A stretch of DNA of 58,769 nt, filler included, from Bacteriovoracaceae bacterium (GTDB taxonomy: Bacteria > Bdellovibrionota > Bacteriovoracia > Bacteriovoracales > Bacteriovoracaceae): NCBI GenBank assembly GCA_018649885.1. It is 3 parts of 3 records of this genome, joined end to end, with 100 filler letters (N's around TTAATTAATTAA, not from the genome) between each part and the next. Parts side by side here need not be neighbours in the genome. Positions count along the whole stretch, not along the records: positions 1 to 26,893 come from JABIHA010000114.1; 2 more parts are not named here. One strand, 5' to 3'. Positions 1-58,769 of this stretch are shown here, piece after piece (the stretch's first letter is position 1; every line of letters begins with the position of its first letter). The notes under the pieces are model-generated. The model was not told the DNA's origin and did not search any database. It saw only the letters and a program-made list of their open reading frames with translations. The translations under genes and the position numbers were made by a program.

Positions 1-285
1 AAAATTAAAAAAGTTCTTAAAAAGCTTATGGCCGTCCGACTTCACCGTAGAAGTACAGAAGTTGGAGATATGGATAAGCAAGAAGTTCTTGAGGCAATGA
101 ATGAAGTTGGGCTTAATCCAGAAATGGCAGATGCCATTTTTAGACTAACAGCACTTTGTACTTTTGAAGAAAGATTTGTGATTCCACCTTCGCATAGAGA
201 AGAAGCGATCGAAATGACTAAAATGGTACTAGAGCATAAAGGAGAGGTGGGTTTTGGATTCACTGGAAAACCAGAAAGAATTTAG
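1..285 (+). CDS. narH: Respiratory nitrate reductase beta subunit, C-terminal fragment (5' truncated by the window)
   Basis: Frame is open from base 1. The ending 'IFRLTALCTFEERFVIPPSHREEA' resembles the NarH C-terminus, and narJ and narI follow directly. Confidence 0.88.
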   Translation, partial: KIKKVLKKLMAVRLHRRSTEVGDMDKQEVLEAMNEVGLNPEMADAIFRLTALCTFEERFVIPPSHREEAIEMTKMVLEHKGEVGFGFTGKPERI

Positions 286-856
286 ACACTCTATGGCTTC
301 TCAAAACGCTATGGCCACACCCTTATGGGAAGTCTTGGGCCATTTGATTGAGTATCCAAATAGTGAAAATATTTCTAGATTCGAAGAGCTCATGGCTCCT
401 GTAAAAAACTTTACACCCAAGTTAGCAGAGAAATTTGAAAGCTTTGTGGAGTTTACTAAGAATAAATCCATAAGAGAGTTGGAAGAGTTTTATGTGCCAA
501 TTTTTGATGTTCACGGCATATCTTGCTTGGACGTTGGATATGTTCTCTTTGGTGAAGAATATAAAAGAGGCGAGTTCCTTGTAAATATTTCGAGATTACA
601 AAGAGAATCAAATAATGAATATGGGCCTGAACTTGCTGATCATCTTCCTTACTTATTGAAGCTTTTGCCGAAGATGAAAAGTGGTGAAGAAAAAACTGAA
701 CTAGTGGAGTTAATTTTAATTCCAGCAGTTGAGAAAATGAAAGAGGCCCTCGTAAATCTAAAAGGCGCGAAATCAATTTACGGAATTCCCTTTTTAGTGA
801 TTTATGAATTTTTAAAATTAGAATTAGAAACCCTGAGTCGAGGTTCATCATGTTAA
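254..856 (+). CDS. narJ: Nitrate reductase molybdenum-cofactor assembly chaperone
   Basis: 'EYP', 'LEEFYVPIFD', 'LFGEEYKRG' and 'ELADHLPYLL' motifs of the NarJ/TorD family; lies between narH and narI. The start may be the ATG at 293. Confidence 0.88.
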   Translation: MDSLENQKEFRHSMASQNAMATPLWEVLGHLIEYPNSENISRFEELMAPVKNFTPKLAEKFESFVEFTKNKSIRELEEFYVPIFDVHGISCLDVGYVLFGEEYKRGEFLVNISRLQRESNNEYGPELADHLPYLLKLLPKMKSGEEKTELVELILIPAVEKMKEALVNLKGAKSIYGIPFLVIYEFLKLELETLSRGSSC

Positions 857-1536
857 ATGATTTTATCTTATTTGCCGTTTTCCCTTATGTCGCTGTTGGC
901 ATCGAATTATCAGTATCAATATTTAGGTACTATACCAATAGTTATCGATTTTCTTCCCTCTCATCCGAATTTTTAGAGGGCAAAGAACTTTTCTGGGGAT
1001 CGGTTCCTTGGCACTACGGTATTATTGTCGTTCTGTTAGGGCATTTAATTGGATTTCTCTTTCCTAAGGAAGTGCTGGCTTTTGGATCAGTTCCCATGAG
1101 ACTTCTAATTCTTGAAGTGACTGCCTTGATTTTCGGTATGATGGCATTCTGGGGCTTAATCTTTCTTCTTAAAAGGCGTTTTACTAATAAGAGAATTAAG
1201 GCCGTTACCGCCAAGATGGATATTTTTGTACTTGTTCTTTTACTAATACAGGTTGGAACAGGACTGGCGACTGCCATTCATTATAGGTGGGGGAGTACCT
1301 GGTACGCATCAGCGATGGTTCCTTATTTAAAATCGCTTTTTGTACTGAAGCCAAATATTAGTTATATAACTGGACTTCCATGGGTTGTTAAACTTCATAT
1401 TTTCAATGCCATGTTTTTAATTGCCATTATTCCATTTACAAGACTTGTTCACTTCTTAGTTCTCCCCATTCACTATATTTGGAGATCTTGGCAAATTGTA
1501 ATTTGGAATTGGGACAGAAAAAATATTAGAAAGTGA
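850..1536 (+). CDS. narI: Respiratory nitrate reductase gamma subunit (cytochrome b)
   Basis: Five TM segments; 'FPY', 'SSLSSEFLE', 'WHYGI..GH', 'KLH' and 'PFTRLVH' provide four heme-ligating His. Confidence 0.95.
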   Translation: MLNDFILFAVFPYVAVGIELSVSIFRYYTNSYRFSSLSSEFLEGKELFWGSVPWHYGIIVVLLGHLIGFLFPKEVLAFGSVPMRLLILEVTALIFGMMAFWGLIFLLKRRFTNKRIKAVTAKMDIFVLVLLLIQVGTGLATAIHYRWGSTWYASAMVPYLKSLFVLKPNISYITGLPWVVKLHIFNAMFLIAIIPFTRLVHFLVLPIHYIWRSWQIVIWNWDRKNIRK

Positions 1537-1575
1537 TAGTACTTTGAAAGTGGTTATATAAAGAGGCCAACAAAG

Positions 1576-2124
1576 ATGAAAAGACCATTTACCCTATTGA
1601 TCGTAATTATTGCCTTTGGCTTCATTGTGGCTGAGGTAGTTAAGAGTGCCAGAACAATTGGTTTTAATGAAGGGTATGAACCTGATCAACCTCTTCCGTT
1701 TTCTCACAAGATTCATGCTGGGGAAAATAAGATTAATTGCCAATACTGCCACTTTGGAGCAGATAAGGGTCGTCATGCCGGTATTCCTCCGACCCAACTT
1801 TGTTTAAATTGCCACAACCAAATAAGAAAAGATTCTGATGAGATACAAAAAATCCATACAGCTGTTAAGTCTGGTAAAGATATTGAATGGGTAAAAGTAT
1901 TACATTTTCCAGACTTTGCTTACTTCAATCACTCACAGCACGTTCGGCTTGGAAAAATTGAGTGTCAAACATGTCACGGAGTGGTTGAGGGCATGACAAG
2001 AATGAGACAAGTTGGGAAATTATCGATGGGTTGGTGTGTGGGTTGCCACAGAGAAAATGAAATTGCTCCACCAAATGATCACAAGAGAAAAACTGGCGGA
2101 GACTGTGCTAAGTGCCACTACTAA
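1576..2124 (+). CDS. actA: Alternative complex III pentaheme cytochrome c
   Basis: N-terminal TM; 'GYEPDQPLPFSHKIHAG'; five CxxCH motifs (CQYCH, CLNCH, CQTCH, CVGCH, CAKCH). Confidence 0.92.
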   Translation: MKRPFTLLIVIIAFGFIVAEVVKSARTIGFNEGYEPDQPLPFSHKIHAGENKINCQYCHFGADKGRHAGIPPTQLCLNCHNQIRKDSDEIQKIHTAVKSGKDIEWVKVLHFPDFAYFNHSQHVRLGKIECQTCHGVVEGMTRMRQVGKLSMGWCVGCHRENEIAPPNDHKRKTGGDCAKCHY

Positions 2125-2142
2125 TTTTATGGTAATAGGAAA

Positions 2143-5085
2143 TTGAGGAAAACAATGGAAGACAGTAAGAAAACAACCTCTAAAATCCAAGATACAAGAT
2201 CCAACGCAGGGGGGAATGGGTACTGGCAAGATGTACACCAAAAAGCTCTTTCGGAAGATGAATTAAAAAATGAGTTCATGGAAAGTGAGCAAGATCGTTT
2301 TGTGGCCGTTAAAAGCAGGAGAAGCTTTCTACAGATAATGGGCTTCTCGGTATCTGCACTTCCACTTGCTAGTTGCATGAAAATCCCTACTAAAAAGGCC
2401 ATCCCTTTTTTATATAAAAATGACACTATCGTTCCTGGTGTGGCGACTTGGTTTGCCACTACAACTAGAGAGTGCACAAGTGGATGTCACCTTCTTGTAA
2501 AAACAAGAGAAGGAAGGCCAATTAAGGTTGAGGGGAATGAAAAATCTTCTCATACTCGTGGTGGAACTTGTCCTCAGTGCCAGGCAAGTGTGTTGTCACT
2601 ATATGATTCCTATCGTTTAAGATCATCTATGGTTGATGGGGCTGGTAGAGACTGGGCAGGCTTTGATAGTGTGGTGGCCACAAAATTTGCAGCTGTTAAA
2701 GAACACAACCAAAAAATTGTTTTAGTTACACCAAGCACTAATAGTCCAACTGATTTGAACCTAATCTCTAAATTTAAAGAGCATTTTGGAAATGTTGATC
2801 ATATTTGTTATGACGCCATTTCTTACGGTGGTCTGGCCAAGAGTTATTCGAAAGCTTTTGGTAATGGCGCTCTTCCCAACTTTAAACTGGGGAATGCAAA
2901 ATTAGTACTTAGTTTCGGAGCAGACTTCTTAGGTTCTTGGTATTCTCCCATTAAATTTACAAAAGATTACTCAAAGCTTAGAGATCCAGGTTTAGGCCGG
3001 AATATGTTGAAGCATATCCAGGTAGAATCTGTAATGAGTTTGAGTGGCTCCAATGCCGACAAGAGGATTGTGGCTTCAAAGGCCAGACAAAGAGAAATGC
3101 TATCTCAGCTTCTCTCTCTTGTAGAAAGCGGTGGCGCGGCAGGTGGTAGAAGCACTGAAGTTCGAGATTTATATCAAAGCTTAGCAAGCTCCAGAGGAAA
3201 ATCTCTCGTTGTCTGTGGTGACAATGATTTTAAAACTCAAAATATCGTCATTAAAATTAATAAGGCCCTCGGAAATTTTGGAAAGACCATTGTGGCTTCA
3301 AAGTCTAGTCATCATAAATGGGCAATAGATAGTGAGTTCGAAGCTCTTGTTAATGGTCCAGGGCCAGCTGCTATTATCTTTTGGGGAACAAATCCTGCTT
3401 ACTCTTATCCTAAAGGGTCCAAATTTGCAGATTTTCTAAAAAATATTCCCGTGAGACTGGCACTTACTACTGCAGAGAATGAAACTTCTAAAATGTGTAA
3501 CTACGTTGCGGCCACAAACCACTCTCTTGAGAGTTGGGGTGACAGCATCACTCTTGATGGTGAGTTAGCATTTTCTCAACCTGTAATTCAAGCACTCTTT
3601 GGAACCAGAATGGCGGGAGAGACTCTTCTGGCCCTAATGGGAAGTAGTACAAAATATTATGATTTTATGAAGGAATTCTGGAGAAAGAATTTCTTTTCAA
3701 AGCAAAGCTCTAAGTTAAGTTTTGTGGATTTTTGGAATCACTCTCTTCACGATGGTGTGGTAAGCCTTGCTGGCACAGTTCAAGAGGTAAGCAAGTTTGA
3801 TAGCTCTATTCCCACCAATGTTAAAATTTCTAAAAGAGTTCCGGCTTCTCAATCATTAAGCATTGAGTGCTTCGAAACAAATGTTATGGGTGATGGATCT
3901 TGTGCTAACAATCCTTGGCTTCAAGAGCTTCCCGATCCTATAACAAAAATGACCTGGGGAAATGCCGCCCATATATCTCCAAGTACTGCCTCATCTCTAG
4001 GAATCGTTTCAGGAGATGTCGTTAAAATTAGTGGTGGCGAAAAAGCAATTGAACTACCTGCTATTGTTCAACCAGGTGTTGAGCCTGGAACTGTGGGCAT
4101 CAGTTTTGGTCACGGTAGAAGTGTCACTGGAAAAGTTGGGCTTGGACTTGGTGCCAATGCTTTTGGCTTTGTAAGGTATAACGGAGAGTGTTTTTCCCAT
4201 TTTGCCGAAGGTGGTATTAGCCTTGAGAAAACGGGACGAAAAGAAAAATTGGCCCAAACTCAAACTCACCATAGTATGGAGGGAAGAGATATTGTTAGAG
4301 AGCAAACTCTTTCAGAATTCCAGCATGGGACAGGACATAAAGGTCACGACGTAAAACTGATTTCCATGTGGAGTGACCGAGAGAAAAAAGGTCATCAATG
4401 GGCCATGGCCATTGACCTCAGTAAGTGCACAGGTTGTTCCGGCTGTATTGTTAGCTGTAACGCTGAAAATAATGTGCCAGTTGTAGGTAAAGAAGAAGTT
4501 ATCAACAGAAGAGAAATGCACTGGATGAGAATTGATCGTTACTATAAAGGTGATGATGCTAATCCTGAAGTTGTTCACCAACCACTAAATTGTCAGCACT
4601 GTGATAATGCTCCTTGCGAGACTGTGTGCCCGGTACTTGCTACTGTTCAAAGTTCCGATGGACTTAATCAACAAGTTTACAACAGATGTGTGGGAACAAG
4701 ATATTGTGCTAACAACTGTCCCTATAAAGTGAGACGGTTTAACTGGTTTAGATATCCCCATGAAGATCCAGTCGAAAATATGGTTTTGAATCCCGATGTT
4801 GCCGTTCGTGAACGTGGAGTAATGGAAAAGTGCTCAATGTGCATTCAGCGAATTCAAGAGGGGAAAATTGAAGCGAGAAAGCAAGGCAGAGAATTGCAAG
4901 ATGGCGATATAAAGCTTGCTTGTCAGCAAAGTTGTCCTGCTGATGCTATTGTCTTTGGTGACATGGCAAATCCTAAATCGAAAATATCAAGGTACTTAAA
5001 AGATAAGAGAAATTATACGGTTTTAGAAGAGCTCAACGTTAAACCTAGAGTTAGTTATTTAACCAAAATAAGGAATAAGGAATAA
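2143..5085 (+). CDS. actB: Alternative complex III ActB (molybdopterin-oxidoreductase-like domain plus Fe-S domain, TAT-exported)
   Basis: Early 'YWQ' motif, twin-arginine 'SRRSFL', '[10 protein letters not shown]', '[11 protein letters not shown]', and C-terminal ferredoxin motifs [32 protein letters not shown]...CQQSCP. Confidence 0.93.
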
Positions 5086-5089
5086 TCCT

Positions 5090-6475
5090 ATGTCAGGTGA
5101 TAATCATATTGCAAAAATAAGGACTCCTTTGGTTACAAAGGACCGTAAGTATCGCCAAATATCAGATGATATTCTGAACAGTCTTGAGAAAGGCCCAGGC
5201 ATAAAATGGACTATATGTTTTTCCATATCTTTTCTAGTTCTATTAATGGGAATTGGTGTAATTGCTTATCAAATTAGCACTGGTATTGGTGTCTGGGGCC
5301 TTAATAAAACCGTAGGTTGGTCTTGGGATATAACAAACTTTGTATTTTGGGTTGGTATTGGCCACGCTGGAACTCTAATTTCTGCAATTCTTCTTTTGTT
5401 TAGGCAAAAATGGAGAACTTCAATAAATAGGGCCGCTGAGGCCATGACGATTATTGCTGTTTGTTGTGCTGGGATCTTCCCAATCATCCATATGGGTAGA
5501 CCTTGGCTCGCGTTTTGGATGTTTCCTTATCCAAATACTAGAGGGGACTTGTGGCTTAACTTTAGATCTCCACTTTTGTGGGATGTTTTCGCCATTAGTA
5601 CCTACTTAACTGTTTCAGCTGTCTTTTGGTATATTGGTTTGATTCCAGACCTCGCCACTGTAAGAGATAGAACTGATTCTCCACTTCGAAAAAAGATTTT
5701 TGCATTACTAAGCTTTGGATGGACTGGTTCACACAGAACTTGGCACCGTTACGAAATACTTTGTTTGATACTTGCAGGTCTTGCTGCTCCACTTGTTGTG
5801 TCAGTTCACACTATTGTGAGTATGGACTTTGCCACCTCTGTAATTCCTGGATGGCATACCACCATTTTTCCCCCTTACTTTGTGGCAGGAGCTGTTTTTT
5901 CTGGATTTGCAATGGTTTTAACTCTTCTTTTAATTACAAGAAAAGTGATGAACTTCGAGCATTATATTACCAAAGGTCATATCGATGCCATGTGCAAGGT
6001 ACTACTTGTTACAGGGATGATGGTGGGGCTTGCCTATAGCACTGAATTTTTCATGGCCTGGTATAGCGGTAATGAATATGAAAAATTCACCTTTATGAAT
6101 AGAGCAATGGGACCCTATGCTTGGGCTTACTGGACGATGGTTTCTTGTAATGTGATTTTTCCTCAAGTTCTATGGTTTAAAGCTGTAAGAAGTAATCTAG
6201 TGTTAGTCTTTATAATGTCGATTGTTGTCAATATCGGTATGTGGTTTGAAAGGTTTGTAATTATCACAACTTCTCTCCATAGAGATTATCTACCATCTAG
6301 TTGGGCGATGTATTCTCCAACTTGGGTTGAGGTCTGTACTTTTATTGGAACCTTTGGATTATTTTTCACCCTTTTCTTTTTATTTGTTAGGTTCCTACCT
6401 GCAATTGCAGTGGGTGAAGTGAAAAGTGTTTATAAGTTTGCAAGAAAAAATAAAGACCAAGTGGAGAATGTATGA
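5090..6475 (+). CDS. actC: Alternative complex III ActC (NrfD/PsrC family quinol-binding membrane subunit)
   Basis: '[23 protein letters not shown]', '[10 protein letters not shown]', 'NFRSPLLWD' and '[15 protein letters not shown]'. Confidence 0.95.
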
Positions 6476-6990
6476 AAAAACGGTATATGCTTGGCGTTTT
6501 TGATGACGAAGAAGAGCTGGTGCATGCAACAGAAGAGCTTGTAAGTGCGAAGATAGAAATCTTTGATATCTACACTCCTTTTCCTGTTCATGGTTTAGAT
6601 GACCTTCTCAATATTAAAAGAAGTAGGCTTCCCATTATTACCTTCATAGCAGGGGTAATAGGACTTGTAGTTTCTATTGGTTTTCAGGTGTGGACTTCTG
6701 CTTTTTCCTGGCCAATTAATGTGGGTGGAAAGCCGATGTTTTCGATTCCGGCTTTTGTGCCTGTTTCATTTGAAGTAACTGTTTTATTTGGAGCCTTAAT
6801 AACTGTGGGATTCTTTTTTCTACGATCTTGTCTTTACCCAAGTAAAGTTGCAGTACTCTTTCACCCTCGCCAAACAGACGACAAATTTATTTTGGCCTTG
6901 GAGTGTAGTGGGGCCAAATTTGATGAAGAGAAATTAGGTGAAAAACTACGAGTGCTAGGAGCTAGCGAAGTAGATATTTCTTATAAATAA
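6472..6990 (+). CDS. actD: Alternative complex III ActD (DUF3341)
   Basis: '[10 protein letters not shown]', 'WPINVGGKP' and 'FEVTVLF'; overlaps the actC stop codon. Confidence 0.93.
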
Positions 6991-6995
6991 TTAGG

Positions 6996-7550
6996 ATGTT
7001 AGGCGTGAAAACTTATCAATTTTCCATTTTTGTTTTGATCTTTTTAGTGGGATGTTCAAAAAACCCTAAAGAGAAAGGGTATGAGTTTATGCCGGAGATG
7101 GTGCACTCACAAGCTTATGAAGCATACTCAGATAATCCTGTAACAAAGAATAAGAAAACAATGCAACTTAAGGCTTTCGGCTCCATAGCTAGAGGTCATC
7201 TTCCTTTTACTTATGGAAGTGGTGATAAAGAAGCACAAAGGGCAGGGGAAGAATTGGTAAACCCTATTGCTTTCAATAAAGACAATGTGGCGAGAGGTAA
7301 ATATATGTATGAAATTTACTGCCTTTCTTGTCATGGAGTTTCAGGTGAGGGTGATGGCCCCCTAATTCCGAAATTTCCCAATCCACCAGATTTTAAGACT
7401 AAAAGGGTTCTCAGCTACCTCGATGGTAGGATGTACCACATTATTACTAGAGGCTCAGGTGATATGCCTTCTCACTCTGCTCAAATTTTCCCAGAAGATA
7501 GGTGGAAATTGATTCACTATGTGAGAGTAATGCAAAACCTAAGAAAGTGA
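6996..7550 (+). CDS. actE: Alternative complex III ActE monoheme cytochrome c lipoprotein
   Basis: Lipobox LVGC, 'FMPEM', a single CLSCH, and a distal 'MPSH...DRW'. Confidence 0.92.
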   Translation: MLGVKTYQFSIFVLIFLVGCSKNPKEKGYEFMPEMVHSQAYEAYSDNPVTKNKKTMQLKAFGSIARGHLPFTYGSGDKEAQRAGEELVNPIAFNKDNVARGKYMYEIYCLSCHGVSGEGDGPLIPKFPNPPDFKTKRVLSYLDGRMYHIITRGSGDMPSHSAQIFPEDRWKLIHYVRVMQNLRK

Positions 7551-7563
7551 TTGGAGATTATAG

Positions 7564-8736
7564 GTGAAAGATCAATTTAAAATTCCTACAAACAGAAAAA
7601 ATATGTGCATCGCAATGATTGTTCTCGGTGCTCTTGTTCTGGCCTATTCATTTTATTCACAAGGCACAAGGGCCTGGACCAATGTACTAATTAATAACTT
7701 TTATTTTACAACACTAGCGCTTGGAGGACTGTTCTTCATGGCCCTCACTGGAGTTGCTAAAACAAGCTGGATGACTCCCTATAAGAGAATTCCTGAGGCG
7801 ATGATGTCCTTTCTACCTGTGGCCTTGGTCTTAATGGCCGTTTTAGCTTTTTTTGGGATTCACTCTTTGTACGAGTGGAGTCATGTTGAAGTAGTCGCAA
7901 AAGATCCTCTTTTGTCTAAGAAAACCGCTTATCTCAATACTAACTTTTTCATTTTAAGAATGGTCTTTTTCTTTGGGATTTGGATCATTTTATCTAGAAT
8001 CTTCTTGAAGTTTTCTCATGCACAAGATTCAGGAGTGGATAAATCAAAGTCAATCGTAAAGGTTTCGGCCATCACATTAATTTTGTTTGGTCTTAGTTTT
8101 TCATTTGCCAGCTTTGATTGGATTATGTCCCTTGAACCCCATTGGTTTAGTACTATTTTTGCTATCTACACTTTTTCTGGGCTCTTTGTTTCTACAATTG
8201 CATTTATCACACTCACTATTATTATCCTTCAAAGCTTGGGTTATTTAAGAGATGCTGTTAACGAAAATCATTTCCACGATTTGGGCAAATGGCTTTTTGG
8301 GTTTTCAACATTTTGGGCCTATATCTGGTTTTCTCAATATATGCTGATTTGGTATTCAAATATTCCAGAAGAAACAGAATACTTTGTTCTAAGAGAGCAT
8401 CATAATTGGGATTGGCTCTTTTATTTTAACCTTCTGATTAATTGGCTTATTCCATTTTTTGCTCTAATGAGCAGAAACTCCAAAAGAAACAAATTCATAC
8501 TCTCTAGAGTGTGTGTTCTTCTTCTCGTAGGGCACTGGCTTGATATCTATTTAATGGTTTCTCCTAAGGTTTTCGAGATCCACGGGCTTGAAGCCACAGT
8601 GGGACTGGTTGAGATATTTACTGCCTGTGGTTACGCTGGGCTGTTTTGTCTAGTTGTGGGGAATTATCTATCTAAGCATAAGATAAAAAGTGAAGCAGAT
8701 CCTTTTTATAAAGAAGGGCTGCACTTACACCAGTAA
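7564..8736 (+). CDS. actF: Alternative complex III ActF membrane subunit
   Basis: 'KRIPEA', 'DWIMSLEPHWFST', 'HDLGK' and 'SQYMLIWYSNIPEET'. Confidence 0.93.
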   Translation: MKDQFKIPTNRKNMCIAMIVLGALVLAYSFYSQGTRAWTNVLINNFYFTTLALGGLFFMALTGVAKTSWMTPYKRIPEAMMSFLPVALVLMAVLAFFGIHSLYEWSHVEVVAKDPLLSKKTAYLNTNFFILRMVFFFGIWIILSRIFLKFSHAQDSGVDKSKSIVKVSAITLILFGLSFSFASFDWIMSLEPHWFSTIFAIYTFSGLFVSTIAFITLTIIILQSLGYLRDAVNENHFHDLGKWLFGFSTFWAYIWFSQYMLIWYSNIPEETEYFVLREHHNWDWLFYFNLLINWLIPFFALMSRNSKRNKFILSRVCVLLLVGHWLDIYLMVSPKVFEIHGLEATVGLVEIFTACGYAGLFCLVVGNYLSKHKIKSEADPFYKEGLHLHQ

Positions 8737-8970
8737 GTACATATTTTTTACTTATACTCTCTTGAAGTCAATCGACTCGGAATTAGTGTATTTTATGGTG
8801 TGGTATTGACTGCTTGTGGCCAGGAATGACTGTTTTGAGTGGCCCCGGGAATAGTCTATGAAAATACATTATAAAAAGTGAGACAGATCCTATTTTTGAA
8901 TGAGGTTTGGACTTACACCTATAGATACATACATTTTTTTATTTCTATTGTTCATAGTGAGGATTTTCTT

Positions 8971-10734
8971 ATGGAAGTTAAGAACAAGGCGACTAGAATT
9001 AATCTTTTTAGTCTTTCAACACCCCAAATGCGGGCCTTTCACATGTCGTGGTTTGCCTTCTTTTTGTGCTTTTTTGCATGGTTTGGCATTGCCCCCCTTA
9101 TGGCCATTGTTAGAGATGAGTTACACCTCACGAAGGCCCAAATCGGGAACACGATCATTGCTTCAGTTGCGATCACCATTTTGGTGCGGCTTTTTATTGG
9201 CTGGCTTTGTGACAAAATTGGGCCGAGGCTGTCTTATACTTGGCTTCTTCTACTAGCTTCTATTCCAGTCATGAGTATTGGTTTTGCCAACAGCTATGAA
9301 ACCTTTCTTCTTTTCAGACTGGGCATTGGCGCTATCGGTGCTTCTTTCGTGATCACCCAGTACCATACATCTGTGATGTTCGCTCCCAATGTTGTGGGGA
9401 CGGCCAATGCTACCTCCGCAGGTTGGGGGAACTTAGGTGGCGGTGTCACTCAAATGATTATGCCACTGGTATTTGCCGGCTTTATAGGTCTTGGATATTC
9501 CGATTTTTGGAGTTGGAGACTTTCAATGGTTGTGGCCGGAGCAGTTTGTTTTCTAACCGGTATTGCATACTATTTTTTCACTACCGATTTACCAAACGGA
9601 AATTTTAAAGACCTGAAAAAAAGTGGTGAGTTAGTTATCGAAAAAAGTGCTGGTGGAACCTTCATGCTCGCCGTTAAAGACAGAAGAGTTTGGGCACTAT
9701 TTTTTATTTACGCTGCTTGTTTTGGTATTGAGCTTACGATCAATAATATTGCGGCCCTTTATTATAAAGATTATTTTGGTCTAGGATTGAAGACAGCGGG
9801 TCTTGTTGCAGGCCTTTTTGGACTTATGAATATTTTTGCTAGAACAACTGGTGGAATTATTGGAGATAAGTTTGGACATAAAGGTGGACTCAAAGGCCGG
9901 GTAAAGTGGCTTTTCATGGCCCTTTTTGTAGAAGGGATCGCTTTAATGCTCTTTTCTAGAATGACCGTATTACCAATTGCCATTGGTACAATGATTATCT
10001 TTAGTCTCTTCGTTCAAATGTCTGAGGGTGCCACTTATTCAGTTGTCCCATTTATTAATAAAAAAGCGTTGGGTTCTGTCTCAGGTATTGTTGGTGCCGG
10101 TGGAAATATGGGAGCTGTAGCGGCCGGATTTTTACTTCGATCTGAAGGTTTAACTTGGCCCCAGTCACTCTTGATTTTAGGGGGATTAGTTCTTCTGTTT
10201 TCCTTTTTTACTTTTCTAGTAACTTTCTCTCCACAAGATGAGAAAAAGGCCAAAGAGGAACATGAGAAAGCGCTGATTGAAAGAAAAAGAATTGACGCTG
10301 CACACGAACCAACATTTAAGTTTCCATCACTTCCTGAAATCTGGGAGAGCATCAGACCAATGGATTTTATGAGAGTTTATCTGGGGATTGCGCTGGCAGT
10401 TAAAGGAATTTATTTTATTGTTAATATGCAAACTTTTGAAGCCGATATTTTGGGCAATGTAGATCATTTCCAAAACCTGATTGCTTGGTATGTGGTTTGT
10501 GTGAATACAGTTGGTGGAGTTTGTTTGGCCTTGGGTTTTGCTACTAGATGGGCCGCCCTATTTAATGTGCCAGTAATGATTGGAGCTGCGATATTTGTAC
10601 ATGGTGGATCAGGTCTCTTAGGGGCCAATAACGATCTTCAATTTACACTATTTATTCTCTTCTCACTGATTCTTCTTGCATGGAGAGGTTCTGGAAAATT
10701 TTCTTTAGATCATTACCTCAAGCACGAGGCTTAA
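8971..10734 (+). CDS. narK: MFS nitrate/nitrite porter (NarK/NRT2-like) fused to a C-terminal DoxX-like membrane domain
   Basis: Start moved to ATG 8971, which follows an RBS-like GTGAGGA. NNP motifs 'MRAFHMSW' and 'AGWGNLGGG'. After a charged linker comes a 4-TM DoxX-like domain ('RVYLG', 'LALGFATRWAAL', 'FVH', 'GSGKFSLD'). Confidence 0.88.
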   Translation: MEVKNKATRINLFSLSTPQMRAFHMSWFAFFLCFFAWFGIAPLMAIVRDELHLTKAQIGNTIIASVAITILVRLFIGWLCDKIGPRLSYTWLLLLASIPVMSIGFANSYETFLLFRLGIGAIGASFVITQYHTSVMFAPNVVGTANATSAGWGNLGGGVTQMIMPLVFAGFIGLGYSDFWSWRLSMVVAGAVCFLTGIAYYFFTTDLPNGNFKDLKKSGELVIEKSAGGTFMLAVKDRRVWALFFIYAACFGIELTINNIAALYYKDYFGLGLKTAGLVAGLFGLMNIFARTTGGIIGDKFGHKGGLKGRVKWLFMALFVEGIALMLFSRMTVLPIAIGTMIIFSLFVQMSEGATYSVVPFINKKALGSVSGIVGAGGNMGAVAAGFLLRSEGLTWPQSLLILGGLVLLFSFFTFLVTFSPQDEKKAKEEHEKALIERKRIDAAHEPTFKFPSLPEIWESIRPMDFMRVYLGIALAVKGIYFIVNMQTFEADILGNVDHFQNLIAWYVVCVNTVGGVCLALGFATRWAALFNVPVMIGAAIFVHGGSGLLGANNDLQFTLFILFSLILLAWRGSGKFSLDHYLKHEA

Positions 10735-10754
10735 ATTTAAAGTTTTTCATTAAT

Positions 10755-10793
10755 AGAGCGCTTAAGAGCACAACAGTTCTTAAGCGCTTTTTT
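10755..10793 (+). terminator. Rho-independent terminator after narK
   Basis: Stem AGAGCGCTTAAGA / TCTTAAGCGCTTT followed by a T run. Confidence 0.85.
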
Positions 10794-11089
10794 CGTTTGG
10801 CCCTTCAAATTCTTACTCCTGATTTTCGGCCATGAAAATTGGATTTGATAACGATAAAATAATTGTAAGAGCAGTTGAAAATAGTGACAGAAAAGGCCGT
10901 GCAAGCAACCTTGTAGTGCACAAAAAATGGGTATAAGACCTTGAAATGATTCGATGCGACTAGCTATAACCAACCTGATTCCTAGGGTTTATAATGATGT
11001 CAATATTAGTAAGGTTTAATTATTTTTAAATTGATTTCACTTTAGATAGTCTCTTTTACACAAAATAAAAATGTTTTGAACAAGACGCC

Positions 11090-12088
11090 TTGGAGGGCAC
11101 TGTGCTGAGAATCTTACTTGTAGCAACACTTGTATTTCAATCCTCTTACGTATTTTCTTGCGATCAGCTAGCAGATACTGGATTCGCACCTGAGAATGAC
11201 TTGTATATTCCAGTTGGACTTAAGTCTGGCAATACTATGGATGAAAAAGATTTTAACCAAATTATTGATGACGTTGTTGCTATTTATAAAAAACAAGTGG
11301 CAAACGCAGGCGGTGAAATTACTGTCTTAAAAGATTGGGCAACAGGAACTGTTAATGCATTTGCATGTAGAAGTATTTTTAAGGACAGGTGTCCAAGAAA
11401 AGCTTCTGAGGTTGGAAATAACTACTTATTAAAAATGTTTGGTGGTCTTGCGAGACACCCAGAGATGACTAAAGATGGCTTTGCCATCGTTGTTTGCCAC
11501 GAACTTGGTCACCACATTGGTGGGGCTCCTAAAAAAGGTGCTAGATGGGCAAGTAGTGAAGGTCAGTCAGACTACTGGGCCACAACAAAATGTATGAAAA
11601 ACTACCTCCTTGGTGCTAAGCCGGTTAGAGGTGGATACAAGAAATCAGCTGATTTTCGCAACACTCAAACTTTGTGTTCAGCTCAATACGAAAGCTTCGT
11701 TGATAAAGATATCTGTGTAAGAACAACTGTTGCAGGGCAAGCACTTGCTAAAGTTTTAAAGTCTCTAAAGGTAGAGCGTTTAAGAGCTTGTGCAGATGGA
11801 AACGTTGTTAAGTGTGGAAGAACTTATACTCCTCGCACAGCTAGAGTTAAGATGGATGCCATGATTGCTAACCCTCTTTCACTTTTAACTCCTGATAAGG
11901 CAGTTGTTAAGACTTCTTATACTGGTCACCCAAAAGCTCAATGTCGTTACGACACTTTCTTTCAAGGCTCTCTTTGCAGCGTTGATAAGGATGCTAAGGT
12001 AGACGAAAAAGATCCAACGGTAGGCTTTTGTAATAGAGGGAAAGATTCCACAGGTGTTAGACCTCATTGTTGGTACAAGCCACTTTAA
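11090..12088 (+). CDS. Secreted Cys-rich zinc metalloprotease (HExxH; M48-like)
   Basis: Signal peptide; 'VNAFA', 'CHELGHH' and a downstream 'SEGQSDY'. Confidence 0.75.
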   Translation: MEGTVLRILLVATLVFQSSYVFSCDQLADTGFAPENDLYIPVGLKSGNTMDEKDFNQIIDDVVAIYKKQVANAGGEITVLKDWATGTVNAFACRSIFKDRCPRKASEVGNNYLLKMFGGLARHPEMTKDGFAIVVCHELGHHIGGAPKKGARWASSEGQSDYWATTKCMKNYLLGAKPVRGGYKKSADFRNTQTLCSAQYESFVDKDICVRTTVAGQALAKVLKSLKVERLRACADGNVVKCGRTYTPRTARVKMDAMIANPLSLLTPDKAVVKTSYTGHPKAQCRYDTFFQGSLCSVDKDAKVDEKDPTVGFCNRGKDSTGVRPHCWYKPL

Positions 12089-12116
12089 TATTTAAAACAA
12101 AAAGATTTAAAGATAC

Positions 12117-12150
12117 AAAAAGCTCCTGAACAAACAGGAGCTTTTTTTTT
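12117..12150. terminator. Bidirectional terminator between convergent genes
   Basis: AAAAAGCTCCTG-N6-CAGGAGCTTTTTTTTT. Confidence 0.85.
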
Positions 12151-12157
12151 GTGATTT

Positions 12158-13300
12158 CTATATTCTGGGAGTCACTAATGTTTTAAAGAATCTAAAGAAG
12201 AACACCAAGTACCCCAGAGTCCAAAAACCCATGGTGCTATGAAGGGCAGGGTAATAGTGATCAAATGCTATTAGGGGGATCAGCACTCTCATTACGGCCC
12301 CTAATAAGGTGGCCAAGTACATAAAGATCATCCACCTGTCTGCTCGAATTTCTCTTCCTGTGTGCCCTAGAACTACTCTGCCCATGATTCCTAGACCCAT
12401 TATCCCTAGAAGACCTGAGGTAAGTAGGTGGGTAGTGATTGTTCCATTTAAGAGAATAGGGAAAAAGGGCTCAAGCGCCAAACTGAGTAGGTGGAGTAGC
12501 ATAAAAGCATAGGCCACATAGAGTATCCATAACATGGGGAACTTTCGTGTATGCAGGGGTTTCCAGCGCATATAACGGTAGAGATTTGTTATGAGACAAA
12601 ATAAGGAAAGGAAAACCTGAATACTAACAGGATAATAAGGATAGGGAATCAACAGTATAAGCGGGATCACACACAGTAAATTGAGCTTGAATGGTATTTC
12701 TTCAAAGGCCTTTGGAGCCTTTTTGCTTAGAAAGAAGGGAATGACCTTGCCAGCAACTGCAGCGATTATCACTCTTATCAAACCTAAAGCGATCACCTTA
12801 CCTGTTTCCGTATAGGCCACATTTTCTACTAAAGCTCCCCAGCTAAAGAGAAATTTAGATAGACCAAAGACTGTAAAGAACACTCCCAAGGCAAATGAGA
12901 TTTTTCTATTTTTTCTAACAAGATTCACCACTAATATCAGCAGCAAAAGGGAGAAAAGTACCCCAAAGCTGAAAGTGATCTGTTTAGAAAAAAATGGGTA
13001 AAATAGGGCCAATCTTTCTAGTACCCATAGTAGAGATAGAGGCAAGATTGCTTTGATACCATAGCTTTCGGTATTGGCCCAATGGGCTCCGGCCGTCAGG
13101 ATAAAGCCAGAAAGTAGAGCTGAAGTAAAACCAAATAGCATTTCATGGATATGCCAGTCGGTCATATCAAAGTACTCACCGTAATAGGTGTAATCGCTAA
13201 CTAGAAAGCAGATAAAGAACATGGGGACAAGTGTGGCCGCAAGGGAAGCAAGCAAGAACATGGCCCTGAAGGGTTCAGAGAAAACGGTCAAATATCTCAT
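12158..13300 (-). CDS. nnrS: NnrS family nitrosative-stress membrane protein
   Basis: 'PFRAMFL', 'WHIHEMLFGF', 'GFILTA', 'HLLT.G' and 'RVVLGHTGR'. Confidence 0.92.
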   Translation of the reverse strand: MRYLTVFSEPFRAMFLLASLAATLVPMFFICFLVSDYTYYGEYFDMTDWHIHEMLFGFTSALLSGFILTAGAHWANTESYGIKAILPLSLLWVLERLALFYPFFSKQITFSFGVLFSLLLLILVVNLVRKNRKISFALGVFFTVFGLSKFLFSWGALVENVAYTETGKVIALGLIRVIIAAVAGKVIPFFLSKKAPKAFEEIPFKLNLLCVIPLILLIPYPYYPVSIQVFLSLFCLITNLYRYMRWKPLHTRKFPMLWILYVAYAFMLLHLLSLALEPFFPILLNGTITTHLLTSGLLGIMGLGIMGRVVLGHTGREIRADRWMIFMYLATLLGAVMRVLIPLIAFDHYYPALHSTMGFWTLGYLVFFFRFFKTLVTPRI

Positions 13301-13418
13301 GCTGCAATCTTATCAATCAAGGGAACAGTTGGGTAGCCGTAAAAGACAGCTGCAGTGCAGATTTAGGCAATCCCCATTTTCGGGACTGCCCCCTGTGTAG
13401 TTGGTTTTGTCTATTATG

Positions 13419-13877
13419 TTATGCCGTGGCCCTATAGTTATGAAGACTTTTAATGTCATACCTAAAGGGTAGCGGACCCATGAGCCACTCTTTTTCAGAG
13501 TCTAGCAAAAGGTGCATCAGATCTGTTGAGGTGACAATTCCCAGCAGATGCCCGCTTTGATTTGTAACTGGTAAGCAGTCAATTTTGTTATTGAGCATAA
13601 TACTGACGGCGTCACTAACACTGCACTTTTCATCACAAGTGCGAACTACTGTGGTCATGATTTTTCCAATGTGCATATTGGGCACAATCATAACTCCATC
13701 TTCAAGAGTTGAGTGAAGGTATAGGTCTCTATCTGAAACAATTCCGACAATCTCCTTGCCTCTTATAACAGGTAAATGCCTACAGCGAAGGGCCGTCATA
13801 ATATGGTTGGCATCTTTGATGCAATCATCCTCTTGCAGGGTCACAACAATCTTTGTCATAGTAGTTTTTACGTTCAT
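13419..13877 (-). CDS. Tandem CBS-domain protein
   Basis: 'RHLPV..IVGIVSDRD' and 'CLPV...LLGIVTSTD'. Confidence 0.9.
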   Translation of the reverse strand: MNVKTTMTKIVVTLQEDDCIKDANHIMTALRCRHLPVIRGKEIVGIVSDRDLYLHSTLEDGVMIVPNMHIGKIMTTVVRTCDEKCSVSDAVSIMLNNKIDCLPVTNQSGHLLGIVTSTDLMHLLLDSEKEWLMGPLPFRYDIKSLHNYRATA

Positions 13878-14063
13878 ATGCTCCTCCTTTTTTAATCATG
13901 GTCCTCTCTCTATTTATCGCATGGATGGGGGGGAGATTTGATGATCCTAGTTATGAATTTGGATGAGTTTCTTTGTAAAAGTAATTGATTTTCTTTACCT
14001 GTAATTAATTAAGTCAGACTAAAAAACTTTGGTACTCCTGGTGATGACTTAAGGGGACAATTT

Positions 14064-14098
14064 TTTACAGATGCTAGTGGCATAGGCAAAATAGGCAA
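14064..14098 (+). promoter_or_regulatory. Putative sigma70-type promoter for a leaderless RT transcript
   Basis: TTTACA (14064) - 17 nt - CAAAAT (14087) - 6 nt - ATG 14099; no Shine-Dalgarno sequence. Confidence 0.4.
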
Positions 14099-15415
14099 AT
14101 GATTAGCTGGAGTAACATTTATTGTGAGGCCGAGCTGTATAAAGCTGCAGTTGCCTTATACACCAGACCCATTTTCAACTGGAAGAAGGCACTCTCAAGC
14201 GGTGTGGACCAAAAGAATTTTTACGATTTTGCCAGTGTTGGTCTGAGGGGGATTGATAAGATTCACCGCAAGCTACGAAGAAAAAGCTTTCAATTTGGGA
14301 ATGCAAAAAAAATTGATTCCCAATTCAATTCACGGATGCGAGAGATTTATATTTATTCTTGGGAAGATAGGCTTGTGGATTTGGCCCTATTTAGAATGCT
14401 CAATCAGGCGATGCACCATCAATTTGCACAGAACTCTTACGCCTACAGGGCCCAGGGCTTTGGAATTGATTGTTGCCAGAAAGATATCGTGAAGACGTTG
14501 CACCAGCATAGTTCACCTCATTTTCTCATTAAAAGAGATATTGTGAATTATTTTGGTTCCATTGATCATCAAATTTTACTGGATAAACTAGCACAGTATA
14601 TTGATCCCCATGATTATTTATTCAAGTTATTAGAGCAAAGAGTGCGATTTTCTTATGAAGATGAGGCACAAACTAAAGTGGACTCTGTGGTGGGAGTTCC
14701 CTTTGGCACTTCTATTGCTGGTCTTTTGGCCAATATATACTTTACTAAGCTAGATCATCAAATGAAGGTCATAAAAGGGCTGAAATATTTTAGATATGCC
14801 GATGATTTTTTAATTCTTTGCAGGGATCAAAAGCTATTTAATTTGGCAAAAGGTCTATTCGCTGATGAGCTGATAGAGCTTAAGCTTACCAGCAAAAAAT
14901 CTCATGAAATAAATTTGGAGATAGGAGAGTCTGAATACTTTGATCATCTTGGCGTGCGGTTTTTTGGAAGTGGTCACACTAAATTGACTGTGGAAAAGCA
15001 AAGAAAGATACAAAATTTATTCAAATACGCCTTGAGAAGGAAAAAGAGTAAAATATTGAAAATAAAAGACCCTCATAAAAGGGCCAAACTAGCAGTGACA
15101 CTGATCAAAGAGGCCCTAGAAAAAGGGATGAGAAATGTAGGAATCATTGATTACTACTTGAGGCATTCCAAGGATGAGGCGCAATTAAAGTCACTTGATT
15201 TGTGGCTTGCTCAATTAGTGTTAAAATTCTCACTGGGAAATGGAAACAAAAAAGGAAACTTTAAAAAAATTAGCTTCCAAACTCTAAGGAAAATGGGTCT
15301 TCCCTCACTAGTTCACAGAAGAAGGTTATTAGCTCACTCAAAAATTGATTCACCTTTTTTCATTTGGAATAACCACCAAAAAGAAAAAGGGGCCAAGGCC
15401 TTCCATCCCCACTAA
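14099..15415 (+). CDS. Reverse transcriptase, group II-like, with no intron RNA detected
   Basis: RT blocks 'SSGVD', 'EDRLV', 'SYAYR', 'KRDIVNYFGSIDH', 'GVPFGTSIAGLLANIY', catalytic 'RYADD', 'FDHLG', and a thumb/maturase-like C-terminal 'GLPSL'. Confidence 0.93.
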   Translation: MISWSNIYCEAELYKAAVALYTRPIFNWKKALSSGVDQKNFYDFASVGLRGIDKIHRKLRRKSFQFGNAKKIDSQFNSRMREIYIYSWEDRLVDLALFRMLNQAMHHQFAQNSYAYRAQGFGIDCCQKDIVKTLHQHSSPHFLIKRDIVNYFGSIDHQILLDKLAQYIDPHDYLFKLLEQRVRFSYEDEAQTKVDSVVGVPFGTSIAGLLANIYFTKLDHQMKVIKGLKYFRYADDFLILCRDQKLFNLAKGLFADELIELKLTSKKSHEINLEIGESEYFDHLGVRFFGSGHTKLTVEKQRKIQNLFKYALRRKKSKILKIKDPHKRAKLAVTLIKEALEKGMRNVGIIDYYLRHSKDEAQLKSLDLWLAQLVLKFSLGNGNKKGNFKKISFQTLRKMGLPSLVHRRRLLAHSKIDSPFFIWNNHQKEKGAKAFHPH

Positions 15416-15424
15416 ATAAAACCA

Positions 15425-15453
15425 TTGAATCAGTTGTTTTAGTATGAAACAAT
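15425..15453 (+). promoter_or_regulatory. Putative promoter for the ncRNA and Zn-ribbon gene
   Basis: TTGAAT (15425) - 17 nt - AACAAT (15448) with TG in the extended -10 position. The expected start (~15458-15460) coincides with the 5' arm of the long stem. Confidence 0.5.
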
Positions 15454-15457
15454 TGTC

Positions 15458-15652
15458 AGATGGTTAAGGACAAAAGGGGAGTGATTGCTAGGTCATAATT
15501 ATGACTTTCTTCCCTGACTCAAAAGCACAGAACCTAATTTATTTGTGGAAGAGAATATTCTATGTAGATGGGTGTAATTGAAGTCGGTCCAGATACTTAA
15601 AAGTATCAAGACAGACGTTGTAATAGTCACACTCTTTTGACCTTTACCATCT
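15458..15652 (+). ncRNA. Putative RT-associated structured ncRNA
   Basis: 15458-15490 pairs with 15621-15652 (~28 bp including G-U pairs). It encloses hairpins GTCAT-AATT-ATGAC, TCTTCC/GGAAGA (with an inner CACAGA/TTTGTG) and GTCGGTC..GATACTT-AA-AAGTATC..GACAGAC. Confidence 0.7.
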
Positions 15653-15686
15653 TTGATTATGATAGTTGACTACTTCGGGAGGTGAA

Positions 15687-16061
15687 TTGGGAATCGCATC
15701 ATTTTTAGGTCGATGGAATAAATGCCCATACTGCCAAAAATACACTGCCAAGAGCTTTCTGGGCTCAGTTGAGTGTGCAACTAGGACTTGTAAACACTAT
15801 AATCTGGGTTTTAGTGAAAAATATCAGCACGCTTTTTATGGCGACGAAATCAAAGGTTCAACTTCAAGTGTGAGAGGCGATAGGGTCTATATCAAATACA
15901 AAAATCACCGTGGTGAGGATGTGCTATTTAATGGCGAGACAAACTCGCTTGAGCTAGTAAAAAATCATCTCAAAGTAAAAGTTTTCCCAAAAGACCAATT
16001 TATCTATTTAAGTAAGGACAAAATCTCAAATTATCGTGATTTCTCAGGTCTTGTTAATTGA
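15687..16061 (+). CDS. Small Zn-ribbon plus WYL-like domain protein
   Basis: Strong SD GGGAGGTGA before TTG 15687; CPYC-x13-C-x4-C. The C-terminal 'VYIKYKNHRGE ... IYLSKDKISN' resembles the WYL pattern IxYxxxxG ... FRLDRI. Confidence 0.65.
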   Translation: MGIASFLGRWNKCPYCQKYTAKSFLGSVECATRTCKHYNLGFSEKYQHAFYGDEIKGSTSSVRGDRVYIKYKNHRGEDVLFNGETNSLELVKNHLKVKVFPKDQFIYLSKDKISNYRDFSGLVN

Positions 16062-16157
16062 TCCTTTAAGTTCAATACCACCAATTCTACAACTACAGCT
16101 AAACTTAAAGTATTTTCAAAAAATGCCGAACTTGATTGTGCGAAATGAGGAGATATT

Positions 16158-17531
16158 ATGAATAAATTTAGTTTAGTAACCTTGGTGGCATTTTTGCTTG
16201 TTACTTCTTTCATAACAAATGGATACTCAAGTGAGTCCGGATCTGATCGTAGCGTTGCACTTTCGCTAACAGGGATCGCAATGCTTGAAGAGCGAGAGGT
16301 TTCTCGAATAAATATTTACCATGAGCATTTCAAAGACTATTTTGAGAAGGTCAATAAAGGCGGTACTTTTAATTCCATCGAAGAGTTTTATATTCAAAGA
16401 AAATTTTCTGAGGTTTTAGCTGATAAAGATGCTAGTGGGGACCTGAGTGAAGAAGAAATTCAAGCTGCAGTTGAAGAAAGTAAGAGTATTAGAGCAGCTG
16501 CTCTTGCAGGCGATGATGAAGGAGATCTAATGTTCTCTTTCGATTCGGAAGATTCAGAGCAATCCGGGGAGCCAAGGCCACATGATCTCTACAAAGAAGA
16601 ACTTAAAAAAAGAATAGCAGAAAATGATCCTGTTCTTTCTCGGACAATGGCACGGGCAGGAAGAGTGGTTAATGCCTCAATTCTTGCTGACTATAAAGAA
16701 GAGTTGAAAAAAGTGAACTCCCCAGAAGCTTATATGGAAGTGCATCGAAAATTCATAGCAGATTTGAAAAAGGCGGACATAACTCTTTCAACTAAATTGT
16801 TAGACGATTTAAATTTTTTCAGATACACGAATGCCTATGTGAAATTTTATCTTCCAAATAGTAATGAACCTCCACTGAAAGGAATGAAGCTTCCTCATCC
16901 CTTTGAATATGCAAAAGAGATTGCAGATGGTGATTTTTTATCTACTAGTGAAGCAAAATTAGTAAGTGCACTATCATTATCTAATCCAAAGACATGTCTA
17001 AGATGGGATGATGGATTTCCTCCGCGTATTTACCGAGATAAGGAAAATGGATGTGGAGCCATATGTGCTGGTGCGGTAAAGTGTAAAAGCTTTTTTGGTA
17101 AATACGAATCAAAGATTGTTAGTTGTAATCCACGAATTTGTAAGGATAAGAATATTTCACTGGTAGATATGGCCAAAGAGTGTGCAGAAATGGTTGGCTA
17201 TGAACCTCCAGCAAAAGCTGAAAAGAATTTCGACGCCGATCCATGGACTATCTTTGAGAGAGGTCCCTATGTTTTTAAAAATAAAGATTACAGAGGAAAT
17301 ACCTGCGTCGGAATTTGTGTGGCCGTATCAAATGCAGAGAGCATAGGCCGCGATTTTAGTGGAGGTGAAGTAAGTAATCGAGTGAGCAAGATAACGACTT
17401 GTCATCCAAAAAGTTGTGCAAAAGGTGCAAAGGCTTGCTGGGATGATCCAGATTATTCCTCTAAAGACATCAAGTCCTGGAGCGATAAGAAAAGCTCTGA
17501 AGCTGATTCCGGTGGATCAGTCTCAGAATAA
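16158..17531 (+). CDS. Secreted hypothetical protein with a duplicated Cys-rich C-terminal module
   Basis: SD GAGGAG, signal peptide, and two similar 'C..IC...(x)..C.P..C...AK.C' units. Confidence 0.7.
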   Translation: MNKFSLVTLVAFLLVTSFITNGYSSESGSDRSVALSLTGIAMLEEREVSRINIYHEHFKDYFEKVNKGGTFNSIEEFYIQRKFSEVLADKDASGDLSEEEIQAAVEESKSIRAAALAGDDEGDLMFSFDSEDSEQSGEPRPHDLYKEELKKRIAENDPVLSRTMARAGRVVNASILADYKEELKKVNSPEAYMEVHRKFIADLKKADITLSTKLLDDLNFFRYTNAYVKFYLPNSNEPPLKGMKLPHPFEYAKEIADGDFLSTSEAKLVSALSLSNPKTCLRWDDGFPPRIYRDKENGCGAICAGAVKCKSFFGKYESKIVSCNPRICKDKNISLVDMAKECAEMVGYEPPAKAEKNFDADPWTIFERGPYVFKNKDYRGNTCVGICVAVSNAESIGRDFSGGEVSNRVSKITTCHPKSCAKGAKACWDDPDYSSKDIKSWSDKKSSEADSGGSVSE

Positions 17532-17545
17532 AACAAGCTTAGTTT

Positions 17546-17574
17546 TAGGCACTATGACTTCCTTATAGTGCCTA
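17546..17574. terminator. Hairpin between convergent genes
   Basis: TAGGCACTATGA-CTTCC-TTATAGTGCCTA. Confidence 0.7.
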
Positions 17575-17579
17575 GGTCT

Positions 17580-18230
17580 TTAATCACTTTTTAGGTAGTC
17601 CCAAAAAAATTCTGTAAAGACGTCTTCACTGTAGCCCTCGGCAATGGCCTGTTGAACTTTTTGATGCTCAGCTCTTTGTCTAATAACCATGTCCACTCTT
17701 TTTTGAGAGTAGTAATACCATTGGTATACTTCCTCTCCCACCTGACACCTTTTGTCCTTGGCAATTTGCTTCACCCTTTGTCCAAAGTAGCTTAGAAAAG
17801 ATTTCAGGGAATGGTAGGCACCCAATGTCATCGCCTTATGTTCTTCTAAGATGAATGATTCGCTCGTTACCTTTCCATTAATAAGGTAGGTGGGGCGAGC
17901 ATCTTCTCCCACCCGGCATTTACCAATATCGTATTTTAATGCCACAAGGGCCGCTTCTTCATTGCTGAGAGATTTAAATATTTCTGTGAAAACCATCATT
18001 TTATCTGTAACCATGATCAATTCTTGTTTAGGAGGCGTGGAGCTGATTAGAATACTTCTTCTAGGGCAAACCTTATCTGGTACCCACTCTCTACAGTGGC
18101 CATTATCGCGATTCATACACCTCAACTGACCATTGGGAACCATCTCCTGTGGAAGACACTGCGAAAAAGGGCTTTGAATAAAAGAAACGAAAAATAAAAT
18201 AGTAAGTGTGGTGTACTTAATAACAATCAT
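17580..18230 (-). CDS. Secreted hypothetical protein
   Basis: 216-aa ORF with a signal peptide, an SD-like AGGGGA and a Cys-containing N-terminus. Confidence 0.7.
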   Translation of the reverse strand: MIVIKYTTLTILFFVSFIQSPFSQCLPQEMVPNGQLRCMNRDNGHCREWVPDKVCPRRSILISSTPPKQELIMVTDKMMVFTEIFKSLSNEEAALVALKYDIGKCRVGEDARPTYLINGKVTSESFILEEHKAMTLGAYHSLKSFLSYFGQRVKQIAKDKRCQVGEEVYQWYYYSQKRVDMVIRQRAEHQKVQQAIAEGYSEDVFTEFFWDYLKSD

Positions 18231-18467
18231 ATTAGTCCCCCTTGGGTGAGACCATATTATAGATACATTGGAAATTTGGGGTTAGAGCAATTTTTTTTAA
18301 AAGAAGAAATTACAGTTGTGTATACTAGAAAGGCAGATTTCCAATTTTTGTAAATAGAAAGATTTCAATTGCTTTATTTTGTATACAAGAAGCGTCAACA
18401 AATGGCCTATAAGTTTCCGGGTGTTAACACTAGGGACATCATAAGTATTTATTTAGTGGCGCTTTCT

Positions 18468-20459
18468 TTATTTCTCGATGGTTAGGACTAATTCGTTTTG
18501 GGCCTTGGCGTTTTCTAGGAGGACGACAGCACCTGCACGACTGGTTTTAAAGAACTCGCTTCTTACTTTAAAAGGAAAAAAACCGGCCTGTTCAGTCGAA
18601 AAGCTAATCATCAACTTAGAGCCTGCCATGATTTTTTGTTTCATTGGTGGCAATCGAACTACTACTTTTTGCCTTACATTGAGGCTGACGGGGGCATATG
18701 CTCTGGGGTATTTATGGAGCTTATAAGATGAATCATCAGTTCTTACAACGGAAATATTGGCACTGATAACAGCTCCTGCACTATAGTTACCAAAATTTAA
18801 AACAAATGTTGCAGGTCCATTGACATAAATATCTTCGTCAATACTGATAACGTGAGTAGACGTCTTAGGGTGGCCAGGAAAACCTGTTGCCAAATAATCA
18901 TATAAAAAAGCAACCCCCGATTCATTAGCGCTTAGGATGCCTTTGGGAATTGCTGGCATTGTAGAAGTCGATTTCTGAATTTTGTAAACTTTTTGTGTTA
19001 ATTCAGTGAGCGGGTACTTGTCTCCTGTTATGTAGGTCCTAGCTTTTCTTAGAGATGCTGCTGTTACTTTTTTTATTGAAGACAAATCAACACTTGAGGG
19101 ATCTTTTGAAAAACCATAGAATGCTTTTCCCATTTTAGTTTTTGGAAAATTACCGCAACCATGACCGTAGTGATGGAGGTAAAGAAATGTATTTTTATTT
19201 TCCCTCTTACCATTTTGCACAGCTAAAAAAGATTCTAATGTGTCTCTAGAGTCCTGGTCATTGTCTAGTCCGGCAGACAAAAAGACAGGGAAATTCAAGT
19301 TAAGTAAGTCTAGATCAAGTGTTCTTTGATCTACATAATGTGCTCTTCCTCTTTTCCCGTGGCCTAGATACTCCATTAAATCTTCCCATTCAGCTAAGTC
19401 TCTTCCAATAAGTTTGTTATCGTAATCAGCTAATGGTGCGTTAGTGGTATAGAGGTATCTTAATTTTGTACGGAAGTTTGTAAGCGTTGACCCTTCACCT
19501 TTTCGGTCAGCATATTTAAATAATGCAAGCTCAACTGTATTGCCGGAGGTGAAGCTGTCACTTAAAACATTGATAGGGGCACTACAGGCAAGTACCGCAC
19601 TAATGCCCTTTGTTTTAGATAGTCCAGTGGCAAGGGCATTAAACCCATCATAGGAAACCCCGTAAGGAATAACTTTCCCATTACTAAACGGACTTGTTTG
19701 GATCCATTCGATGGAATCTCCACCATCTGAAATATTATGTTTATGGAGCCATTTGAATTCACCTTGTGAACTATGCACACCACGGTTGGATTGAACTACA
19801 AAGTTGAAGCCTTTTTCTAGAAACGAATTTAGATACTGATTGAGGTAGAAGGTGGCATTTTTAGAGAAGTATGGAGTTCTAAGAAACATTGTGGGCCGTT
19901 TTTCGCCTCTTTTTGAAATGGAAAAGGTACCCATAGTTTTGCCATCACTCATTAGTACATCATCATAAGAAACCTGGTAATTTTTCAATGTTACGAGGCT
20001 AAATTTATTGATACTTTTTCTATTGGACGAGCCAATGACCATTAGCATTTTTAAACTTTTAGTCTGTAGACTTTTGAATTCAACTTCAATTAAGCTGACA
20101 GGTGCTTGCACGGTAATGATTTTTCTTCCCACGCATTTAAATTTCTTTGACTTTAAAGATTGAAGATAACGAAGGGAGTATCCTAGGGCACGCGGTTCAG
20201 GAATCCATTTTTCCAATACAAAGGGATCCACCCCTGATGTAAGCTCACCACAAAAAGCAGTTAAAAAATCATTTTCAAATTTATCACCTGATTGAATAGG
20301 AGAATCTGTATTTATATAGGGATCGATATTATCAGAAGCGAGCTGTTCAGAATTGATTTTAAGGATCTCTTTTTCTAGCTCTACAGTGCGAAGTTCTTCC
20401 CTTCCACATCCAATGGTTATGACGCAAGCGCACAGCAAAAACAGAAATGAAGATTTCAA
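18468..20459 (-). CDS. CocE/NonD family (peptidase S15) alpha/beta hydrolase lipoprotein
   Basis: Lipobox 'TIGC'; 'LRTPY', 'RGVHSSQG' and nucleophile elbow 'GVSYDG'. Confidence 0.85.
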   Translation of the reverse strand: MKSSFLFLLCACVITIGCGREELRTVELEKEILKINSEQLASDNIDPYINTDSPIQSGDKFENDFLTAFCGELTSGVDPFVLEKWIPEPRALGYSLRYLQSLKSKKFKCVGRKIITVQAPVSLIEVEFKSLQTKSLKMLMVIGSSNRKSINKFSLVTLKNYQVSYDDVLMSDGKTMGTFSISKRGEKRPTMFLRTPYFSKNATFYLNQYLNSFLEKGFNFVVQSNRGVHSSQGEFKWLHKHNISDGGDSIEWIQTSPFSNGKVIPYGVSYDGFNALATGLSKTKGISAVLACSAPINVLSDSFTSGNTVELALFKYADRKGEGSTLTNFRTKLRYLYTTNAPLADYDNKLIGRDLAEWEDLMEYLGHGKRGRAHYVDQRTLDLDLLNLNFPVFLSAGLDNDQDSRDTLESFLAVQNGKRENKNTFLYLHHYGHGCGNFPKTKMGKAFYGFSKDPSSVDLSSIKKVTAASLRKARTYITGDKYPLTELTQKVYKIQKSTSTMPAIPKGILSANESGVAFLYDYLATGFPGHPKTSTHVISIDEDIYVNGPATFVLNFGNYSAGAVISANISVVRTDDSSYKLHKYPRAYAPVSLNVRQKVVVRLPPMKQKIMAGSKLMISFSTEQAGFFPFKVRSEFFKTSRAGAVVLLENAKAQNELVLTIEK

Positions 20460-20864
20460 AAAGGGACTCCTTATTAAATGTAAGTTCTAAAGGAGTTTTT
20501 GCTAAAAATTTAACTACTGGCAAGGGTTGTTAGGAAAAGTTAGGTTTTGTAAGTTTGGCCACTGCTCAATATGTGTTCCAACTACTAGTAACACTAAATT
20601 CCTATTTAGATGATCTTACTGCTTTTTTGTAATGAATGGCCGAAGCTTTATTTTCAAGCCCCCACAGCTTCCATGATATTGAATGGTACCACGAAGGTTA
20701 AAAAATTTTTATTCAACTCATAATTTATATTATCGTGTTTCTTTTTATGAAATTTGATTCCATTGCATTGTAAATTTGTAATACTAGGTTCTGCTTCAGA
20801 TTCATGTGTTTACGAAACTTGCAACAAAACTATTGTTGGCAAAAAAAGTAATAGAAGGCGACCG

Positions 20865-20878
20865 TTGATTATCATCAA
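20865..20878. promoter_or_regulatory. Perfect FNR/DNR-type box
   Basis: TTGAT-TATC-ATCAA in the divergent intergenic region 20460-21108. Confidence 0.4.
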
Positions 20879-21108
20879 TTTTTGAAATCTCTTTTGGGGT
20901 TAATTTGTCTAAAATAAGTGGGACAATTTAAAAACGGAAAATTGCAAACAACATGGTTTGGATTTAACGAGCCACAATCAAAAGGTTTTTGAAAGACAAA
21001 TAAATAGGGATTTACACTATCTCTTCGGCGTCTAGCGGCAGCACTCAGTTAAGTTACAGTATTTTTTCCTATCACAGATTCATTCTTTATTGATAGAATT
21101 TCTCTTCC

Positions 21109-23163
21109 ATGAAAATTATTATTTTAATACTTATCATATTGCCACTCGGTTGTAGCAAAAATACTGCAAACCCAGACTATGCTAACTTTACTCTAGTGGT
21201 TGAAAAGAATACTCGCAATGGAGTTCTAAGTGATCCAACAGGCAATGATGACTTCAATTGCTTTGGAGTTATGGTTGAATATGAAGAAGCCTCTGGTCCC
21301 GGCCATTGCAGCGACACCAACTCGAATGTTTTAATTAAACCTAATGTCGCCTTCGGGTCGAAACTAATGGGGGAGGCCATTGGCGGTCAGCTACTAGTTG
21401 GAGCTGATAGGCACTTTGCTGTGGTTGGCTTTCAATCAAATCTTCCTTGTCCTACTTTGAATACGGCCTTGAATTCGGTGGCATCAGACAACTCCTATCC
21501 TTATCTTTTGGGTACTGTGACACAAGATATACTGGAGGGAGAAAATACGATTGCCCTTGGTGCTTCCTTTAGTGGTAGTACTAAAATTACAGAATGTACT
21601 GGAGTTGTAGTCTACGGCTCAGCAGGAGCTGCTGCTGCGACTGTGGCTCCGTCAAGCTTAAGCTACAGTCGCCATTACTCAGCATTTGTAGACGGTGTTG
21701 TCGGTACAAGTAACACCGCCACAATGGGAGCAGGGGACGCTATAACTTACTCAATACTACCAGATATAAATACCAATTTAGGCCTTAGCTTTGATACTAG
21801 CACGGGAACCATTTCTGGAACCCCCAGCACCAGCGCTGCTGATACAGATTATACTATTACTGCAACTAACACTCTTGGTTCCACAAGTGCAATTATTTCT
21901 GTGAGAGTATTAAATGCTGCAACTACATTTGTAGTAAATAGCGCGGGAGATGGCGCTGACGATTCCCCTAATGGAATTTGCATGAGCTCAGGGTTTTGTA
22001 CTTTAAGGGCCGCCATAGAAGAAAATAATTCTCTAGGTGCAGGAAGTGCAAAAGATATATTTGTACCTATTTCCCATTCACCGATTGTACTAGCAACACA
22101 GCTTTCTATTAGTTCAGGTAGTTTCAACTACTCTATTATTGCTGAGGACCCAACTAATACTCTCTCCGGTGGCGGCTCAAGGCACCTTTCTATTGCGGGG
22201 ACAGGAACAATAATTCTGACCAATTTTAAATTGGAAAATGGTGCCCATGCTACTGAAGATGGTGGATCAATTAAAATTACAGCTGCTGGGACAGTTACAC
22301 TAGAACATCTTTGGTTTGATAATAATGGAGTCACTGGTGGTGCCAATGGGGGGGGAGCCGTTGCTGTTGTTGGAGGAGTAGCAGCAACTGTTAATATTTT
22401 TCATAGTAAATTTACCAATAATTCTTCAGGTAATTTTGCAGGCGCACTTTACTTTGGATCCTCTACTTCTGCGGTTCTTATTGAAGATTCTCTTTTTGAA
22501 ACAAATGCTTCAACTGTTGATGCAGGTGCTATTAAGGCGAGCTCATCGTCTATCACATTAGATATTAAAAGATCACTCTTTAAAACCAATGCCTCAGGGG
22601 GAGGCGGAGGGGTCATATACATTACTGCTGGATCATCAATAACTATTACTAATAATACATTTTATGGAAATGCTGATACACATGCCAGCAATGGAGGAGG
22701 AGCCGTAAGGATGACTACTGGTACGGCCACTTTTCTCAACAATACTTTTTCTAATAATACTTGTGTTGCCACAGCAGCAGGAGGTGCACTTTACAATGGA
22801 TCGGGAACGATAACCCTGCAAAATAATATTTTTGATGGAAATCTTGCGAATTCGTCTCCGGATAGTTGCAAAGCAAGCACAAATATGACCTCAGCAGGGG
22901 GAAACAAATTCTCAGGAGCTGATATTGCATCTGGAAAATGCACTAACTCTGCAGGTACCAATGACATTGCAAGCGACTCTAACATTTTTCTTTCTGCCCT
23001 TGCTGACAATGGTGGAGTTAACGGAAATTTCACCAATACAATGGCCATATCTGCTGCTAGTACTGCCCTTGACGGCGGGGTTGCAGGCTGTCCAGCCGTA
23101 GATCAAAGAGGTGAGAGTCGGTCTGGTACTTGTGATGCTGGGGCCTACGAGCTTATTCCATAG
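21109..23163 (+). CDS. Surface lipoprotein with putative Ig, CSLREA, beta-helix and choice-of-anchor Q-like domains
   Basis: Lipobox LGC; 'GLSFDTSTGTISGTP'; 'CTLRAAIEE'; GGA(I/L) repeats; C-terminal 'DQRG...CDAGAYE'. Confidence 0.85.
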   Translation: MKIIILILIILPLGCSKNTANPDYANFTLVVEKNTRNGVLSDPTGNDDFNCFGVMVEYEEASGPGHCSDTNSNVLIKPNVAFGSKLMGEAIGGQLLVGADRHFAVVGFQSNLPCPTLNTALNSVASDNSYPYLLGTVTQDILEGENTIALGASFSGSTKITECTGVVVYGSAGAAAATVAPSSLSYSRHYSAFVDGVVGTSNTATMGAGDAITYSILPDINTNLGLSFDTSTGTISGTPSTSAADTDYTITATNTLGSTSAIISVRVLNAATTFVVNSAGDGADDSPNGICMSSGFCTLRAAIEENNSLGAGSAKDIFVPISHSPIVLATQLSISSGSFNYSIIAEDPTNTLSGGGSRHLSIAGTGTIILTNFKLENGAHATEDGGSIKITAAGTVTLEHLWFDNNGVTGGANGGGAVAVVGGVAATVNIFHSKFTNNSSGNFAGALYFGSSTSAVLIEDSLFETNASTVDAGAIKASSSSITLDIKRSLFKTNASGGGGGVIYITAGSSITITNNTFYGNADTHASNGGGAVRMTTGTATFLNNTFSNNTCVATAAGGALYNGSGTITLQNNIFDGNLANSSPDSCKASTNMTSAGGNKFSGADIASGKCTNSAGTNDIASDSNIFLSALADNGGVNGNFTNTMAISAASTALDGGVAGCPAVDQRGESRSGTCDAGAYELIP

Positions 23164-23206
23164 ACAGAGAATCATCTTTATTAATTGAATCCACAGTGTA
23201 TGTTCC

Positions 23207-24220
23207 TTATTTAGGAAACTCATCTCTCATAAACTGAGTTGGATCACTTGAAAAAAGAGAAACAAAGACGTCATAGCTAAAAACAGTATTTTCACTATAA
23301 CCAGCACCAAATCGTGCACCTAGGTAACCAAGGTAGATATCCTCTAGGTTTCTTCTTTTCCAAGTAGAGGGCTCAAAAGGAGCAGGATCTTTAGGGGCAA
23401 TGGTGAGCTGTAATAGTCCACGGATAAGGCTCATGGGGTTAAAATCAAAAAAAGTCTTGGGGATTTTGATTCCAGCGAGGCGACCATTAGTCCAATACTC
23501 ATAAAATGTATTAAGAGAAAAAGGAATGAAGTAGGCCATTGATTTATCTGCAGGGAAATTTTCAGAGAGCCATACAGAAAAATAAGAAATAACATAAAAG
23601 TGATAGAGATTTATCGTTGTATTAATTCCTTTTACCATTGGAGGGTAGGAGGATTCCTTTGGCAATTTTAAAATTCTGCTAGTCAGTGACTCGAAATCTT
23701 TTGCAATGTGCTCAAAACTTGGCCCTTTAACTTTTCTGAATAATTTTATATGGGCGTTGATATGTGGGGCTTGGACAATAAAAGCAAAGTATTTAATAAG
23801 CTCATTTTTGTTCCCGCCGACCTCAGTTAATACCCACTTATAGAAATCATCTGTATTTGGGTTCACTTCCAAATATTTGTTGGCCTTAACAATAAAATCA
23901 AGAGTTTTCTTTTGGCCTATAAATTTTAGGAACTCTGAATAATAAATTGATCCAGCTTCAACTAACCCTTTTTTCGTTTTTACTCGAAAGTCAGTATTTT
24001 CCATTAACGCATCGGCCATGAGCTTGCATTTTTTCTTTGTACTATTTTCCATTGCATAAAGCTTACAGCGTGACTTAATGACACTTGCAGTAGTTTTGCT
24101 AAGGTATTTTGCAACGATAGACATTTTTATATTTTCATTTTTTTTTGTAGCACTAAACAGCGGTGAGCTAAATAATGAAAATACGGTGAGGGTAATTAGA
24201 ATATTTAAATTAGTCGACAT
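23207..24220 (-). CDS. Secreted hypothetical protein
   Basis: 337-aa ORF with a signal peptide; no family recognised. Confidence 0.7.
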   Translation of the reverse strand: MSTNLNILITLTVFSLFSSPLFSATKKNENIKMSIVAKYLSKTTASVIKSRCKLYAMENSTKKKCKLMADALMENTDFRVKTKKGLVEAGSIYYSEFLKFIGQKKTLDFIVKANKYLEVNPNTDDFYKWVLTEVGGNKNELIKYFAFIVQAPHINAHIKLFRKVKGPSFEHIAKDFESLTSRILKLPKESSYPPMVKGINTTINLYHFYVISYFSVWLSENFPADKSMAYFIPFSLNTFYEYWTNGRLAGIKIPKTFFDFNPMSLIRGLLQLTIAPKDPAPFEPSTWKRRNLEDIYLGYLGARFGAGYSENTVFSYDVFVSLFSSDPTQFMRDEFPK

Positions 24221-24315
24221 TGTGAATTTCCCCGATATTTTAGTTTCAGGGGAACATATCCAAGCTTTTTAGGAATGTAAATTGTTATGAGATGAATTTT
24301 GATCTGGAATTAGCT

Positions 24316-25719
24316 TTACTGTTTCAACAAATGGAAGCCATCTAGCAGCTCCTTATCCACCCTTAAATCTTTAAAGTCTTCTGGGAAAGTAAACTCTTGG
24401 CATGCCTTTTTGCGAGCTTGGTCTCTAGGGTTTGTTAACTTTGTATGAAAAGCACCATATTGAAAGGCCTGCATTATGGCGGAAAGAGAATTTTTATAAT
24501 CATTGCTGCCATAAAATTGGCAGTTAAGCCCTAATATTGCATCTAATAAATCTTTTTTATCATTTTGTGAAAGATCTGTTTGACCTTCTCGCTCTCCATT
24601 TAGAGTTTCAATAATTTGCACCGGAATATTAACATCTTGTCCCTCTGTCTCTAGTAGCAGATGCTCTAGCGCTTCTATATTTTTCCCATAGGCTTTGTAA
24701 TCTACAAACCTCATTCCAGCCACAACGAGTGCGTGGTTTCCGCATTCGTCGCGATTCTCAGGATTGACTTGAACTTTACTACCACTAACAATCGGAATAG
24801 CACAGACACTTAAAGCAGCGCTATGGCCTTTTTCTAATGCCCTGACTATCTCGAGATGTTTGTCCTGATCATCTTTACCTGCAAAATCTATAAATTCTCT
24901 CATACCAGTAACACTAGCACTGAGAGTAAAACGATTTTTTTTACATTGAGGTGTAATTAAAGTGTGTGTTAAAAATGATTCAAAGCCATTAGATGCTTCC
25001 AGAGCTCGGTAAATATCGACATCCATACTAATTTGTTGCTTTAGAATCTCAGCCATTATTTTGACTATTTTTTTCTCTTGTCTTGACTGGCGTTTTCCTA
25101 AGAGATGTCTATTATTCACTAGCTCAAAACTATAGAGAGGATTCTCTTTTGAGCAGTCGCATTGGTCTCCTAGGCCTTTACCGACAATTTTAAACCACTT
25201 ACCATAGAATTCTTTAAGCCTTTCAATAACGCAGCCAGGAGAGGGGCTACCATCAATATTTTGACAACGTTTTTTTGAAATTTGGTCATAAGGAGCCTGG
25301 CTTTCGAGGCAGATGCCTTGTTCAGCTCTTGGGTTCTCTTTGGCCAACGCTAACTTTGCAATTGATTCCACTGGCACCCCTTTCTTCGCACCTGGAGCCT
25401 CAGTTAAAACGTTAAAGTAAATTCGAGTAGCATCAAGTACAGAAAGCTCCTTTCCACAATTTTCAGGGTCATCAAGGCACATTTGCTCTTCGCTTAAGGC
25501 AATCGCTGCCATAGAAGCGCATAGATATCTATCTTTTTGGTCTTTTACTTTAGAAGGGAAGCGATTTGTGTAGTCAATCGTGGGACAGTCATCTGCACCA
25601 ATAGCAAAGACACTTATAGGAAAAAGAAATATTAAAAATAATAATATGGTCATTAATTTCACCCTGATTTTTTGTAAACTAGATTTTAGTGAGTGCAGAA
25701 AGTTTGAAACTGCACTCAC
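24316..25719 (-). CDS. Secreted papain-like (C1) cysteine protease homologue
   Basis: 'VKDQKDRYLCAS' (oxyanion Gln and catalytic Cys), 'GICLE..PY' and 'GNHALVVAG' (His). The start is probably the internal ATG at 25653. Confidence 0.65.
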   Translation of the reverse strand: MSAVSNFLHSLKSSLQKIRVKLMTILLFLIFLFPISVFAIGADDCPTIDYTNRFPSKVKDQKDRYLCASMAAIALSEEQMCLDDPENCGKELSVLDATRIYFNVLTEAPGAKKGVPVESIAKLALAKENPRAEQGICLESQAPYDQISKKRCQNIDGSPSPGCVIERLKEFYGKWFKIVGKGLGDQCDCSKENPLYSFELVNNRHLLGKRQSRQEKKIVKIMAEILKQQISMDVDIYRALEASNGFESFLTHTLITPQCKKNRFTLSASVTGMREFIDFAGKDDQDKHLEIVRALEKGHSAALSVCAIPIVSGSKVQVNPENRDECGNHALVVAGMRFVDYKAYGKNIEALEHLLLETEGQDVNIPVQIIETLNGEREGQTDLSQNDKKDLLDAILGLNCQFYGSNDYKNSLSAIMQAFQYGAFHTKLTNPRDQARKKACQEFTFPEDFKDLRVDKELLDGFHLLKQ

Positions 25720-25736
25720 GCATATATTTAAACTAG

Positions 25737-26480
25737 TTAATCAATAATTACTTCAGAATCAGAAGCTCCATCAGTCCCAACTAAATCCGATGGTCCCTCT
25801 GCACTAACGTCATAGATCTCCAGTTTTTCAAGTTTCTGGGCTCGGATCGAGCATTCAAGAAAACCCATTTGTGAGATAGGTTGAAGGTGAGGCATATTGT
25901 AATCAGGATCGGCCAAACGCTCTTCGATTAATTCAAGGTCATTTTTAAGAATTGCTTTTCTTAATCCTTTTGCAGTTAATAGTTTTTTTCTTTTTGTTTC
26001 TGCTTTTGCCTCTAACCTTGGACGAGTTTTTTCTTCCCATCTCTCTTTGGCCTTAGCAAGAATCTTCTTAGAGGTCTTGTTCTTTCGCTCCATTGATTTC
26101 TTTGTAAGAATTAATGGCAGTTCAATTGAGTCTCCAATTTCATGCTCACTTATATCATAAAGAAAGAATTGCTTATTATCTTCTCTTTCAATAGGAGCAG
26201 TACTATTATCAAGTGCCTCTGAAAATTGGTCATTTGTTAATTGATAGCATAGCTCATCTGTATCAGAGTTTCCTGATATAAAGCTTTTATTAACTTTGCC
26301 CCAAGGAGCAAGAGACAACCCAGTAAATGTAATACTTCCGCCTCTTGCTTCAGCATGATTATAGGTAAGTGTTCCTGGAAAAGGTTTTTTCTGTTTGGTT
26401 ACTTCGGTTTCTGTCATGCCATGTACGGCAGATACATTCGCCACAAGAATAGCTACTGATACAATAGTTTTTAAATTCAT
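25737..26480 (-). CDS. Secreted hypothetical protein
   Basis: Signal peptide, SD GGGGGA, Lys-rich helical region. Confidence 0.7.
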   Translation of the reverse strand: MNLKTIVSVAILVANVSAVHGMTETEVTKQKKPFPGTLTYNHAEARGGSITFTGLSLAPWGKVNKSFISGNSDTDELCYQLTNDQFSEALDNSTAPIEREDNKQFFLYDISEHEIGDSIELPLILTKKSMERKNKTSKKILAKAKERWEEKTRPRLEAKAETKRKKLLTAKGLRKAILKNDLELIEERLADPDYNMPHLQPISQMGFLECSIRAQKLEKLEIYDVSAEGPSDLVGTDGASDSEVIID

Positions 26481-26602
26481 ATATTCCCCCCAAAGAAAAG
26501 TGATGGTCTGACTTCTAAAAAGTCTGACGAATAATAAAAATAATTTTTAAGGTTTTGCTTGTCACCCGACAATCAAATGCAATTTTCTTTTGTAGTAATA
26601 AA

Positions 26603-26620
26603 TAGCAAGTAGGATGCCAA
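26603..26620 (-). promoter_or_regulatory. Sigma54 (-24/-12) promoter
   Basis: Minus strand reads TTGGCAT-CCTAC-TTGCTA, matching TGGCAC-N5-TTGC, upstream of 25737..26480. Confidence 0.65.
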
Positions 26621-26753
26621 AATGACAAAACAATAGAAAATAATGGGCAAGTTTTGTTGAGTCTATTCAAGAGCTTGGGCAACTCAATAATGGCTGTTGT
26701 AAGTAAAAAGTGACGAAGTGTAAAAAATTGTTGAAAAATTATACAATTGCCAA

Positions 26754-26893
26754 GTAACTACTCAATAAAAAGAGGCTAGATTTCTAACTAAGCAATTTCA
26801 ATCAGGTTTTGTAGAGCTGGGATTTTGAATTTTTTATTTAATCTGTCTTGCAGGTAATCCCAAAATTCAATGTTTAACTTTCGGCAGGTATGG
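26754..26893 (-). mobile_element. IS66-family element, right end with transposase C-terminus (truncated by the contig end)
   Basis: Minus strand 26892-26788 translates to HTCRKLNIEFWDYLQDRLNKKFKIPALQNLIEIA*. Terminal IR GTAACTACTCAATA at 26754-26767; IS66 IRs begin with GTAA. Confidence 0.8.
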
Positions 26894-26993
26894 NNNNNNN
26901 NNNNNNNNNNNNNNNNNNNNNNNNNNNNNNNNNNNNNTTAATTAATTAANNNNNNNNNNNNNNNNNNNNNNNNNNNNNNNNNNNNNNNNNNNN
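26894..26993. other. Artificial contig linker
   Basis: N44-TTAATTAATTAA-N44, with stop codons in all six frames. Confidence 0.98.
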
Positions 26994-28745
26994 CTTGAAT
27001 CTATAAAGCATTCATTTAACACAGCACCCTCAAGCTTTGTTAAATTTTTTTATTTCGGTGGTTCGTCTCATCTCTACCATGGAGCCGGCAGCTTCCCCAT
27101 CGCCGGCGCCAAGTCCACGCTCGTGGATAATCCGGTTCGACAAAATTGGGGATGGGACGAATTTCACTCAAACGCTATTTTTTTTGAGGACTATTTCAAA
27201 CTAAACGCAAAATACTACAGAGTTATATCAATTAATGAGCTTCCAGCTGTACTGGGCCCTGGAGATTTAGCTAATTTTGGAAACTACACCTTATTTTTTA
27301 GAAAATTAGATATTGATAAAGCAAAAAGATGCCTTGAGATAAGAAGACGAGTTCATAATGCTCATGATGGGGAAGAGCTAATAAACTATGCCTCCAGGGG
27401 AGCAAAAGATGAAAGTGAAGATCTCCTTGATCAGGTCACTTCAGGTGAGGAGTGCTTATATGAAGCCGAGTGCTTTTATATCCTTGAGTCCGATAACCTT
27501 GAAAACTTGTATGATAAATCAAGTGATCTTATCCAATCACTAAGCTCGTATCAGGCCAAGGGATTTATTGAAGACGTATCTCTTTCAAGCTTATTTGATT
27601 CAATTTTCATGGAGGGTGACCCACTTCTAAAGAGATCTCACCTAGTTCCTTCAAGCTATCTCGTTAACATGCTTCCACTAAAAAATGATAAATTATTTAA
27701 AACTGGAATCAGCTTTCATTCAAGACAAGGAGCAGAGTTAAAGATCAATATCTTTGATGAGCTATCAAATAATTTTAATGTTTTAGTTTCAGGTCTTTCA
27801 GGAAGTGGAAAATCAGCTCTGTGCCAAAAAATAATAAAGGAGATGATTACCCATCCAAGCTCCGCAAAGGCCGTCATACTCGATCGTGGTGGTTCATTTT
27901 TAAAACTTGTTAAGTATTTTGAGGGAGATATCTTTGAAGGAAGCTTTAATCCCCTTCAATTTAAAGATCCACGCTACTTAAAAGAATTTATCATCTCTCT
28001 TCTTCCAAAGGACGCTTTAAACTTCAAAGAAGAGACACTTTTATATAAAGGCATCAAAAATGAGATGGAATCTGGATTTTCTGGAGATTTTGGCGAGCTT
28101 ATTGATAGACTTGGCCACTTTATAGAAGATCTCCCCCTCTATCTTGAAGAAACACTTCCCTACTTTGGAAGCTCAAATCTCTCTTTTAAAAATCTAACCT
28201 ATATAGACACCGAAAAATTCTCTGAAAAACTTCTTCCAGGGCTTATTTTATTTCTAATTGAATTTTTTAAGCATATTGAAGGCAAAAAATTTTTCGTCTT
28301 CGATGAGTGCTGGCACCTTCTTGATCGAAACATAAGCTATCTGTCTGAGTCTTATAGAACATTTAGAAAAATCGGAGCATCTGCTCTATCAATAACACAA
28401 AGCTTTGATGATTTTAGTGCAACAGCACTAGGAGAAGTAATCATAAACTCCTCTGATTATAAATTCTTGTTCAGACAAGAGTCCCTGGGCTCGGGGTATC
28501 TTGAAAAATTCGACCTTGGGAATATGCGCACCCTTAAAACTATTAAAGGAAGCTTTTCTGAGTTCTACTTCAAGCACCCCCACTTTAATAAGGTGGTCCG
28601 CTACTATCAAGACCCACTTGAGTACGAACTATTCACAACCCACCACGATGACCAAAGGGAATTTAATAACTTCTCAGGTGATTTTAAAAACTACCTAAAC
28701 TTCAAAGATCTCTTCGAAAAATACGTGAGGCTAAAATATGATTAA
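26994..28745 (+). CDS. VirB4/TraC-like conjugation ATPase (5' truncated)
   Basis: Frame is open from the contig edge. Walker A GLSGSGKS, 'ILDRGGS', Walker B 'FVFDECW', 'RTFRK' and 'ITQS'. Confidence 0.85.
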   Translation, partial: LESIKHSFNTAPSSFVKFFYFGGSSHLYHGAGSFPIAGAKSTLVDNPVRQNWGWDEFHSNAIFFEDYFKLNAKYYRVISINELPAVLGPGDLANFGNYTLFFRKLDIDKAKRCLEIRRRVHNAHDGEELINYASRGAKDESEDLLDQVTSGEECLYEAECFYILESDNLENLYDKSSDLIQSLSSYQAKGFIEDVSLSSLFDSIFMEGDPLLKRSHLVPSSYLVNMLPLKNDKLFKTGISFHSRQGAELKINIFDELSNNFNVLVSGLSGSGKSALCQKIIKEMITHPSSAKAVILDRGGSFLKLVKYFEGDIFEGSFNPLQFKDPRYLKEFIISLLPKDALNFKEETLLYKGIKNEMESGFSGDFGELIDRLGHFIEDLPLYLEETLPYFGSSNLSFKNLTYIDTEKFSEKLLPGLILFLIEFFKHIEGKKFFVFDECWHLLDRNISYLSESYRTFRKIGASALSITQSFDDFSATALGEVIINSSDYKFLFRQESLGSGYLEKFDLGNMRTLKTIKGSFSEFYFKHPHFNKVVRYYQDPLEYELFTTHHDDQREFNNFSGDFKNYLNFKDLFEKYVRLKYD

Positions 28746-29421
28746 GTGGATACTAATACTATACTTCACACTTCCAACTCCAGGAATAAGCTCAACTATC
28801 TTTGTCCCCGACTCTGATACTGCTCTTTTAATCGAGCTTGTATCAACTACGATTTCTCAGTTAAATGAGCTCGAAAAACTAGTATCAAACGCCGAAAAAT
28901 ACACCAAAAGAATCCAGGAATATAACGAGCTTGCTGAAGACTATTACTTTAGAGCGCAGCGCTTACTATACTGGGCCGACGACATGCTCATTCTTCTTGA
29001 TAGTGATGTTAAAAGCCTAGAACAGCTTAACTCCGCCATCCGCTCTCTTCGTTTTCAAATTGATGATTTTAAATCCCAGATGATGGAATACGGACTTATC
29101 GCTGTTCAAAGTGAAAAAGAAGAATTTCATGCAAAGGCCAACTCACCAAAAATAAAAAGAAGAATGCGCCTTGCCAAACTTCAACTTGATCGCTCCTCTG
29201 GAGTCAAAAGCTCAAAAGGAGCGCTTAAACAAATAAATCAGAACACGGCCCTCATAAACTCATCTGTAGTCGACCTAAATGCCCAAACAAATAGCCTTGT
29301 TGCCATAAACGCCAAAAGAAATCGAATGATTGCAAAAGACATGACCAAAAAGGCGATAAAAAACCAAAAGAAAAAAGAATTCTACCAACTTGACGCTATT
29401 TCGCCCAAGGCAGCTAGGTAG
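28738..29421 (+). CDS. VirB5/TrbJ-like secreted helical protein
   Basis: Signal peptide, coiled-coil character, and position between the VirB4-like and VirB6-like genes. Confidence 0.55.
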   Translation: MIKWILILYFTLPTPGISSTIFVPDSDTALLIELVSTTISQLNELEKLVSNAEKYTKRIQEYNELAEDYYFRAQRLLYWADDMLILLDSDVKSLEQLNSAIRSLRFQIDDFKSQMMEYGLIAVQSEKEEFHAKANSPKIKRRMRLAKLQLDRSSGVKSSKGALKQINQNTALINSSVVDLNAQTNSLVAINAKRNRMIAKDMTKKAIKNQKKKEFYQLDAISPKAAR

Positions 29422-30839
29422 TGAGCGTGAATATCCTAGAAGATCTACTTTTTCTTGAAAACAAAGGGCCTCTTGCTCTTTCAAAGTATATATCGCCTCT
29501 GTCTCTAAGATACCTTGGAGTGTTTTTCATATTAGGTGTCATTTTAGAGTTCATGGGCGAATGGGCATTTTCAAGCGTCCTAAAAAGAACGATCCTAGCA
29601 GCAATCATCATATCTAGCTCAAGCTATATAATAACCCCTTCAATAAAAAGAAGCTTTAGCTACTCAAACCAATTGATAAAGAGATTCGATCCACAAAATA
29701 AACTGATCTCAAGCTGGAAAAAGTCCTCAAGAACACTTCACCGCTACAAAAAAAAGGGGAGTGATAAGTCATGGCTTCGACTACAAATTCTTGGAAAAGC
29801 CGTGATTGAAGATACAATTTCATTTGTTTCATGGATTTTAGTCTACGTAGCACTTTGGATTCTAAAATATCTCTACAGCACGGTTTACTACTTTCTACTA
29901 GTTTTCATAGGCCCATGCGCCCTACTTTCTATTCTACCTTTCACCCAAAAAGCGATAAACGGTGTAATCCAAACCTACCTTTGGCTGGTACTCATGCCGC
30001 CAGTTGTTTCCCTTTTGGTACTCCTACTTGGTTCTGTTGACCAGTTTAACCCTGCTATGTCTGGAGCACTGACAACAAACTTCACAGGTCTTTTGCACCT
30101 TCTGATTATGAGTATCTTCCTACTACTAAGCCCAGTGATCACAAGCTCTATCATATCCGGCGTGGGCCTTTACGAGTTTTCAACCGCCCTTGGAAAATCA
30201 TATGCAAATGCATCCCTATTTGGACTCCAAAACATGATCATTAAAAGTGCCACTACTCCCGCACTTAAAACCTTAAACATGGGAAAAAGAGGATATGGAA
30301 GTTTTGCAAGAGATCTCTCCCAAAGGGCAACAGGTATAAAACAAAACCTTGGCGCAGACTTCAATAGACCTCAGGCCATATCAGAAAATACCGGAAGCAT
30401 CCAAGAAAGACTAAGTGCCAAAAAAGAGCGATTTGATAATTTAAGAAAAAATGCCACTCCCAAAGAAAAAGCAGTTCTAGCACTTGATAAAGTTCTAAAC
30501 GGCCCAAAGAACCACGCAAAAGCTGTAAATATCAAAAAAAGCGCTCTTCAAGTACCAAAGAGCGTTGAAAGTAAGACCCACCTACAGCAGCAAAGACAAG
30601 AGATCTTCCAAAACAAACCCCTAAGAGTGAAAGCTCAAACGGCGATCAAAGAGATCAATAAAGGCGGGTTCAATCCCAGCAATTATACAAAAAAAGAGCT
30701 AAGTGCCGCCGACGTAATAAGCAGAAGTGCTAGATCAGGACAAAAAGAGGATTTCATAATTAATCCCCAAAATCACAAAAAACTCACTGAAATAACTCCA
30801 AAACACAGGACTAAACGTGGAATTCGACCCAAAAAATGA
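29421..30839 (+). CDS. VirB6/TrbL-like polytopic membrane protein with a basic C-terminal tail
   Basis: About six TM segments, 'GPCALLSILP' and a long Lys-rich tail; T4SS operon context. Confidence 0.65.
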   Translation: MSVNILEDLLFLENKGPLALSKYISPLSLRYLGVFFILGVILEFMGEWAFSSVLKRTILAAIIISSSSYIITPSIKRSFSYSNQLIKRFDPQNKLISSWKKSSRTLHRYKKKGSDKSWLRLQILGKAVIEDTISFVSWILVYVALWILKYLYSTVYYFLLVFIGPCALLSILPFTQKAINGVIQTYLWLVLMPPVVSLLVLLLGSVDQFNPAMSGALTTNFTGLLHLLIMSIFLLLSPVITSSIISGVGLYEFSTALGKSYANASLFGLQNMIIKSATTPALKTLNMGKRGYGSFARDLSQRATGIKQNLGADFNRPQAISENTGSIQERLSAKKERFDNLRKNATPKEKAVLALDKVLNGPKNHAKAVNIKKSALQVPKSVESKTHLQQQRQEIFQNKPLRVKAQTAIKEINKGGFNPSNYTKKELSAADVISRSARSGQKEDFIINPQNHKKLTEITPKHRTKRGIRPKK

Positions 30840-31257
30840 AAAATTCGATAAAATCATCAAAATCTCAACACTAGTACTTCTAGTGTTAAATATTTTTTTT
30901 ATAGCACTCACATCAGCTAAAAGATCATTCCCAGATAGATCCCCTTACCTATCAAAGTCAGCTCACGCAAAAGATATCTGCTACTTTGGTATTAAATCAA
31001 TCCTTGATAGGGAACCCTCAGAGTCATACTTCACAGAAAAAATATTCGACCTCCTAAAAGATGAGCCCCTTCTTCCTCTGGATTTTGAAGGAGACGAGGT
31101 AATTTCATCTTTAATCACTCTTTCAAAAACCCAGTGCAAACTCATAACCAAAGACAAAAGAGGCCTTAGATCCTTTGATGTGACTCTGCATGAAAGCAGC
31201 AGCTCAGCGTTTGGAGCACAGATCAAAAACATAGAAGAACAGGAGCTAGAATTATGA
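30817..31257 (+). CDS. Bitopic T4SS component (VirB8-like by position)
   Basis: N-terminal TM plus a small soluble domain; overlapping-gene operon. Confidence 0.4.
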   Translation: MEFDPKNEKFDKIIKISTLVLLVLNIFFIALTSAKRSFPDRSPYLSKSAHAKDICYFGIKSILDREPSESYFTEKIFDLLKDEPLLPLDFEGDEVISSLITLSKTQCKLITKDKRGLRSFDVTLHESSSSAFGAQIKNIEEQELEL

Positions 31258-31718
31258 GTTACTTTATGATGGCCGGAGCAGCTGCTCTCATTTTTATGAA
31301 CGCAGAGTACCCAACTACAATAAAATTTGAAGAGCCCATTGAGTTCTACTCTCTAGGAAATCAAGGAGACTTTTTCACACATAAATCAAATAATTCAAAA
31401 ATCTTAGTCATAAAGCCCAAGAAAATTAAGTTTAAAACCCCAATGGTTGTGATTACCAAGAAGGCCAGCTATCAATTTTTGGTGGTGGACTCTGTAAGGC
31501 ACTATCAAAGCTATCTTGAAGTAAAAAGCTCCATGCCATCAAGAACATACCGCCCATACAAGAGCACTCCCTATGGCCCAATAAAGGAGTCTGATTACAA
31601 CTTTCTACTTGTTAACCCAAAAAAGAAAAATATCAAGATAAACGGGCAACTAAGATCAGAAAAAGAAATCTATATCTCCAAAGGATCAAAGATATTGATT
31701 GAAGGAGAGATTTATTAA
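31254..31718 (+). CDS. T4SS core component (VirB9/TraK-like, short)
   Basis: Beta-rich 'TTIKFEEPI...ILVIKP...MVVIT...YQF', directly upstream of the VirB10-like gene. Confidence 0.5.
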   Translation: MSYFMMAGAAALIFMNAEYPTTIKFEEPIEFYSLGNQGDFFTHKSNNSKILVIKPKKIKFKTPMVVITKKASYQFLVVDSVRHYQSYLEVKSSMPSRTYRPYKSTPYGPIKESDYNFLLVNPKKKNIKINGQLRSEKEIYISKGSKILIEGEIY

Positions 31719-32484
31719 AAAGTTATCTCTTCTTCTCACCTTAAATTTAATCAGTGCGGCCACATTCGGAGATTCTGGAATAAATACACTTCCTAAAAAA
31801 GATCGATACAGAATCAGGAAAGTTTTTAAACAAACAAAACCAAGAAGTAGTTCATCTAATCTAAAAAATTTGCGGCGCATTAATGAACAGAATAAACGAA
31901 TAGAAGCTCTGCTTGGCCTAAAGTTTTCAAGACCATTCATAGGTGATGAAACTAACTCAATAGATTTTAAAACAGGAAGTGTCTTCAAAGGAATACTTTT
32001 AAACTCAATAGTCTCAACAAACCTAGAGTCCCCTATACTAATAGAAATAAATCCAGAGCAAGGATTTGAACAAGGTGCCAAGATAAAATGTACTGGCACC
32101 ACTATGCACAGAAGAGTCATTACAGCATGCAGTCTTCTAATTACAACCCAAAATGAATTTGAAATTTCAGCAGTTGCCCTAAACCAGGACGGCTCCGCTG
32201 GCCTAAAGGGAATGTATTACTCAGGAAAAGATGAATTCTTTGCTGCAACAGTAGCAAGTGCTTTTGCAAAGGGGATTGTCGAGATTTCTCAAGACAAACT
32301 CTCAACTCCCTACGGAGAGCTAGCTAAAAACACATCCAAAAATAAAATCCTCCAAGGTGCAATGAACTCAATTGATGAAGCGAATACTCTTTTAAAAGAG
32401 GAGGCCAGCTCAAAAGAGCCGAAGGTTTACATTGAAGCTGGAAAAGAGGTTTTAGTCTTTTTAACCAAAAGGTTTAAAATATGA
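31699..32484 (+). CDS. VirB10/TrbI-like protein
   Basis: 'GSVFKGILLNSIVS', 'DGSAGLKG' and 'IEAGKEVLVF'. Confidence 0.8.
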   Translation: MKERFIKKLSLLLTLNLISAATFGDSGINTLPKKDRYRIRKVFKQTKPRSSSSNLKNLRRINEQNKRIEALLGLKFSRPFIGDETNSIDFKTGSVFKGILLNSIVSTNLESPILIEINPEQGFEQGAKIKCTGTTMHRRVITACSLLITTQNEFEISAVALNQDGSAGLKGMYYSGKDEFFAATVASAFAKGIVEISQDKLSTPYGELAKNTSKNKILQGAMNSIDEANTLLKEEASSKEPKVYIEAGKEVLVFLTKRFKI

Positions 32485-33041
32485 ACAAACTACTACTACT
32501 AATAATCATGACTACTTCGTCATGCTCAACGCTAAACCGACAGCGTTTTTTTGCAGCAACTTCAGGAATGCTTGTTGGTGGAATGATAGGTGCAGTCGCT
32601 GGAAAAAGCTTTTCACCTGATAAAGCGAATGAAGCTGGCAATGCACTTCTAGGAGCGAGCATTGGGGTCACACTTGGTGGGGCTGCTGGTTTTGGAATGG
32701 GTAGCTTTTTTTGGAATGAAGATCCAGAGAACAAGAAGCTTCCAAATATGATTTTGAAAGGGGTCACAAAAAATCAAGATCAAGGATTAAATTATGCCCC
32801 CCAATCAAAATCAAAAACACTTCTCAGTCTTAAGGATATCAAAAAACTGCCAATATCCAACAACAAACTGGAAATACCTTCCTTTTTAAAAGGAAAACTA
32901 AAAAAACCAAACCTTGTTATCTACGACATCCCAGCTTTTGAAGAAAGAAAAGATGGAGGAAGGATTATTTATCATGAAGAACACAAAGCTTACGAATACG
33001 TCCTCGAAGATCAAATCGAACCCACTATCGGATCTAATTGA
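32481..33041 (+). CDS. Lipoprotein with glycine zipper (T4SS-associated)
   Basis: Lipobox 'SSC' and GxxxG repeats; the C-terminal 'IPAFEE...HEEH' is reminiscent of TraV-like lipoproteins. Confidence 0.55.
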   Translation: MNKLLLLIIMTTSSCSTLNRQRFFAATSGMLVGGMIGAVAGKSFSPDKANEAGNALLGASIGVTLGGAAGFGMGSFFWNEDPENKKLPNMILKGVTKNQDQGLNYAPQSKSKTLLSLKDIKKLPISNNKLEIPSFLKGKLKKPNLVIYDIPAFEERKDGGRIIYHEEHKAYEYVLEDQIEPTIGSN

Positions 33042-33147
33042 GGGATGTACAACGGCCATAATTTTTATACTCGGAGATATACTAAGATGGATCATCAAAA
33101 AAATTTTCAAATAACCCGCAATAGTAGCAAAAAAAATTTGCCCAACT

Positions 33148-33302
33148 TAGGCCGCCTAAAACAGTACCTTAAAGGCCGCATAACGGCCTGTCAGTACCCA
33201 TTAGAACTCCGGGCCAATTTTGTCCCAATAATCAACTGCTTAGCTTTCCGATATTACAGAGACATCTCTCGCCACGTTGTTTTGAGAAATGTCTCTGTAA
33301 TA
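33148..33302. other. Candidate oriT
   Basis: Immediately upstream of the relaxase. Contains hairpins TTAGGC-C-GCCTAA and AGGCCG-CATAA-CGGCCT, each followed by CAGTACC, and a 14-bp perfect IR TATTACAGAGACAT / ATGTCTCTGTAATA (33252-33302). Confidence 0.55.
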
Positions 33303-33343
33303 CCTACAAGCACACAATTAATTACCATTACCCCGGAGTTAAA

Positions 33344-34030
33344 ATGATTACTGATAGAGATATAAAAGTACTGAGGTTTCTAAATGAGTTTGGATTCGCT
33401 AGGACGTCTGTCATAAACGATTTATTTTTTAAAGACAGATGTCCTAGCGTTTGCTCAAGGCGTCTTAAAATACTATTCAACCAAAAACTACTAATGACCT
33501 CTAAGGATATTAGATCTACTGAAAATATCTATAGGATTTCCATTGATGGAATCAATATCCTTAAAAATTTCCAAATAGATCTTTTCCCCTTCAAAAAAGG
33601 TTTCCCGCTTGGAACTTTTATCCATGACGATTATGTGCAGAGGGTACTACTCAAATTCTGCTTTGCAGGATTTAAGCAGTTCATTTCAGAAAAAAGAATG
33701 AAAAGAAAAAAGATTTTTGACGAACATGTGCCTGACCTTCTAATTCTCCTGTCCTCAGACCGCCATGTATTCATTGAAGTCGAGCTTTCATATAAGTCAA
33801 AAAAACGATTAAAAGAAAAACTCGAAGAGATTCAGCGTTATCCATTAAATGAACTAACAATATACTTTTGTATAGATGAGGAGTTAGAAAACCGAATCAA
33901 CCTGGTAATTAAAGAAAACAATCTAAGACCACAAAACTTTCTAACATGTAACCTCGCTGAGTTTCTTAAAGACCCACAAGCGATCCTAAATAGACTAGAT
34001 AAACCAGTACCACTAAAGGAAGCACTATGA
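33344..34030 (+). CDS. Replication-relaxation family (MOB_C-like) relaxase
   Basis: wHTH-like N-terminus 'ITDRDIKVLRFL.EFGF', 'HD', and a PD-(D/E)xK-type 'VPDLLI...FIEVELSYKS'; overlaps VirD4. Confidence 0.78.
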   Translation: MITDRDIKVLRFLNEFGFARTSVINDLFFKDRCPSVCSRRLKILFNQKLLMTSKDIRSTENIYRISIDGINILKNFQIDLFPFKKGFPLGTFIHDDYVQRVLLKFCFAGFKQFISEKRMKRKKIFDEHVPDLLILLSSDRHVFIEVELSYKSKKRLKEKLEEIQRYPLNELTIYFCIDEELENRINLVIKENNLRPQNFLTCNLAEFLKDPQAILNRLDKPVPLKEAL

Positions 34031-35493
34031 GCGAGATATCAAACACACAACCACCCTGGGAAATTGGCATCATACTACTTGTGATGGGCTCTTACATATT
34101 TGATGTTGTTCAGGCCCATCCTCAGTACCCAATCTATATTGCCCTGGTGATTACCGCGATTGGAGCTACATACCTTTTTTATAAATTACAAAACCCAGTT
34201 AAAGATCACTTCCAGCAAAAAGACCCAGAAATTGACTCCATCGCTTTTGGAAAATCAAAACCATTATTTCCAAAAAAAGGACTAAATCTCAAAAGCTACG
34301 CAGTCAAAAAACGAATCTATGAATCTCACCAACTAACCCTTGGAACGACCGGAGCTGGAAAAACCTATAGTGTCCTTAGACCACAAATAAGATCTGAGAT
34401 AAAATTTGGAAATACCATCTTTATAATCGATCCAAAGGGAGACTCAACTCTTAGAGACGCCGTCTACTCCTACGCAAAAGAATTTGAACGATCTGATGAC
34501 TTCATCTATTTCTCCCTTACTAACCCTGAAAACTCAAACAGATTCAACCCATTTTCAGGAAGTGGTATATCTGAGATAAAAGATCTGATCATCAGCTCAA
34601 CTGTATGGAGCGAGCCTTATTATAAAAAAATGAGTGAAGCTTCTCTTTTAAAGTGTTTAAAAGAGATTAAAGGCGAGATCGATTTAGATTCAATAATAAG
34701 ATCCCTTCCCGATAAAAAAGAGCTTACAGGTCTTAAATGTGATCTTGAAATCATGAAAATGAGCTCCTTTGGTCCACTTATTTCAAGATCAGACTCACCT
34801 ACCCTAAAAGACTTCTATAATGAGAAAAAAGTCGTCTATTTCTCTCTTGATGTTCAGGCCTTCCCAGAAGCTGCGATCCAAATAGGAAAAATCATACTAT
34901 CAGGACTTATGGGACTTTCTAACCACGCATCAACAAGCCTTGATCAAAAAGACAGAAAAAGAGTCAATATCGTCGTAGATGAGTTTGGCTCTTTTATCAC
35001 AGATCCATTTATCAACTTTCTAAACAAGGCCAGATCATCAAACATAAGATTTCTTCTCGCCACACAAAGCATTAGTGATCTAAAAAGCCTAGATCCAGTA
35101 CACCTAGGACGGATAATAGATAACACTCCCGTAAAGATCATAATGCTTTTATCTGATCCTGAATCAATCGAATACACCGCTAAAATTTTTGGCACAAAAG
35201 AGGCCGTGAAAGATACTTCACAAACACAAAAAGGCCTCTTCTTTTCTAAAAGAGATACCGGAATGGGTAGTTCAAGAGATGTTGAAGAGTTTATTGTCCA
35301 TCCTGGGAGAATAAGAGCGCTAAACCAAGGTGAAGGATTTTTAATCACACAAGCTCCATACACCATATCAAAAGTAAAATTTTCGGGGACTAAGGATAAT
35401 AGTACTCCCTACAAACCAATTAAAAGATCCAAACCAGAAATTAAAGATACTAAGATCGCTGCAATAAATGGCAGTGATCTACTTGAACTATAA
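34027..35493 (+). CDS. Type IV coupling protein (VirD4/TraD-like)
   Basis: Two N-terminal TMs, Walker A GTTGAGKT, 'IDPKGD', 'FNPF', Walker B 'VVDEF' and 'ATQS'. Confidence 0.92.
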   Translation: MSEISNTQPPWEIGIILLVMGSYIFDVVQAHPQYPIYIALVITAIGATYLFYKLQNPVKDHFQQKDPEIDSIAFGKSKPLFPKKGLNLKSYAVKKRIYESHQLTLGTTGAGKTYSVLRPQIRSEIKFGNTIFIIDPKGDSTLRDAVYSYAKEFERSDDFIYFSLTNPENSNRFNPFSGSGISEIKDLIISSTVWSEPYYKKMSEASLLKCLKEIKGEIDLDSIIRSLPDKKELTGLKCDLEIMKMSSFGPLISRSDSPTLKDFYNEKKVVYFSLDVQAFPEAAIQIGKIILSGLMGLSNHASTSLDQKDRKRVNIVVDEFGSFITDPFINFLNKARSSNIRFLLATQSISDLKSLDPVHLGRIIDNTPVKIIMLLSDPESIEYTAKIFGTKEAVKDTSQTQKGLFFSKRDTGMGSSRDVEEFIVHPGRIRALNQGEGFLITQAPYTISKVKFSGTKDNSTPYKPIKRSKPEIKDTKIAAINGSDLLEL

Positions 35494-35506
35494 CAAAGGA
35501 AGGAAC

Positions 35507-35905
35507 ATGCAAGTACAAAGTACAGTTACAGAAGTAAAGGGTCCTGGATATCAGGCAAAAGCTGATGCAAAAAAAGCAAAGACTCTCAGACGCTACGTAA
35601 AAGTCGATTTCAACCTAGACAAAAAATCCGATTCAGAACTCTACAACCGGCTTTGGGAAATGAGAGAGAAGGTAAACAACAAAGATCTTGGAAAAAAGAT
35701 CCCTCCAGGTGAGATCTTTAAAATCGCACTTAAATATGTAAAAGAGGGTGACATCAAAGATCTTCAAGAAAAAAGCATGAGCCATGAAGACAAACTAAAA
35801 CTCTGGACCAAAGCCTATAATGAAAAGACAGGAAAAGAGCTAACCCCAATGGAGTTTGCGATAGAAATCTTACCAGGTCTCAAAAAGAACAAGGTGAAGC
35901 AATAA
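35507..35905 (+). CDS. Small basic hypothetical protein of the conjugative element
   Basis: SD AAGGAAGGA before ATG 35507; Lys-rich, possibly DNA-binding. Confidence 0.65.
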   Translation: MQVQSTVTEVKGPGYQAKADAKKAKTLRRYVKVDFNLDKKSDSELYNRLWEMREKVNNKDLGKKIPPGEIFKIALKYVKEGDIKDLQEKSMSHEDKLKLWTKAYNEKTGKELTPMEFAIEILPGLKKNKVKQ

Positions 35906-36048
35906 GCCCCTCCCCTTTTCTCATACCAGAGAACCTTCGACCACGGATGGGAGAAAAAGTGAGCATCCCACGACGGGATAGTGAGCGTAGCAACTACTCA
36001 CTGATGGCAGCGATTGTTGTCATCAGTGATTTTACCTAGGAAACTAAA

Positions 36049-36876
36049 ATGAACAACCGAATATACTTCTTCGACGTAGAAACAGTATCAAGTAAAGACA
36101 TAGTCCAAATCGGAATAACCAGGCTAACAAGAACTGACGATGAGGTTACTAATATCGAAATCGTCTTTGACGCTATCCTAAACCCAATAATTAAAAGCTG
36201 TGACGTAAACCCATTTGCGGCAAGGGCACACCATGTCTCAGAATATAAATGGTCAAAAGCTCCAACAATTGAAGAATATTACATCTATCTAAAAATCCTT
36301 CTTGAAAATGAAAAAGTCATGCACTGGGGAGGAAATGACCCTATTCTTCTATCTAAAACACTCACAAACTTTGAACTTGATGAATTTGAAATAAATTTCA
36401 CAGATATGATCCCAAAGTATTTCAAAAAATCAACTCTAAGTGCTGCCGCCAAAGAAATTGGCATAGAAAACAGCGCATTTCACGATGCAAGCTTTGATAC
36501 ATATATATCAGCACTTCTATTTGCAGCAAAGTACCACAAATACGCACTCAAAACTAAAGATCAGACGATTCTAAAAACCTATAACGAAAAATATGAAGGA
36601 AATGCAAATCCAAATAAATTAAAAGAGATGTATTCTAAAGCTTCAGGAGAGAAGGGTAATATCTGCTTATCCGGATTCACCGCCAGTGAAAAAATAAAAT
36701 TCGGAAAACTTCTATCTGATCAAGGGTATTGCCTGAAAAAATCAGTATCAAAAAAATTACACTTTCTTATCCTTCCGAATAGAGAGTATAGAAGAAGTCC
36801 TAGCAAAGAAAAAATGGCAAAAGAGGTGGGTGCAAAAATTGTAGACTTTGATACTTTTCTATCTATACATACCTAG
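36049..36876 (+). CDS. DEDDh 3'-5' exonuclease fused to a C-terminal BRCT domain
   Basis: ExoI 'FFDVET', ExoII 'HWGGND', ExoIII 'HDASFD'; BRCT-like 'ICLSGF...KSVSKKLHFLI...PSK...AKEVGAKIV'. Confidence 0.85.
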   Translation: MNNRIYFFDVETVSSKDIVQIGITRLTRTDDEVTNIEIVFDAILNPIIKSCDVNPFAARAHHVSEYKWSKAPTIEEYYIYLKILLENEKVMHWGGNDPILLSKTLTNFELDEFEINFTDMIPKYFKKSTLSAAAKEIGIENSAFHDASFDTYISALLFAAKYHKYALKTKDQTILKTYNEKYEGNANPNKLKEMYSKASGEKGNICLSGFTASEKIKFGKLLSDQGYCLKKSVSKKLHFLILPNREYRRSPSKEKMAKEVGAKIVDFDTFLSIHT

Positions 36877-37277
36877 TAAAACAAATCCTTACAGACAGAG
36901 CAAAGGACAGAACAAGGAGTGCGCTGTCTTAGTCGAGCATGCCATGCCGGGCATGATGCGAAGATAAAACGAATCGACCAGGACGGGAGAATAAGAGTAG
37001 AAGCTACAACTCCCCTACTCCACAAGCTAAAATGCCCCCTCAACACTCCGTAGAAGCCTCCATATCATGCCCCTAAAGAGTGGAAGTGCATATTACGTAT
37101 AAAGTTCATAGTGTACTTTTAATCGGCCATTTAACAATTGGATATATAAATAATTCAAGAAATCCCCAAAATCGACAACTCGACCTAGTTCTAGTTTATT
37201 ATTAGCAAAAGAACATCAAGCTCAGTATGGGTCACTAGAATCGCTAATAATCAAATTCCTTAAAAAGGTCATTCAAA

Positions 37278-38540
37278 ATGAATATTACATTTTTGAAAAG
37301 TAGTTTTCTCATAATCTTTATTTTTGCCTCTGCTTCTGTGCTAGGAAAGCAAAGTAAAGCTGATAGTTGCAAAAAAATGAATGATATAAGAAAAATTAGA
37401 AAAGAGATTAAGCAGAAAATTAAAAGTGACGATTCAGCTTTCTTAAATGAATACTTAAAACTTGAATATGTAGTTAATATTCTTGAGGAATTCGATATGG
37501 AAGAAAACCCTTACCTAGGACTTTCTAGGATAGTAGGGAAGCAAGTTGAAATACTTAGAGGTGAATATAAAATTAGAAAGTCTAAACAATCTAAAAAAAT
37601 AAAAGTGTACTTAAGTCTGAAAAAGCAGCAGTATACACTTCAATGCCTTTGGAAAAAAAATGACACAAATTTCCTCGAAAATATAAATAGCAACAAAGAA
37701 AGATTAAAAGAAATAAATGAACAGATAGCTGTAATCAGACAGTACAATACTTTTATGATTCCGGAGAGAAAAAATCACCTTTTCTATGGTCGATTTAGAT
37801 TAAATTATTCAGTCGTTGATATCGATCGAATTAGAGAAATTAGAAGAGTTGGAGAAATATTTTTAAATACAATTAGTAAACACTCCTCTGCCCCTAACAA
37901 TCCTCTTCCCTTTCCAGTTATATATGATGAATATTATATTCCATGGTTAGAGCAAATTTTCAAGTATGAATCCTTAGAGTTTTCCAAAAATTATAGTAGA
38001 TTAATCAGTGGTTTAGTTATATTTGATCAAGAAAAAAACTCTTCAAACCGAGAGTATTATGAGAATATATCAGCTGACTTGAGTTACTTTGAACTTGCTC
38101 CTATCATACAGAACTCAAATATTGAAACTATCTCTGATTGTTCATCTAAAGGCAAAGGGCAATATTGTAATTTTGAAGACTTTGAACAAATTGAAAATTA
38201 CTGTCTAAAATATCATGGAGGCCTACCAACAATTTCACAATTGACAAAAAAACTAAATCCAATGGGGTGGGGAAGACGTTCTTCCGACCCTGAAGAAAGG
38301 AGCACCATTTACATCGATACAAAAAATGAAGACTTTAAAATACCATATGATGTTGAAGGGGCCTACGATCAAAGAGAAAACTACGAAGATTATATTTTTC
38401 TTTGGACATCAACAACTGAATCTCACTATTCTTTTTCAGAAAAAAGACATTTTGAATTAAGAGATGGAGATTTGACATTAAAAAGCTATTTAAGAAGATC
38501 TAGCAAGGCAATTTCATCTGCCAGATGTATCCAAAAATAG
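37278..38540 (+). CDS. Secreted protein with a C-terminal C-type-lectin-fold-like (DUF1566/FGE-like) domain
   Basis: Signal peptide; 'YC....GLPTISQL', 'FLWTST' and a terminal 'ARCI'. Confidence 0.6.
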   Translation: MNITFLKSSFLIIFIFASASVLGKQSKADSCKKMNDIRKIRKEIKQKIKSDDSAFLNEYLKLEYVVNILEEFDMEENPYLGLSRIVGKQVEILRGEYKIRKSKQSKKIKVYLSLKKQQYTLQCLWKKNDTNFLENINSNKERLKEINEQIAVIRQYNTFMIPERKNHLFYGRFRLNYSVVDIDRIREIRRVGEIFLNTISKHSSAPNNPLPFPVIYDEYYIPWLEQIFKYESLEFSKNYSRLISGLVIFDQEKNSSNREYYENISADLSYFELAPIIQNSNIETISDCSSKGKGQYCNFEDFEQIENYCLKYHGGLPTISQLTKKLNPMGWGRRSSDPEERSTIYIDTKNEDFKIPYDVEGAYDQRENYEDYIFLWTSTTESHYSFSEKRHFELRDGDLTLKSYLRRSSKAISSARCIQK

Positions 38541-38953
38541 AAAGTCTTACTAAAACCTATTTAAAGTTTACAAGCCAAGTAAACAGATACTGGACAGTAC
38601 ATCGTTAAGTTTTAATATTCCTAAGCCCCCTCGGATGAAGGTGAAATTAGCACTACAACTCCCCCAATCTCTAAATTCAAATACTCCCAATAAAAACTCC
38701 CCCCCCCTAAAATAAAACAAGGGTAAGGTAAAACTAGCACTATCACTTACCTACTAACAAAGCTCAAATGCCCCCAGGGTGGAGCCCCTAAAATTATCGA
38801 CGGCCTCAAAAAGGCCCTCTTTTTTGGCCTAAAGGCCCTTTAAAAACCATGGAATTACTCCAAGCTAAGGAGTATTGTTAATATAGTTTTCTAACTAGGT
38901 TCCAACTTTCCTAACATCGGGGGCTAGTAAATTCATATTTCCCTCTTTTCAAA

Positions 38954-39721
38954 TTATAAGGAGATAGTGGAGTTTCTAAAATCGTAACCAGTATCACTAT
39001 TTTTATTTTGCTCCTGAAACCGTTGAGAAGTGGGCAAGCTTGAGCTTGGATTTTCAGGAATTATCACTTCAACAATATATTTACATTCACTGTCATTCCT
39101 TCTCTTTGTTTCTAGATCAATAAAAAAACTATCATTTTCCAAGTGAGTTTCATTACATTTAGAAGTTATAGTAGCTATTTCTAAATTTACTGTGTCGGAT
39201 GAGTGACTGTCATGAGCGACAATAGTTAAATCTCCATATAGATTAGAAATTACTTCTTCACTTACATTTTGTTGAAAATTGAGCTCTATAATATTCTCTA
39301 AATGAGATAAATCAGAATTTTCCTCTAATTTTTCACGTTCGCTCTCATTACATGAATTATACCGATTATTTTTAATAATATCTGAGGTAATATGAACGGA
39401 TGATTTAAAGATCCCTTCAGCGTTATAATGATGCTCAAAAAGTTGTGTTGAAATGACCTCTGACTTAAGGTCCATCCTCTGCTCGGTACACAATGCATGG
39501 CGGGATTTTTCCGAAAGGATTATTTCTATTTCAGGCATTTCCATCGTCACTAAATAGGGATGAAATCCATATTCTTCTTGCATGGCCTCACTAAAATTTG
39601 AAATCCTATTTCCTGAACTATCAATTACTTTAACCACAACTCTAGAGCGACCAATATTTTCTTTTAATCCAATGCGTGGTGGTCCAGCACAGGCCAATAA
39701 TACGAGTATAAGTAATTTCAT
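38954..39721 (-). CDS. Hypothetical lipoprotein
   Basis: MKLLILVLLAC lipobox; SD AGGAGA. Confidence 0.7.
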   Translation of the reverse strand: MKLLILVLLACAGPPRIGLKENIGRSRVVVKVIDSSGNRISNFSEAMQEEYGFHPYLVTMEMPEIEIILSEKSRHALCTEQRMDLKSEVISTQLFEHHYNAEGIFKSSVHITSDIIKNNRYNSCNESEREKLEENSDLSHLENIIELNFQQNVSEEVISNLYGDLTIVAHDSHSSDTVNLEIATITSKCNETHLENDSFFIDLETKRRNDSECKYIVEVIIPENPSSSLPTSQRFQEQNKNSDTGYDFRNSTISL

Positions 39722-39754
39722 TTTCTCTCCTTTTCAATGTTTACTCACAACAAG

Positions 39755-39772
39755 TTGCAAGCACGATACCAA
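39755..39772 (-). promoter_or_regulatory. Sigma54 (-24/-12) promoter
   Basis: Minus strand reads TTGGTAT-CGTGC-TTGCAA, about 35 nt upstream of the lipoprotein start. Confidence 0.6.
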
Positions 39773-39908
39773 AAGAAAGAGTTAAAAATAGGAAGGTTAA
39801 AGATAGAAAACTGTCATTCTTTGGATAGATGTATAAAAATCAGCCGGTTACAATGTTGTGACCGGAGTAAAGAGAGGAAGGCGTGGCAAGGGTAAAAAAC
39901 TTTTTAAA

Positions 39909-39964
39909 CTGAACAGTGCACCGTTAACGGTTAACATGTTAGCGGTTAACAGTGGACTGTTCAG
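39909..39964. repeat. 56-bp imperfect palindrome
   Basis: CTGAACAGTGCACCGTTAACGGTTAACA|TGTTAGCGGTTAACAGTGGACTGTTCAG; 24 of 28 positions are Watson-Crick complementary and there is no spacer. Confidence 0.85.
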
Positions 39965-40183
39965 GGTACGGTTTCAGTTTCGTTTGTATTCCTCACCTTT
40001 TTTCTTAAGATTTACTAGTTCATGGGTATCAAAATATACTTCAAGGGCTAGGTAAAACAAAGCACATCACTACCCCACTCTATTTACTAAAATGCCCCCT
40101 AAAAATTCAGCTATTTGGCTCTTAATTCTTATCATAGTTTTTTGTGGATGAAGGTAAAACTAGCACCACAACTTACCCACGAC

Positions 40184-40283
40184 NNNNNNNNNNNNNNNNN
40201 NNNNNNNNNNNNNNNNNNNNNNNNNNNTTAATTAATTAANNNNNNNNNNNNNNNNNNNNNNNNNNNNNNNNNNNNNNNNNNNN
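40184..40283. other. Artificial contig linker
   Basis: N44-TTAATTAATTAA-N44. Confidence 0.98.
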
Positions 40284-40408
40284 ACTTGCAGAAAGCTTGG
40301 GGTGAGTTTTTGGAAATACCTAGATGACCGGAACTTCGGCCCGCGGAGAACTTCCTTTTCTTGCCCAAACTATACGATCTCTTTAAAAACAGTATATTGG
40401 GCAGTTAC
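40284..40408 (+). mobile_element. IS66-family element, right end with apparently frameshifted transposase C-terminus
   Basis: TCRKLGVSFWKYLDDRNFGP, then in the +1 frame GELPFLAQTIRSL*. End TATTGGGCAGTTAC (reverse complement GTAACTGCCCAATA) resembles the IR at 26754. Confidence 0.78.
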
Positions 40409-40493
40409 GCAAAAGGTGACTAAAAATACGACATCTGGTGTAGATGTTACAAATGACCACATCCGTGGGGCCTATTGAAATATAATTGACTCT

Positions 40494-41519
40494 ATGAAAA
40501 CTAAATCTCTGATATTACTGGTATTATTTGTCTTTTCTACTCATCTCTTTGCATCTGATGAAAATCAGTGCTTACAAGAAAGAGAACAAATAAGCTCCCT
40601 TGAAACTGAAAATGGTGAGCTCAGAAGCGAGAAAGAACAGCTTACAGGTGAGCTGTTTCAGTACCGTGAAGTGGATAGAGTTAATAAAATATGTCTGCCC
40701 AAGTATCAAAAGCTAAATGAACTTCTTAAAGAAAATATTAAAACAACACTAAAAACTATGCCAGCACAAATCGCCTTAAGTATTATATCAGCTGTTCTCA
40801 ATCCTTTTGGTTCGGCCATGTCGGGAGTCGTTGGTATTGCTGAGATTGGTATTGAGCTAGGTAGACTTAGTGGTTCTGCCGCTTTCACTCAGCTTTTAGG
40901 AAGAGGACCTAGTCTTATCACGATGGGGATTGTTTTAGACCGAGTTTCCAGAATGAGAAAATTTATAGAACAATCCTATCGCTATAAACAGTATAGAGAA
41001 TGGATGAAAGATTCTTCAAACCTAACTGACCCTGAAGACTATCGCGCCTATATAGAATTAGACCGAAAGGGTCTGCGTGCTGCTAGAAGAAAGGATAAAA
41101 AAGGGTATAAACTATTTAAAAAGTGGATTAAAGGAAAGCTAATAAGTGAGAACGAGAGCTCTGTGCTTGAGCGTTATCGATTGCTAGAGCAATATGATTC
41201 TAAGAAATTTGAAAAAGAGTTTAAGCTTCTGTTTGAAGCTGAAAGAAGAATTTCTAAGGTTGATGCTGACGGACAGTTTTCTGGCAATGTAGATATTAAG
41301 CTAGATATTGCTAATATAATTTATGAAAATTCTCAATCAGGAAGGCTTTGTGATGGTACGATTACAAACGCTATTCGTTTGATTATTGGTAAGCATTCTA
41401 AACAAATTAAAGTAAAGGATGGCTCTCCATTTCTATCACAAAAACGTAATTCTTCTTATCAATTTCCAATTGTTTTCTACAATGAATCTCTTGGCTTCTT
41501 GTTCACTCTATTAAAATAA
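40494..41519 (+). CDS. Secreted hypothetical protein with an N-terminal coiled coil
   Basis: Signal peptide, coiled coil and a hydrophobic hairpin; TATAAT lies 7 nt before the ATG. Confidence 0.7.
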   Translation: MKTKSLILLVLFVFSTHLFASDENQCLQEREQISSLETENGELRSEKEQLTGELFQYREVDRVNKICLPKYQKLNELLKENIKTTLKTMPAQIALSIISAVLNPFGSAMSGVVGIAEIGIELGRLSGSAAFTQLLGRGPSLITMGIVLDRVSRMRKFIEQSYRYKQYREWMKDSSNLTDPEDYRAYIELDRKGLRAARRKDKKGYKLFKKWIKGKLISENESSVLERYRLLEQYDSKKFEKEFKLLFEAERRISKVDADGQFSGNVDIKLDIANIIYENSQSGRLCDGTITNAIRLIIGKHSKQIKVKDGSPFLSQKRNSSYQFPIVFYNESLGFLFTLLK

Positions 41520-43367
41520 TCATGGTCTCACATGAAAAGAGTAATATGGACCTGTGAATCGCCGAATTTGACTTCCCAGAAGGCCTGAATTTAAGAATCC
41601 GTCATGTTTAATTTGATAACTGCCAGGTGGAAGTCCATCAATTGTCACAGTAAGATCTGTACAGTTAAAACAGCTCAAAAGATCTTTTTTTGTCCAGACA
41701 AGCCAAGTATTTGGTGAGTCTTCTGTTAAGACTAGTTTTTTGACTCTAATATTGCCCCTTAGGGCAGCTGCTAGCTTTGGAGTCGGTCTTGATTGTATTT
41801 TTACTCCATTAATTAGACTTGTAGCAAGTTGGTCAAAAATTTGAAGATAAGAAGATAGAGTGAAGGGGCCGAAGTGTGTGCTGGCTCCCTCATAGTGTTG
41901 TTTTTGATACTCTTCATAGGTGGTAATATAACCACTATAGGCATTAGATAATCCTGCGTTTACTACGTATTTGACTCCTATAGGCGCTAGTTTTGCTTTT
42001 AAAAGCTCTCTAAGTCTTCTTCCTGCCATTGTAGTCATTTCCCCTGGAATTGAGGCCAAGGCCAGCTGTCCAATTCTGATAATTTGAAAGGGCAGGGTGG
42101 TGGGAGTCCACCCATTCTTTCTCACATCATCACCAGTTGAGATAAGAATCGGCTTTGGAAAGTGACATTTTTTGAGCAATTTACTGGGTTTCAATATAGG
42201 AGAGAGAAGTCTAATGAGTCCCTTTAGGGGAAAGGGAAGCTTTGATGCAAGCTCAGCTGTTATGCCCTCATAAAAGCCTGGAACTTCAGACGGCCCATCT
42301 TCGGAGCCAGCAACAAAACTATGACCAAGTGCTGGAGAACAAAGGGACTGGTCTCCTCTGCTCGTATATTGATTTTTTACTACAAGGCTTGGCATTTTTA
42401 TCCATGTATGGATCGAGCTAATTTCATTAGTTAACTCTGTAATTGCACTATCGTGTAGTTCAATCGCTTTTTTATATTGTCTCTTACCAATCTCTTGGAC
42501 CCTTTCAAGTTCAGAAAAAACTCTTTTCTGGTGAGCAGTGAAAATGTCAGAGGAGATATCGCCCTCATCACTATTGGCAAAAGCTGCTATAAATGAGGGA
42601 TGATTTCTATCTTTCATTTTCTGTTCAAAAAGTGCGCTTGCTACGCCTTTATTGTCGCCACTAATAAGTTTGTTATGTTTTCCAAGAGTTGTTGGATGTA
42701 CTGAAAACCAATTAAGGGAGCCCAGTGGCCTTTTTTTCAGATCTTCGAAACGAAGTAAACTCATGATGTTGTTATAATTTCGTGGAAAAGACTTCCAGTC
42801 GGGGTTATTTTGGTAGGGTACAAGAGACTGGTTAAAGCTAACTCCATCTAGAAGACCTTGTTTAAATAAAACCTTTGCTGGAACCATTTTTTTGTAAGAA
42901 CTGATAATGGCATTGGTAATTTGATTTACAAGATAATGTAAGTATTCAGGTGAATAACCTCCTGCCGCCAGTTTATAGAGCTTAAAATGAAAAAATCCTC
43001 CAAGGGCAGAATGAGTATGGGTTGCTGTTAACAGTACATTTTTGTGATCAAATATTCCCGCAGCCCTTTTTTGTAAGCTCTTTACCACTTCGATTTTAAG
43101 GATCTGGGATACCATTCCTAAGTCTAAATTAACGATCGATACAATATTTTGTCCGTTTTTTAGAGTGAATGCTTTTGCGTAAACTCGGCCATGAATACCT
43201 TGTCCTTTTTGAGAGCTTTGACCAAATCCTAAAAATCTATTTTGGTAAAATGGGCCTGTAATATCGCTCTTTGCTATGCCCACTTGAATCTGAGCACTAG
43301 CACTGATAGGGACAGACAGGATGAGAAGCAGCACTAAGGATTCTAAGAATTTTGATCGAAAATTCAC
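41520..43367 (-). CDS. Neutral/alkaline ceramidase family protein
   Basis: 'DITGP', 'ATHTHS', 'WFSVHPT', 'LISGDNKG', 'EGD', 'PGEMTTMAGRRL' and 'QHYEGAST'. Confidence 0.9.
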   Translation of the reverse strand: MNFRSKFLESLVLLLILSVPISASAQIQVGIAKSDITGPFYQNRFLGFGQSSQKGQGIHGRVYAKAFTLKNGQNIVSIVNLDLGMVSQILKIEVVKSLQKRAAGIFDHKNVLLTATHTHSALGGFFHFKLYKLAAGGYSPEYLHYLVNQITNAIISSYKKMVPAKVLFKQGLLDGVSFNQSLVPYQNNPDWKSFPRNYNNIMSLLRFEDLKKRPLGSLNWFSVHPTTLGKHNKLISGDNKGVASALFEQKMKDRNHPSFIAAFANSDEGDISSDIFTAHQKRVFSELERVQEIGKRQYKKAIELHDSAITELTNEISSIHTWIKMPSLVVKNQYTSRGDQSLCSPALGHSFVAGSEDGPSEVPGFYEGITAELASKLPFPLKGLIRLLSPILKPSKLLKKCHFPKPILISTGDDVRKNGWTPTTLPFQIIRIGQLALASIPGEMTTMAGRRLRELLKAKLAPIGVKYVVNAGLSNAYSGYITTYEEYQKQHYEGASTHFGPFTLSSYLQIFDQLATSLINGVKIQSRPTPKLAAALRGNIRVKKLVLTEDSPNTWLVWTKKDLLSCFNCTDLTVTIDGLPPGSYQIKHDGFLNSGLLGSQIRRFTGPYYSFHVRP

Positions 43368-43533
43368 TGTGTTGACTCCAACTATAAAGAATAGACTTTG
43401 TGGTACTTTATAATATTACGATAAGTGTTTAATTCACCGAAATTTAGTGAAACATTGTAAAAATAGTGTTGAAAATGTTCGAATTTGTAGACAGTGGAGC
43501 AATTCAACAGCTGAATTGCTCCTACTGGTAAAA

Positions 43534-44874
43534 TTATCTAATTATTAAATCATCACAAAATAGATCAGATGCAGACCGTGTAGCACCTTCGATTAAAGGA
43601 GTACGCACATAGTCTCCAATCAGTCTAAGTCCACTAATCTTAAAGCTTTCTTCTTGAACTACCCTTATTTTTCTAAACATACCTGTTTGGAATGTGGGAA
43701 CTGCTGTAGGTCTTCTCACAATGGAAACATCTTTAACCATATCTGCCATATTGGGGATATAGATTTTCATATCTTCAAGGCAAATATCAATAAGTATTTT
43801 ATCATCAGCATCCATTAGCTCTCCTGCAGTAGGATTGACAAAAGAAACCATGATAACACTTTTTTGATTGGGAAATGCCTCCGGGCATCTTTTGAGGCAA
43901 TCAATTGCAAAAGCAGCTCGGTGACCATCGTGTCTTGAAAGAGTATAAACCCATCCGTCACCTTCAAGTTTTCTATCAAGCTCAAAATTGACCATAATTG
44001 TTGCTGTGTATTTTATTTCTTCAAGGCCACTTGCAAGAGCAGGCCTTGATTTTTTAAAGAATTTGTGTGCCGCTGGTGGTGGAGCTGCGCAAACAACATG
44101 ACTTGTTGTAATAGTCTCTTCAACTCCATTTCTCATGACTGTTACAGAGGTCACTTGGTCATTTTCAATATTTATATCGGTGGCCTCCGCTACTATTGTT
44201 TTAACTTTTGAGGCCAATGCTTTTGGAAGCGAGTCATTACCTTTTGTCAGTGCCATGGTCTTCGCTATTGCTCCTAGCTTTACAATTCTTAAAAGCATGG
44301 AAAGTGAATGTCCTTCTGGCTCAGCAAATGAGTAAGATGTGACCATAGGTCTTATGGCAAGCTCCATGACACCTTTACTGACACGATCCCCAAAATATTT
44401 TGCCACGTCAATTTGATCATTAGGATCATCAGCTCTATAGTTGAAGATATCATTGGTCAGAAGAGGCCAGACTTTATTGGCCATTGCTTTCCAGAGACTT
44501 ATGTTGTCTTTTGCTGAAAGAAGACCAAGCCATGGTTTAGTTTTACTAAAGGGCGCTATCTTTCCTTCAAAACACATATAACCAATGACATTGGCATTTA
44601 CCATGTGATGCTCAAGTTCCATCTCATTAAGCAGTCCTTTAATATTTTTATAAGCACTGTAATAAAATTGCTGACCTGACTCAAAGACTGCCCCGTGGTT
44701 GTGCTCAGACTGCATTCGCCCACCAAAGTGTTCAGTTTTCTCAATTAACAGAACAGGAATTCCTCTTTTGTGGAACTGATAGGCAGCTGTTGATCCAGCA
44801 ATCCCTGAGCCTATTACGACTACAGGTTTCGATTCAGTAACTCCGGTTGTGTCAAAGTGCTTTATTGTGCTCAT
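43534..44874 (-). CDS. FAD-dependent oxidoreductase (amine oxidase/protoporphyrinogen oxidase-like)
   Basis: GxGxxG 'VIGSGIAG', 'GGR' and C-terminal 'IGDY...IEGATRS'. Confidence 0.85.
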   Translation of the reverse strand: MSTIKHFDTTGVTESKPVVVIGSGIAGSTAAYQFHKRGIPVLLIEKTEHFGGRMQSEHNHGAVFESGQQFYYSAYKNIKGLLNEMELEHHMVNANVIGYMCFEGKIAPFSKTKPWLGLLSAKDNISLWKAMANKVWPLLTNDIFNYRADDPNDQIDVAKYFGDRVSKGVMELAIRPMVTSYSFAEPEGHSLSMLLRIVKLGAIAKTMALTKGNDSLPKALASKVKTIVAEATDINIENDQVTSVTVMRNGVEETITTSHVVCAAPPPAAHKFFKKSRPALASGLEEIKYTATIMVNFELDRKLEGDGWVYTLSRHDGHRAAFAIDCLKRCPEAFPNQKSVIMVSFVNPTAGELMDADDKILIDICLEDMKIYIPNMADMVKDVSIVRRPTAVPTFQTGMFRKIRVVQEESFKISGLRLIGDYVRTPLIEGATRSASDLFCDDLIIR

Positions 44875-44898
44875 TTTTAAACTCCTGATGATTGAGTG

Positions 44899-46635
44899 TT
44901 ATTCAATCTCGTATTCTGGAACCAGTCTTCCATCTTTTGTTGGTATCATATTTCTAGTAACAATTTTTCCGTCTTTATCAAGGTGCCAGGCCTTCATACT
45001 TGCCACACCATCTACAAATTCAACCATCCACACAAGTTGTTCATAGAGACCTGAAGAGCCTGTATTGACATATTTTGTAACTGTACTTCCATCATCAGCG
45101 ATGGCATTGAGCCTTGGCTCATGAGTGTGGCCTAGTACAAGTGTTGGCATCTCTTTATTGTAATGAATTAAATCAGTAACTCTTTTCTCATCCATATGCC
45201 TCCACTTAACGGGGACATTTTTTTCCCTGATAAAACTAGGGGCCTTAGATATATGATTATCAAATCCAATTCTTTTATTCATTCTCTTGTGCCAGCCCAT
45301 TGGAGCTACTGTGTCTCTTGGCCATACTCGGTCTGCCCCTGTTCCCATCCAAGCAAGTGAGCCTGTGAGGTTATCACAAATTAACTCTTGAGCTTTCGGA
45401 GCACAGTAGGGGTCAAATTGATGACCGTGGGCCATGATTACTTTTGCTGGTGCTTTTGGATTATCCAATTGATCCTCATCAACGAGGACAAGGTATTCAT
45501 AGGTTTTGATTTTGCCGTTGTAGATGACTTGCAGTATTTCTTGTAAATAGGGCTCTTTTAAGATTTCATCGTGATTTCCAATGAGTTTTATAAAACGGCC
45601 TTCATTAAAAAATTGTCTACCGATGGCCTCGTACATCTCTCTATAATTGAGAGCGATTCCCTGCAATTTATCTCTTCTTTCATCTCTTTCAAATTTTGCA
45701 TCAAAGTAATTTCCAAAAGGGCCAAGAAAAGTATCAAAGACTTGATCAATAAGCCCAATATGATACGACGGTGGTTTTACAAGGAGGTCTTCAATATCAC
45801 CTGCTTCGACTAGGGTGTAACCCTCTTTGTAGTAATGAGCTAAGGCCTTCAAATATATATCATGATTGCTTTTTGCCTGTTTTGCTCGTCCCCAATTCTT
45901 AAAATGGTCATGTTTTGCGCCATAGTTGAGAATGTGTAGATCCGATACAACGACATATTTATTTTTTATTGAAGCTCTGTGAACAAGAGCGTGTTTTGGT
46001 TTTTTGCCTTCAGATAGCTTTTTTAAATCATCAAGCCCTTTATCGTCAGGTCGAAATAAGTGAGAAAGACCTGCTAGTGTGGCACTATAAACTAGATCAT
46101 CAATATGAGTGACAACCCAAAAGGTTTTTCTGACTATAGACACATCAGACTCTTCTTCAAAAACTGACATTTTAAAGTTATTTATTTGTAAGAAGATAAT
46201 GGCATAAGCGAGTATAATCACAGTAGAAGCAACGCAAACGGCCTTCTTACCAAACTCTGCAGGAAAGGAGGGATTCCATTTGCTCAATCTTTTTATAAGT
46301 ATTCGTTGATGAATAGTTATACCCATAATTAAGTTGGCAACACCTACCATTAATAGTGTGAAGTAAACTGTATGATTCGCGTAATTTATGATTGAATTAT
46401 TGGTTATAAATGCATAGGGAACAGCAATTACCAATGTTATTAAAAAGAGCACCAAGGGAGAAAAGAAAATGAGTACTAGATAAGCCGACCCGGCTATAAC
46501 TAAGAATTTAAAAATACCTGGGTTTTTTGGACCGCCATCTCCTTTTTCAAAGAAGAATGGCACTGCTAGTGTATAGCCTGCCGATATTAAAATGATGACG
46601 ATATACGCCCATGAGAACCAGTTGTCTAAAATCAT
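44899..46635 (-). CDS. Membrane-anchored calcineurin-like metallophosphoesterase
   Basis: N-terminal TMs; 'SDLH', 'GDIED', 'GNHD', 'HGH' and 'GHTH'. Confidence 0.85.
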   Translation of the reverse strand: MILDNWFSWAYIVIILISAGYTLAVPFFFEKGDGGPKNPGIFKFLVIAGSAYLVLIFFSPLVLFLITLVIAVPYAFITNNSIINYANHTVYFTLLMVGVANLIMGITIHQRILIKRLSKWNPSFPAEFGKKAVCVASTVIILAYAIIFLQINNFKMSVFEEESDVSIVRKTFWVVTHIDDLVYSATLAGLSHLFRPDDKGLDDLKKLSEGKKPKHALVHRASIKNKYVVVSDLHILNYGAKHDHFKNWGRAKQAKSNHDIYLKALAHYYKEGYTLVEAGDIEDLLVKPPSYHIGLIDQVFDTFLGPFGNYFDAKFERDERRDKLQGIALNYREMYEAIGRQFFNEGRFIKLIGNHDEILKEPYLQEILQVIYNGKIKTYEYLVLVDEDQLDNPKAPAKVIMAHGHQFDPYCAPKAQELICDNLTGSLAWMGTGADRVWPRDTVAPMGWHKRMNKRIGFDNHISKAPSFIREKNVPVKWRHMDEKRVTDLIHYNKEMPTLVLGHTHEPRLNAIADDGSTVTKYVNTGSSGLYEQLVWMVEFVDGVASMKAWHLDKDGKIVTRNMIPTKDGRLVPEYEIE

Positions 46636-47146
46636 GTCTATCCCAATTGCCTGTAAACTATTGTTATTCTATTAAATCCTTTTTTCCTGCTAGAATCTAC
46701 TTGATCTAAGTCACATAATACTGAGGCTTAGAAATTCTCAATTCGACTCAAAAACGATGAATGCAAGGGTGACAAAGAATTTGATGATTTTTTTTTAAGA
46801 AGACCAATAGGAATGGAGTTTCAAAATAATTGAATGTAATCCCACCCAGAATGGAAAATACGTACTAAGTTTACAAGTTTTCACTCCCACAAAAAGGAAA
46901 ACCTTTTAGTCCGTTTTTATCCTTCCTAAAAATTCTTTATTTCATTTGCACACGATCCGTCTAATACCTAATAACTACCTCAAATAGAAAAATTGTGTAG
47001 ATTAATTAGTGTTTCCAGTAATTATTTCTTGATCGTGTAATTTGAAATTGACAAACATGATATAGATCAATTTTTGGCCAGCTTTTTCTCAGGAAAGCTG
47101 TAAATTAGTGGAAACTCTAGGACAGTCCCAGAGTTTCCTGATTTTT

Positions 47147-48190
47147 TTATTTACAACTTTTTCTGAATTTTTTGGCCATGGCAGAAAGCTGTGATGAACT
47201 ACTGAGGGATTTGAAGAAATCACCAATAGATTTTTTAATATTTGTTTTGATACGAGATGAAACATATAGGTCTTTGTCGATGATACTTGCAAGTTGTGCC
47301 CTCTTCCCCGCAAACTTTGAGACCATTGCTTTTAAACTTGATGATGATAGACCACAAAATCCTACTGCATTGTCATAGTCGTATTCAACAACGCCCTCTT
47401 TTCTCACCATATCTGCCCAATCAAAGTCATAGGCAACTGGAATATAGCTCATTGAAGGAGTTTGAAAAAGCTTTGTATTTCTCAAGTCATCTTTTGAAAT
47501 CTCAACATCTTGATTTCCAATCATGTAATTGAATAGAAACATGGTGTTCATTGTTGTTAGGTTAACTTCTTTTTTTGAAAATTCGTACTCGTCTACATAA
47601 GTAAGACCTTTTCTCTTTGCGAAGTTTTTTGGACTTTCAATAAAAAAGCCAAAATGTTTTTGAAAGGGAGCTTTGTCTATTTTATCAAAATCTAGTTCAC
47701 GGCGATCAACATATTCTACATTAACAGGTCTTGTTTCCAGACTTAAATCAGTAAGGGCATTATAAAGCTTGTAAATAAGAAGCTCAGTTTTTACCCAATC
47801 TCTTTTTTCCCCATCGTTGCACTTTACAACAAGTTTTAGAGACTTACTTCCTTCAAAAACTGTTCCGGTTGCGTCATGTTCTTTTGAGCGTTTTATCTTT
47901 AGTGGAGAGTATTTGCATGTTTCTAGTCTATCCCATCCTCTTACTCTTGTTTGGCCAATCAAATTGAAAACTTTTCCATTGTAGGAGTGAACAAGTGAGG
48001 CCATTGTGTATTTTCTAAAAAATGGATCTTCTATTTTTTTGCCGGCCCTGACTTTGTCCCAGTCAGTGACTAGAGTCAATTGGAGAGGCTCATTTGTCTT
48101 AAAAAGGTTGATCACCCCAGTTGCGGCAACCGCTCCAGTTGTGAACAGGGTGGATAGTAGTAAGCTTGTTAATATTTTCTTTGTAAACAC
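47147..48190 (-). CDS. Secreted protein, CotH/atypical-kinase-like
   Basis: Signal peptide; 'RVRG', 'E.LIYKLY', 'YMIGNQD...RN' and 'PVAYDFD'. Confidence 0.55.
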   Translation of the reverse strand: MFTKKILTSLLLSTLFTTGAVAATGVINLFKTNEPLQLTLVTDWDKVRAGKKIEDPFFRKYTMASLVHSYNGKVFNLIGQTRVRGWDRLETCKYSPLKIKRSKEHDATGTVFEGSKSLKLVVKCNDGEKRDWVKTELLIYKLYNALTDLSLETRPVNVEYVDRRELDFDKIDKAPFQKHFGFFIESPKNFAKRKGLTYVDEYEFSKKEVNLTTMNTMFLFNYMIGNQDVEISKDDLRNTKLFQTPSMSYIPVAYDFDWADMVRKEGVVEYDYDNAVGFCGLSSSSLKAMVSKFAGKRAQLASIIDKDLYVSSRIKTNIKKSIGDFFKSLSSSSQLSAMAKKFRKSCK

Positions 48191-48217
48191 TTCTCTCTCC
48201 TAAAGGAACAACATTTT

Positions 48218-49141
48218 CTATTTTACAAATAACAATTGGCCTGCCAATTCTCTTTCAGCAACTAGTGGAAAGACACCATCTTTTTTGGCCTCTTTTACAT
48301 ACTTTGCATGGTCTTGTGGTCTTCCAGAAATATACTCAACACTGTAGACAGGTAAATTGAAGTTAGAAACAATATTTTCAACTTCTTCTCTAACCCATTT
48401 GTCAGGGTTGAAAGGATTATCGTTTCTATTTTCTCCAATATGGTAGAGACTTTCAATTATTTGTCCGTCGACATAGTCATAAAAACTGCTTGGGTTTTCA
48501 AGTGACCATGTAAAAGAAGTAGCATTTTGTACGAATGTTTTAAAATTCGGATTTAGAGATTTTCCAAGAGCAGCGATATTTTTTACGAAGTCTACCATTT
48601 GCTTGGTCTTTACTTTAAAGACATCTTCGCCTTTTTCTTCGTAGGGCTCATAGACATCAACTCTATCTAAGAAAACTCCATCAAAGCCTTGCCCTACGAT
48701 TCTTTTTACATAGCTTTCTTGTGTCAGACTATCTTTTAGAAAAATTGCCTGCCAATTTGGCATCCAATATTTGACTTCAAAATTGCCTTCCCACTCACCA
48801 TCAATTCCACCATTTCCAGTGGAGGGATTTGTCAGAAGAGTTTTATCAAAAGATGGGTAGTAGTATCTAAAGTTTTCGGCCTCACCAAGAGAGAGGTAGG
48901 CGACGATGACATTGCCATTTTGTTTGAAAACAGCAATTTCTGCTGGTGTCCATTTTCCGATTTCACTACCGTCTTTACTGTAGTCGATAATCCAAAGTGT
49001 ATTTGTGGAGCTTTTAATTGTGGCCACAGATTCAGGGGTGTAATTTTGCAATTGGTAGCCCCATTTCTTTGGAAGAGAGCTGGCAGCTGCACAAAATGTA
49101 ATGAGGGCAGTGAATATCCCAGCTGTTAATAACTTTTTCAT
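48218..49141 (-). CDS. Endo-alpha-1,4-polygalactosaminidase-like glycoside hydrolase (GH114/TM1410-like)
   Basis: 'WGYQLQ', 'AYLSLGEAENFRYY', 'GFDGVFLDRVD' and 'VQN'. Confidence 0.85.
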   Translation of the reverse strand: MKKLLTAGIFTALITFCAAASSLPKKWGYQLQNYTPESVATIKSSTNTLWIIDYSKDGSEIGKWTPAEIAVFKQNGNVIVAYLSLGEAENFRYYYPSFDKTLLTNPSTGNGGIDGEWEGNFEVKYWMPNWQAIFLKDSLTQESYVKRIVGQGFDGVFLDRVDVYEPYEEKGEDVFKVKTKQMVDFVKNIAALGKSLNPNFKTFVQNATSFTWSLENPSSFYDYVDGQIIESLYHIGENRNDNPFNPDKWVREEVENIVSNFNLPVYSVEYISGRPQDHAKYVKEAKKDGVFPLVAERELAGQLLFVK

Positions 49142-49238
49142 TTACTATCTCCTAATGGTCTTTGTCGCGTTACGTAGCAAAGTTTAGCCTCTGTGCAGCA
49201 AAGAGGCAAGTTTAAATTTTAAAAATTGAAGTTTTTTT

Positions 49239-49436
49239 CTATTGATCGGAAGAGATATTTTTTTGATTTTCTGCAGGAACTTTTTGGCCTTTAAGTTGGT
49301 ACTCTTGAAGATCTTTTACAAGTTCTTCGATCCATTTGTACGGGGTGTCATAAAGGTCTAAATAGGAGAACAAGTCGCCCATTTGATCTGCATTGCTCTG
49401 TACGTTTGCATTCGCTGATTTCATCTCCCACTCCAT
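49239..49436 (-). CDS. Small hypothetical protein
   Basis: 65-aa ORF co-oriented with its neighbours; no motif recognised. Confidence 0.4.
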   Translation of the reverse strand: MEWEMKSANANVQSNADQMGDLFSYLDLYDTPYKWIEELVKDLQEYQLKGQKVPAENQKNISSDQ

Positions 49437-49523
49437 TCCGATATGTGTTGAGGTTTATCGACAAAACTGCATGCAGTCAAATTTAATTGGCGAAATTTTG
49501 CTGAATGTTAATTTTGCGTGAAG

Positions 49524-50216
49524 TCAAAAGTTGTGCGGAGCAAGAAGGTTGCTCATGAATAATTCCTTAAGACCTTCTTCATTTTGATTCCAAATTTCAG
49601 CGAGGCTTAGGTCCTTACTTATGCGGGGATATTCCAAGGTTAGGACAGGAACGTTTAGACTCTCAGCGCAATAGCTCCCAAGCGAGCCAGGGGTCTCATA
49701 GCCCACATCATCGCAAACTGGATATTGATTATAAGTAGAAAGGTATTCGGCCACAACTTGTAGATTGCCATCATAATTTATCATCGGCTTCCAGGAGTGA
49801 AAGCTCATAACAAGATAGGGGGGCCATTTTTTAAATCTTTTAACTAAGTAGCTTGTCTCTGATTCACTTCCAGCTTTTTTACCGGGGTGGTATTTGGCAT
49901 CTTGATGACTCTCGCTCCAGTTTTTAGCAGGTAAATTTCTATTGAGATCAACACCTGTTGCATTACATCTCGTTCCCATGCGGTAGCCATCTGTATTGAG
50001 AATTGGGATAACAACCATGGGTAGGTTCATCTCTAGTCCTTGGTCTTCATTAGATAGCCATTTGAATAGTTGGTTTAAGACGTAGACACCTTCAACCTCA
50101 TCTCCGTGAAAACCTCCGATTAAATAAAGGTAACGGGGAGATTTCTTAAGAGCTTTCCACAACTCAATTTTATCACCCATGGTGCTAATGCCAGGTTTTT
50201 TGCTCTCAAACCTCAA
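49524..50216 (-). CDS. M14 zinc carboxypeptidase, murein peptide amidase MpaA-like
   Basis: 'HGDE', 'NTDG', 'GVDLNRN', 'SFHS' and 'GYETPGSLG'. Confidence 0.85.
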   Translation of the reverse strand: MRFESKKPGISTMGDKIELWKALKKSPRYLYLIGGFHGDEVEGVYVLNQLFKWLSNEDQGLEMNLPMVVIPILNTDGYRMGTRCNATGVDLNRNLPAKNWSESHQDAKYHPGKKAGSESETSYLVKRFKKWPPYLVMSFHSWKPMINYDGNLQVVAEYLSTYNQYPVCDDVGYETPGSLGSYCAESLNVPVLTLEYPRISKDLSLAEIWNQNEEGLKELFMSNLLAPHNF

Positions 50217-50742
50217 GTGCTGGTCCCCTTTCCACTAATTTGTAAGAGGCACTTTGTCCGGGTGTCTCTTCGACTTCGACTTCAAGAGATTGAAATTCGA
50301 ATTGATATTTTTTTTGAACCTTGTGATTTATTTGATGAGATAAAAACACGGCAAGTCTTTCAACTGATGTATTAGAAATTGGCAAAACCAGAACATCGGA
50401 GGTGGGAAAGCTAAATGAGTCTCCAGACGTTAATACAAGCCTGATCTGTGAGCTAGTGGTTTCAATATTTATATGGGGATTGTCCCCAGCAATGAGAAGT
50501 TTGTGATCTAGATCATCACAGATTTCCCTTACAATCGGTTTTAGGTGTAAAAAGTCAAAGACCATATCGCCTTCAAGTTTTGGTGCCGAGCCTTTAACTT
50601 TCACACGGTAATTGTGGCCGTGAAGTCTCTCTCTATCGCCATTTTTAAAGACTAAAAAATGGGCACTAGAGAAGTTGAAATATTGCTTATAAACGCTGAT
50701 TCTAAATTCTGGTTCCAATGAGTACGTTCCTTTTTGGTGCAT
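50206..50742 (-). CDS. queD: 6-carboxytetrahydropterin synthase family protein
   Basis: 'FSSAH', 'LHGHNY', 'LDH', 'TSVE' and 'EETP'. Confidence 0.85.
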   Translation of the reverse strand: MHQKGTYSLEPEFRISVYKQYFNFSSAHFLVFKNGDRERLHGHNYRVKVKGSAPKLEGDMVFDFLHLKPIVREICDDLDHKLLIAGDNPHINIETTSSQIRLVLTSGDSFSFPTSDVLVLPISNTSVERLAVFLSHQINHKVQKKYQFEFQSLEVEVEETPGQSASYKLVERGPALEV

Positions 50743-50851
50743 CCTACTAAAAAGTAGGACTAGTCAAAAAGACGAGAGGTGTTATTTTTTGATGATTTTT
50801 ATATTTTAGGTTATGCTGGTGACCAAAGCCAGCAGGACCAGTGAGGAAAAT

Positions 50852-52075
50852 ATGGATCAGAGTGCTCTGAACGCTGAAGTTAAAAGGCAAATGAAGATTT
50901 TAGAATTTAGAACCACGGAAATAACGCCGCGTGATGAATTTGAAAAAATGCTAAAACATTCCATCGAAAATAATAAGCCGCTAAGAGTAAAATGTGGCAT
51001 TGATCCCACGGGGTGTGATGTTCACCTGGGTCACCTAGTTCCCTATCGTAAGATGAGGGAGTTTCAGGATTTAGGGCACACAGGAGTGGTTATTATTGGC
51101 GATTACACAGCTCAAATAGGGGACCCAACTGGTAAAAATGAATCCAGGAAAAAGCTGGGTGCTGAAGAGGTTGCAGAAAATGCCAAAACCTATATGGACC
51201 AAGTTTTTACTGTGCTCGATAAGGATAAGACTGAGGTTCGCTACCAAAGTGATTGGTTTGAAAAAACTAACCTCCATCAAATATTAGAGTGGGCAGCGCA
51301 GACTACTGTCGCCAAATTAATATCTCACGACACTTTCAAAAAAAGAATTGATGAAGGGCAATCTCTGGGACTTCACGAGTTGTTCTACCCTGTTTTGCAG
51401 GGAATTGATTCCACAATGATAGATGCTGATGTTGAACTGGGTGGATCCGATCAGAGATTCAATGTATTAATGGGAAGAGATTACCAAAAAGTACAAAACG
51501 TAAGACCACAAGTGGCAATGTTATTACCCATCGTCACAGGTCTTTGTGGAACCCAAAAAATGAGTAAGTCTCTAGACAACTATATTGGTGTTTTTGATGA
51601 ACCATTCGATAAATTTGGTAAGGTGATGAGTATCCCCGACAATTTAATGCCTGAGTACTATCAATATATGGCCAATTTGCCAGTGAGTGAGTTTGAGTCC
51701 ATGAACACACAGCTTAAAAATGGGTCGATCCATCCCAATGAGGCAAAAAAGCAATTGGCCTCTAAAATTGTTTCTCTATTTCATGGTGACGAGCAGGGCG
51801 CACTTATGAGAGAGCAATTTGAAAGAGTCTTTAAGAAGAAAAAAGTTCCCGATGAAATCGAGGAATTTAATCTTGAGTCTGGAATGAATGTGCTTGAAGT
51901 TATGGTCAAGGCAGGTATGGTCTCTTCAAATGGAGAGGGAAGAAGAATGCTCAAGCAAAACGCTGTGAGTATTGTTGATGGGGATAAGATTACAGACCCG
52001 GCCCAAGGCATTGATTCCAGCTTTAAAGGTAGTGTACTAAAAGTTGGCAAAAGAAGGTTTTTAAAGTTGGTTTAA
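50852..52075 (+). CDS. tyrS: Tyrosine--tRNA ligase
   Basis: 'GIDPT', HLGH, 'GGSDQ', KMSKS and a C-terminal S4 domain ('KVGKRRF'). Start placed at ATG 50852 after GAGGA. Confidence 0.97.
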   Translation: MDQSALNAEVKRQMKILEFRTTEITPRDEFEKMLKHSIENNKPLRVKCGIDPTGCDVHLGHLVPYRKMREFQDLGHTGVVIIGDYTAQIGDPTGKNESRKKLGAEEVAENAKTYMDQVFTVLDKDKTEVRYQSDWFEKTNLHQILEWAAQTTVAKLISHDTFKKRIDEGQSLGLHELFYPVLQGIDSTMIDADVELGGSDQRFNVLMGRDYQKVQNVRPQVAMLLPIVTGLCGTQKMSKSLDNYIGVFDEPFDKFGKVMSIPDNLMPEYYQYMANLPVSEFESMNTQLKNGSIHPNEAKKQLASKIVSLFHGDEQGALMREQFERVFKKKKVPDEIEEFNLESGMNVLEVMVKAGMVSSNGEGRRMLKQNAVSIVDGDKITDPAQGIDSSFKGSVLKVGKRRFLKLV

Positions 52076-52077
52076 TT

Positions 52078-52728
52078 ATGTCTATAAAAAAGAAATTGAA
52101 TACTTCATTAAATAAATTGGCCCAGGTTTTCGAAGAAGATCCCAAGGCCTGTGAAGCAGTTGATTATTTAGTGAAAGCGCTTAAAGATTGGGATGAACCC
52201 AAAGTGGATAAAAAGAGCATAGAGCTGAGTTTGCCCACTGAGATTAAAGATAGTGATGATTATGCACTATTCTCGGATGGTGCTTGTAGGGGGAACCCAG
52301 GACCTGGCTCATGGGCCGCCATTGGACAAGACCAAGGCGCTGGGGTGCTATTTGAATCGTCTGGGGTTGAGTTTCAAACCACAAATAATAGAATGGAATT
52401 GATTGGCGCCATAGAGGCATTAAAATCTCTTGAGAGGTTTTTAGATGAGTGCGGGAAAGTTGCAGACCAGGCCAAAGTTCATCTCTATACAGATAGTAAA
52501 TTAATTGTTGACGCTATGGGATCTTGGATGGCCGGTTGGAAGAGAAATGGTTGGAAAAAATCTGGTGGAAAACCAATTATTAATGTTGAGTTGTGGCGCG
52601 AGTTAGACGAGCTTAGCGAGCATTTTAAAAAATCCCAATTCCATTGGGTCAAAGGACATGCTGGGCACCCTCAAAATGAGAGATGTGATGGTTTGGCCAA
52701 TGAGGCCTTAGATGAAGCTGGTTACTAG
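52078..52728 (+). CDS. rnhA: Ribonuclease HI with an N-terminal extension
   Basis: 'SDGACRGNPGPG', 'TTNNRMEL', 'TDS' and 'WVKGHAGHPQNERCD'. Confidence 0.96.
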   Translation: MSIKKKLNTSLNKLAQVFEEDPKACEAVDYLVKALKDWDEPKVDKKSIELSLPTEIKDSDDYALFSDGACRGNPGPGSWAAIGQDQGAGVLFESSGVEFQTTNNRMELIGAIEALKSLERFLDECGKVADQAKVHLYTDSKLIVDAMGSWMAGWKRNGWKKSGGKPIINVELWRELDELSEHFKKSQFHWVKGHAGHPQNERCDGLANEALDEAGY

Positions 52729-53551
52729 TTTAATCCTCGGGCTCTTCATTATTTCTATGGAAGCAAATTGTTGCAGTATCAGGGTCAAGAAATTGGTCTC
52801 ACTTTCAATCCCTGTAACTTACGCCCTTAAAAAGCTTGAGCTGTTAAACGACCCCGCTTTAAAATTTGTTTCAACTCCCTTTGGCCTTGCCTCGTGGAAG
52901 ACAAGTGCCGAGTCAATTAATGGCGGGATATTTTTATCTAATCAATATCTAGAAAAATTCGAAGGGGCTTCAGTATTTTTTGACCAAAGTAGAGATTTAA
53001 GGCGATTTTTAAAAAGAGGCCCTGAGTTAAATATCTTCGAAGTTAAATCAAGAGGGCTAGATCCCTTTTCTATGAGCGATAAAATATTACAGCAGCTGAG
53101 CTCGGTATTAGTAAAATGTGATAAAAAAATTAATGGGCTAAAACAATGGTTGAAGCTCAGTTTAAAGAAAATTAAAAATCACCAAAAAACAGATGAGAAA
53201 TTGATCTTTTTTCTAGGTAAAGTAAAAAAAAGCTCTCGTCTTCCCAATATGATTATGAATAGGGATGGTTTTGTGCTCGCCCTTATTAACAATTTAGGGA
53301 TTGAGTCCTATCCTTCAGAGTTGTCTTACTTGTCACCGTCACAAAAAATACTTGGTAAGTTGTCAAAAAGCGGCAAAGTTACCTACGTTGGTTTAGTTGG
53401 GCACAATGATAAAAAAGGCAAGTTGTTTGAAAAAGGAAGCCTAAACAAACAGACCAGTTTTATAAATTTTTATGCCCCCAAGGCGTTGGTTCCTGGAATC
53501 ACTCAAGTGGAGTTTTTACTTAGTATGTTGGATGTTTTATTTAAAGGTTGA
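52712..53551 (+). CDS. Putative ABC substrate-binding protein (iron-chelate/cobalamin type)
   Basis: Signal peptide and 'LVSLS'; precedes the ATPase and FecCD-like permease. Confidence 0.5.
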   Translation: MKLVTSLILGLFIISMEANCCSIRVKKLVSLSIPVTYALKKLELLNDPALKFVSTPFGLASWKTSAESINGGIFLSNQYLEKFEGASVFFDQSRDLRRFLKRGPELNIFEVKSRGLDPFSMSDKILQQLSSVLVKCDKKINGLKQWLKLSLKKIKNHQKTDEKLIFFLGKVKKSSRLPNMIMNRDGFVLALINNLGIESYPSELSYLSPSQKILGKLSKSGKVTYVGLVGHNDKKGKLFEKGSLNKQTSFINFYAPKALVPGITQVEFLLSMLDVLFKG

Positions 53552-54165
53552 TGGATAGATTAATGGAACTTATTTTAGACTTTCCAAAAAGTTCAAATAT
53601 TTTACTTCACACGGGAGTACTTGATTTAAATTTAACACTTAGCTCTGGCGAAGTTGTGGCCATCACTGGAGAAAATGGAGTGGGCAAGAGCTCTGTTGTT
53701 CAATTAATTAAAAATGTACAAGGCCCGCGTTTTCCGGGGATTAAACTTTCTTTCATTGATCAATTCCCTATAAATGTTTTAGGGCAAAGAAGGGGAGTGG
53801 ATTTAATAGATTTATTAAAAGATATAGATTCAAGCTATCAGTGGGAGGATACATTCTTCCTTGGAGATAAGCTCACGTGCCCTATTTCGAAATTATCTGG
53901 TGGAGAAAATCAAATACTCAAATTGAGTGCATTTTTGTCACGGGGAGCAGATTTTTACCTATTAGATGAGCCAACTAATAACCTGGATAAGCTGCGGCTC
54001 CAAAAATTAGAAGACAAGCTTGTTCAGTTAAAGAAAGAGGGGGCCGGAATACTTATCATCTCCCATGACCACAATTTCGTTGATCGTCTTGCAGACAGAA
54101 AAATTGAGGCAGCCTTGTGTGATGGAGTGGTGGAATTTAAGGAGGTTTTTGATGGACCTACTTAG
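53548..54165 (+). CDS. ABC transporter ATP-binding protein
   Basis: GENGVGKS, LSGGE, 'LLDEPTNNLD' and 'ISHD'. Confidence 0.92.
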   Translation: MMDRLMELILDFPKSSNILLHTGVLDLNLTLSSGEVVAITGENGVGKSSVVQLIKNVQGPRFPGIKLSFIDQFPINVLGQRRGVDLIDLLKDIDSSYQWEDTFFLGDKLTCPISKLSGGENQILKLSAFLSRGADFYLLDEPTNNLDKLRLQKLEDKLVQLKKEGAGILIISHDHNFVDRLADRKIEAALCDGVVEFKEVFDGPT

Positions 54166-55024
54166 ATTTGCTTGTGCCTTTTTCTCTGGAGGGCTCTTAT
54201 TCTTGTCGGGAAGTTTGATTCAAGGTGTAAGCTTTAATGAAATTTCAGGGCCTTCGACTCTAGGGCTCAATGCAGCCTGTGTACTTGCTATAGTTTTTGT
54301 CCAAGGACTTTTTCATATCTTTGGCATTGAGTTGTCCCTCGAATGGAGCTCTCTTGGAATTATGTTCTTGGTCACAATCTTATTTTATTTTGGAGTTTAC
54401 CAAAGTGTAGGTGAAGGCCCGGTTGTTGGGAACGGTAAAGAAATTGAAATGAAAAATATTTTAATTTTCGGACTGTGCTTTAATCTATTCGTAGGCGCCA
54501 TTTTTTCTGTGATGCAATTCTTTTTCATTAATCTCAATATGGAGTTTCCCGCGGGCCTGTGGTTTGGAAATTTTAAATTTATTCCCCCATATGCTCTCTT
54601 CTTTATGCCGGGAAGTTTTTTTGTAATTTATCTAATTTCTATAAAAATTTCGAAAAGTTTACAGATCATGAGTTTTGGTTCGGGGCTAGCAGGCGGGATA
54701 GGCCTACCCATCAAAAAAGTCATTGCGGGAAGTGTCGCACTTTCTCTACTATGCAGCGCAATCGTTACCTGTTTTTTTGGTGTATTCGCATTTCTGGGAA
54801 TTTTATTTCCACTACTAGTAAGAAATTTTGGTTCAATGAAATATGATCTTCGAAAAGAAATTCTTTATGGACCTCTTATTGGTGGGCTCATCATCGCTTT
54901 GTTGGACCTTAGTTGCGCTAACTATACGGCTTGGGGTGCGGAGATTCCTGTTGGAATGTTGAGCTCACTTGTGGGCAGTATTTTATTCATGATCGTCTTA
55001 GTCTCAAGAGGCAAAAGCTTATAA
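54152..55024 (+). CDS. FecCD/BtuC-like ABC permease
   Basis: SD AAGGAGG before ATG 54152; 'PSTLG', 'FAFLGILFP' and 'EIPVG'. Confidence 0.82.
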   Translation: MDLLRFACAFFSGGLLFLSGSLIQGVSFNEISGPSTLGLNAACVLAIVFVQGLFHIFGIELSLEWSSLGIMFLVTILFYFGVYQSVGEGPVVGNGKEIEMKNILIFGLCFNLFVGAIFSVMQFFFINLNMEFPAGLWFGNFKFIPPYALFFMPGSFFVIYLISIKISKSLQIMSFGSGLAGGIGLPIKKVIAGSVALSLLCSAIVTCFFGVFAFLGILFPLLVRNFGSMKYDLRKEILYGPLIGGLIIALLDLSCANYTAWGAEIPVGMLSSLVGSILFMIVLVSRGKSL

Positions 55025-55103
55025 TCTTCGTACTTTAAACTTTGGCAAGAGGTTTCACTGTGGTGTATGCTTGCACTCAAGTATAACTTTATCAAAGGAA
55101 TGG

Positions 55104-55871
55104 ATGGTGAAATTGGCCGGCAGATTAATAGGGCTACTTTTAGTGATTGGGCTTGTCTCATGTAACGGAGGCGGTAAATCAAAAGGTGGAGACCTTAGCC
55201 TTAAAACAGAAGACCAAAAAACTTTTTATGCTGTTGGTTTAATGTTTGGCGGAAAGTTAAAAGAGTTAAATTTAAGCGAAGAAGAAATGAACTTTATGGT
55301 CCTTGGTATTAAAGATGCCGCTAAAGGAGCTAAGCCGCAGGTAGAAATGAAAGACTACCATATGAAAGTTCAGGAATTATTTAAAAAACGAATATCGGCC
55401 AGTACCGGTGTAAATAAGAAAGCAGGCGCTGATTTTATGGCCAAATTTGTTAAAAATGAAGGTGCCAAAAAAACAGCTTCAGGACTTGCCTATAAAGTCA
55501 TTAAAGAAGGAACAGGAACTCCTCCAAAGCCAGAGGACTCTGTTGAAGTACACTACCATGGAACTCTTATTGATGGGACAGTTTTCGATTCATCTAAAGA
55601 TCGTGGTAAGACAGTTAACTTCCCACTTAATAGAGTTATCAAGGGCTGGACTGAAGGCCTACAACTCATCAAGCCAGGCGGCCTTGTAAAACTTGTGATT
55701 CCAAGTGAGCTAGCATACGGAGAACCAGGTGCTCCACCAAGAATTCCAGGTGGAAGTACACTAGTATTTGAAGTTGAGCTTTTTAAAGTTACAAAAGCTG
55801 ACGCTTCAAAAGCTGGAGGCCCTAAAGCACCAAAGGGCGGACACAAAAAAGGTGATGGACATGGTCACTAA
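55104..55871 (+). CDS. FKBP-type peptidyl-prolyl isomerase (FkpA/Mip-like lipoprotein)
   Basis: Lipobox LVSC; 'TASGL.Y', 'VHYHGTLIDGTVFDSS', 'VIKGWTEG' and 'IPSELAYG'. Exact start uncertain. Confidence 0.93.
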   Translation: MVKLAGRLIGLLLVIGLVSCNGGGKSKGGDLSLKTEDQKTFYAVGLMFGGKLKELNLSEEEMNFMVLGIKDAAKGAKPQVEMKDYHMKVQELFKKRISASTGVNKKAGADFMAKFVKNEGAKKTASGLAYKVIKEGTGTPPKPEDSVEVHYHGTLIDGTVFDSSKDRGKTVNFPLNRVIKGWTEGLQLIKPGGLVKLVIPSELAYGEPGAPPRIPGGSTLVFEVELFKVTKADASKAGGPKAPKGGHKKGDGHGH

Positions 55872-55896
55872 TAAAAAAAAATGAAAAAGTAATTAT

Positions 55897-55927
55897 AAAG
55901 AGGCCTCAACTTATTGGGGCCTTTTTT
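55897..55927. terminator. Bidirectional terminator
   Basis: AAAGAGGCCTCAA-CTTA-TTGGGGCCTTTTTT between convergent genes. Confidence 0.8.
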
Positions 55928-57368
55928 ATTGGCAAAGAGAGTAATTGGAGGAAGCACTGGTCATAAAGGGAAAAACATTTTTTAAGACTTTGCACTCTTT
56001 AGGGTTATTAATGCTATCCACTGCACTTATTCCCATAACTTTTAGGGCCTTATTGATGGCCAAATACGTGAAGTAAGTAGAGGCATTTTCTTTTGTGTAG
56101 TTTGGGTTAGAAGATACAAGAGGACGCAGCTCTGCTGCCCATTTAAAAAGTAATTTGGCCTTTTCTTTGTAGTCAGAAGTTTGAGTAGAAAAAAGCTGGT
56201 TTACTCCATAGGCGATAATGGCACCTATATGATGAGAGTCAGAATAATTTGTTTCGCAGCCTCTTGTCCTGCCACTTTCAGTGACACCAAAATAAATATC
56301 TAGTTCATGTTCGCTGAGATATTTTTCTTTGCTATCGTTAAAATATCTAGAATTGGCATTTCTCGTTTTGTTCATGCAACCAATGGCGTCCATTTTAGGA
56401 CCACCTGTACTTCCGAATGCATAATGGGCGACAAGATCGGCGAAACCCTCATGAAATGCCTTTAGAGCAACGGAAGTGATGTAGTTATTAGTTTCTAAGT
56501 TAAAGTTAGTAAGTGAGATCGCCTTTTTTGAGGAATTGATTGGGGATTTAAAACATCCTTTTTGCTCCATCAGAAGCTTATCTATTACGCTGTGATGTGG
56601 ATGAGCATAACTTTTTAATATGTGATGACCATACTCATGGGCCCCCACAAATGGCATTTTCCAAAATGGCATTGGGTTTCTATCGGCGATGGCCTCGACG
56701 CTTTGAGGGAGATAATATATTCCTTTTTGTCCATGGTGATAAAAGGCATTGTCAGTATAAATCCTACTTGAGCTTATTAGAACATCTGATTGCTTTTCAG
56801 ATCTCTCAGTAACTATTTCTTGATAGTAGGGGAGGATACTGAGGTGTACTTTGGAAAGCTTATTACTGCTGGCACTAAGATGCAGTTGATGGGCCTGGTC
56901 GATTCCAATTGTAGCTGAAAGGCCTGCGGATTCTATGCTCTGGAGAGAATAGGTTTGTTTAGTTTTACAAAATATCAGATTCTTCTCTGGGCGAGTGATT
57001 GTAAAGCTGTGACCTCCAATCCCATTTTTTTCTCTGTAGTAGGCACCCCAAGTTGTCTTCCAAATGGCAGGACTATTAAGACTGGGCAGTCCACGAAGAA
57101 TACTGTGATCTATATTTTTTGAAACATAGTTTTCTTTGGCGCCACCGAGGTAGACTTCAACTGTTTGTTCACCAATAAAATTAAGGGCATCCTTACTAGT
57201 GCAATCCTGGTCTTGTCTTTCCAGTATTAGTGGAGTGCCTGATTCTTCGTTTAGGCTAACTATCCGGCTGATCCCACTATCCCGATTTTTCTGACCGGAA
57301 TTTCCGCAGCTAATGAATACAAGAAGTAGCAGGCCACTTGTAAAGGCCCTAAGCAAGTGAATTTTCAA
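55926..57368 (-). CDS. Zinc metalloprotease lipoprotein (gluzincin-like)
   Basis: Lipobox FISC; 'DNAFY', HEYGH and third-ligand motif 'EGFAD'. Confidence 0.75.
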   Translation of the reverse strand: MKIHLLRAFTSGLLLLVFISCGNSGQKNRDSGISRIVSLNEESGTPLILERQDQDCTSKDALNFIGEQTVEVYLGGAKENYVSKNIDHSILRGLPSLNSPAIWKTTWGAYYREKNGIGGHSFTITRPEKNLIFCKTKQTYSLQSIESAGLSATIGIDQAHQLHLSASSNKLSKVHLSILPYYQEIVTERSEKQSDVLISSSRIYTDNAFYHHGQKGIYYLPQSVEAIADRNPMPFWKMPFVGAHEYGHHILKSYAHPHHSVIDKLLMEQKGCFKSPINSSKKAISLTNFNLETNNYITSVALKAFHEGFADLVAHYAFGSTGGPKMDAIGCMNKTRNANSRYFNDSKEKYLSEHELDIYFGVTESGRTRGCETNYSDSHHIGAIIAYGVNQLFSTQTSDYKEKAKLLFKWAAELRPLVSSNPNYTKENASTYFTYLAINKALKVMGISAVDSINNPKECKVLKNVFPFMTSASSNYSLCQ

Positions 57369-57518
57369 AATGTGATCCTCTCAATATTATATTCAGTAAA
57401 AATTACTTCGCTGATGCACTATGTTTTGTCATGACGTGTCGCATGATTTATATTATTGGCCTAACAATATTGTAAAATGTATTGGATTGAAGAAATTCAA
57501 ACTGATTGGAGATTTAAT

Positions 57519-58385
57519 ATGACAAAATTTATTGGCCTTTTAATGGGAGTTGCTTTCGCTCTAAACTCCTATGCAACCCAGGTAGAAACACAGACCATTA
57601 ATGACGTGGCCGCAAAGGTTCGTGAGATGGGAAAGAAGTACAGTAAAGAGCAAGTTATAGTTGTTTTTGATATGGATAATACGCTTCTAGCAATGAACCA
57701 AGACCTTGGAAGTGATCAATGGTTTTCTTGGCAGTCTAAACTTCCAAAATCAGATGGCAATAGAGTTGGGAAAAACTTTTCTGCACTTTTAAATGTTCAG
57801 GGTATCCTTTTTTCTATGGGTCAAATGCACACAGTAGAAAAACACACTGCAACTGTAGTCAGGGGTCTTCAAAAAGAAGGATATAGAACATTGGTACTAA
57901 CCTCAAGAGGTCCTGAGTTTAGATCTGCCTCAATGAAAGAGTTCAAAAGAAATGATTTTAATTTTAGTGCGAACGCCATAGGCCCTGTAGGCGGATTTGC
58001 TTCAAAGTATAAGCCTTACGATGGAATCAATCATGGTTTTACAAAAATGGAACAAAAACTTTTTAGTGTAAAAAAGCAAAGAAAAGTGTCCTACCAAGAT
58101 GGAATCTATATGACAGCAGGTCAACATAAAGGGGCAATGCTAAGGGCCATTTTGAAAAAAACATCAACATCTGTTAAGGCCGTAGTCTTTATGGATGATC
58201 ATAAAAAACATACTGACCGCGTTGAAGCAGCATTCAAGGATTCTGGAATTGAGACTTGGAGTTACCGTTACGGTAAAGAAGATCTAAATGTTAAAAGATT
58301 TGTCGATGGAAAAAAAACTTCGGCCATCTTAGGTTGGAAAAAACTTAATACAGCAATGAAGACAGCACTTAGTTTTCAACAATAA
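57519..58385 (+). CDS. Secreted HAD-superfamily protein (DUF2608-like)
   Basis: SD GGAGA before ATG 57519; signal peptide; 'VFDMDNTL', 'LTSR', 'KG' and 'FMDD'. Confidence 0.82.
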   Translation: MTKFIGLLMGVAFALNSYATQVETQTINDVAAKVREMGKKYSKEQVIVVFDMDNTLLAMNQDLGSDQWFSWQSKLPKSDGNRVGKNFSALLNVQGILFSMGQMHTVEKHTATVVRGLQKEGYRTLVLTSRGPEFRSASMKEFKRNDFNFSANAIGPVGGFASKYKPYDGINHGFTKMEQKLFSVKKQRKVSYQDGIYMTAGQHKGAMLRAILKKTSTSVKAVVFMDDHKKHTDRVEAAFKDSGIETWSYRYGKEDLNVKRFVDGKKTSAILGWKKLNTAMKTALSFQQ

Positions 58386-58410
58386 TTTAAAATTAGTTAG
58401 CATCGTATTT

Positions 58411-58438
58411 AGCGCTGGTTCACTCTGACACCAGCGCT
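58411..58438. terminator. Hairpin downstream of the HAD gene
   Basis: AGCGCTGGT-N10-ACCAGCGCT. Confidence 0.55.
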
Positions 58439-58546
58439 TCAAAAAAATCATCCATTAACTTAAATCTTCTAACACAGATGACTTCTTCGTAATCACTATG
58501 ATACTTCAGCCAAGCCACTCATTTTACAATCTTTTGGGGAGAAAAT

Positions 58547-58629
58547 ATGAAATCAATCTTTGCAAAGACCATGAAAACCTTTGCCCTATCACTCATTGTC
58601 ATTTCTTGTGCTAAAGAAAATGTCGGATC
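58547..58629 (+). pseudogene. 5' end of a lipoprotein gene interrupted by an IS
   Basis: SD GGGGAGA; MKSIFAKTMKTFALSLIVISCAKENVG (lipobox VISC) runs into the IS end at 58630. Confidence 0.6.
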
Positions 58630-58769
58630 TGGATTGGACCCCATTTGAAGCTACCGATTGTTAGCTGATTTTTGATACTCTAGTGGACTTTTCATTCCAA
58701 GTCCAGAATGCGGGGCCACACAATTATAATCTTTGAACCATTCAGGTAGCATTTTTAAAACTACCTTCG
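58630..58769 (-). mobile_element. IS3-family (IS2-like) element, right end with transposase C-terminus
   Basis: Minus strand translates to KVVLKMLPEWFKDYNCVAPHSGLGMKSPLEYQKSANNR* (integrase-core 'YN..PHS.LG..SP'). Terminal sequence TGGATTGGACCCC gives a TG...CA type end. Confidence 0.85.

Follow-up and report, generated by a model that had tools for sequence, protein, structure and literature searches.

Positions 14064–16061 of the analysed window (the whole stretch of DNA studied here, 58,769 nucleotides, from a Bacteriovoracaceae bacterium) hold a reverse transcriptase (RT) gene, a gap and a small ORF, and the question raised by this arrangement is whether the three parts belong together and, if so, what they do. 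Retrons and several DRT antiphage systems are modules composed of an RT and an ncRNA, with or without a partner. The first-pass annotation had proposed a co-oriented three-part system outside the standard layouts, and this proposal is borne out by the homologous loci, in which the layout is conserved across phyla.

Layout and surroundings of the locus

The main features of the locus are the following:

14064–14092, plus strand: promoter-like site (TTTACA, 17-nt spacer, CAAAAT) just 5' of the RT start, with 9 of 12 consensus matches
14099–15415, plus strand: RT gene, an intact ORF of 438 aa with a YADD active site and a Pfam RVT_1 match
15431–15455, plus strand: small hairpin in the ~60-nt spacer that follows the RT stop and precedes the ncRNA, seen in the centroid fold and the alignment, not conserved
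15458–15652, plus strand: structured ncRNA with a conserved core at 15476–15651, defined by its fold and by covariance model R1 (90.6 bits)
15677–15684, plus strand: Shine-Dalgarno-like GGGAGGTG, read from the sequence, 2 bases 5' of the TTG start
15687–16061, plus strand: small-protein gene, 124 aa, Zn ribbon and small beta-barrel

The RT gene, the ncRNA and the small-protein gene form a co-oriented three-part module, an association far beyond chance, and all three parts are packed into ~2 kb. Because the consensus scan found 10 promoter-like sites in the region versus 8.2 expected from shuffles, the site at 14064–14092 is weak and is regarded as a candidate only; the promoter and terminator scan of the region revealed nothing above the chance level. 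The frame of the small ORF opens at TTG 15666, and TTG 15687 is the start that fits both the homologues (M-G-hydrophobic...) and the Shine-Dalgarno-like sequence. According to the alignment, the ~60-nt spacer between the RT and the ncRNA is peculiar to the window, the ncRNA of the homologues beginning ~20 nt past the SPFFxW codons.

The contig bearing the locus (26.9 kb, 21 ORFs) carries respiratory-complex genes, and the flanks of 34 loci (130 ORFs) are made up of housekeeping genes, with three PIN domains and no integrase. Neither these 34 neighbourhoods nor the window contig are defence islands, and the module contains no evident effector (nuclease, membrane protein, SLATT or toxin); both observations count against the defence-type reading preferred below. 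As the first-pass annotation had stated, the hallmarks of several known RT systems are absent from the locus. Neither NAxxH nor VTG, the motifs of retron RTs, occurs in the 438-aa RT; no intron domain V was found, the group II models of Rfam being unmatched at E ≤ 10 in 13700–16400 and in L033 (5250–5560) and below the gathering score in ten homologous loci; and there is no TR/VR pair or avd, the 3.6 kb scanned for dispersed repeats (13300–16900) being free of direct repeats longer than 28 nt and the Pfam matches of the contig ORFs including no Avd family. Cas genes are likewise absent from the 21 ORFs of the contig, on which 0 tandem repeats were found. Flanking repeats that could serve as element ends were considered for 13300–16900 and rejected as short chance matches. 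Outside the assembled genome, 20 marine or seawater metagenomes with the locus are listed, and no RNA dataset is among the matches listed. A near-identical locus in Logan contigs of four runs shows a single C>A difference from the window, at 14319.

The reverse transcriptase and the adjoining RNA

The RT ORF had been described as intact with a YADD active site, and this was confirmed by the match to Pfam RVT_1 (E-value, 7.9e-19) and by the position of YADD at residue 233. The protein is group II-like in architecture, including a thumb/X region, and its C-terminal segment, which ends around SPFFIW, is specific to the family. Homologues of the protein share 42–51% identity with it across 97–100% of the length. 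F/YRYADD and many further positions are invariant in all of the 23 aligned RTs, and the catalytic-motif conservation of the cellular RTs extends to a clade found on viral contigs. Judging by these sequences, RT catalysis appears to be under selection.

The best specific PADLOC model for the RT is RT_UG17 (124 bits; E-value, 2e-36), with the generic RT model at 131 bits. As this score is about the same as that of the group II maturase model TIGR04416 (129.4 bits against a cut-off of 300; 331 of 353 positions matched, including the thumb/X region), it does not establish UG17 membership. The NCBIfam models Drt2 (52.8 bits; cut-off, 390), Drt3a (59.3; 200) and Drt4 (18.1; 450), as well as the retron St85 model NF038233 (50.3; 235), are all matched below their cut-offs, and PADLOC Drt9 is matched with an E-value of 7e-25. 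Among the PDB profiles, Cas6-RT-Cas1 and group II RTs score best (E-value about 1e-19) and the G2L4 structures reach 55.8 bits, below the group II RT scores, while the closest plasmid proteins (24–31% identity) are annotated as ltrA or cas1. Judged by profile scores, the RT seems to belong to a clade outside the profiled classes, the RT tree having held no reference classes. In GC-rich homologues, the RT reading frame continues into the RNA, and the RNA and the message are therefore physically one. This gives rise to a systematic annotation error in GC-rich genomes, where the RT ORF is overlong by 30–90 residues of translated RNA.

The gap between the two ORFs (15416–15690) folds with −73 kcal/mol (z −2.64), a value equalled by one of 200 shuffles, and the 221 nt upstream of the RT fold no better than shuffles (z +0.71). 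The gap had been taken to consist mostly of one ~195-nt fold-back structure, which agrees with the long closing helix formed by about 15458–15486 and 15625–15652, and model R1 matches 15476–15651 with an E-value of 2.4e-24. The gap holds a conserved RNA, beyond mere foldability. Based on the covariance-supported fold, this RNA is ~180–185 nt in size and forms a four-helix junction with a pseudoknot, the elements of which are located as follows:

15476–15486 / 15625–15635, plus strand: P1, lengthened in the window to about 15458/15652
15490–15507, plus strand: P2
15508–15513, plus strand: 5' arm of the pseudoknot, TCTTCC, pairing with 15547–15552
15517–15573, plus strand: P3 stack
15547–15552, plus strand: 3' arm of the pseudoknot, GGAAGA, in the apical loop of P3
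15574–15583, plus strand: J3/4, conserved single strand
about 15584–15615, plus strand: P4 hairpin
15616–15624, plus strand: J4/1, conserved single strand

The covariance model of the gap called for by the first-pass annotation was built, and comprises 52 pairs including the pseudoknot, with compensatory changes in 42 of them and 97.7% of the cells paired. None of 500 shuffles matched the observed pairing, and slid alignments were 39–51% paired. In the family alignment, the pseudoknot helix is 99.7% paired, with both sides changed in four of its six pairs: the window has CUUCC/GGAAG, the consensus CUCUC/GAGAG, and the viral-contig copies AUCC/GGAU and AUCCC/GGGAU. Directly 3' of P4 lies a CGUUU tract that is near-invariant in the family; the window version reads CGUUGU and one copy in viral-contig locus L088 is degenerate, both of which count against the template proposal given below. 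The search of Rfam with window positions 13700–16400 gave no match at threshold, ten homologous loci gave none at the gathering score, and L033 (5250–5560) gave only chance-level rows at E ≤ 10. The RNA family is absent from Rfam.

Three further features of the RNA were considered and rejected. A stop-free frame of the DRT2 type was dismissed for the window RNA, as each of its six frames contains at least two stops; open frames in the RNAs of GC-rich homologues (plus strand, 21 of 51; minus strand, 37 of 51) are unremarkable at that composition. The telomerase-style repeat 'AUGG...AUGG' in J3/4 lies partly inside helix P3a and is not conserved, and the likeness of P3 to group II domain V (AGC, G-U pair, bulge) is supported by no model.

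Distribution of the module and its small protein

The R1 scan located the RNA directly 3' of the RT, on the RT strand, in the window and in 79 out of 80 homologous loci, 29 of the 79 being outside the model-building set; for the 80th locus (L019), no DNA is available 3' of the RT. Plus-strand scores are 112–184 bits for the homologous loci and 90.6 for the window, versus only 17–33 bits for the minus strand. The small-protein gene follows the RNA in 75 of 81 sources, and the remaining six end at most 478 bases past the RT ORF. The loss of this gene order in homologues had been named beforehand as an outcome that would speak against the proposal, which came through this comparison intact.

The module is conserved and accessory, and its distribution is rare, patchy and horizontally spread. 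None of 40 relatives of the window genome has it; within one order it occurs in 2 of 151 genomes, and within one bacterial family in 5 of 121, where RT and RNA occur in the same five genomes, adjacent to each other. Rows from outside the Acidobacteriota are scattered through the RT tree, a quick IQ-TREE from which L089 was left out by the motif filter (HRYADD). In Acidiferrum-like genomes the flanks of the module are syntenic, and the locus is therefore stably inherited there, which is counted against the preferred reading.

Some retroelements recognise their own 3' ends, and the module could accordingly be a mobile or formerly mobile retroelement, with the structured RNA as the 3' recognition element where the RT begins to copy the transcript that encodes it. 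Both the order of RT ORF and structured 3' RNA and the scatter of the module across at least nine phylum labels would suit such an element. Its nature as a retroelement is nevertheless very improbable, because the module is present in a single copy in each of the five genomes checked (the window genome has one copy each of RT and RNA), has no members among 72,556 plasmids and 50,697 GenBank phages, has no endonuclease or integrase in or beside it and no terminal repeats around it in the window, and places the small-protein gene downstream of the supposed 3' end.

A sister clade of the RT (34–40% identity; SH-aLRT of the split, 99) resides on IMG/VR contigs of 125–364 kb. The RNA was detected in four of its seven loci, namely upstream of the RT and abutting its start in L084 and L090, and on the strand opposite to the RT in L088 and L089, with three copies in L088, whereas no small-protein gene was found within 5 kb. 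The RT–RNA link survives rearrangement and, as the sister clade keeps the RNA without the small protein, RT and RNA constitute the core. The three-part composition put forward in the first-pass annotation thus holds for the cellular loci, and does not extend to the viral-contig clade, which lacks the small protein, nor in full to two Planctomycete copies, which lack the Zn ribbon.

The positions of the RNA also bear on the possibility that it is cis-regulatory, acting as the leader of the small-protein mRNA or as the 3' UTR or operator of the RT message, with either the RT or the small protein binding to it, much as a group II intron maturase binds a region of its own mRNA. In cellular loci, the RNA always fronts the small-protein gene, ending 10–60 nt ahead of its start, and in L021 the RNA and the small gene are duplicated in tandem as one unit, both of which would suit a cis-acting leader equally and count against the preferred reading; the abutment of the RNA on the RT start in L084 and L090 and the shared molecule of RNA and message in GC-rich homologues are in line with this as well. 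Even so, a cis-regulatory RNA is unlikely. The RNA is kept where the small-protein gene is absent within 5 kb and, in L088 and L089, runs opposite to the RT; the conserved structure includes neither the Shine-Dalgarno sequence nor the start, and a ~185-nt pseudoknotted junction with invariant loops exceeds the needs of known leaders of this kind. Moreover, so strict a conservation of the polymerase site implies that there is a template, and cis-regulation supplies none.

The small protein has a conserved M-G-hydrophobic peptide at its N terminus, followed by a C4 Zn ribbon, a linker and a beta-barrel. Residues C13, C16, C30 and C35 of the ribbon are invariant in all 27 aligned homologues, although both L021 copies (Planctomycete) lack the ribbon cysteines. 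The ribbon matches Pfam DNA_ligase_ZBD in 14 of the 27 members (best E-value, 1.5e-5) and zf-tcix in 9 of 27. The barrel (residues about 64–122) is predicted to be five-stranded with a helix (AF2 pLDDT above 90 for residues 66–122). Of the earlier description as a 124-aa Zn-ribbon/WYL-like ORF, the size, the ribbon and the Shine-Dalgarno sequence stood, and the WYL part was reduced to a likeness at the fold level: Pfam WYL (PF13280) was matched by 1 of 27 members (E-value, 0.12) and left the window protein unmatched, and Foldseek returned nothing at E ≤ 0.001. VIA structural comparison gave Z 3.5–4.6 to the WYL domains of PafBC, CapW, DriD and BrxR, tied with Hfq/Lsm and SH3 folds; for Hfq/Lsm and for those WYL domains that bind ssDNA (PafBC, CapW and DriD), Z was 4.0–4.6. 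On the modelled structure, 'WYL-like' denotes no more than similarity of fold to a small barrel of the SH3/Sm type. The word-indexed protein search with the small ORF found the ORF itself only; the family was recovered via the aligned loci and then by an exhaustive profile search, which yielded 270 representative proteins among 1.84 billion. The family is thus small and specific, and it is absent from Pfam. In some relatives, the barrel is repeated three to four times and fused to the ribosomal L7/L12 C-terminal domain; a metagenome scan for such multi-barrel/L12 proteins gave one 1.6-kb contig, with neither gene context nor RNA on it.

The likeness of the Zn finger to the zinc-binding domain of DNA ligase in 14 of 27 members, together with the housekeeping genomic settings and the synteny kept within a lineage, would fit an RT that has been domesticated to act on nucleic acids of the cell, DNA repair being one example, with the RNA as scaffold or guide and the small protein as a binder of DNA ends or ssDNA, and that has no part in defence. 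G2L4, described as a free-standing group II-like RT with a role in DNA repair (10.1101/2022.03.14.484287, PMC11761039), provides a precedent. Such domestication is nonetheless quite unlikely in view of the very rare and patchy occurrence (0/40, 2/151 and 5/121 genomes) and the relatives on viral contigs; besides, G2L4 has YIDD and no reported partner RNA, and the profile score to it is only 56 bits.

Possible function of the module

The reading preferred here, to which a probability of about one half is assigned, is that of an accessory RT–RNA complex that copies part of its RNA, is accompanied by a nucleic-acid-binding partner and probably plays a role in conflict with viruses. Its core is the RT and its own cognate structured RNA, to which the cellular clade adds a protein with a Zn ribbon and an Sm/SH3-type barrel. 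The RT would bind the folded RNA, with its four-helix junction locked by the pseudoknot, to give a ribonucleoprotein, in which a short single-stranded part of the RNA would serve as the cDNA template. This templating step is proposed purely by analogy with DRT2, DRT9, DRT10 and retrons. RT–RNA modules have lately revealed several surprising routes of DNA synthesis, the product being a gene in DRT2, a homopolymer in DRT9 and telomerase-like repeats in DRT10. The candidate template is the CGUUU tract, with P4 as the putative template boundary. The small protein may then bind the RNA or the single-stranded product; WYL domains bind nucleic acids such as ssDNA. The first-pass annotation had put forward a similar chain as a hypothesis, with the WYL-like protein binding or sensing the cDNA in a defence or signalling module. 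We infer an accessory and probably virus-related role from the rare, patchy and horizontally spread occurrence and from the relatives on very large viral contigs.

A bolder and rather unlikely possibility is that the RT–RNA system, shared by many phyla and giant phages, copies CGUUU repeatedly in the manner of telomerase, DRT9 or DRT10. P4 would then set the boundary, the pseudoknot would position the template, the DNA produced would be homopolymeric or made of short repeats, and the Sm/WYL-type barrel would capture this product, with no conventional toxin effector. If true, this would tie group II-like RTs to telomerase-style synthesis by one more independent link.

To our knowledge, every RT–RNA pairing newly described up to now has brought with it a new mechanism and, in some cases, a new tool. 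The present trio brings three novelties, namely an RT clade that appears unprofiled, a pseudoknotted RNA absent from Rfam and a partner family absent from Pfam, and its phage-borne sister clade leads one to ask whether the system serves the bacteria or the viruses. About 200 natural variants of the module are usable for the design of experiments.

Comparison with known systems

By sequence, the nearest named relatives of the RT are group II intron RT/maturases and CRISPR-associated RT-Cas1. It differs from the former in scoring under the cut-off, in having no intron RNA found and in the single copy of the module, and from the latter in being free-standing at 438 aa, with no cas genes or array on the 26.9-kb contig. 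DGRs are set apart by their template/variable repeat pair and Avd, which have no counterpart in 13300–16900 and among the Pfam matches of the contig ORFs, respectively. G2L4 and G2L5 are likewise group II-like RTs that stand alone, have no intron and keep a conserved X domain. However, the active site of G2L4 is YIDD according to the abstract, in contrast to YADD of the present family, and in G2L5 the active site contains DN and the protein carries an N-terminal extension (~500 aa) that is absent from the present family. The family is thus set apart from G2L4 by motif and profile and from G2L5 by description; it may coincide with one of the 'four additional G2L clades' that PMC8632793 mentions from Toro et al. 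2019.

Retrons resemble the module in combining an RT, a contiguous ncRNA closed by a long terminal helix and an accessory protein, and the retron lineage TXI_C2like (type XI-like) recruits WYL proteins, being reported in PMC13712802 only from Bacteroidota. Unlike retron RTs, the present RT lacks NAxxH and VTG and falls below the retron model cut-off, and whereas msr-msd lies upstream of the RT, the present RNA lies downstream in the window and in all of the 79 informative cellular loci. DRT9 (UG28) and DRT2 (UG2) likewise pair an RT with a cognate structured RNA bearing the template, which in DRT9 is a universally conserved U-tract (PMC12632851). Their RNA is upstream of the RT, as in the viral-contig clade and unlike in the cellular clade, their third gene differs from the present small protein, the stop-free repeat frame of DRT2 is without counterpart in the window RNA, and the present RT is below the NCBIfam equivalog scores of DRT2, DRT3 and DRT4.

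DRT10 (UG17, formerly G2L3) shares with the module its tripartite make-up, a structured ncRNA with multiple stem-loops and an RT that is likewise compact, group II-like and of comparable length. Its partner is a SLATT membrane protein, whereas the present one is a soluble Zn-ribbon/barrel protein, and Pfam revealed no SLATT in the 21 window-contig ORFs or the 130 flanking ORFs of the 34 loci. The DRT10 RNA lies upstream of SLATT, while the present RNA lies between the RT and the partner; as far as compared, the two RNAs are unrelated, and Rfam has neither. The template loop of DRT10 directly follows a boundary stem-loop (PMC12632851), a geometry that the arrangement of P4 and CGUUU in the present RNA resembles. 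No publication describing the trio of RT, RNA and small protein was found in the literature, and the trio seems to be related to, but distinct from any described member of, the RNA-guided RT systems deployed by bacteria in conflicts with viruses.

The locus and its reverse transcriptase family

The three parts of the locus lie in the same orientation between unrelated genes, as the first-pass annotation had described; the flanking genes are a CBS-domain gene and a 457-aa ORF. The features, in order along the window, are:

13419–13877, minus strand: CBS-domain gene, one flank of the trio
14099–15415, plus strand: reverse transcriptase (RT) ORF, 438 aa; Pfam RVT_1 (E-value, 7.9 × 10−19); YADD at residue 233
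15458–15652, plus strand: structured noncoding RNA (ncRNA)
15687–16061, plus strand: small ORF, 124 aa; TTG start at 15687, frame open from the TTG at 15666
16158–17531: unrelated 457-aa ORF, other flank of the trio

The sequence GGGAGGTG (15677–15684) stands in front of the TTG at 15687, and a start at this codon gives the small protein an N-terminus that aligns with those of all homologues. The 275 nt past the RT stop fold at −73 kcal/mol (z −2.64; matched by 1 of 200 shuffles), with a long helix closing about 15458–15652. For the 221 nt 5′ of the RT, folding is no more stable than that of their shuffles (z +0.71).

The contig of the trio spans positions 1–26,893; the window consists of at least three assembly pieces, the N runs at 26,894–26,993 and 40,184–40,283 being joins. 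Genes on this contig include an alternative-complex-III-type respiratory set, NnrS, a CBS protein and peptidases. The respiratory set (2143–8733, 5′ of the trio) is an alternative complex III look-alike comprising a molybdopterin/4Fe-4S subunit, NrfD, ActD and cytochromes c, with a nitrate-reductase gamma-like gene in front of it, and is as a whole unrelated to the trio. The locus recurs near-unchanged in marine metagenome assemblies from several studies; in each of the four marine metagenome runs compared, the contigs have A at 14319, inside the RT gene, where the window has C, and are identical in the rest of the locus. A 20-nt inverted repeat (85% complementary) between 14315–14334, also inside the RT gene, and 15676–15695, at the Shine-Dalgarno and start of the small ORF, is probably due to chance in AT-rich DNA.

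The polymerase, recorded initially as an intact YADD enzyme, is intact and strongly constrained. A word-indexed protein search with the window RT scored 8000 candidates, 675 of them at E ≤ 0.001, and the best 120 of these share 42–51% identity with the query across 97–100% of its length. Aligned across 23 sequences, the RT has about 100 invariant positions, among them the blocks F/YRYADD, SYAYR, DYYLxH and the C-terminal GLPSLxHRRR...PFFxW; an invariant C-terminal hydroxyl residue, as a counterpart of that in DRT10, was not found in the same alignment. Neither an NAxxH nor a VTG string is present in the window RT, in line with the first-pass annotation.

The RT family is large and tight, and is claimed by no curated model. 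The NCBIfam models gave 129 bits for group II RT/maturase (cut-off 300), 59 for Drt3a (200), 53 for Drt2 (390) and 50 for retron St85 (235), and the PADLOC models, for which no cut-offs are given, 131 bits for generic RT, 124 for RT_UG17 and 114 for RT_UG26. The family profile best matches the PDB entries of Cas6-RT-Cas1, group II RTs and chain 9ioa (E-value, about 10−19), with weaker E-values for G2L4 (3 × 10−14), retron RTs (4 × 10−12 for Ec83, and weaker) and Drt2 (9 × 10−11). The RT falls short of the cut-offs for group II introns, retrons, Drt2, Drt3a and Drt4; the scores being uniformly modest against the curated and profiled classes, "group II-like" is a fair description. Among 72,556 plasmids, 3300 records matched, all below 60% identity to the RT, and the best 40 rows (24–31% identity) are annotated mostly as ltrA or cas1. 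Among 50,697 GenBank phages, 37 RT matches were obtained, none covering 80% of the query.

The structured RNA and the small protein

Alignment of the DNA 3′ of the PFFxW codons revealed a nucleotide-level block matching 15458–15652 of the window, followed directly by the small ORF. For 51 sequences chosen out of 66 distinct ones, RNAalifold predicted 46 pairs, with compensatory changes in 38. After a pseudoknot linking the strand past helix P2 to the P3 apical loop (consensus CUCUC/GAGAG; CUUCC/GGAAG in the window) was added by hand, the model comprised 52 pairs, with 97.7% of cells paired and both-side changes in 42 pairs. None of 500 shuffles reached any of the observed measures, and sliding the partners by 1–3 columns reduced pairing to 39–51% and double changes to 15–22 pairs. 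Thus, the conserved RNA is real. Its fold is a junction with a closing helix (P1), a variable hairpin (P2), a stack (P3) and a hairpin of variable sequence (P4); its near-invariant single strands are UGCCAG 5′ of P2, GAAGCAG within P3, a UAUNGAA-type stretch in the P3–P4 interval, and CGUUU (CGUUGU in the window) directly 3′ of P4.

The covariance model built from this RNA (R1) matches the RT strand directly 3′ of the RT in 79 of the 80 homologous loci analyzed (112–184 bits; 29 of the 79 were left out of training), L019 having no downstream DNA and L080 being cut off; reverse-strand scores were 17–33 bits. On the window it scored 90.6 bits (E-value, 2.4 × 10−24), the single match in that genome. 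No Rfam family was matched by the ncRNA region of the window or of 10 homologous loci. The initial view that the locus fits none of the standard layouts stands.

In GC-rich homologues, the ncRNA begins about 20 nt past PFFxW and the RT frame continues into it. The apparently conserved RT tails (AFSPxPEAAA..., LVGERRHLSRGLIEV...) are therefore translated ncRNA, as is directly evident in the window, where the RT stops 60 nt short of the ncRNA, and their protein-level "conservation" reflects RNA constraints. The called RT ORFs of these homologues carry 30–90 surplus C-terminal residues (mostly at about 5320–5500 in L001–L080; 5322–5494 in L001), and the database lengths of 470–520 aa are inflated relative to the 438 aa of the window RT.

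Of 81 sources, 75 have the small protein after the ncRNA (BLAST clustering identified 67 and an ORF/motif search 8), and the other six end within 478 bases past the RT ORF; the order of RT, gap and small gene, whose presence in homologues the first-pass annotation had proposed as a check, is conserved. At the N-terminus, family members have an M-G-[FL]-[LF]-D-x-L peptide; a C4 Zn ribbon, a linker of low complexity and a barrel domain of about 60 aa come next, and most members end in two helices (RERQVLxYHKK...YPxW). These helices are absent from the protein of the window and a subset of others. Pfam hits were to DNA_ligase_ZBD (14 of 27 members), zf-tcix (9 of 27) and WYL (1 of 27; E-value, 0.12), those other than WYL being zinc-finger families only. 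AlphaFold models show a five-stranded barrel plus helix (pLDDT > 90 in the barrel; means 79 and 86). Foldseek found nothing at E ≤ 0.001 with the model, and an exhaustive structural search gave best Z-scores of 5.7–5.8, to SH3-like domains, and 4.0–4.6 both to Hfq/Lsm and to WYL domains, namely those of PafBC, CapW (ssDNA-bound), DriD (ssDNA-bound) and BrxR. The partner is thus a small protein that combines a zinc finger and a barrel of Sm/SH3 type: of the original "Zn-ribbon/WYL-like" label, the C4 ribbon holds, and since these Z-scores are within the range common to small barrels, "WYL-like" describes the modelled fold only.

An exhaustive profile search of 1.84 billion proteins yielded 270 representatives, 91 of them at E ≤ 10−30. 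Five (P0172, P0176, P0225, P0255 and P0268; 403–454 aa) have 3–4 barrel repeats and repeated copies of the C-terminal helix motif, and end in a ribosomal L7/L12 C-terminal domain (PF00542; E-values, 10−5 to 2 × 10−10); two of the five have N-terminal hydrophobic segments. Another, P0170 (411 aa), is apparently a fusion or deletion form: the N-terminal half of the RT, which ends shortly ahead of the YADD position, runs directly into a complete Zn-ribbon/barrel protein, with neither the ncRNA nor the C-terminal half of the RT in between.

The Planctomycetaceae locus L021 carries two tandem ncRNA and small-gene units (RNAs at 5304–5485 and 6253–6433; ORFs starting at about 5504 and 6449), and both proteins keep the N-terminal peptide and barrel and lack the four Zn-ribbon cysteines. 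This duplication, together with the strict order of ncRNA and then small gene, leaves some weight to the main rival of the templating model proposed below, namely that the ncRNA is a cis-regulatory leader of the small gene.

Distribution and the RT–RNA association

A one-genome-per-species scan gave 252 pattern matches, 195 of which encode a relative; the best 80 of the 195 were analyzed. Judged by their record titles, 69 of these 80 loci are of Acidobacteriota type. The remaining 11 comprise two labelled Planctomycetaceae and one each labelled Verrucomicrobiales, Elusimicrobia, Coatesbacteria, Eisenbacteria, Binatia, FCPU426, Limnocylindrales, Patescibacteria group and unnamed bacterium. In the RT tree, the other-phylum rows are interspersed among Acidobacteriota, part of which could be binning error, and the window RT is the deepest cellular branch, its placement being uncertain because the branch is long (1.46). 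At E ≤ 10−30, none of 40 relatives of the window's genome, 24 of them from the same family, has the RT. It is present in 2 of 151 genomes of one sampled order (that of G041) and in 5 of 121 genomes of an acidobacterial family (that of G042), both counts including the genome that defines the group.

The genes beside the module are ordinary ones: the 130 ORFs flanking 34 diverse loci include those for transporters, enzymes of metabolism and regulators, as well as three PIN domains; neither an integrase nor a recognized defence gene was found among them. Flanks are syntenic within Acidiferrum-like genomes. The picture is that of a rare, horizontally spread, locally stable accessory element. No further conserved neighbour was detected, the next-largest cluster being a CLC channel at 23 loci. 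These CLC chloride channels with CBS domains adjoin the module (e.g., in L001, L003, L045, L046, L062, L066, L071 and L076), often with DUF2207 and LemA on the opposite side; the resemblance of the window's CBS-pair neighbour (13419–13877) to them is probably lineage synteny plus coincidence.

The elaborately folded RNA was never found without the RT in the genomes tested: in the acidobacterial family, R1 matched the same 5 of 121 genomes, adjoining the RT, and the remaining 116 have neither. A scan of IMG/VR revealed seven contigs (L084–L090; 125–364 kb) with RT relatives of 34–40% identity over most of their length, which keep FRYADD and SVAIIDYYLKH. A quick tree groups six of these RTs in a clade apart from the 81 cellular rows (SH-aLRT 99), L089 having been left out by a motif filter. 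With filters off, R1 located the ncRNA directly 5′ of the RT in L084 and L090 (45 and 42 bits, respectively), on the strand opposite the RT in L089 (50 bits), and as three opposite-strand copies in L088 (3938–4103, 4107–4263 and 4690–4847; 24, 22 and 19 bits). Covariation between the two arms of the pseudoknot is seen here too (AUCC/GGAU, AUCCC/GGGAU), and inspection by eye suggests a more divergent candidate RNA in the same place in L085–L087. No small-protein homologue lies within 5 kb in any of the seven loci (best E-value, 0.32).

Since the ncRNA is kept in this clade without the small protein, RT plus RNA is the conserved core, and these loci weaken the reading of the ncRNA as a leader. 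The RT–RNA association survives rearrangement, which argues for physical partners rather than mere neighbours. The contigs are very large, and "viral" is the call of IMG/VR; giant phage and mis-called cellular DNA are both possible. Neighbouring genes include SMC-like, radical-SAM and DNA polymerase III alpha-like ones, with many ORFs of unassigned family.

Proposed working and comparison with known systems

By analogy with retrons, DRT2, DRT9 and DRT10 (PMC12632851; 10.64898/2026.04.29.721553), the RT would bind the ncRNA and copy a short stretch of it. The candidate template is the CGUUU tract directly 3′ of P4, whose position resembles that of the template loop behind the boundary stem-loop of DRT10 and the U tract of DRT9. 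No effector is visible in the module; if this is a defence system, the DNA product itself or the partner protein would have to act.

No description of the trio was found in full-text searches of a collection of openly readable papers. The RT family may already be labelled among the "four additional G2L clades" that PMC8632793 credits to Toro et al. 2019. UG26 has a link to a YcjD-type endonuclease. In G2L5, DN stands at the active site and the N-terminus carries a long extension. Published sources give YIDD as the active site of G2L4, assign the WYL-linked type XI-like retrons to Bacteroidota retron RTs, and equate DRT11 with UG5. In logic, the trio is nearest to RT and ncRNA modules with or without a partner; in sequence, group II maturases and UG17/DRT10, the latter formerly named G2L3, lie at about the same distance from its RT. 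DRT10 requires a SLATT partner and an RNA 5′ of SLATT, neither of which is present in the trio. On this evidence, the trio combines an RT clade, an RNA family and a partner family that are each new.
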